A stretch of 63,067 nucleotides of DNA, counting the filler, from Hyphochytrium catenoides (lineage: Eukaryota; Protista; Hyphochytriomycota): assembly GCA_900088475.1 (NCBI GenBank). It is 9 parts of 9 records of this genome, joined end to end, with 100 filler letters (N's around TTAATTAATTAA, not from the genome) between each part and the next. Parts side by side here need not be neighbours in the genome. Positions count along the whole stretch, not along the records: positions 1 to 23,268 come from FLMG01001708.1; 8 more parts are not named here. The stretch is one strand, 5' to 3'. Position numbers and translations under genes: made by a program. The notes below the pieces were generated by a model, which saw only the letters and a program-made list of their open reading frames with translations, made no database searches and had not been told where the DNA came from. Below, one piece after another: positions 1 to 63,067 of this stretch; position 1 is the stretch's first letter; each line of letters opens with the position of its first letter.

Positions 1-462
1 TAGAGATTCCTCCTACTCTGTCCTTCTGCCTTTCTTCTCATCTCTGTCCTTCTGCCTTTCTTCTCATCTCTCTCTCTCTCTTTTTTCTTTTCCCTTCCAG
101 TTTTTCTCTCTCCGTGCCGACATTCTTCCCGCGTCGTTCGCTCCATCTCTTCAACTGGATTGGTGACACTTTGGGGTGCCTTTCTCTTTCTGAGCTATTG
201 CGCTCCAAGTTGTCTTTTGACTTCTCCACTGGGGTGGAGTTCCGTCTCTTCTTCCTCTTGGGTGCGTGCACATGATCTGTCTGTGCCTATCTCCTTCTCT
301 TTTTCGCTGCTTCTCACTCGGTCTCTTCACTCCGCTTCAGCCCCCTCCTTCCCACTTCTCTCTAGCATAGAGTCACCCTACTCTCTTTCTGCATTCTCTT
401 ACTAATGGCAATACCTTCTTGTTGCTCTTTATTCTGACTCTCTAACCCCGTTCGCCCTCCAG

Positions 463-1032
463 GACCTCGACTTCGATGCGTACGAAGAGGAAATGGAAGC
501 TCGAACAGTGATGGATGCTATCGACAAAAGAGTGAAACTGATTGAAGAAGAGGTAGAGAAAGAAGAGAAGGAACTAGCATCAGAGAATCAGACAGAAGAC
601 CAAGAAGGAGGAATGCCCACCGCAGAGAATAAGCCCGTGACCCTCAGCGCCGAGAATCTTGGAAAATATAGCAAAGGCGATGGGCGCAAGGAAGTGGATG
701 ATGACGCTGTCAGCGTAGCTAGCACGGTAAGCCTTATTCCTATTTTATTGCCTTCAATATTTCTCTGTCTGAATAAGGCGCCACTCGATGCGCTTCGCTC
801 CCTCCAGATCCTGTCAGAAGCTAAGGAGTTACGCCATATCCACTCTGGCAAGTCAGTGGCTGCTCTAGCCCGGCGTGCTAAGGAGAAGCTGCATGCGATT
901 GAAGAAGACTTTGACAAAGACTTTCCTTCACGGCCTAAGGTGGTGGTCATTGACGAAGACAAGGGCGTCAGACTCAACAAGAACAAGGATGTTAGCAACC
1001 TACCGTACATGCATAGGAATCCGGCAGTCTAA
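463..1032 (+). CDS. 3' part (last two exons) of an uncharacterised conserved-type protein ending ...SNLPYMHRNPAV
   Basis: Acceptor cctccag at 456-462, then DLDFDAYEEEMEARTVMDAIDKRVKLIEEE. An in-frame 81-nt intron at 727-807 (gtaag...ctccag) removes a hydrophobic, non-coding-looking stretch and joins DDDAVSVAST to ILSEAKELRHIHSGKSV. TAA at 1030-1032. Upstream exons were not identified. Confidence 0.7.
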   Translation, partial: DLDFDAYEEEMEARTVMDAIDKRVKLIEEEVEKEEKELASENQTEDQEGGMPTAENKPVTLSAENLGKYSKGDGRKEVDDDAVSVASTVSLIPILLPSIFLCLNKAPLDALRSLQILSEAKELRHIHSGKSVAALARRAKEKLHAIEEDFDKDFPSRPKVVVIDEDKGVRLNKNKDVSNLPYMHRNPAV

Positions 1033-1873
1033 TGGATATAAGCGCAGAGCACAGAGAGAGAGACAGAGAGAGAAGGGGAGAGAGATGCAAGAGGACAGCA
1101 CTACCCGCAGTGAGATCGCAGGCCGCTGCGAAGGAGCAAGGGAAAGAGAGAGAACGAGACGTTGGGAGGAATTTGGACAGCCGTAACTGCGTTCTCTATA
1201 ATAAGCTCAACAAGAAGCACCACGAGTCCTAGTGAACTATCTACTGCTTTACTCTCTCTCAGCACCTTCCGATAATATGTGAACTTCCCCATCGACCTCA
1301 AACCCTCCGTAGTCTCAGGGTTAGAGGAGCTGGAGAAGGAAGAAAGAACATTGAGTCGTAAGCCTGTAAGTGAGAGAAAGAATCTACCTCATAAGCCCTG
1401 ATAGTCAGAAATTGAGGAAATGACCGCGGTGACGTTGGAGATGATGGCTCGCGTATGAAGATACAAGAGGATAAGTGCCTTACTTCGAGGAGTATTTGCA
1501 GTAGAGAGAAGTGATAGAGACAAGGACTGTCTTAGAAAACTAAGGAGAGAGGTTAAAGGAAGAAGCGAGCGTCCGGAAAGAGCTAAGAGTTCTAAGAGAC
1601 CCATAGGCATAGGATGCGCTAAATAGTTTTTACTGTTTACTAAGAGAAGATCCATTCGTAGGCGCCAACCAAAGGACGATTCTTCATACCCAAGCGACAA
1701 CGCTTCCACATTGACAATTCGTTTGAAAATCTTGACCCTCTGGTCTCACCTCTTCCCTGTCTTGTTCACCTCAACATAAACTCTTTCTGCACCTCACTCC
1801 TCTCACTACGGGGGACTATGCACTTCTCAACCGAGGCTTGCCATAAGAGAGTGATCGGGCAGAGCATAGATGT

Positions 1874-4800
1874 CTACCTCCTCCCTGGTCGTTTCGCCTT
1901 GACCACTCTTCGACCTGTGGCGGTGGTCTTGGGTGCGCTACCAAGAGAAAATCCGCCAGCAGGTGGACCCGCAGGGGCGCCAAACGTGGACTGCGAGCTT
2001 GGTGCTCCAAAGGTGAATGCGGGTGTTCCCCCAGCTCCTCCACCACCGAACGTGGAGCTCGGTGCTCCTCCAAAGGTCGGCGCTGGAGTGGATGGAGCCC
2101 CAAATGCAGGTGTGGAAGGTGCCCCAAAGGTTGAGGCTGGAGTTCCAAAGGCTGGTTGACTAGATCCGAAGTTTGTTGGGGAAGGCTGTGCGGAGGGAGC
2201 ACCAAAGTTCCCGCCAAAGGATGAGCTACCGGGTGGAGCGCCTCCGAACCCGGAACTGGAAAGGCCAAAGCCTGAAGTACTAGAACCACTGAAGGGAGCT
2301 GTTGAGGCGGGCCCTGAAGAGCCAAACCCGCTACTAGCCCCAAAGGCTCCAGACGATGAGCCACCAAAAGGGGAAACGGTGGACCCACTGCCAAAGGCAG
2401 GAGTAGATAGACTGGAGCTCGAAGGTTTTCCACCTACAGGAGATCCTGTGTCCATTGAAGCGTCCGCTCCGGTCTTGCTTGCAGGAGTCTGGAGAGAAGG
2501 AGCAGCACTGCCGAAGCCTCCAAATGAAGAAGTATTTGAAGAAGAAGGAGCGCCAAATGTGGCACTACTCGCTGCGCCAAAGCCTTGTGTAGAGGAAGGG
2601 GTCCCGAAGGCCGGAGCTGACGAAGACGAGGTTGCTCCGAAAAGAGTTGTGGAAGAGGAGCCAGAAGTCCCGAAGCCAAATGAGGGCCCAGAGGTTGAAG
2701 AAGGTGTTAAAGTACTACTCGCCTTGTCGCTTGTCTCTGAGGTTGCGCTTTTACCACCAAAGTTAAAGGGGGAAGGAGATGCAGCGCCGAATGGCACAGT
2801 TGTCTTGCTTTCCTCCTTCGCAGGAGTCCCAAAGGTGAATGAAGGGCCTGCTGATACGGAAGAAGAGGAAAAGCCAAGGGAAGGATTTTTTCCGTCGGCT
2901 TTCTCTCCCCCAGACCCGACAACGAAAGAACTAGTGACCGAGCTTTCTTGAGAGCTAGAGCTAATGGAAGAATGTTTGTCTGAGGCGCCGAAAGCTGAGG
3001 GCACTCCCGCACCAAAGGTCACCGGCCCTTCACCACTTTTGGAGCCAAAAGTAAAGGGTGAGGTTACTCCGCCAGCCGATACTGGTGGGGCGGATGCTCC
3101 CTTGCCGTCGTCAGCGGTAGCAGAACCAAAGGTAAACCCTTTCGCACCCGCGTCATTTGAGGGTTGGCTTCCTCCAAATGAAAATGCGCTTCCAGAGGGA
3201 GCAGGGGAGGAAGGCTTACCAAAATTAAATAATCCGCTACCACTACCCGGTGCAGAGTTATCCACCTTTGAAATCTCCGCATTGTTTCCACCAACGTCGC
3301 TCTTTGAAGGACCATCCTTGCTTCCACTTCCGCTGGTACCAAACGTGAAGCCACCGGCACTGGTTGCCGAAGAGCCAAAGCTTGTCCCACCGGAGGACGA
3401 GGCTATGGGGGCAAATCCTGTGCTCATTTTCTTCTCCGGTGCCCCTCCCTCGTCTTCTACTCGGCCTCGCTTCTTCTGTGAAGCTTCTGCAGGATCGCCT
3501 GTTGAAGGCGCCCCACCGGACAATGTAGAACCAAAACTGAAGGTTGGCTTAGCCTCGACTCCACTTGAAGAGGACACGCCAAATCCAGTGGCTGGTGTGG
3601 CAGTGGAAATAGTGCTGGATGGGGCCTTAGGAGGAGCCCCAAAAGTGAAGGTGGGGGCATCCTTCTTTCCTTCTTTCCCCTCCACTGTGCTTTGAACTCC
3701 GAAGGACAAGGATGATGGAAGTTTTCCTCCTGAGGCCGAAAAGGCAGAAGGGACTGAAAAGCTTCCACCCTGACCCTTCTGCTCTGCTTCTGACTGAGAC
3801 TCTTCGCTCTTCCTCTTTTCAGCCGACACATTAGTCTCAGAAGTCGCAGATACGGAGAAGGGCTTAGTGCCGGGTCCATTAGTCGCAACAGCTGGACCGC
3901 CCCCTCCGAACGTAAACTGAGGCTGCAGTGCTGGAAGCTCAGAGTCCTTCGTTGTGGATCCAAAGGCTTCGGTGCCACTTGGCAGACCGAAGGTGAAGCC
4001 TGTCGCTGTCCCGACGGATGGCGTTGCTGCCAACGATGAAGAGTTCTCTTTACCAGAGGCTTTGCTTTCGTCCTTACCAGGTGTGAGACCAAAGGTGACT
4101 GTGGCCTGACTATTTGCATTGGGCGGGGGAATACCAAAAGTGAACTTTGGACCCGCTCCACTATCCCCAAGTGACCCAAAGATGGAAGAGCCACTTGAAC
4201 CTGTCGAAGGCGCCCCAGGTTTGGTCGTCTCACATGCTGCACACTTAACGGCATCTTTTTTGTTTGTAATGAGGCAGACCTCGCACTTCCAGCTTCCGGG
4301 TTCAGTCTTGCAGAGGAAGGATAGGTCGTTTGTTACTGCAGGAGGTTGCGGAACCTGGACGGAAGTCGTAGCGCTCGAACCGGCAGGAGGCTGAAAGGAT
4401 GTCGAGGCCGCGGCACTTTTATCCTTTGGTTTGGAAGTCTCGCATGCTGGGCACTTGTCCATATGTGCCTTGTTCCAACACAAACAAGCAGTGCACTGCC
4501 ATTCTGTCGGATCTCGTTTGAAAAGAGTTGCTAGGTCGTTCGTCACGTCCGGCGCTTTACTTGCAGATTGCGCGGCCTGCTTGTCTGCCGTATTCTTTAT
4601 GCTGCTGTTTGCTGGTGGCTTAGGAGCTGCTACTCTCTTTACGACTGTTGAGGGAGAGGGGGCCTTGGGCATGAAGCTAAAGAGTCCATCTGACTTGGCT
4701 CCTTCAGATCCTTCATAGCGGGGAGGAGTGAAGACGAACACAGCATCTGAAATATCGCCATCTATGTCCGCTGCGCCCACTACTCTCAGGGGTGCCGCAA

Positions 4801-7748
4801 AGCTGAACCTTTCACTCTCATTGCCTTCCAAACGAATAGCCTTTGCCTTTTCAGGGGGCGGAGTGAACATATAAGCAGAGGACTCTGCAACCTGCACGTG
4901 CTTACTCTTCTGTATGTTCTGAGGAGTGATTGGCGCAGAAAATTCGAATCCAGGCGACTTCTTTTCGTGCTTTTTCGTTGCATCCAATTGTACAGCTTGA
5001 GGTGGAAAAGCCAAACTTGGCTGCGCTGACGTAGCGCCCCCTAACGTGCCTCGAGGAGGCGTAGGAAGACTAACTGCTGGCGTCTCGGCCGCCTGCTTGG
5101 TAGCCGCTAGCGAGGGTGTAGCGGATGGCTTGATTCGCTCCTCCTATGAAAGTAGGATAGAGTCAACGCCTTGTCATGCATCAAAGCACGTAACAAAAAC
5201 TCACGTCTAGGGGCGATGACATTTCGCTTAGTGTCTCCAATATCTTTTGTGCTACAGTGCCAGAAGAGGAACCTTTTGTGCTCGCTGAAGACCGCTGCCT
5301 GGTAGCCAGCAGACGGGAAGGCCGAGGGCGAGACCGCAAGCCTCCGTATCTCGAAACGGTTGCAGACTGCAGTCCAGATCGCAATCGACTAGTCTCCGTG
5401 GCCAAAGCTGCGGTCCGCCTCAAAGGCTCCTGAGTGACGGACCTTCTGAGATCTGCACTGACAGCTTCCTTGGTACTCTCTACAGCTTCTCTCCTGTACA
5501 GCAAATAGACTTCAGTTCTACCAACTCATCCTAAGAGATTGTTTGAGACCTACCGGTCGCTCTCTGCGATTTCGAGCTCGCGATTATCCAGAAGTCGAGC
5601 TCTCTTAAGCGGTTGACTATGCTCCAAACTCCCCATAGACCTTAGGGAGTGGTCAGAGAAGGTCTACATAAGAACGCGGTGTTAAAGATATGTGTTAGTA
5701 GGAATGACATAATTGTCGCTGGATTGAGAGTACGTCTGAGCTGTGGCACTGTCACGTACCCGGCTAAGGCTACTTTGAGGACGGTATGCATAGGGGTTAG
5801 GTGTCAGGATCATAGGCGCTGGCGGTCTATGGAATGGCATGTAGGGAGGCGGCGGATACATATAGCCATAGGGAGGTGGAGGTACCGCGCCATACTCGTA
5901 GCCACTGATTGCTGGAGGCCAAGGGGCCTGTCCATATGGTGAATTAACGAATGCAGGGGATGACCCCAAACTGTCAGGCACCCGTTGTCGTTTTGGAGTA
6001 TCAGACGGCTCTCCCTGGCTCTGGTCGAAAGGCACTTGAGATTGGGAGGCCGAAGTCTGAATGGGAGGAGGTTCTGTTCCTTTGCGACCAGACGGCGGTG
6101 ACCTCTCACTCACCCTGGACTTATGCCCATCTTGTTCACTCCCTCCTTTCCTACGCTTCTCCTTCGCTTCTTGGGCTTTTGCCTTGTCGTCCCGTTCTTT
6201 AGGCTGAGATGCCTGCTTGGGCGGATTAGACTCTGGTCTCTCCGCAAGTGGTTCAGGACTACGAGTCACCAGGCGCTCCGGAGGCGGACTCGTAGCTTTT
6301 TCCACTAGTCTGGCCTTTTTGGCCGGCTGTCGAGGACTTGGTGTGCCTTCGCCACGGAGGATTACTCTAAGGTTAGCATTGGGAGGTGCACATTCAGTCA
6401 AGAGCTTCACTGCAGCACGAAAATCTTCAATGCTAAGCGTCTCCCCGCTACCAAGCTTCTTCGTTAATAACCTTTCCTGCAGAGTACCAGGGGTTGATGG
6501 CTCAGGTGAGAGGCTGGCACGCTCTCTCTTTCTCCGGGTGCCACGTACTTCTTCTTTTTCTATAGAGGTTTCCGTTTTTGTTGCTGCTACAGAGGGAGAT
6601 GAAGTAGAGGCAGCCGAAGCAGATACTTCAGACACGGTTCGCGCCAAGGTGGAAGCATCAGAAGCAATCGCCTCGAGACTGGTGGAATCCTGACTGTCGG
6701 CAATTATTGCAGCGATCTGAATTTGCTGCACCTCTTCAATCTGTCGTCGAGACTCTCCGTCTTCCTTCGACTCCTAACCAGTAAGATGGTAAGAATTGGA
6801 CAAGCGGAAATGCTTAGTGTGACTAGAGTACCTCTTCTTCCTGCGTTTGAGAGCTTAAAGAGTGATCATCGGGAATGACGTTCGATGCTTGGCCGCCTGA
6901 CTTTCTGGAGTTCCGTCTTGTGGTTGTTCGCACGGCATACGCCAAAACCTCGGCCTCTGGCTGCATTTCTGGAGGAGTACTATGACCCTTCACCATCTCA
7001 CTAGAAGTTAATGACTTATCGGGGTTGGCCTTGGTGGTTTGTGCCTTGGCCAATTGCTCTTCTAGCAACTTCCTTCTATGCTGGACGATGGTGTCAATGA
7101 GAATCGATTTCCGCACATATTTCTGGTTGTCAGGCTTATTGATAGGCTCCAGGTGGTAGGCTTCCAACTCTTCGCGAAGGTCCTTGACGGTGAGCCGTCC
7201 TAGCTTCTTGCGCTCACTCTCTTCCCAATCTGGCCAGATCACGTCATTATCTAAGCACAATTTTTGTCAGAGCGACAACTTGTTGATTGAACTTCCTGCA
7301 CTGCACCTTCATTGCGTGTGCTAACCTCATAACCGTCTATGCATACCTCCTACCTACCTTGCAGTGACGTGTCCGAAAGCTGAGGAGTTGCGTTGTCTTG
7401 GCCCTTGCCATTGCCTTCGATTGTCCCGCTCTCTTTAGAAGTGATAGAAGCACGCTGAGCAGGGAACAAGGAACCCGCATCTATCAACCTGTCAGACGGG
7501 ATACTAGAGTCATCATCTTCCTGGGGCATAGGAGGAATGGATCCTTGGCTCTCGTCTTCCTGAGAGCCAACCCAGGGCTTCAGAACAGAAAAAAATTTGC
7601 CCAGGAGTCCACTTCCCTCTTCCTCTGTCTCCTGTGACTCCGGCCGCACGCGAGTAGCACGCGGATATCTGCTATCTAATAGCTGGGTATGCCCAGCATT
7701 AACTCGGGATCTTGTCCTTCTTCGACCCGATGGGCTCGGCGCCTGCAT
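1874..7748 (-). CDS. NUP153: Nup153/Nup1-type nuclear basket nucleoporin (about 6 exons; RanBP2 zinc fingers and FG repeats)
   Basis: ATG at 7748 in GCCACCATG context. Phase-compatible GT-AG introns at 7357-7251, 6831-6774, ~5759-5666, ~5553-5494 and 5204-5144. N-terminal amphipathic GLLGKFFSVLKPW. Nup153-like motif AQKILETLSEMSSPLD. Two RanBP2 fingers (WQCTACLCWN...CPAC, WKCEVCLITN...CAAC). Long FxFG/PAFG region and basic C-terminus GRRVVKAKRPGRR. Confidence 0.88.
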
Positions 7749-8708
7749 GGTGGCGAATTAGCTGACAAGCTCGACTTAAATGATCCTTTTGGTCCTTTTG
7801 CTAAATTCTCCCATAGGCGACCAGCTGTAAAGAGAATGAAGAGCTCCTGGACGACGTATAGAGACCGGATCACAATGTCAGCATCTTGGTCACGTAGTCC
7901 GGCCACCAATAAAGGAGACTAGCCCGCCAAGAATAGGAGAGATAGGCTTAGGACGCCTGAGGCAGACTCTATGAATACGAAAATCAGATGTACGCTAGTG
8001 TGATATCTTCATTCCAATCTCCGTCTCGAGGATCTGCAAAACCTGCGGATTTCAAACTCTGTCACGTACAATTCGTCTGCGTAATAATTTCTATGGCTCT
8101 GCAGGAGTTAAATCTCTGTGGATATTTTGCAGACGGAAATTGAGTTTTTTTGTCGGACAGGCGAAGTGTGTGGCGGGCTGGGAACCCTAGGGGTGACGCC
8201 AGTTTAAATAGAGCAGATCTTAGGGCAAGGGTGCACCTGGGGTTTGCGGAGTCCATCCCTTTAGATATGGGTAAGAGCACAGTACAAGAGCTCACTCCAG
8301 GGGGATCTCCCTTCTCCAGTCACCGCTGCAAAATTCATTGGGACCTTTTCTATGTGCAAGAGGTAAGCCTTTTCATCCATTCTAGAACCTATTCTTTGTA
8401 CTATCGGCGTTGTGGCTTTGAGGAAATGGGCCATGGAGATGAAGTCGTTCACATCCCTCACCCTCATTGACAGAGTAGTCCAAATCTTCGTTCTTGCCTT
8501 TTGAGATTTATTGGATTCTGCGAAGGGGAACTGCCAATGGCAAGATCTACGGAGTGCTTTGATGAGAGAACACCTCCTATACTTTAGCGGGGTCTGCCAT
8601 ACTAGACATCAAGACTGCTCATCATGGTCTAGTTCTTGTTGTAAGGGTGGAAGGGAGATTAGGTGATTGCGTAGGGTGTTATTGGGCGGGAGTTACTGTT
8701 GGGAAAAG
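7749..8708. promoter_or_regulatory. Divergent (head-to-head) promoter region between the Nup153-like and PPIL4-like genes
   Basis: About 960 bp between ATG 7748 (-) and ATG 8709 (+), with no credible ORF. No specific elements were identified. Confidence 0.5.
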
Positions 8709-10926
8709 ATGTCGGTCATGATTGAGACTACCGTCGGCACTATAGTGCTGGACCTCTTCACAGAGCAGTGCCCAGTAGCTGCGAAGAACTTTCTCAAACT
8801 TTGCAAAATCAAGTACTATAACAATGTGCTTATCTTCAATGTACAGCAAAACTTCATCATCCAAACAGGTAATCCGCATTCTCATCTCCCCTACCTCCTG
8901 GCTAATCTGAAGCTGGAATTCTGAGGAAGAAGGAGTGATCTGACGGGCGGATGTTACAGGCGATCCCACCGGCACTGGAAAGGGTGGAACCTCTATTTAT
9001 GGCATCCTGTATGGAGATCAAGCTAAATTTTTCGAGGATGAACTCTTGGAGACTGTGAAGATTGACAAGAAAGGCCTGGTGAGTAGTGTTCTTTGATACG
9101 TCAGATTCCTCGTACGAGTTACTAATAGGTGAGACAGATCTGCATGGCGAACTCGGGACCAAATACCAACACCTCTCAGGCAAGTGGGTCTAACACTCTT
9201 GCCTAAGAATAGGCGAGAACTCTCACTAATGTCTTTTGTTGTCTGATGCAGTTCTTTATCACAGCTAGGGGGGATGACATGGAGCATTTAAATGGGAAGC
9301 ACACAATCTTGGGCGAGGTCGCGGAAGGTCTGGAGGTGATAGACAAGTTAAACGATCTTTATGTGGACGAAGATGGTCGTCCTTACCAAGACATCCGGAT
9401 CCTTCACACGTAAGAAGTCCGTCCGTTTCAACGTAATAGCGGCATAAAGTTAGTTGGGAACTAACGTTCGACTCCTTCTCTCAAGGTATATTCTGGATGA
9501 CCCATTTCCCGACCCGCCACAACTAGAGGTACCGGGAGCTTCTCCTCCTCCTGGACGACCAAAGGAAGAGACTGTCGCACCACGGCTTACGGAGGAAGAT
9601 CTAAAGGTTTGTACCTCGCTCTTTAGCACGGCTTCTGGCTTGCGTAGGCACATGCGATAACACGGTAGCACCCATCTGTAGGATGAAGGAAGAACTGCTG
9701 AAGAGATAGAAAAGAGCCTGAAGGACAAAGAGGCCAAATCAAGGGCGGTCGTCCTTGAGATGATTGGCGATCTCCCAGATGCTGACGTCAAGCCCCCCGA
9801 AGATGTCCTTTTTGTAGCTAAGGTAGGTCGATAGTGCTAGGTTGAGCTTTGCTCTTTTCTTGTCTTGCTACTGAGAGAAGAGTTGCCTTGGAAGGGCGTA
9901 ATAGAGTACAAGTACTATGGACTTATAGGCGTTTATTTGTTTGGGGGAGTATCATTGACTAACCGACCTAAACCGCCACGGACAATTGGCCGTATAGTCT
10001 AAGTCAACGTTTGCAGCTCAACCCAGTGACAACAGACGAAGATCTAGCTATCATCTTTTCTCAGTTTGGAGAGGTGCGGAAAGCGGAGATTATCAGGGAC
10101 TATAAAACCGGAGACAGTCTCTGTTACGGTTTCATTGAGTTCACCGACAGAGACGCGTGTGAAAAAGCCTATTTCAAGATGGATAACTGTCTAGTTGACG
10201 ATAGACGCATCAAGGTCAGGGAGCAATTGCAGGAGGGCCGCACAAAGCGTTTCTTACTCCTTGCAGACTCTTCTTCTTCACCTTTTGTCGCTGCTCAGAT
10301 GTCTCACTTGCTTTCCTGCTGCCACTCTTTAATATTTTAACAGGTGGACTTCTCGCAATCGGTCGCGAAGCTATGGAACAAATTTGCGCGGCGTCCTTGG
10401 GAAAAGCACTCCAAGGAAGATGAAGACCCCTATGAACTTGAAAAGGGAAAGCCGGGCTTTGGCAAAAATATAGAGCTGAAGACTAGGTATCAACATAATA
10501 GGGGAGGTGGAAAGTATCAGATCCTGGACGATGATGGGATGGAGGACTCAGGTATCGTGCCACCTTCATGTTGTCTATGTATCAAGCTTGGAATGTGCTC
10601 ATACTGGTTCTACAGGCAGGAGAAAGAGGCACCAGGGTGAAGGGAGAGATCAGGACAGGCATAGATACCATCACGGCTCTAGCAAAGATACAATTTCACG
10701 GTCTGAGAGAGGCAGATCCAGATCTAAAGGTGCCAGAAGTCCCAGTCCCAACAGAAGTGATAGAAATAGAAGAAGGTCACCTGGCAAGGGTGAAAGGGAT
10801 AGAGGGAGGCGCAATCGAAGCCGCAGCACTAGCCTTAATAGGAAGCGTCGGAGATCTGCTGATAGGGATAGAAGAAGGTCTAGGTCACCCGTCCATGACG
10901 ATCGAAGGCGACGCTGGGATCGATAA
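8709..10926 (+). CDS. PPIL4: Cyclophilin-RRM protein with RS-rich tail (PPIL4/CYP59/Rct1 family), multi-exon
   Basis: [38 protein letters not shown]...[86 protein letters not shown] motif [13 protein letters not shown] and [15 protein letters not shown]-rich last exon to TAA 10926. Confidence 0.95.
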
Positions 10927-12039
10927 CCGTCTAAAGATGGGGCTGTATCATCTATTCCAGTAGCTTTGGTTGGAATAGGATTTGGCCGCAGAACCATCAG
11001 GTCACGGCTGACTGTCCGAGGAGATAAGAGTATATAGCAAGAGGAAAGCGCAGGAAGACGAAGCTTTTCTCTATTAGCATCTGTCAAGGGCGACATCATT
11101 TATTAGAAAGTGCCTTGTCGGCTTTACTGTTAGTGCTATAAGAGAGCTCGAAAGGAAAGAAGCAGCTGACAGACGTGAGACCATCTGGCAGCAAAACCCA
11201 TCTAAGAAAGCCAATAACAGCCAGACAAGCCGTGACATCCCATATAATATCCGCAATTTCCTTGTTGGCACTTGATCTCCTTAGATCCCTTGTCCCAGGC
11301 CCCTCATCTTCACGTAGGGCCAGCTAGTAATTGTGCCGATGCAAATCCCTCTCTACCCTTACTCTTCTTGCATCTTCTTTCTACGGTTAATGGCCTTTTA
11401 ATGACCTCTTTATCATCCGTAGGCTATGGCAGCCCGATGAGTATGGAGAGGATGGTGCACTGCTTAAGGGCACTGCTGCGCACTGAACCGCGGGCCTAGG
11501 CCGCCACAATTGAAGAAGACAAGGAAAGGAGAATAACGGACATCTCTTCAGGCAAAGACACCCATATGGGCTACAAGGGTACAAGCTGCATGAATTTGGT
11601 CGATCCCTAGTGTCACTCAAACTCAAGGGACAAGGGAACCCACTTTACATTATGGGTAACATAGGATATATGGGTCATTAGATCTTTATCATGCAGCTTC
11701 CGCCAAGTCAAAGCGCAGGGGAAAACAGAGACCAGCAGCGCCGATGAGTGGCCGTTAGAAAGCTCTGCTGCCCGGCTCCGCAGAGCTCTGATAGATTTTT
11801 TGCAGAGTCCAGGCTCATACTTTGGGTTGATCAGAGCCGGCTTGCAGAAGCGCAGAGAGGAGCTAGGTTGGCGGGCGGTGTGATGCTGAGGATGTGGAGA
11901 AAAGAAAGATAGCCCAGTCCGAGTGAGAGGTATTGACGACAGCGGTCAAGGGAATGGCAGGGCATCTCTTCAGTAGCACCGGTTAAAAGAGCGGAAATCT
12001 CCTTCACTTTAGCCAGCTTCTGGCAGATTGGTAGACACG

Positions 12040-15000
12040 ATGACTCAGCAACAAGAGCCATACACTGCAGCACAATTTAAGCAAGCGATCCGCGCTCTGT
12101 ACTTCGAAAGAAATGAGGCAGTTCGGAAGAAGGCTAACGAATGGCTTCAGCAATTTCAGAAGTCGCATGAAGCCTGGGAGATCTCCATAGACTCGCTGCA
12201 GAAGGCCGATGCTTCAGCAGAGGAGGCCGTTTTCTGTGCCCAAACCCTGCATAGAAAAGCTCAACGCCGGCACGAGATTGTGGAGGGAGGCTTCAACCCA
12301 TTGATCTCAGCTCTATTGCAGCTTATTAGAAAGTATGCCGCTTCCAACACGCACTCGGTTGTGCTTACGAAGCTCTGTCTGGCACTCGCGGCGTTCGTGA
12401 TTATCCCAGGCACAGATGCTCACACACCAGTCAACATGTTCAACTCCACGCTTTCGTTCTTTGATGGAGTCAGTGATCCTGATGCTGACAGCCATGCTCT
12501 TCTGGAGTTCCTGTCAGTTCTTCCTGAAGAATGCGAAGATGAACATCTGTCGCTGTCGAAGACCAAGAGAACAGAGAGCTCTGGGGCGATCCGCTCTTGC
12601 GGAGGACAGGTCCTGCAGGTGCTGATCACGATGGATCGTTTGGGGAGAGAGCAACGGCTGAAGAGATCTGAGCACCTCCGCTTTCAAGTCTTCAAATGCC
12701 TACGTGTCTGGGTAGAGTTCGATGGCATCAGTCCTGCACTGGTGGTCAGTTCTGGTCTCATGGACCAGCTATTCCACTCGCTCGCGTCAGGTTCATCTCT
12801 GTCAATAGCTTCTGAGGCAATCAGCGCAACCTGCGCTAAATGCTCAACGTTAGGCATAGAGCAGATCCAGCTATCCGAGATTATCTTCGCCAGACTCTTG
12901 GACCTGTTTCAGCTTTACCATGCTAAGCACAACGGCAATCCTTCTTCCCCCTCGTCTTCTTCTTCCTCCAGTCTAGCCGATGACAGCGACTGGGAAGTGG
13001 CACTGGTCAAAGTTACAGTGAGTGCGGCGGAAGCCTTCATCAAAATGATTCTGCAACCTCCCACCGACCGACTTTCGACCTATAGGAACAAGCTGGTAGA
13101 GGCACTGGTAGAGTACACGGGAAGTAGGATAGTCCCCGTTTCTTCTGCGGTCTTGGACTACTGGGCAGAGCTCTTAGATGTGATCAAGAGAGAGTGTCCA
13201 TCTCTGCTTGCCCAATTTGACATTCTTTTCGTCAAAGTGTCGATCGTTGCCTCTTCGCAGGCTCAGTTTCCCATGGATTATGAGGAGATGGATGAGGAGC
13301 TTAAAGATCAGTTTTCTGTTTATCGGAATGATATTAGGGAGCTGTTGAGGGCGATAGTTATTGGCCGCACTCCTACAAGCACGCTAGACTTCCTGGCCCA
13401 GATCGCCAAGTCATATGGCGAAGAGTTCGAAGCAAATGGACAAGCAGGCAAGGATGGGATCAAGGTGAGATGCAACGGGAGTAGTGGACTAGGGGAAGAG
13501 CTTAAGGGCTATAAAATGGGAAAGTGAGAACGAAGAGGGCTCTGAGAGAAAGGACGGGGCGGGCAAGGGAAGCAAACAACAGAAAGAGTAGGATGGTCGA
13601 CCATTGTTGAGGACGTCTAAGCTATCTTTGCTAATTGACATCATGCTAACACTTGCTTTCTTCTCTGTATAACGCTCTACTGTTGTTTCATTACTCGCCA
13701 CACTTCTACGACGCTACCTATCGCAGTGGAGACGTTTGGAGATGCTTCTGCACGCGTTGAGCACTGTGACCAAGAGTGTTCCAGTGGACGAGAGTACATT
13801 TATGCCCAATATTATCAGCAGCCTCCCACGACTCCAGCCCAAGCATCCAGGGCTCTTCTGCACGGCTGCACTTCTTATTGGACAGTCTTCCCGCTGGATC
13901 TCAAGGCATCCTTCTCTCCTGGACCCTTCAATACGGTTTCTAGAACAGACTTTCAATATGCCGGAGGAGGATTCTCTGTTTCCCATGAGAAGCAAGCAGG
14001 ATCACACTGGGGCGGTGGCCTTTCTCCAACTTTGTTCTTTGTGTGCTCCTGTCTTGGCGCAAGGCATGCAGTGGAACTACCTCACAGACCTGTTAAGCTC
14101 TATTAACGCAAAGAACGTGAGGACGAAGAGCAAGGTGCTCATCTTGGAAGGAATATGCAAGGTCTTCTCTTTCCTCCCTCCCCAAACCTGCCAAGCTGCT
14201 ACTCAGCAATTGGCCGGCGCTTTCTTCTCCGACTTAGACAAAGCCGCAATTGGAGCAAATGGGGATAAAGATAGAGTTGTTGCCCTATCGAAACTCCTTG
14301 TCATCCTTCGAGCGATCAAGCCAGAGTTTGCCTCAGCTCATAATACGGGAAGTTCAACGCATCAGCCTCTTTCTCTGGTTATGCAGAAGTTCTGGGGCCT
14401 TTTCTCACAGCACTATGTATTCTGGAAGACGAACCCTGAGGTGCTTTCTATGGCCTCTAAGGCACTCGCAGAGGGCCTGGCCAATCCAGCAGCTTCTGGA
14501 ATAGAGACCATAATCGCGGCTCTGGAGTGGATGATAAGGACATATGAGGGTGGCGCTCTAGACGCTAATCTGCTTCAGATCACTTCTTCTTGTCTTCCTC
14601 TCTATGAGAAGAACAACCATTTGTCTACTTGCCTATCCCATGCCCATCAAAGACTGACGGATGCTACCGCTCAAACTCTCAGCACGGCTCCAGGCAAATT
14701 TGATCAATTGCCAGACGTCACGAAGCACTTCTTTGACTTTTCTTCTGCCTGCTTGGACTCGAGGATCCAGGTGGTCACTCCAGAGTCCCTAGGCAAGACT
14801 GTGGAGCTAGCACTTCGAGGACTCGAAGTGCAGCACAAAGAAGCCGGGACCTCTCTTCTCCGCTTCCTGCAATCTCTGTGTTCTCTGCAGGAGGAGTACA
14901 AGAAGCGAAGTATGGACACACCAGACCCTTCCACGAACATGAAAGCACAGAGAGCGCTAGAGCTTCTTCACCACGTCTTCGTAGGGAGAGAGATGGGCGT

Positions 15001-15430
15001 AAGGCTGGTCAAGGGACTTGTCGCTGCTGCCTCCCTCATGCCCGCGTTCATGATAGAAGAAGTCTCTGAGACACTCAGGCAGATTTGTCTTCAACTCGGC
15101 GTCTCTCAGTTCTCTGCGTGGTTGAAGGTCGTGGTGCTCTCTGACCCTGCGTTTCCACGGCCCAATCTCACGCAGCAAGTCAAAGAGAAGTTCTGCATTG
15201 ATTTGCTAACGCCTGCCTGCTACACCAGCAAACATAAGTTCAAGAGGGCACTGAAGATGTTCTGTGGAGGAAAGAGAAAGGGAGGAGAGGGAATGCCGGC
15301 ATCGGCATCTTCTCTTTCTCATGGCAGGCTTGAGCGTTCCAGATCATTGGTCAATATTGCTGGAGTTGAATCTCCGTCAAGGCCAGTTCGGCCGCGATCA
15401 GGTAGCTCTGATTACGTTAGGTCACACTAG
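12040..15430 (+). CDS. Importin-beta-family karyopherin (transportin-3/Mtr10 or importin-13-like), two exons
   Basis: IBN_N-like start (RKKANEWLQQFQKSHEAWEIS...FCAQTLHRK), VLTKLCLALA, LEFLSVLPEE, FSVYRNDIRELL. HEAT-like helical composition. Phase-0 intron 13465-13726 (gtgaga...cgcag) joins the 12028 and 13736 ORFs. Confidence 0.88.
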
Positions 15431-16742
15431 GGCGACAATAGGCTTAAGTATACGGGAAGTTTGGTTCAAAGGGATGCATCTCTCGATCTCATCTTAGTCC
15501 TCATACTTTCAGTGTTAGCAGGGAAGGTCGTTGCCTATCCTCCTTTTCATGGCCCTTGTCGCTGCTTCTGCTCTGGCTCCTTTTGCTATCAAAGTTTGAA
15601 GGACTTAAGAGGAATGGTGGGACTCGTACGCTTACCGGCAGCCGCAGTTGGAGGGCAGCTGCCGGGCCTTTATCATATAGCTTGTCAGTGTAAACATCTA
15701 GAAGTTATGAGACGGTCTTCAGCAATAAAGGATCCCGTTTCACCCTGCTACGGAGCCACCGGGTCAACACCACCCTGACTGCTCCTTGATACCAAGGAGT
15801 CGCTCGCTCTCCTGCTGCAAGAGGGTTGCTGATCTCTGAGTTCCATAGTCATTACCAGGGGTTACGCTGCACTCATGCGTAACACTGTGGACCTATATCA
15901 ACAACTTTGGCTGTCTGAGACTAAATAAGCCCTCCTCCTCGATCAGAGAAGAAGTCCCATGAACAATACCTGGTTTAATATCTAATGTGGACACTTTGAT
16001 GTGTATCCTCTTCGTCTGCGGCTCGCGAGGACACCATTGGACGCATTGACAGGCCTGATGCCAGATGAAGCATCATTTACAACCTTTCACAGCCCGGAAG
16101 GCAAGGAATCTACCGGCAAGCGAGACAACAATGTATCCACCAATAAGAGTGGAATTCCAAGAAACAAAGGGGACCGCGGTTCTTCACAATCAGCTCATGA
16201 ACAGCAACGTTAACACGCTGGTAATTTAGATGATTACCCATCAGTCGCCTGCTGCGACTCGCGATAACACCAATGAGGGCATCATGATGCTCAGCGAAGC
16301 ACAGGCCCAATCTAACCAAACTAGGGCCGAATCAGCGCTATACAAAGATTTGAAGGAGCTTTCTGATGAGATGTCTATGCGAATGATCAATGACATGATC
16401 CGAGGAAAGGATAACGAGAGACAAGAGGGATAATCCCTCTTCAATGTTTCTGGCCTCCATAGATGGTGACTGACGTATCTCAAGTCAGAGCTTTTCAACC
16501 GACATACCAACATGTAGTCAGCCTAAAACTTCCTGAACAATAAAACTTGTCAATGCATCTCTGATGAATCACACGTTATTATGCACTGCAGTGCCTCCTG
16601 GTGTTCTTCCGTGCTGGGCGGACTAGGCGGAGATCCTCAATGTACTCGACCATGGCATTCGCTATGCCTGCTTCGCTCATGAATGGTGTCGTTCCACATG
16701 GATCGCAGAGCACTCAGATCTCCTGCGAGATCCACAGAGATT

Positions 16743-16920
16743 GACCGTAGAGCTGTCAGTTCTATGTGAGATCCAGCGGTAGCTGCTCCGGCAGAGAATG
16801 ACCGTAGAGCTGTCAGATCTATGTGAGATCCAGCGGTAGCTGCTCCGGCAGAGAATGACCGTAGAATTAGAGCTGTCAGATCTATGTGAGATCCAGCCGT
16901 TGCTGCTCCAGCGGAGATGC
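16743..16920. repeat. Tandem repeat, 57-bp unit, about 3 copies
   Basis: Unit gaccgtagagctgtcagatctatgtgagatccagcggtagctgctccggcagagaat occurs twice nearly perfectly, followed by a third diverged copy with a 6-nt insertion. Confidence 0.9.
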
Positions 16921-17629
16921 AGGGAGCTGTAAAGGCGCGAAGGGGCTGTCGAAGAGCTGATGTGAGAGCTGAAGAGAGCGTGGGCGACACTGTGTACTGG
17001 AGGACTTCTGAGGGAAAGATTATTAAAATCAGTCAGACGGAGATCATAACTCAGAATCCCTTTTTGATTGAATAAGACGGTTACCGGCTAGCTGGCGCGG
17101 CTTTGGGTGCTATCCGCGGTGATCACGCAGCTGCGGTTCTATGTCTGCTACTCGTAGTCCTTTCTTTATATTAGGGAAGCACTTCGAACTTCGAGCAACG
17201 GGAGTTGGGCTAGCGACGATATCAGTACCAATGGGGCTCTTGGTTGAAGCTTGCAGTCTCTCACATGCTGCAGATGGCTTAGGTGGGGAGAGTGAACATT
17301 TTTACGCTGATGATCAGGGAGATCAGCCTATCGCAGAGCTCGTGATAAGTCCAGCTTGGACTGGTCATTGCTAAAGTTTTTAGCCCCAGGGTCACACTCT
17401 AAGAAGGGCTACAACTTGAGATTGCTTGGCGTAAAGTCGTCCTCCAGTTGTCCCACCATTACATCAGCACCTTGGGCCATAAGATGTCTAGGACGAGTAG
17501 AAGGGTGGCCTCTTCAGCTGCACCCTAAGCTCTACCAATAGGCTACATACGGCCATTCGGCATCGACCCTCCTGGCTTCAAAACTTTGGGGAGGTTCCAT
17601 TTACGAGCATTCATTTAGCATCAGGGAGG

Positions 17630-19867
17630 ATGTCCGAACTAGATGAGATCAACCTTGACGAGGGTGCGGAAGACTTCTTCGCTAGCCTGGGAGGTGATGA
17701 AGGCATTGGTGATGCAGCGTTTGCTGAAGGTGACGGGGATTTACTGAATGCTGTTGATGATAGCGCTTTCCCCACTGCTGACGAGTCTTCTGAGGATGAA
17801 GTGCCGGTAATGTACTAGAACAGAGAAGCAGGGACGCACAACGATATCGTCAACGCTAAATGACTTCTTACCTGCGTTACCTCTTGTTCCTTCTTTGCCC
17901 TAGTTATCCGCTATCGCAAGGCGGCCGAAGCCGTCGGCGAAGAAAGGTGCAGCAGGCAGGGCAAATGGCAAGGCAAGCGCAGGAAAAGGCGCAAAAGCCA
18001 AAAGCGGCTCGAAAGCAGCAAAGAGTCAAGCGAAAGCTGTGGCGATCGCTCCAACTGTCAAGAATGAAGTTGTGCCGGCTGAGACACCCTCAAAGAGTGC
18101 CGTGACAAGCAGTAGTCTTAGCTATGTTCCACCCAAGCCTATCAAGGCTGAGCCCAAAGCTGAGGCGCTTACCATGGAAGAAAGGATTGTGAACCTCCTA
18201 GTCCCTGGCATGAGAGTCCAGGAAATAATGTCTCTGCTGAAAAAGCTGAGAGAGTCACAGAAGGTAACAGATTCCGAAGGCTCGTCTCCAGCTGACGCTG
18301 ACCCCAAGACTGGTAGGTGGTGAAGATGGCACAAAGAATCTTGAGCCGTTGTCAATATGATTAGGAGCGACAAGCCACCGTTCTTGCATTATGTCTCGCT
18401 TTGACGCCATCTCCTTCCATAAGTTCTCGTAACCCCTTTTCTCAGGTTGATTCTCTACCTAGACTAAAAGCTATCCTCCCTGTTCTTGATGGTTGTCTGG
18501 CCATCTATAGCCCCCCGATACACCTGCGATCTGTGTGGGAATACCGATCAGCAATACTTCGTGCAAGATTACGCTAGAGGAGACACGGTTTGCAGAGGCC
18601 CAGACGGCAGTGGGTGTGGCAACGTGGTGCAGGATCACATCGTCTATGAAGGAAATGCATATAGAAAATTCGAAGGAGAGGAGGACAAGAGCCATCACGG
18701 TCAGGCTCCAAATAAATTGTTCTCTAGCAGCTTCAATCTCAGGACCGGGATCTCAACGGTGAGTCCCCACCCTATCGATCCTCAAGCTATTCCCACGAGA
18801 GGCTGACAGACAGTCCTTCTCTCCTCCGTATCCGGGCCCCTCAGGTGGGTCAAGACTCTGGCCAACTGCGCAGAGCTGCTGAGTATGTTGAAATGAACCT
18901 TAGTCAAATGGGCAAAGATGACCGGCGGACGCGCGTCGGCTATAAAGATCAGGTGGGCCACTAGTCTCAAGCATCATTAATAGTTCTGCGCTTCAGCTTT
19001 TCCCCACCTCTCGATCCTCTTAGTGAAGCACTGTTTCCTCCCGTGTTCCATTGGCGACTATACCTTCTCGCCTCTCGACGTATGGAGTCAAAAGGACCTC
19101 GCCATAGCTAATACGTGTCGGTCTCCTATGTCTAGATGAAGAAGAAGGCATTCGAACTTATTGTCAACGCTGCGCATAACCTTGATATACACGAACAAGT
19201 AATCACCAAGGCTCAACTCATGTTTGCAAGCTTTCGAGATGACAGAGAGCATGTCCATCAGTTCGAGGCCATGGTCGCAGCCTGTATCATGGCTGCATTT
19301 CTAGAGTCAGGCAAGGCCATGTACGATGCCACACAGGGAGGGACTCGACAGAAGACGTCATACAAGGACTTCCTCTCATCTCTCAATAAGGAAAGCAAGG
19401 AAGCAGAGGACGATAAGCTTCCTCTCTTCGAATGCAGATTTTGTGGAGCCACGTTTAATGCCAAGAAGTGGCTCCAGTATCACAATTGCAGCGCTGCACC
19501 CGAAAAAGGCAAAGAGAAGAACTCTGATACGGCTCAGAAGAAGCCTCGTCTTCCTCCACGACCTCCATCGTCTCCACCTCTGAGCATGAACCTGACTGCA
19601 AATGGTAACGGCAAGAAGTGGTTCCAATGCCCAGAGTGTCCCATGAAGTTCCTGACGCAAGCAAAACTGGATCAGCATGCCGAGAGGCATTCAAGAAAGC
19701 GAAAAGTGGACGACGATCTCAGCATGTTTGCAGTCCCAAAGGTTAGCAAGCTGGCAAGTCCCAATCCCTCAGTGCAGCTGCAGCATGTGCATGACAAAGT
19801 TAGCTTTAGGGGCCAGGGGCTAAGGCCATGGTTGGAAAAGATGACTACGGACGGGGAAGACATATGA
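17630..19867 (+). CDS. TFIIB-related protein: acidic/basic N-terminal extension, Zn ribbon, one cyclin-like repeat and two C-terminal C2H2-type fingers (5 exons)
   Basis: Exons 17630-17806, 17904-18312, 18511-18758, 18845-~18952 and 19136-19867, with phase-compatible GT-AG junctions. Zn ribbon YTCDLCGN...DYARGDTVCRGPDGSGCGNVVQDHIVYEG. B-reader-like AYRKFEGEEDKSHHG. Cyclin-like repeat AFELIVNAAHNLDI...VAACIMAA. Fingers FECRFCGATFNAKKWLQYHNC and FQCPECPMKFLTQAKLDQHAERH. Confidence 0.8.
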
Positions 19868-20628
19868 GCCTCAGTAGTCATTATTGGCCCATTTTCCAAG
19901 ATACCTCTCTCTCTCCTCCTTCGTCTCGTTAGTGGTGTCTCTCTATCAAAGTTCCTTTTCTGGCCGCTTCAGAAGACACTCGTCTCTGCTCTCAACGGTC
20001 CCGTAACTTGACTCAAGTAAGAGCTACGATCCCGGCGAGCTAAACTAGGATTTAAGGTTGCATGGGTTGACAGCTGGAGAAGCCTGCGGAGGACTCGTGG
20101 TGTGACCTTTCTAGGTGAAAAGGCAATGGTGTCCCCCTCACCAGAAGATGAGTGAACACCGGTCGACAGCTGTCCCATAGGTTGAACTAATTTATCAAGG
20201 CACCAGCAGTAAGTCCTCAATGTCCCTTCCAAGAAATGGAGAAGCAGAGGGCGCAAACTGTGATGCTGTCTACTAATATGAATCTTATATTGAACATAGC
20301 ATGTAGCCTTTATGCTATTCTTTAGCATGTGGAAAGAGTAATGAGAGGTCTTTGCCACTAGCCACAGAGTGTCCTTCGTCTGTCTGAACAGATTTCCTTA
20401 TTTACATACATCGCTACTCCATGTTGGAGACAGCAGAGGCAACGCTATTCTTAAGCAGTGAAATAGGAAATGAGAGAGAGCCAGCTGTCATTCACACATG
20501 AGACCACTTGTGGATCCGACAACAAATCGCGCGTGTTTATTGGAGCTTCTGAAGAAAGTTCGCCAAAGGACTAGGCTATAAAGCTCAAGACCTCAGCTCG
20601 GATGCACTACCGAGAGGGCTCTCAGCAT

Positions 20629-20991
20629 TTATCTAGCACGCTGGCGCATCTTTCTGCGCTTCCTTCGGAGGCGGCGCATACGCTTCTTGCGCCACTTAGC
20701 ACGCATACCTCCTTGGACATTCATGAGAATGGTCAGTGTGTCGGCCTCAGCAACGTTGTAGTCGGCAAGAGTGCCAGCCTGTGAAAGCAGCTCCATCAGT
20801 CAGGGCGCTCAAAACATGCACGAGTACGCTAGAGAGAGGCTTACCACAAGCTGCTTTCCGGCGCACATGAGGCGAGCGACAGGGATGAACTCCTGGCTCT
20901 CAATTGCCTCAGCAACATCGGCGATAGTTGCGTTTGGGGCCACATCAAGGGTGATGTGGCCACCGTTCACTCCACGGACAAAGATCTGCAT
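20629..20991 (-). CDS. RPL41: Ubiquitin-like domain (73 aa, ending GG) fused to ribosomal protein eL41 (25 aa); two coding exons
   Basis: Exon 1 (20991-20845) MQIFVRGVNGGHITLDVAPNATIADVAEAIESQEFIPVARLMCAGKQLV. Intron 20844-20779 (gtaagc...tttcacag). Exon 2 (20778-20629) AGTLADYNVAEADTLTILMNVQGG-MRAKWRKKRMRRLRRKRRKMRQRAR-stop. The last 25 aa are unmistakably eL41. Confidence 0.95.
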
Positions 20992-21017
20992 TTTGCTACC
21001 TCCTGGATGCTCAAATG

Positions 21018-21253
21018 CTGTCGTGAAGAAGGAAAGTATGCATAAGGACACAAGCTCGAGGCAACTGCTCCCGGACCTGTTGATAAGCTGCACCCTCACC
21101 TAACTTATACCTAATAACTCAGATAGTAGTCAGATTAAAAACGCCACATCTCTTCCTTTCCCTTCCAATGGAAACTCCTAAACCCTCATCGCATGGCCAC
21201 TCCTACTTCCTTAAGCATCATAACAAGAGCTCAATCATATATAGATACCTTAC
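21018..21253 (-). other. Probable 5'-UTR intron of the UBL-eL41 gene
   Basis: Strong donor CAG|GTAAGG at 21253 on the minus strand, and a pyrimidine-rich acceptor ctttccttcttcacgacag ending at 21018, 26 nt upstream of the ATG. Confidence 0.6.
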
Positions 21254-22671
21254 CTGGCACGATGTGTCCAGCAGAGCAGTCAGCAGAAAGTGAGTGGAGG
21301 TGGCGATAGCGCGGCGCCTGTCATCGCGGCGGACAGGAAAACCAAAGGCGGCGGGCGCCCTGATTGCCGCCAAACCGTCACACCTTTTGTGAGGTGCTTG
21401 GGATGTGTAGGTAGCTGTTCTCAAGTCACATATCCCGTATAAATGTACTGGTACCAATTTGGGATGGGTGTGAGATTTGAAAGGATCCTACGAGACCTCC
21501 ATACTTTATGTGTTATGGTTCGAGTCAACCCTCAAAAGGTATGACCGGAGTGCAGTGGATGAAGAAATGTATGGCTCTCCACTGCTCTCTCCTTGGCTTT
21601 CTCTCATCCAAGAACACTGGCACTGCCAACTATTTGAGGATTCGAGCCCCAGAATTGAGGATTCTCACATCAAAAAAGAAGGCTCGGGTGGGAAGCCCGA
21701 GTATTTTCTTCACATGCCTTAGTTATATCATAGGACAAATGAGTGTTAAACCCGGGTATATTCCGAGTATGGTTATCTTCCCCTACTTTTCCTAGACCAG
21801 ACTTGAACATCCTTCTATCGGTTATATAATAGTTATCAATTCTTTTACTAACCTTCCTACTTGAGTATGTGGGGTCCTGGACTCTNNNNNNNNNNNNNNN
21901 NNNNNNNNNNNNNNNNNNNNNNNNNNNNNNNNNNNNNNNNNNNNNNNNNNNNNNNNNNNNNNNNNNNNNCTCTGTCTGAACCTATTCTGATTCTGCGACT
22001 TTGGTGATGATTATTGTTTGTGTCCTGATACAAAGGTTCTCCACAAAATACGTGGGTAGCAGTACACTAAAATCTCTGCTCTTTACAGAGATTTCCACAT
22101 ACGACAATATACATTCTCTACAACGAATCTCTGCGATCGGTGAAAAGCGAAGCGGAGTTCTGTTTCTGGACGTCTTGGAAACGCTGCGATTGGATGATTT
22201 CAGAATTGCTTTGCTGCAGCCAATCATACTAGCTTTTATTCTCCTTCTTCGTAGCGTCATAGCGTGGGTCGGCGGTCTTTCTCCTCCGCCGTCGCTGATG
22301 CACTGATGCTACTACTAGACAGTAAGTAGCGCTAGTTGTGGGTGCTGATGGAGCAGCGAGAGCATGAATAGAAAGTAGTACCGTTGAAAATCGCAGAGGA
22401 GGGAGCGCCAGCAGGAAAATTGGAAAGACTATCAGGCTGATGAGGTCTTCATCAGGAGAAGTACCCAGCAGCATGCCATGAAGGATTTTCGGCTGGATGT
22501 GCGTCTCCAATAATGTTGTCCATCACAACGAGAAGGCGGGAAAAGCTTTTTGATAAGTAGAAGTCTGCTTTATTGAGATCTTGTGTTTATCAAAGAGCAA
22601 ATAGCTTGCCATCCTTCCTACTGACGACGGACGGTCGACCATTGCTGGGGAAACCATCAGCTGCTGCTTAA

Positions 22672-23268
22672 TTAGTGTTTCTTCTTCTCCTCCTCTTTCC
22701 TTTCGCCCCACCTCCTTCTCTTAGCCAGGATTGCTTCCGTCTCCTCTATGATCGCCGAGGAGGTCATCGAAGAAGGTGCGTCATCCACTGAGCTGTCCTT
22801 GTCCACCTCTCTTTCCTCAGCAGGGTCATCATCTGAGTCTTGAGCTTGATCATCATCCTCATTACTAGTAGTTACCACCTTCTGCAGATCATATTCCCGA
22901 ATGACAGTTTTCAACCAGAGTGCGACTAGTTTCCTGCCTTTTCGAGGAACGTATGGGTCCTCCTTGTTAAGAAATCGGTAGAGAATTGTTAGGGAAAACA
23001 TCTGCCATCCTTCTTCTTCTTTCTGCCTATCGCTCATTCTGGACTCCAGCTCTGTGAGCTCCGTAAAGAGCTCCTTTGAACTGAAGCTACCTAGATGCTG
23101 AGCACATAGGTGTCGGTAGACCTTCGCCAATCTAATCTTCAGTGACTTTTCTGCTTTCGTCAGCCTTGAAAAGGCAGCCCTGCAGGCCGCCTCCTTTCGG
23201 TTGCTCCACTTGTCGTCAGGGTCATGTATTTGTTCAGCAGCCACTGGAGATTCCTTTGGCAAACGATC
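22672..23268 (-). CDS. 5'-truncated ORF of unknown function (possibly a pseudogene or TE-derived)
   Basis: About 196-aa open frame running out of the gap, with protein-like composition (helical segment followed by an acidic tract). Downstream 22670-21980 has only broken frames. No recognisable family. Confidence 0.3.
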   Translation of the reverse strand, partial: DRLPKESPVAAEQIHDPDDKWSNRKEAACRAAFSRLTKAEKSLKIRLAKVYRHLCAQHLGSFSSKELFTELTELESRMSDRQKEEEGWQMFSLTILYRFLNKEDPYVPRKGRKLVALWLKTVIREYDLQKVVTTSNEDDDQAQDSDDDPAEEREVDKDSSVDDAPSSMTSSAIIEETEAILAKRRRWGERKEEEKKKH

Positions 23269-23368
23269 NNNNNNNNNNNNNNNNNNNNNNNNNNNNNNNN
23301 NNNNNNNNNNNNTTAATTAATTAANNNNNNNNNNNNNNNNNNNNNNNNNNNNNNNNNNNNNNNNNNNN
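23269..23368. other. Artificial contig spacer N44-TTAATTAATTAA-N44 (also at about 43024-43123, 47053-47152, 48942-49041, 50423-50522, 53927-54026, 55643-55742, 59183-59282)
   Basis: An identical 12-mer with stops in all six frames, centred in a 100-nt N block, occurs eight times. Confidence 0.97.
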
Positions 23369-23822
23369 AGAGAGAGAGAGAGAGAAAGAAAGAAGGAAAG
23401 AAAGAGAAGAGTAGATACAACAATATTAGAATTCAGAAAGAGAAACTTGGGCTAGTGAAAGGGAGAGAGAGAGTGAGAGAGAGGTCGTAAGGGAAGAAAG
23501 AGAGAGACGCGATACGTGCTCGGAGGGAAAGCTTCTTTCTTTGTTTACCTCGTGCTTGAGAGAGCTAAGCTCTAGAGGATTCCATGGGCGCCCTAATAGT
23601 GGAGAACGAACAGCTGTGGGAAGAGACACAAAGTGAGAGAAAGAGAGGGTTGAGAAGAGACACATAGGAGACAAGAGAGAGAGAGAGAGATGGAGCGAGG
23701 ACCTTGAGAAACGGACGAGAAAGAGAGAGAGAGAGTAGTATCCTTTGATAAGTAGGAAGCCAATGAGGAGGGAGAAGGAGGTCAAAGTAGTGCTTAAAAC
23801 TCTCTGTCTCTCTTTCTCTGTT

Positions 23823-23861
<39 letters not shown>

Positions 23862-49170: not shown

Positions 49171-49366
49171 CTAGGACGGCGCTTAGGGCTTGCGAGGTAA
49201 GTCGACCGTGTCTCTCTCTCTTCAGTGTCTGGATGTCAATGTCTTTCTTAGGGATTGCGGCCGTGATGACGATGAGAGCTTCAGCCTTGGAATAATAGCC
49301 GAGAAGATAGCTCTCGGATTTTACAGAGACCAAGCTCTGAGGCACCAGAAGCTTTGCTACTGCCAT
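49171..49366 (-). CDS. First exon of a gene; weak resemblance to the PIG-Q/Gpi1 N-terminus
   Basis: ATG 49366, MAVAKLLVPQSLVSVKSESYLLGYYSKAEALIVITAAI..., donor G|gtgagg at 49170 followed by a (CT)n intron running into the gap. The family resemblance is from memory of the pattern (hydrophobic-P...LLG...VVxAV) only. Confidence 0.4.
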
Positions 49367-50522
49367 CTTCTCCCTCCTTCCCCCTCTCTCTGTCTGTCTC
49401 TCTCTCTCTCTTTCTCTCTCTTTGTCTCTCTCTCTCTCTCTGTCTCTCTCTCGCTCTCCTTCTCTCTGTCTCTCTCTCTCTCTCTTTTACTGTCTCTTAC
49501 TCATGGGCTCATGGTCTGGGGCAGCCTTCAAAAGGCTCTTCCTTAAGTCGATGGAGATCATCTTCCGGCTTGACATGATCTTGGGGAGAGAGAGAAGAGA
49601 AATGAGGAGAGACGAAGGGATGTCTCCCTTCGTTCCAGAGAGCTCTTGAGCGCCGGGCAAGATGAGTCCGATTGCAGAAGGCCATTGAGTGTAACCTTAT
49701 CACACAGCTGGAAGAAAGAGAAAAAGAGAAAGAGGAGTGTGTGTGAGAAGGGAGAGAGAGAGAGAGAGAGAGAGGAAGAGGAAGAGAGAGAGAGAAAAGA
49801 GAGAGAGAGAAAGAGAGAGAGACAGAATGCTTTATCTATGTCCTCACTCCTCTCCATATTTCGCCGCATTACAATCAAAACTTACAACAGAAAACCTATA
49901 GAAAGAATGCCCGAAGCCTGAAGCTTGTCCGAGGTTCAAGTGATACAGAGTGGACGAGACATCTTTTAAGGCGACAAAATGTGGTCAGAGGCCCAGCCCC
50001 TCAGGATACCGTTAGCGGCCAAGATTCGCATCCACATAAAGATTCGCTTTACGGCCAAACCCTTATAATGTCGCATTTAGGAGCTAAGCAGGCAAGTCCT
50101 AGCTCTGAACACTTTCTGTACCTACGTACTTATTCTTAGCATATATCTTTTCTGAACATCCATATTACCATACAACTCCACGTTCGTCCTATAATTATCG
50201 CAACGATTAAGGATCCTATGCCCTTTCGTCCTTTGAAGATTAGTTTCCCCTTATATTAACCGGGCGAGCAGAGTTCAAGTGGGAGTTGTAGTGAAGATGT
50301 TACCTGTAGATATGCCGCTTTGATGTAGATTCAGGTGAGGGTTTTGGTCGCTGTCTTTTGTTCTGCCTTCTGGGCAGCTTCAACTTTAGAAAATCATGCG
50401 CACTTTCTCTCTCTCTCTCTCTNNNNNNNNNNNNNNNNNNNNNNNNNNNNNNNNNNNNNNNNNNNNTTAATTAATTAANNNNNNNNNNNNNNNNNNNNNN
50501 NNNNNNNNNNNNNNNNNNNNNN

Positions 50523-53500
50523 CTTCCCATACTCTTGACTATTTTCAGATGCAAAGGAGACCTGGGAGGGCCGAAACGCAGTGATAAAAGCAAACAACGT
50601 AGAAGAGGGAGATGTTAGTCTCTAAGCTTGTCCTACCTCTATCTTTCCATTACTTCCATCACTTGTCGACCTACCTCTCTCTGCGCCAGCTGTCCCCTTC
50701 GCGTCTCCAGTCTCTGCTGGAAGAGCCCCATCGCGTCATCAAAGTGTCTTTGGCACTTTCGAACCATCCATCCGGCGAGTTCGTCCACCTGGCGGGAGAC
50801 CTTTGTAGGAGGGAAAGATGAGCGAAAGAATGGGAACAAGAGGACATAAAAACCGTCAGCATGCGCCATTCAAAGCTCCTAGTGAGCACAGAAATAGGCG
50901 CGCTAGTCAAATGTCCCGGTGTCTCTTCCCTCCGTCACACCTTTGAAGGCTATGCCATGTAACGCTTTCATCTCTTCCAGTCAACTCCAAACCCTGCCAA
51001 CACTATCTTCTTGACCTCTTTACCAACGAAGTGGGAAGACCACATGTAAGGCAGACAACGGTCAAGCCTATCCCAGCATTCTTCTCTTTTCTGCTGTGGC
51101 TACCGTTCTTGAGCCCTTCGTCTCGTGCTTAACATTCACAACTTACCTCTTGTTCTATATCTCCTACTTCCTCTTCGAACTCCTTGACAAGCTTCTCACG
51201 TTCTCTTATAATCTCGTAGAAGTTGCTATAGTTGAGCTTGTCATCAATAAATGACTCCGCGCGCCTCAAAGCTCCCTGGAGGTTGACTTCTAGTCGGGAG
51301 GTGACACCGGAAAAGTCGCTGAGCATATCTGAGCGGAATAGCTTCAGGCGTGCTTCCAATTGCTCCAACATCCTCATGTCACCCTGCGAAGGGAGTTAGA
51401 ACATTTGAGTTGAGCTGGAAGAGCAAGTGTGGAAGAGAGAGGGGAAAATGGAGGATGGCGCCGAATCCTGCCGGGGAATAATGTAACGTAGAGAGAGAAC
51501 AGGAAGGGAGAGGTGCCGAGGGTAGGAAAGAGATAGGCCAGGACGAGCATGACGGCCTACAAGTGGCTAAGGAGAAAGAAGAGTGATAGTGTCGGAAACT
51601 GCCATCAGGCTTACAGACCGCAAGGGAACGGAGAGAAAAGAACAGAGAGAGAGAGAGAGAGAGATACAAAGACAAAGAAAAAGACAGACGAGCTGGACGC
51701 GTGAGAGACATGAGTCTGTGCTTCCTTTCATATACAAGAACTTGAAAGGGAATTAAGGACAAGACAAAGGAGCAAGGAGCAAAGAGATCGGCCAGGTACC
51801 TTGAGGACCTCCAGTTGATACTGAAGGATCTCCTGCTGCCGTTTACAGATCCTGCCTGCTGTAGCTGCTGGAGAGTCCAGCTTAAGTCTCAGGCGTTCCT
51901 CACTATCCAACGTCAAAGAGATACTTCGCTCTAACTCTAGCATGTTACTTGCCGTCCAGTCAGGAGTTGAAAGGGAAAGGGCAAGAGAAGGCTAAGAACT
52001 TGGTTAAACGAGGTCTACCAAAAAGTCGGGGCTTAAAGGAGATAACTGTGGTCAAGAGGCGTGGTAACGGCAACTTCGTAAACGCAGGCAAACGATTTCT
52101 TGACGATGAATAGAGGAAAAGATGGCGGAGATATATCTTAAGGTTCTCAAGAGGAAAGAAGAAACACAAAGAAGAACTGCGACGGCTAACCTCCGCGTTA
52201 GCCTCCAGTTTGGCCTTCAGCGCCGCCTTAGCGCTGAGGTGAAACACTTGCGGATCAGACCCTAGCACTGACCGTGCCCTATCTCTAACATAGCTGCGGA
52301 CCTCCCTCAGCTGTTCATCAGAGAGGAGATCGATCTTGTTGATTATCACTAGGGCCTGGCAGGGAAGATGGGGGAAGAGTAGAGTTAGGGAGCCTATTAT
52401 GAAGAAGGCAGACATAAACGTAAGAGAAGAGAGTGCGCAGCGGAAAGAAACATATACTCCCTAACAGTCTACATAGCTTGACATTGGAGGTAAACGGCGG
52501 CGTATGCAGACTGTTAGGCCAAGGGAAGATAAATGGGAGCAGGAGCGAAGACAGGTAACCAGGGAATCGATGCATGTCCTCCTTCTAACACGCCCTCCTC
52601 TCAGCAGAACGTTCTCTTCATTTCTCCTTCTCTTCACTATCTTTCCTATCTCTAGATACCTTTTTGCCCCATTCCCTAATGCTTTCGAGGAAGGCTCTCT
52701 CGCTCTCACTGAATGGCCTATCTGCGCTCGTTACGAAGAGCAGAAGGTCCGAGAGGGGCACGAAGTCTCGCGTAAGCTTCTCGTGGTGTCTGTCTATCGC
52801 GTTGGTGCCGGGAGTGTCCACAATCTTTACATAGCGCATCCACGGCACTGAGACAGTGCGAGAGTGCGTTCCTAGGGAGGGACGAAACAGAGAAGAAAGA
52901 GAAAGTTTCGGACAAGGACAAAGGGAGAGAAAACGTGGGGTGGAGCGAACCGAGAGAGGAAGAGTTTGAGGACGAGAGTAAAAGCGAAATAGGAGGGATG
53001 ATGTGAAGTCAGAGAGGACAAGACAATGCCATGAGTCCCTGAAGCCAAGAGGGAGAGAGCTAAAGCAAATATCTCAATCCGAGAGCAGTCCCACTGCGTG
53101 GATGAGGAGAAACATCTCATTTCTTTTTGGAGCGAGATGGTAGAAAAGAAGACCTGGATAGCTGAAAAACACAGAGGGAAGATGGAGAAGGAGAAGGGAG
53201 GAGGAAAGATAAAGGGGAGAGAGAAGGATAGAGCTGTACGGAGAGAGAGAGAAAGAGAGAACCATAGAGCTGGAGACAGAGACAGAGAGAGAGAAAGAAA
53301 AAGATAGAGTGTGTCTCCCCACCGTCAGGAAGAATAATAGGCTCAGGGACATCGCTTTCCCCATATCTCACGACACAAATTTCTGAGGTTGTAGGTACAG
53401 GCCCTGGGCAAGACGAGGTGACGATGAACTTAAGGAGTGAGAGTCGAAGACACCCAGAAGAGAGACGGCGCATCCCAGGTCATTAAAGAGGTAGGAACAC

Positions 53501-53926
53501 ACAGGAACAGAGAACTGAGAGCGATAGACGAGGAGCTGAGCAATAACGATCGTATACAAAGAGACAGAAGAAGGAGTCAGAGCACTGGTGAAAGAATAGG
53601 GAAGATAGGTAGAAGCAGAGCGCCAGTTTGGAGGACTGGGAGCAAAGAACGGTTCCGATACGGATTCTTTATCTAAATCTTTCTTCATAACAAGGCGAGA
53701 CGAAGAAGGAAAATTTGTGCCTTTAACAGGACACATGCACAGAGAGAGAGAGCACGTGCGAGACAGAAACGGGGAGAGAGAGAGAGAGAGAAAAGTGAGA
53801 GAAAGAAGAGAGAGAGAGAGTCGTTTACCTTCAGGAAGGAACTTCCTTCCCAGCAGCGCATTGATAAGAGAGCTTTTCCCAGAGTTAAACTCTCCTACAA
53901 CGACGAGAAGGAAGAGATCATCGAGT
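50523..53926 (-). CDS. Dynamin-superfamily GTPase of the FZL/mitofusin/bacterial dynamin-like type, partial, multi-exon
   Basis: G1 LDDLFLLVVVGEFNSGKSSLINALLG, G2 PVPTT, G3 IVDTPGTNA, SDLLLFVTSADRPFSESERAFL, G4 IINKID. These are followed by helical exons (EERLRLKLDSP; LRRAESFIDDKL). Confidence 0.88.
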
Positions 53927-54340
53927 NNNNNNNNNNNNNNNNNNNNNNNNNNNNNNNNNNNNNNNNNNNNTTAATTAATTAANNNNNNNNNNNNNNNNNN
54001 NNNNNNNNNNNNNNNNNNNNNNNNNNAGAGAGAGAGAAAGAAAGAAAGAGAGAGAGAAAGAAAGAGAGAGAGAAAGAGAGAAAGAGAGAGAGAGAGAGGA
54101 AGAGAGGAGAGAGACAAGGAAGAGAGACACACAGAGAACGAGGGAGAGGAAACGACAAAGAAGAGAGAGGAAGTGGAAGATATTCTAAACCGATGAGAGT
54201 TGGGAAGGTCCCTGGAGAAGAGAGAAGTGCAAACAACCGCGGTTTGGGCTTCGCCTTCACTTCTCCTTCGAACACCGTCGTCCCCTTTTCGAAGCAACGG
54301 CCTACTACAAATAAATTTGCCTCTCGGGCTGCGAGGTTGC

Positions 54341-54389
<49 letters not shown>

Positions 54390-55759
54390 GCTCTCTCTCT
54401 CTCTGTTCGTTTTTTCAGTCGTCTACGAAGCTCTTCGTCCTGGTTCAGATTGTCAGTTGGCTAAGAGGCGACTTTCTCGCTTGTACTTGTACGTCAACCA
54501 GGCTGCTCTTCAGAGAGAAAGAAATGGAGAGAGACAGAGAGAGAGAGAGAGACGGAGAGAGAGAGAGGGAACGTTCAACAGAGAGCCATTGAAGCTGTAC
54601 CATAGGGAGGAGAGAACAAACAGGAAAAATTGAGGAGAGAGAGAAAGAACCATCCCACCACCGAAAGCGAAGACAGAGCGGCGAGGCGGAGAAAGGAAAA
54701 TATAGAAGCGGAGGAGGAAGGGAGAGAGTCAAGAAAAGACCTTATAGAACTACCTCTTAGCAGAAAATAAAGACAGGCTCTTCCTCGTCCCCGATTTTCT
54801 TTCTTTTTCTCTCTCTCTCTCTCTCCCCCTCTCTCTCTCTCTGTGCTCGCTCTCTTTCTCTTTCCTTTCTTTGTCACTTTCTTCCACACCTTGCCACCAC
54901 GAGTATCCTGTCCACTTAGAACTAAGTGCTTGCTCGCTCCTGCTAACCTGGTCGCCGCTTCTCTTGCCCCTAGCCTCTCCGGCAATCAATCATATTTGGC
55001 CCTCCCGTGTCTTTCTCTCTCCCTCTCTCTCTCTTCTCTCTCTTTCTCTCTCTTTCTCTCTCTCTCTCTCTCTCGCTCTCTCTCTTCTCTGCTGTCTCTC
55101 TTTGCCTCTGTCTCTCCCCTGTGTCAGTTCGTCATCAGTTCTCTCTTTTTCCTCTTTTTTTCTCTCTTCCCCTTCGTGTCTTTCTTTTCCCCCTCTTCTC
55201 CCGATCGCAGAGGAATACCCGTCTGTTTCTAGAGAAGCCTCCTCCTAAACGAGCAACACTTGATGAGCCTGTCAACAAGAGAGTGAGCGCTTCAACAGAG
55301 AGAGAGATAAGGAGAGAAGGAAGGGGGAAGAAGAGAAGAAGAAGGAGAGACAAAACGCTGCACAGCGCCCAACACCGCCGCATAATATCTATAGGGAGAC
55401 ATAGCACGAAGACTGAAGAGAAGAAGCGTTGGTGAGAGCTGCGAAGAGTTGAGATCTCATTGCTGGCAAACCAGGAAGGCTCTTCTCGATCAGCAGGGGA
55501 CTTCTCGCGTTGGCTTCAGGCCTCTGGGACATCAAGAAGGGAGAGAGAGAGAGAGAGAGAGGAAGAGAAAGAGGAAAGAGAGAAAAGAAGGAAGAGAGGA
55601 AAGAAGATGTCTTCTCTCTCTTCCTCTCTCGCCCCAGCTCCTNNNNNNNNNNNNNNNNNNNNNNNNNNNNNNNNNNNNNNNNNNNNTTAATTAATTAANN
55701 NNNNNNNNNNNNNNNNNNNNNNNNNNNNNNNNNNNNNNNNNNGAGAGAAGAGAGAGAAA

Positions 55760-58700
55760 AAAATAGAGAGAAGAGACCAAGAAGAGATTGTAGTGCATAG
55801 GACTACCCTTATTGGACTATATTGGAGCTACTTCCGCTGCATGAAAGCGAGTCTTTACTTCCTGTGGAAAGTTATGGGCTCCAAAGAATGTCAATCATTC
55901 AATTTGTTGCTGATGAAGCTCCGTGATCTCATCGGCTTCGTCGTCATATCTGGTATAGATGTCTCAATACGGTTGCACTAGTTGATAGACGTGCTGTGGC
56001 CACTATGACAGGAGAGTAACCAAGATCAGCCTCAACCGCGATGAAAGAAGCATCGCCAGATGCACCCGATACTCTTGATTGCCAACTTGGACCCCTTTCT
56101 GAGGACCATTCTGTCAGAAACCAGAACTACTAAAGAGGTCTATCCTCCTACTATGATGTCTTACTGTACAAAATTAGAATAAGTACCTTGAAATGGCTAT
56201 CTTATTCGAAATCCTGCATGGAAGATGGTTGATGGTCTGGAAAAAAGGGCATATCCAAGTTCCTACAAATGATGATGATTTTGTGTTCCTGTACAACAAA
56301 ATAGCAACTAAATAATCTACCTACAGCTTGATATATCTTGCAGCCATAGTCGGCACCCTTTATACGGGCAGAAGAAGCAACAAGAACAACAATAGAATGA
56401 GACAATAATGTACCATCTCTGAACTCTTGCTGGACCCGATTGTATAGGCTTATAGCGGCCCGTCCACTTCTTCGGCGGTTCCTGGTCGGTTCCTCCTTTG
56501 CACAGCAGCTGGTATTATTCATTCTTAATACAGTGAGTATCCTACGAAGATTTATTAGCTACTAAAGATGCCGGGTTCGACAACGGACCATAAAGTGAGT
56601 CTTTACAAACTCTTAGAGGCGACAGATTGCGTACCAGATTGTGTAGGAGGTTATCAACGAGGAGAACTCTGCCTTAATTATCATACAACTTTTAGCATAA
56701 TTGACCTACTAATAATGAAGGGTGGAGACTTCGTTGTGGGCTTGCTAATCAACTTTCTCATCGCTGCTGCTCCCCTTTCTCTTCACTGCTGCAGCAGCGA
56801 TGATCAAGTAGACCCTGAGCATTCCTGCCTTTTGTGTGGCAAAATTTGCTTTTTCGTAATAGGAGAAAATGAAAAGACCAAGCCTTCGTACCTGCTGCCT
56901 ACTGTTCTTTCTTCTTCTTAGTAGCTTTGAATACTCTTTAATAGCCCATAAGTTGGTGATCTGCTGTCTTCTCCGCCTCCTCTGCGGGTGCCCATTGTCG
57001 TCCAGGACACAAGAGATTTGTGAAGGCAGCAAGGGGTTCTATTGGATTGCCTGTTAGCTCAATCGTCGTCAGCAGGATCATCAAGGTCCTTGACGGGGCA
57101 ACTGCTGGCTTATCGTGAGCACTGCATCTTCCTCTGGCGAATAGATGATACCTTAGAAGTCTCTCGTCCCTTTTAAGGCATATTATATAGCGGGCTAAAA
57201 TAATGTATCACCACCACCTGGTCATAAGCATTGAAGGTTGGGGGGCGAGTTTCTAATCTGTTGTCTGCATCGCAGCGTACATTCCTTTTTAGGCATATAT
57301 AGCGGTGATGTTTCACCACGCACCTCCTGGTCGTTCAAGGTTTTGGGGGGATTTTTAGTCTGTGTTCTGCATCGAGCGAGGTCTTCCGCGAGGCTAGGTA
57401 AGTAATGCTGCCATGCTTTATACCCCTGTGTGAAACCTGTGGAACTCAAGAATAAAGCGAGCTAGCTGCCCTGAGATCTATTATTATGTGTCATCAGCAA
57501 ATATCATGTCGGATGCTTGGCAAAACTTTTACCACCCTATCCTATTGTTGAATACTTCACTCCGACCTCAATGATTACTTTACATTCAAGGAAGGTAGCC
57601 TGTAACCCCCCGGGGGGGGAGGAGTTCGGAGGGCTCTGGCCAGAGCTGGATGTGAGGGTCAGTGAGAGTAGCCTTTATTGTCTCAATAGAACTATCGGTC
57701 AATGGACAGGTTAGCTTCAACCGTGCTATAGCACTGACGCGGTTCAGCTCCTCCGTTGCCAAGGGCAAGCTCTTCCGAAAGAGCAAATCAGAAACGTAGC
57801 GAAGCTTGGTATTCAAAACAGAAACGTATGTTGATATCCTCCTTTCCACAATGGTTGGGATTACCCCGTCTTCTCTCATCCCTGCTGCAGCTGTAAAAGC
57901 TGCTAACAATATATTGCCGGCGGAGGTTGCCAGGGCCGGCGCGCAGCGGTCTGCCCTTGGTGGAGGTCGGCTAATGATCGGGCACCTTCATCCATATGCC
58001 AGGCCAATGACATCGTTATCTTCTCCTTGCACAGACCTGCTTTTGCGTTGCGCATATTCCTCAACCACTCCTCCGCCTCCGCCGACTCTACTACCCCACC
58101 AACAACTCCTATCTACGTCCAGGCAACTAGCCTGGCATGGCAGAGAACCAAGTGGCGAAAGTCGTGTGAACCGTATAGCAGGAGCTGTTCTGCCTCCGAT
58201 GGCTATTTTTGGCCTCTGCTCCTTCCTCTTCTTCATGGAGGAATGAGACTCCGTACTCTTTTAATCATTGATGAAGTAGGGGAGCAAGATGCTGAAAGCA
58301 CGTGGTGATTGCCGTCGTACATAGATGGGGCCAGTATGAAGGAAGGCGAACCTCTTTCAGCTTTCAACGACTACTCCTTAGCTGCTCTTCGTTTTAGGAG
58401 TGATAGCGAAAGTAGTCCTGATGATGAGGAAGATGATTGATGATGGCATGATGCCATTTCCTCATTCATTCTGCCTGAAGATGGATATCAACCATCTTGC
58501 ACTTGCTGTATCTTCCAGGGTCCACACTACTGTACCTCCCTATTTAGCTGGATTATAAATCAAGTTGTAAATGTTCCTTATAATGTGGTCTACTATCTAC
58601 TAAGGAGTTCCGAGGCTGTTATTCAGAACAGAAACGTGATGAAGCTTGGTGCATTAGCTTAGGCTTAGGCAGCCATTTGTGTTCTTGATAAAGGGAGTCT

Positions 58701-59182
58701 AAAAGCACGTAATATGCGAGATGTCTGGATTTATTGATAATTAGACTTCTACTAAGGGTACGTTTTGCCCTACATGTACAGGGGTTCCCAACTATCGTCA
58801 GAACGTGAGTCGTATGAGCCTTCGAACAACCTAGGAAGCCTAAAGTAAAAGTGTACAGAGCATGACCGGTCTGTGCTGTGAGAGTCTGTCATCTTGGTCA
58901 TGACAGCTAAGAGCGAGAAGCAGGAGAAGCAGGTTACAAGTACAGAAGGGCTATCTAGTACGGCGCCAGCAAGGTAGCTGTAGTCTGCAAACAAGAAGAA
59001 GTTTACCAAGCCCGGCGCGGCACCCCTTTCAGGGCCTTCCTATAGCAAAGCAAGTCAAAGTGTTACTGGAGCTGGAGGCTTACTTTCATCTGAAGGCTTT
59101 AGTCGTCGAGCCAAGAGTTAAGCTCAAGCTGGCGTCCTAGGAGGGGTGAAGAATGGGTTTCTTTCAGGACCTTTCCGAGCGC
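55760..59182 (-). pseudogene. Degenerate coding-like sequence (possible TE or gene relic)
   Basis: Microsatellite-free contig with several protein-like but stop-interrupted minus-strand frames (e.g. 58236-57586; 56030-55850 DIYTRYDDEADEITELHQQQIE). No family recognised. Confidence 0.25.
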
Positions 59183-61381
59183 NNNNNNNNNNNNNNNNNN
59201 NNNNNNNNNNNNNNNNNNNNNNNNNNTTAATTAATTAANNNNNNNNNNNNNNNNNNNNNNNNNNNNNNNNNNNNNNNNNNNNTCCGCACTTTGCATCGTT
59301 TCTCTATCTCTTCTGGACCTATTTTGGGGCGCTGTTAGGCTCTATGATTGGCTACGGCCTGTATGCTCTAATGGCTGCAGCTTAGAAGAGAGGAAATATT
59401 GTTTCTCTCGCTTCTCTGGCAGCCCTAAGAGCATGTCTCCCATTACACCTGACATGGGCTGATGAGGTATGGTATCCAACGGTCTTCTTTCACCTATGCG
59501 CTTTCGCAACTGCATTCGCTCTCTTCTCTCTCTTGCAGGCAGTGTGACTGCCCGTCTCTTTGTATTCTTCCCTGTTATTCGTTCATCGTAATTGTCCTGA
59601 ATAATGTAGAGGCAGCACACTATACATCGCCCTCGTCGTCCGCCTTTAAGCATGTCACTATGTTATCTCTAGCGCGGGGCCAAACACTCAATGCAAGAAA
59701 GACTTGGTAAAGCTCTGAGAGAACAAGAGGCTCAAGAATTTGTCAGCAGAGGAGGAAAGAAAGTACCATTTAGCACAAGAGAAAGTCTGATGAAGAGATA
59801 AGTAGAATTGAGAGAGATGCTGCCATCAAGAGTACCTATGCCTAGTCCGTCTTGCTGAAAGACCTACAGTCTAGCGGATCACTAAGCCACACAGTCAGCG
59901 CCGAGACAATCGCTCACTCGAAAACCACGTTTATTGCCATTATTCTAACGAGTTGAGCTCCTTCTAATCCCCTTCCTCGACGCCTCGCTGTCAATAAATA
60001 TAAGCGTGGATGGTTCATTCCCCCATCAGCAACATAGCCGCCGTTCGCATTTGGTCATACGTGTCTTATAGGCCACTACTCAGCTGTAAGAGCGGAGTGC
60101 TCTTCCATATCCCAAACCTTTCTGCTTGCCACTAAAGGGACATCGTAGCCTCCTGAAATGTTGGTTACTGCCTGGCAAGTGGTGCTTGTGACTAGTCTTT
60201 CGCAGAGGGTACCGTCGGGCAATGACACTCTTTAAGAGGAACCGCCGCCGACTTCTTCACACCTTAGGTAACCTCGCAATAAACGCTAACAGATATGGGA
60301 GAGGAGTTCTTTGAACAAGGGCTCTCGTAGTCTTTAACTCATGTTAGTCTGATTGTCCTGGTTCAGAGGGGCGGTGCGATCGGCCACTGGCGTACAGCGG
60401 TCATAGTCCCTCATGCTTACATCCCCATTGGCACTTCGGGCCAGATACCGATAAATGAACTAGAGCTTCCAACCTGGTCCGGCCTTCGCCTTTCCAGAAC
60501 CTGAAGAAGGAGGAACAACTGAGAAGACATTGTCTGTCCATCAGTCATAAGGATTTAGAGACAACTGAGAAGAAACATAGGGTTTCTAAAGCATGGCAGG
60601 GCGTAGAAGAGGTTTTCGAGGATCAACCGGGAAGCTCCTCCCACTTCTGCAGATGCCCCACAACCAAGAAAGAAGCTCTCCCGCCGCACTGAAGAATGAT
60701 AGTTTGATAGGCTAGCTCATTGCTCTTGCCGCCAAGGAGACTGGGCAGGGCCAAGTCGAGCTCCGTCTCAGAAGAGCGGATGAGCTTTCTGTCTTCGGAT
60801 CATCAACCTGAAGATAACTCGTTCTACTGACTCCTGGGGGAGCTCTAAGTATTCCCGCCAAAGAAAGCCTGTGTTCAATAATCAGAAAGGCAAGAAACGG
60901 CTAAGGTTGATGTGTGCGAGAGAAAAATATAGACAGAAGAGCAAGAGAGAGGGAGCAAGAGACAGAGAGAGAGCAACAGAGAGAGAGAGAGGAGAGAGAG
61001 AGAGGGAAAGAGAAAAAAAAAGAAAAAAAAGAGAGAGAGAGNNNNNNNNNNNNNNNNNNNNNNNNNNNNNNNNNNAGAGAGAGAGAGAGAGAGAGAGAAA
61101 TTGGGATGGAAGGGGAACAACCTATAGCGGGCAACTAGTGAAGCAGCAGGAGGCGAGGTGTGTCTCTGCTACTCTCGCATCGTGTTCTCGTCTCGGTTCT
61201 ATCTATTGGCTTCTCCTGCTCTTGGCCTTCATCTCCCCACTTTATGAGCGGAGCACTGAGCAGCTCTGCTTTGACCTACGGTGCTTCTAGGAACTAGGAG
61301 CGGCGGCCAACACTGCCAACCAATCTAATCTTAAGGATGGTCATTGAAAGCAGCACTTCTAGCTGACTGGGCCAGAGGTCG

Positions 61382-62981
61382 ATGGCGGGGCAACTGCTTG
61401 GAGGAGGGGTCCGCCGCAGTTTGAAACTCAAGAGGACGACCACCTCCGCTTCCTCATCCTCCACTCTTTCCTCGAAAAACGGCCTTTTTGAGACCAAGAA
61501 TAGCTCATTATCGTCTTCTTCTTCGACAACCCAGACGACAACATCGTCCATCACTGCAATCTGCGCATCGTCCACGGTCGATAAAGGTAAGTTCGTGAGT
61601 CCGAAGGCTCGACCAACAATAGTTTCGCCTTAACAGCCCAATGTCCATATTTAGAGAATGTGGACAGAGCACAGCAATGTGTTCCTATTGAGAACAAGAA
61701 AGAAGGGAATGATGCCCATCGCTCGTCCTTCCAAGCTGTGAAGAAAGGACCAGAGCGAAAGGGTCCCCTCGGCAATCTAACTGACAGAGAAGAACAAGGA
61801 TGCTCGCTTCCAAAACCTGCCCCCAAAGGTCCGAAGGACGGTGAGGTGACAAGGTAGCGGCATGAGTCACTTCTCCCCTCCCCAACGCTGTCCCTCACTC
61901 TCCAAGCAAAAATCCTCACGCTTCGTCAAGTCTCTTTCGCTCTTTTACTTCTCTTTCACCGGTGTACAAGCATCTGACGGACATGCTCTCTTTCAGTTTT
62001 AGATGGCCCCAAGATGCGAAAGTGCAGAGTAGCGAGCCCTGGCAGCAGACTTCCGCTGGCAAGAAGAGGAAGAGAGAAACCAGTAGTGCCACCACAGGAT
62101 TCTCTGATATGGCTCCATCCTGTTCAGCTGGCGAGGCGGCCACCATAATTTGTCAACATCAGGCTGAGAAGCCCCGCACTAAGGGCCTTCAAGCAGAAGG
62201 AGCGAGAGATAACGAGGGAAAACTGTTCTTTACCCTCTTCCCGGAACCCCGTGACGCCTTGATCTATCGCACTGATTCTTCCGAGGCGTATTGCCTGCTT
62301 CAACGCGTTCTGAAATGGGAACGACAGGATGAGAAGAAAGAAGCGACGGACGGAGACCACGAGAGAGAAGCTGGAGATTTTGGCTCTCTTTATGATAGCA
62401 ATCTTCCTACTCTTCCACTTCCTCACGAAGGGCTTCTCAAGCTAAAGGAGGGCTTTAACAACGGCAAGTACAATGTGCAGCCTGCTGAGAGGAAGGAGGT
62501 GACAAAGAAGAGCTTCTGGGCTTGTATCTATGAATGTCCCTACTCCCTCCCAGCACCAACGAACAGACAGACAATGGGCGGAGCTGAGACAATTGTAGCT
62601 CAGATCAGAAGAGAGCTCAACGAGCAGAAAGATGATAAGGAACAGAGCAGTGACATTTCTGCTCACCCTGACCATACACCGCTGAACATTGACAAATGGA
62701 AAGCGCATAACGGCATATCAAAAGAGGAACGGGCCGTAAGATCGCCTGCAGAAGAGGTGGCAACTCTAACACAGGAGCAGCACTCAAATCTTCCTTCCTG
62801 CATCAATCCCCAGAACAACCATAAAGCGGTAGAAGTATTCCTTGTTGGTGGCATCGACGAAGACCTCTCTTCGTCCGGTCCTTCTTCCTGTCCTATATGT
62901 CTCTCTTCTCTGTCCTCTCTCGGAAAAGTACAAGCTGCCGAACACGTCTCTACTTGTTTGGCGCTGATGGTCGATTCGTGA
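61382..62981 (+). CDS. Three-exon, mostly low-complexity protein ending in a UBZ4-type (C2HC) ubiquitin-binding zinc finger
   Basis: Exons 61382-61587, 61637-~61852 and 62003-62981, with phase-compatible GT-AG junctions. C-terminal CPICLSSLSSLGKVQAAEHVSTCL matches the UBZ pattern CPxC-x12-14-H-x3-C. Confidence 0.65.
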
Positions 62982-63067
62982 TGAAGCTTCCCTACAGCTC
63001 AGCTCAAGTAGAGGTCTCTGCCCGGCGATTCTCTTGTTTACCAGGCGCTGCGTCGGTAACGTAAGAC

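What the first reader, a model, noticed from the sequence alone, without database searches (positions are those of the whole stretch)
20629..20991. Hidden ubiquitin-like-eL41 ribosomal fusion gene
Seen in sequence: splicing out a 66-nt GT-AG intron gives a 98-aa protein, a 73-aa ubiquitin-fold domain ending VQGG followed directly by MRAKWRKKRMRRLRRKRRKMRQRAR (eL41). The ORF track misses the eL41 exon. Established: the classical carriers are Ub-eL40, Ub-eS31 and FUBI-eS30, whereas eL41 in animals, yeast and plants is a stand-alone 25-codon gene. The UBL here is clearly not ubiquitin. It keeps RLxxAGKQL (its only Lys is the K48 equivalent) and TLxDYN, but has I44->M and LRLRGG->MNVQGG. It is acidic (8 D/E vs 3 K/R) against 17 K/R in eL41. 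Inference: this is a lineage-specific UBL serving as a charge-shielding expression chaperone for eL41, released after GG by a dedicated protease. The freed UBL-GG could be an uncharacterised conjugatable modifier. I cannot tell without a search whether it has been reported in relatives.
Basis: partly seen in the sequence, partly recalled or inferred. Interest (0 to 1): 0.88.

Follow-up and report, generated by a model that had tools for sequence, protein, structure and literature searches.

The report
Spliced ubiquitin-like–eL41 ribosomal fusion gene
This is a real, expressed gene that makes the tiny ribosomal protein eL41 as the tail of a ubiquitin-like protein; the same fusion is found across oomycetes, diatoms and brown algae and is already in databases, though almost nothing has been written about it.

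Summary
On the minus strand, removing a 66-nt GT-AG intron (20844-20779) joins 20991-20845 to 20778-20629. This gives a 98-aa protein: a 73-aa ubiquitin fold ending in GG, followed by a 25-aa eL41. Contigs from three RNA runs carry exactly this junction, and none retains the intron.

The gene is not unique to this organism. A search found 657 clusters of 90%-identical proteins, and nearly all of those listed have the same ubiquitin plus Ribosomal_L41 architecture. Every named one comes from oomycetes or ochrophyte algae (diatoms, brown algae, xanthophytes, raphidophytes, chrysophytes). GG|M is invariant in 87 of 87 aligned members. In Phytophthora infestans the fusion (PITG_15069) is the only L41 gene. 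Databases call it "60S ribosomal protein L41". One review lists the architecture as a single anecdotal case, and I found no dedicated study.

The ubiquitin-like part derives from ubiquitin (27-51% identity). It is acidic, poor in lysine and lacks Arg72. The most likely mechanism, by analogy with FUBI-eS30, is cleavage after GG to release eL41, with the ubiquitin-like part acting as a leader in cis. This step is inferred, not shown.

Two things were noticed in passing. The 5'UTR carries a covarying stem-loop, split by an intron, that ends 6 nt before the AUG and is conserved from oomycetes to brown algae. The fusion also sits next to an E2 gene on contigs that look like giant viruses.

The parts
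21254..21296 (-). Non-coding first exon (5'UTR leader). Its 21-nt core, CTTTCTGCTGACTGCTCTGCT, lies at 21290-21270. The true transcription start lies at or upstream of about 21292 and was not mapped.
   Evidence: The core is identical in L001 (Phytophthora-like) and L007 (Pythium oligandrum) and has 1 mismatch in L002 (Saprolegnia). It occurs once in the window, against 0 expected. Coordinates were checked.
21018..21253 (-). Predicted 236-nt intron in the 5'UTR (GTAAGG...CGACAG).
   Evidence: This is an inference. Donor and acceptor sit at homologous places in 8 loci, with introns of 51-409 nt. NCBI models of Phytophthora (P0005-P0007, P0024) join the two leader parts at this junction. P. infestans L41 is listed as having a 5' intron. 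It was not seen in RNA here: the X5 contig ends at 21020.
20998..21017 (-). 3' strand of the 5'UTR stem-loop (CATTTGAGCATCCAGGAGGT). It pairs with 21291-21254 after splicing, and the base of the hairpin lies 6 nt before the AUG.
   Evidence: RNAfold gives -26.1 kcal/mol. The same shape is predicted in 9 loci. 171/198 cells are paired, against 71-84 in slid registers, and 10 of 22 pair positions show 3-4 pair types. There is no Rfam match.
20845..20991 (-). Coding exon: residues 1-49 of the ubiquitin-like domain, with the start ATG at 20991.
20779..20844 (-). 66-nt GT-AG intron in phase 0, inside the ubiquitin-like domain.
   Evidence: Sequence. It is skipped in contigs of 3 RNA runs. It is absent from the homologous genes of Saprolegnia, Pythium, Lagenidium, Discosporangium, Tribonema and two metagenome ochrophytes, whose CDS is a single ORF.
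20707..20778 (-). Coding exon: residues 50-73 of the ubiquitin-like domain, ending VQGG (GG codons 20712-20707).
20632..20706 (-). eL41, 25 codons, in frame and with nothing between it and the GG.
   Evidence: Pfam PF05162, E 1.5e-9. The amino-acid sequence is identical to that of oomycete and brown-alga homologs. It is the only eL41-like sequence in the window.
20629..20631 (-). Stop codon TAA.
20511..20628 (-). 3'UTR, with AATAAA at 20541-20536. RNA contigs end at 20511-20542.

Best explanation
The locus is the eL41 gene of a stramenopile, probably an oomycete or a close relative. It belongs to a clade-wide family in which eL41 is made as the C-terminal 25 residues of a 98-101-aa precursor whose first 73-76 residues are a divergent, acidic ubiquitin-fold domain ending in Gly-Gly.

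Shown: the gene is transcribed, the 66-nt intron inside the coding region is removed, and the mRNA carries one continuous UBL-eL41 reading frame. The architecture and the GG|M junction are conserved in hundreds of homologs.

Inferred from the established behaviour of Ub-eL40, Ub-eS31 and FUBI-eS30: a ubiquitin-specific protease cuts after Gly73. This releases eL41 starting at its own Met, and eL41 then takes its place at the subunit interface (bridge eB14). The UBL acts in cis as a leader. It lengthens a 25-codon ORF, offsets the +17 charge of eL41 and keeps it soluble or correctly delivered until assembly. After that the UBL is probably discarded rather than used as a general modifier.
For: The spliced frame and the junction are seen in RNA contigs of three runs. 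The spliced protein aligns end to end with the family profile (141 bits). A search found 657 homologs, and nearly all of those listed carry PF00240 plus PF05162. The named ones come from oomycetes, brown algae, diatoms, xanthophytes, raphidophytes, chrysophytes and Chrysoparadoxa. In seven other species or metagenome loci the CDS is one uninterrupted ORF, so the fusion does not depend on a splice prediction. GG and the following MR.KW are invariant in 87/87 members. PITG_15069, which carries this architecture, is the single L41 gene listed for P. infestans, and one L41 gene each is listed for two other Phytophthora and two diatoms. The UBL profile matches ubiquitin over its full length at 60 bits per unit. 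An AlphaFold model of homolog P0001 (pLDDT 92) superposes on ubiquitin at 1.1 A over 73 residues, with the eL41 part as a helix. The net charge of the UBL has a median of -6 across the family. Where dS can be computed, dN/dS of the UBL is 0.14-0.5, while the eL41 protein sequence does not change. By protein-language features, the nearest non-family clusters are FUBI-eS30. FUBI is cleaved from eS30 by USP36, and non-cleavable forms block 40S maturation (PMC8354635). eL41 forms bridge eB14 near the decoding centre (PMC13485352 abstract).
Against: No proteomic or biochemical evidence for cleavage exists in any member, and I found no study of this family. The tail before GG (xVNGG, here NVQGG) lacks the Arg72 and Arg74 of ubiquitin, so it is unknown which protease would cut it. 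The chaperone role rests only on charge and analogy. Animals, fungi and plants make eL41 from a stand-alone 25-codon ORF without such help. The organism of the window is not identified: in a tree of the short protein it falls in an unresolved polytomy, outside the 16-row oomycete clade.
Confidence: 0.8

Rival explanations
1. Besides serving as a leader, the released UBL-GG is a genuine conjugatable modifier with its own E1/E2. The fusion would then couple its supply to ribosome production, as ubiquitin-ribosomal protein fusions do for ubiquitin.
For: GG is invariant, and K27 (80/87 members) and Glu at Ub position 31 (87/87) are conserved. The UBL is under purifying selection. On the virus-like contigs the gene lies directly beside an E2 (UQ_con) gene.
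Against: The UBL evolves fast (27-51% identity to ubiquitin; about 55-68% between the window and the oomycete or brown-alga members). Arg72, the Uba1 determinant, is replaced by D/S/N/E. I44 and L8 are variable. The median is 2 lysines per UBL, and K48 and K63 are mostly lost. An invariant GG is already needed for cleavage alone. Adjacency to an E2 on a densely packed contig may be chance.
Confidence: 0.15
2. The precursor is not cleaved, and the UBL stays attached to eL41 on the ribosome as a clade-specific ribosomal domain.
For: No cleavage data exist, and the tail differs from the LRGG of ubiquitin.
Against: The invariant GG|M junction has no other obvious rationale. By established ribosome structure, eL41 is a single helix buried between the subunits at bridge eB14, near the decoding centre (PMC13485352 abstract), which leaves no room for a 73-aa globular domain. 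Uncleaved FUBI-eS30 is deleterious (PMC8354635).
Confidence: 0.04
3. eL41 is translated on its own from the internal ATG at 20706, and the upstream UBL frame acts only as a regulatory upstream ORF.
For: The Met of eL41 is retained in every member. In contrast, eL40 and eS31 carry no Met after ubiquitin (established knowledge).
Against: Six ATGs precede the eL41 ATG in the spliced CDS. The two parts are in the same frame, without a stop, in all members, and the UBL keeps a foldable ubiquitin core under purifying selection. By established knowledge, Met1 is part of mature eL41 in other eukaryotes, because Met followed by Arg is not removed. That explains why the Met is retained.
Confidence: 0.03
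4. The fusion is an artefact: a chance juxtaposition, a pseudogene or a mis-assembly.
For: Neither a mechanical ORF list nor the protein collection holds the 98-aa product of this window.
Against: Spliced RNA contigs are found in three runs. Hundreds of homologs share the architecture. The leader and a 2-residue deletion are shared with oomycetes.
Confidence: 0.01

Closest known systems
UBL-eL41 fusion proteins of oomycetes and ochrophytes (for example P. infestans PITG_15069, Saprolegnia diclina SDRG_12941, Tribonema minus JKP88DRAFT_220157; UniRef name '60S ribosomal protein L41'; Pfam architecture ubiquitin~Ribosomal_L41)
   Same: Same length class (98-101 aa), the same UBL, the same GG|MRAKW junction and an identical eL41. 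The conserved 5' leader and the 2-residue deletion at Ub positions 39-40 are shared with oomycetes.
   Different: The window's UBL is only 60-68% identical to any member over the whole protein, and 58% to P0001 within exon 1. It lacks the family's conserved K27. It has a 66-nt intron inside the CDS that the other loci examined lack; only Chrysoparadoxa also has an interrupted CDS.
FUBI-eS30 (FAU) of holozoans
   Same: A fast-evolving, non-ubiquitin UBL ending in GG is fused in front of a small, very basic ribosomal protein. FUBI-eS30 clusters are the nearest non-family clusters by protein-language features. Cleavage of FUBI by USP36 is needed for subunit maturation (PMC8354635), which is the model for the mechanism proposed here.
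   Different: The partner differs (eS30 of the 40S subunit) and so does the clade. The UBL here scores best against ubiquitin itself and is not shown to be related to FUBI. This looks like an independent, convergent fusion.
Ubiquitin-eL40 (UBA52/RPL40) and ubiquitin-eS31 (RPS27A/RPS31)
   Same: An N-terminal ubiquitin fold and a C-terminal ribosomal protein, joined at GG. The family profile aligns with these precursors over positions 1-96.
   Different: Their ubiquitin part is canonical, almost invariant ubiquitin that feeds the ubiquitin pool. Here identity to ubiquitin is 27-51% and the E1-recognition tail is lost.
Stand-alone eL41 (RPL41) of animals, fungi and plants
   Same: The same 25-residue product, matching Pfam PF05162.
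   Different: It is encoded there as a free 25-codon ORF, with no leader domain and no processing step (established knowledge; the copy counts for those taxa are in the table).
Other unusual ubiquitin-ribosomal protein fusions (Ub-P1, Ub-eS8, Ub-eS19, Ub-uL1)
   Same: They are listed together with Ub-eL41 as rare architectures in PMC8122580.
   Different: They are reported as isolated cases. The eL41 fusion is instead fixed across every named oomycete and ochrophyte member found.

Membership tests
Stramenopile UBL-eL41 fusion family (PF00240 + PF05162) | N-terminal ubiquitin-fold domain of about 73-76 residues | tested here: met
   Exon 1 matches PF00240 at E 6.8e-5 as a half domain. The full spliced protein scores 141 bits against the family profile. 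The model of homolog P0001 superposes on ubiquitin at rmsd 1.1 A with TM 0.89. The window protein itself was not folded.
Stramenopile UBL-eL41 fusion family (PF00240 + PF05162) | C-terminal 25-residue eL41, in frame, directly after Gly-Gly | tested here: met
   PF05162 matches at E 1.5e-9. The junction is VQGG|MRAKW, and GG|M is invariant in 87/87 members.
Stramenopile UBL-eL41 fusion family (PF00240 + PF05162) | One continuous reading frame in the mature mRNA | tested here: met
   RNA contigs of 3 runs skip exactly 20844-20779, and one contig spans the whole CDS.
Stramenopile UBL-eL41 fusion family (PF00240 + PF05162) | Proteolytic release of eL41 after GG | not testable with these tools
   No proteomic data were available. 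This is inferred from Ub and FUBI fusions (PMC8354635).
Ubiquitin proper | Near-invariant sequence including the K48, K63, I44 and L8 patch and the R72-L73-R74-G75-G76 tail | tested here: not met
   35/73 residues are identical to ubiquitin. The changes are L8V, I44M, K63E, R72N, L73V and R74Q. Only K48 and the GG are kept.
FUBI (FAU ubiquitin-like protein) | Fused to eS30 (PF04758), with orthology to holozoan FUBI | tested here: not met
   The partner is eL41, not eS30. The best sequence and fold matches of the UBL are to ubiquitin. FUBI-eS30 appears only as a look-alike by features.
eL41 (Pfam Ribosomal_L41, PF05162) | 25-residue Arg/Lys-rich peptide matching the family model above its curated cut-off | tested here: met
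   38.1 bits against a cut-off of 22.3.
Oomycete origin of the window | Features shared only with oomycete members of the family | tested here: inconclusive
   The 2-residue deletion at Ub positions 39-40 is shared with exactly the 16 oomycete rows. The 21-nt leader core is identical to that of Phytophthora-like and Pythium loci. However, the tree does not place the window inside the oomycete clade, and searches with a neighbouring ORF gave no organism.

The most novel reading that the evidence does not exclude
The UBL-eL41 cassette is an ancient shared trait of oomycetes and ochrophytes whose expression is controlled by a previously undescribed structured RNA. This is a stem-loop of about 58 nt in the 5'UTR, ending only a few nucleotides before the AUG. 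Its two halves are separated by an intron in most lineages, and its pairing has been kept by compensatory changes from oomycetes to brown algae, xanthophytes and Chrysoparadoxa. It would act as a feedback operator on translation or splicing, for example by sensing unassembled eL41. The same cassette appears to have been captured by marine giant viruses, where it sits beside an E2 gene.
Probability: 0.35. Interest if true: 0.7.

Novelty: new member of a known kind. Interest (0 to 1): 0.45.

Why it matters
eL41 is the smallest and most basic eukaryotic ribosomal protein, and textbooks treat it as a free 25-codon gene. Here the fusion is found in every named oomycete and ochrophyte member retrieved, and in P. 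infestans it is the only L41 gene. If that holds across the clade, it would be a further, independent case beside Ub-eL40, Ub-eS31 and FUBI-eS30 of a very basic small ribosomal protein being made behind a ubiquitin fold. This strengthens the idea that such leaders help to express or deliver these proteins. It also offers a natural test: the same protein is made with and without a leader in different clades.

The fusion is a candidate clade marker. It implies an unidentified processing protease in organisms that include major crop and fish pathogens and key marine algae. It also concerns a gene whose promoter has been used as an expression tool in Phytophthora (PMC4696810).

For this particular window, the finding corrects a gene that ORF-based annotation misses. 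It does not reveal a new kind of system.

Tried and rejected
- The exhaustive profile search of 1.84 billion representatives was swamped by polyubiquitins, whose repeated units add up. It gave no view of the fusion's range beyond.
- Identifying the organism failed. The 564-aa importin-like neighbour found no homolog by the word-based search, and the Atlas gave only generic importin or exportin clusters. The 55-aa ORF product is not on record. The run and organism names are coded.
- The metagenome scan for the 21-nt leader core found one unrelated chance match. It therefore could not show whether other genes share the leader.
- Rfam found nothing in the window or around the gene.
- A single GT-AG intron did not explain the interrupted CDS of Chrysoparadoxa (L013). 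I left this unresolved.
- The listing of cluster members gave no names for the unnamed clades. Presence or absence in Bigyra, alveolates and Rhizaria was therefore not determined.
- The EukProt 'Nonionella stella' record lies inside the diatom clade and is probably diatom-derived, so I did not count it as a rhizarian case.
- Rejected: a PhRiboBox or CCAAT explanation for the conserved leader, because the L41 gene of P. infestans is listed as lacking both.
- Rejected: a DNA-level palindrome, because the two pairing halves are separated by introns of 51-409 nt, and Tribonema keeps the pairing without an intron.

Full report
**1. The observation**

The minus strand between 20991 and 20629 reads as the first-stage reader described.
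- An ATG at 20991 opens 49 codons that end in ...AGKQLV at 20845.
- A 66-nt intron follows (20844-20779), beginning GTAAGC and ending CACAG.
- A further 49 codons plus TAA run from 20778 to 20629.
- Read without splicing, the frame meets two stops inside the intron.

The spliced product has 98 residues: 73 residues ending VQGG, then a 25-residue peptide beginning MRAKWRKKR. Pfam recognises the last 25 residues as Ribosomal_L41 (38 bits against a cut-off of 22.3). It recognises the first exon, which is only half a domain, as ubiquitin at E 6.8e-5.

RNA evidence settles the junction. Contigs of three RNA runs, one of them a declared metatranscriptome, skip exactly these 66 bases. A 334-nt contig covers 20621-20777 joined to 20844-21020, which is the whole coding region in spliced form. 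Nothing covers the intron. Contigs end at 20511-20542, just downstream of an AATAAA at 20541-20536.

Three of the four runs are only guessed to be RNA libraries. Assembled contigs cannot exclude minor unspliced forms.

**2. What it is**

Searching with exon 1 found a 98-aa protein with the same two Pfam domains (P0001). Searching with P0001 found 657 clusters of 90%-identical proteins. Nearly all of those listed are 98-101 aa and carry ubiquitin plus Ribosomal_L41.

Every named member comes from oomycetes or ochrophytes:
- Oomycetes: Phytophthora, Pythium, Lagenidium, Saprolegnia, Thraustotheca, Aphanomyces.
- Brown algae: Discosporangium, Choristocarpus, Scytosiphon.
- Others: Heterosigma, Tribonema, Chrysoparadoxa, Paraphysomonas, Mallomonas.
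- Diatoms: Cyclophora, Corethron, Chaetoceros, Arcocellulus, Minutocellus, Astrosyne.

The ESM Atlas holds separate clusters of this architecture labelled Oomycota and Bacillariophyta. The window's spliced protein aligns from first to last residue with a profile of 87 members (141 bits). It is 60-68% identical to the oomycete and brown-alga members and 53-60% to the other members listed.

In Saprolegnia, Pythium oligandrum, Lagenidium, Discosporangium, Tribonema and two metagenomic ochrophytes the coding region is one uninterrupted ORF. The fusion therefore does not depend on any splice prediction. The 66-nt intron is absent from all seven of those loci.

The supplementary table of a Phytophthora ribosomal-protein survey lists one L41 gene in P. 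infestans, PITG_15069. That is the fusion protein P0004. The same table lists one L41 gene each in two further Phytophthora species and in two diatoms. The fusion is thus the organism's eL41 gene, not an extra copy. The window contains no second eL41-like sequence.

**3. The ubiquitin-like part**

A profile of the family matches ubiquitin over its whole length with a single one-residue gap, at 60 bits per ubiquitin unit. An AlphaFold model of P0001 built on the family alignment (pLDDT 92) shows the beta-grasp order of strands and helices, followed by one long helix for eL41. The UBL of the model superposes on ubiquitin structures at about 1.1 A over 73 residues. The domain is therefore a derivative of ubiquitin.

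It is clearly not ubiquitin, however:
- Identity to ubiquitin is 27-51% across the family (median 38%) and 35/73 in the window.
- Arg72 is replaced by D/S/N/E and Arg74 mostly by Asn.
- Lys63 is Glu or Asp, and Ile44 is mostly Val.
- The K48 equivalent is kept in only 24 of 87 members.
- The invariant positions are the two glycines and a Glu at ubiquitin position 31. Lys27 is kept in 80 of 87 members, but not in the window.
- The domain is acidic throughout the family, with a median net charge of -6. The window has 1 K, 2 R, 4 D and 4 E.
- There is a median of two lysines per domain.

Where synonymous change is not saturated, dN/dS of the UBL is 0.14-0.5, while the eL41 protein sequence is unchanged among the five oomycete-type genes. 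The UBL is thus a constrained but fast-evolving protein, much like FUBI. FUBI-eS30 clusters are also its nearest neighbours outside the family by protein-language features.

**4. Mechanism**

Shown: transcription, splicing and a single reading frame, and conservation of the architecture and of the GG|M junction.

Inferred: cleavage after Gly73 by a ubiquitin-type protease, releasing eL41 that starts at its own Met. This is how Ub-eL40, Ub-eS31 and FUBI-eS30 are processed. For FUBI-eS30 the protease is USP36, and non-cleavable precursors block 40S maturation (PMC8354635). eL41 forms bridge eB14 near the decoding centre (PMC13485352 abstract). By established ribosome structure it is a single helix buried between the subunits, so an attached 73-residue domain is hard to accommodate.

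Independent initiation at the eL41 ATG is unlikely, because six ATGs precede it in the spliced CDS. The retained Met is explained by Met1 being part of mature eL41 in other eukaryotes (established knowledge).

The role of the UBL as a cis-acting leader rests on its charge and on analogy. It would offset charge, aid solubility or delivery, or simply lengthen the ORF. I put this role at about even odds. A second life as a conjugatable modifier is not excluded, but it is not favoured by the loss of the E1-recognition tail, the variable surface and the scarcity of lysines.

**5. The organism**

The window shares two features with oomycetes. One is a 2-residue deletion at ubiquitin positions 39-40, found in exactly the 16 oomycete rows of the alignment. 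The other is a 21-nt non-coding leader core identical to that of Phytophthora-like and Pythium loci.

A maximum-likelihood tree of this short protein nevertheless leaves the window in an unresolved polytomy outside the oomycete clade. Near-identical transcripts occur in soil and plant metatranscriptomes. My reading is an oomycete or a close relative that is not represented among annotated genomes, but this is not settled.

**6. What is known**

Databases already hold the family under the name '60S ribosomal protein L41' or 'hypothetical protein'. A review of ubiquitin and ribosomes lists 'ubiquitin~Ribosomal_L41' as one sequence among rare Pfam architectures and calls such fusions anecdotal (PMC8122580). 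A later review repeats this (PMC11354881). The Phytophthora ribosomal-protein survey lists PITG_15069 as L41 without remarking on the fusion. Seven further full-text searches found no paper that describes the fusion, its distribution or its processing. Subscription journals are not covered by these searches.

The window's gene is therefore a new member of a family that is known to databases and barely known to the literature.

**7. Noticed on the way: a conserved 5'UTR stem-loop**

Upstream of the ATG, the non-coding sequence is better conserved than the UBL itself.
- A first exon ends ...CTTTCTGCTGACTGCTCTGCTGGACACATCGTGCCAG at 21254.
- A predicted 236-nt intron follows (21253-21018).
- The second exon begins CATTTGAGCATCCAGGAGGT at 21017, 26 nt before the ATG.

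Homologous leader halves, donors and acceptors are present in eight other loci, with introns of 51-409 nt. Tribonema has the two halves contiguous. Each of the nine spliced leaders folds on its own into the same shape. The parts, from the base upward, are an outer helix, a CU bulge, a 2-bp step, the invariant UGCUC/GAGCA helix, a 3-nt bulge and an apical stem.

In a fixed register, 171 of 198 cells are standard pairs, against 71-84 when the partner is slid by one or two positions. Ten of the 22 pair positions show three or four pair types. Examples:
- The A-U pair of the 2-bp step in oomycetes, brown alga and Tribonema becomes U-A in the diatom-like locus and G-C in Chrysoparadoxa.
- The outer helix is CUUUCUG/CAGGAGG in oomycetes, ACUCUG/CGGAGU in the brown alga and GCCCCG/CGGGGC in Tribonema.
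- The apical stems are unrelated in sequence but stay paired.

The intron always interrupts the 3' strand of the apical stem. In the window the base of the hairpin lies 6 nt before the AUG. Rfam has nothing there.

Phytophthora gene models in NCBI that wrongly translate the leader join the two halves at exactly this junction. In the window the intron is inferred, because the only RNA contig reaching that far ends at 21020.

A stable hairpin next to the start codon of a highly expressed ribosomal-protein mRNA, kept in place by compensatory change across classes, suggests a regulatory element acting on translation, splicing or both. What binds it is unknown.

**8. Noticed on the way: virus-like copies**

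A distinct 107-aa subgroup of the family (MRGKWKKKR variant) lies on marine metagenome contigs. These have 34% G+C and densely packed, intronless genes for XRN, kinesin, thioredoxin, RFC-like AAA, DnaJ, DNA methylase, a TBP-like protein and thymidine kinase. An E2 ubiquitin-conjugating enzyme gene lies immediately downstream of the fusion (L008-L010).

A syntenic contig is filed as viral in IMG/VR (L017). Two Atlas clusters of this architecture are labelled mostly Nucleocytoviricota, on the basis of few records. No capsid or polymerase hallmark gene lies on the stretches I hold, so a giant-virus origin is likely but not shown.

**9. Verdict**

The gene is a new, intron-bearing, divergent member of a UBL-eL41 family found in oomycetes and ochrophytes. 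Cleavage after GG and the leader role are well-founded inferences, not demonstrated facts. Interest is moderate for the finding as given. The 5'UTR structure and the virus-borne copies are the parts most worth following up.

Noticed in passing
window 21291-21254 and 21017-20998 (minus strand); also L001, L002, L003, L004, L005, L007, L012 and L013 upstream of the gene: There is a conserved stem-loop in the 5'UTR of UBL-eL41 mRNAs, about 58 nt and -26 kcal/mol in the window, ending 6 nt before the AUG. The same shape is predicted in 9 loci from oomycetes, a brown alga, Tribonema, a diatom-like contig and Chrysoparadoxa. 171/198 cells are paired, against 71-84 in slid registers, and compensatory changes occur at 10 of 22 pair positions. 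It has no Rfam match. Its function is unknown; it may be a translational or splicing operator.
   Followed up: yes
window 21253-21018 (minus strand): A 236-nt intron in the 5'UTR is predicted to split the stem-loop. The homologous introns (51-409 nt) sit at the same place in 7 other loci, and Tribonema has none. In the window this is inferred only, because the RNA contig ends at 21020.
   Followed up: partly
L008:10001-10324, L009, L010, L017:10001-10324: A 107-aa UBL-eL41 variant lies on dense, intronless, 34% G+C marine contigs. The neighbouring genes are XRN, kinesin, thioredoxin, RFC-like AAA, DnaJ, DNA methylase, TBP-like and thymidine kinase, with an E2 (UQ_con) gene directly downstream. 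One syntenic contig is an IMG/VR viral genome, and Atlas clusters are labelled Nucleocytoviricota. These are probably giant viruses carrying a ribosomal-protein cassette, but no hallmark gene was seen.
   Followed up: partly
P0005, P0006, P0007, P0024, P0027, P0037 (public gene models): Several NCBI models of Phytophthora and Aphanomyces start too far upstream and translate the conserved leader, giving strings such as 'HFLLTALLGTS', 'LSADCSA' and 'FEHPGG'. The resulting 131-159-aa proteins are annotation artefacts, but they reveal the leader and its splice junction.
   Followed up: partly
L013:1501-1967 (Chrysoparadoxa australica): The CDS of this homolog is interrupted: 467 nt encode 101 aa. 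A single GT-AG intron did not reproduce the protein, so the exon structure is unresolved.
   Followed up: no
P0067 (EukProt record named Nonionella stella): A UBL-eL41 filed under a foraminiferan groups inside the diatom clade. It is probably diatom-derived material in that transcriptome rather than a rhizarian gene.
   Followed up: no
window 13736-15430 (+), 1874-5014 (-), 19136-19867 (+): Three long neighbouring ORFs were noted: an importin/transportin-like ORF of 564 aa with a weak TNPO3/IPO13 match, for which the word-based search found no homolog; a 1046-aa ORF with a RanBP2-type zinc finger; and a 243-aa ORF with a C2H2 zinc finger. None helped to identify the organism.
   Followed up: partly
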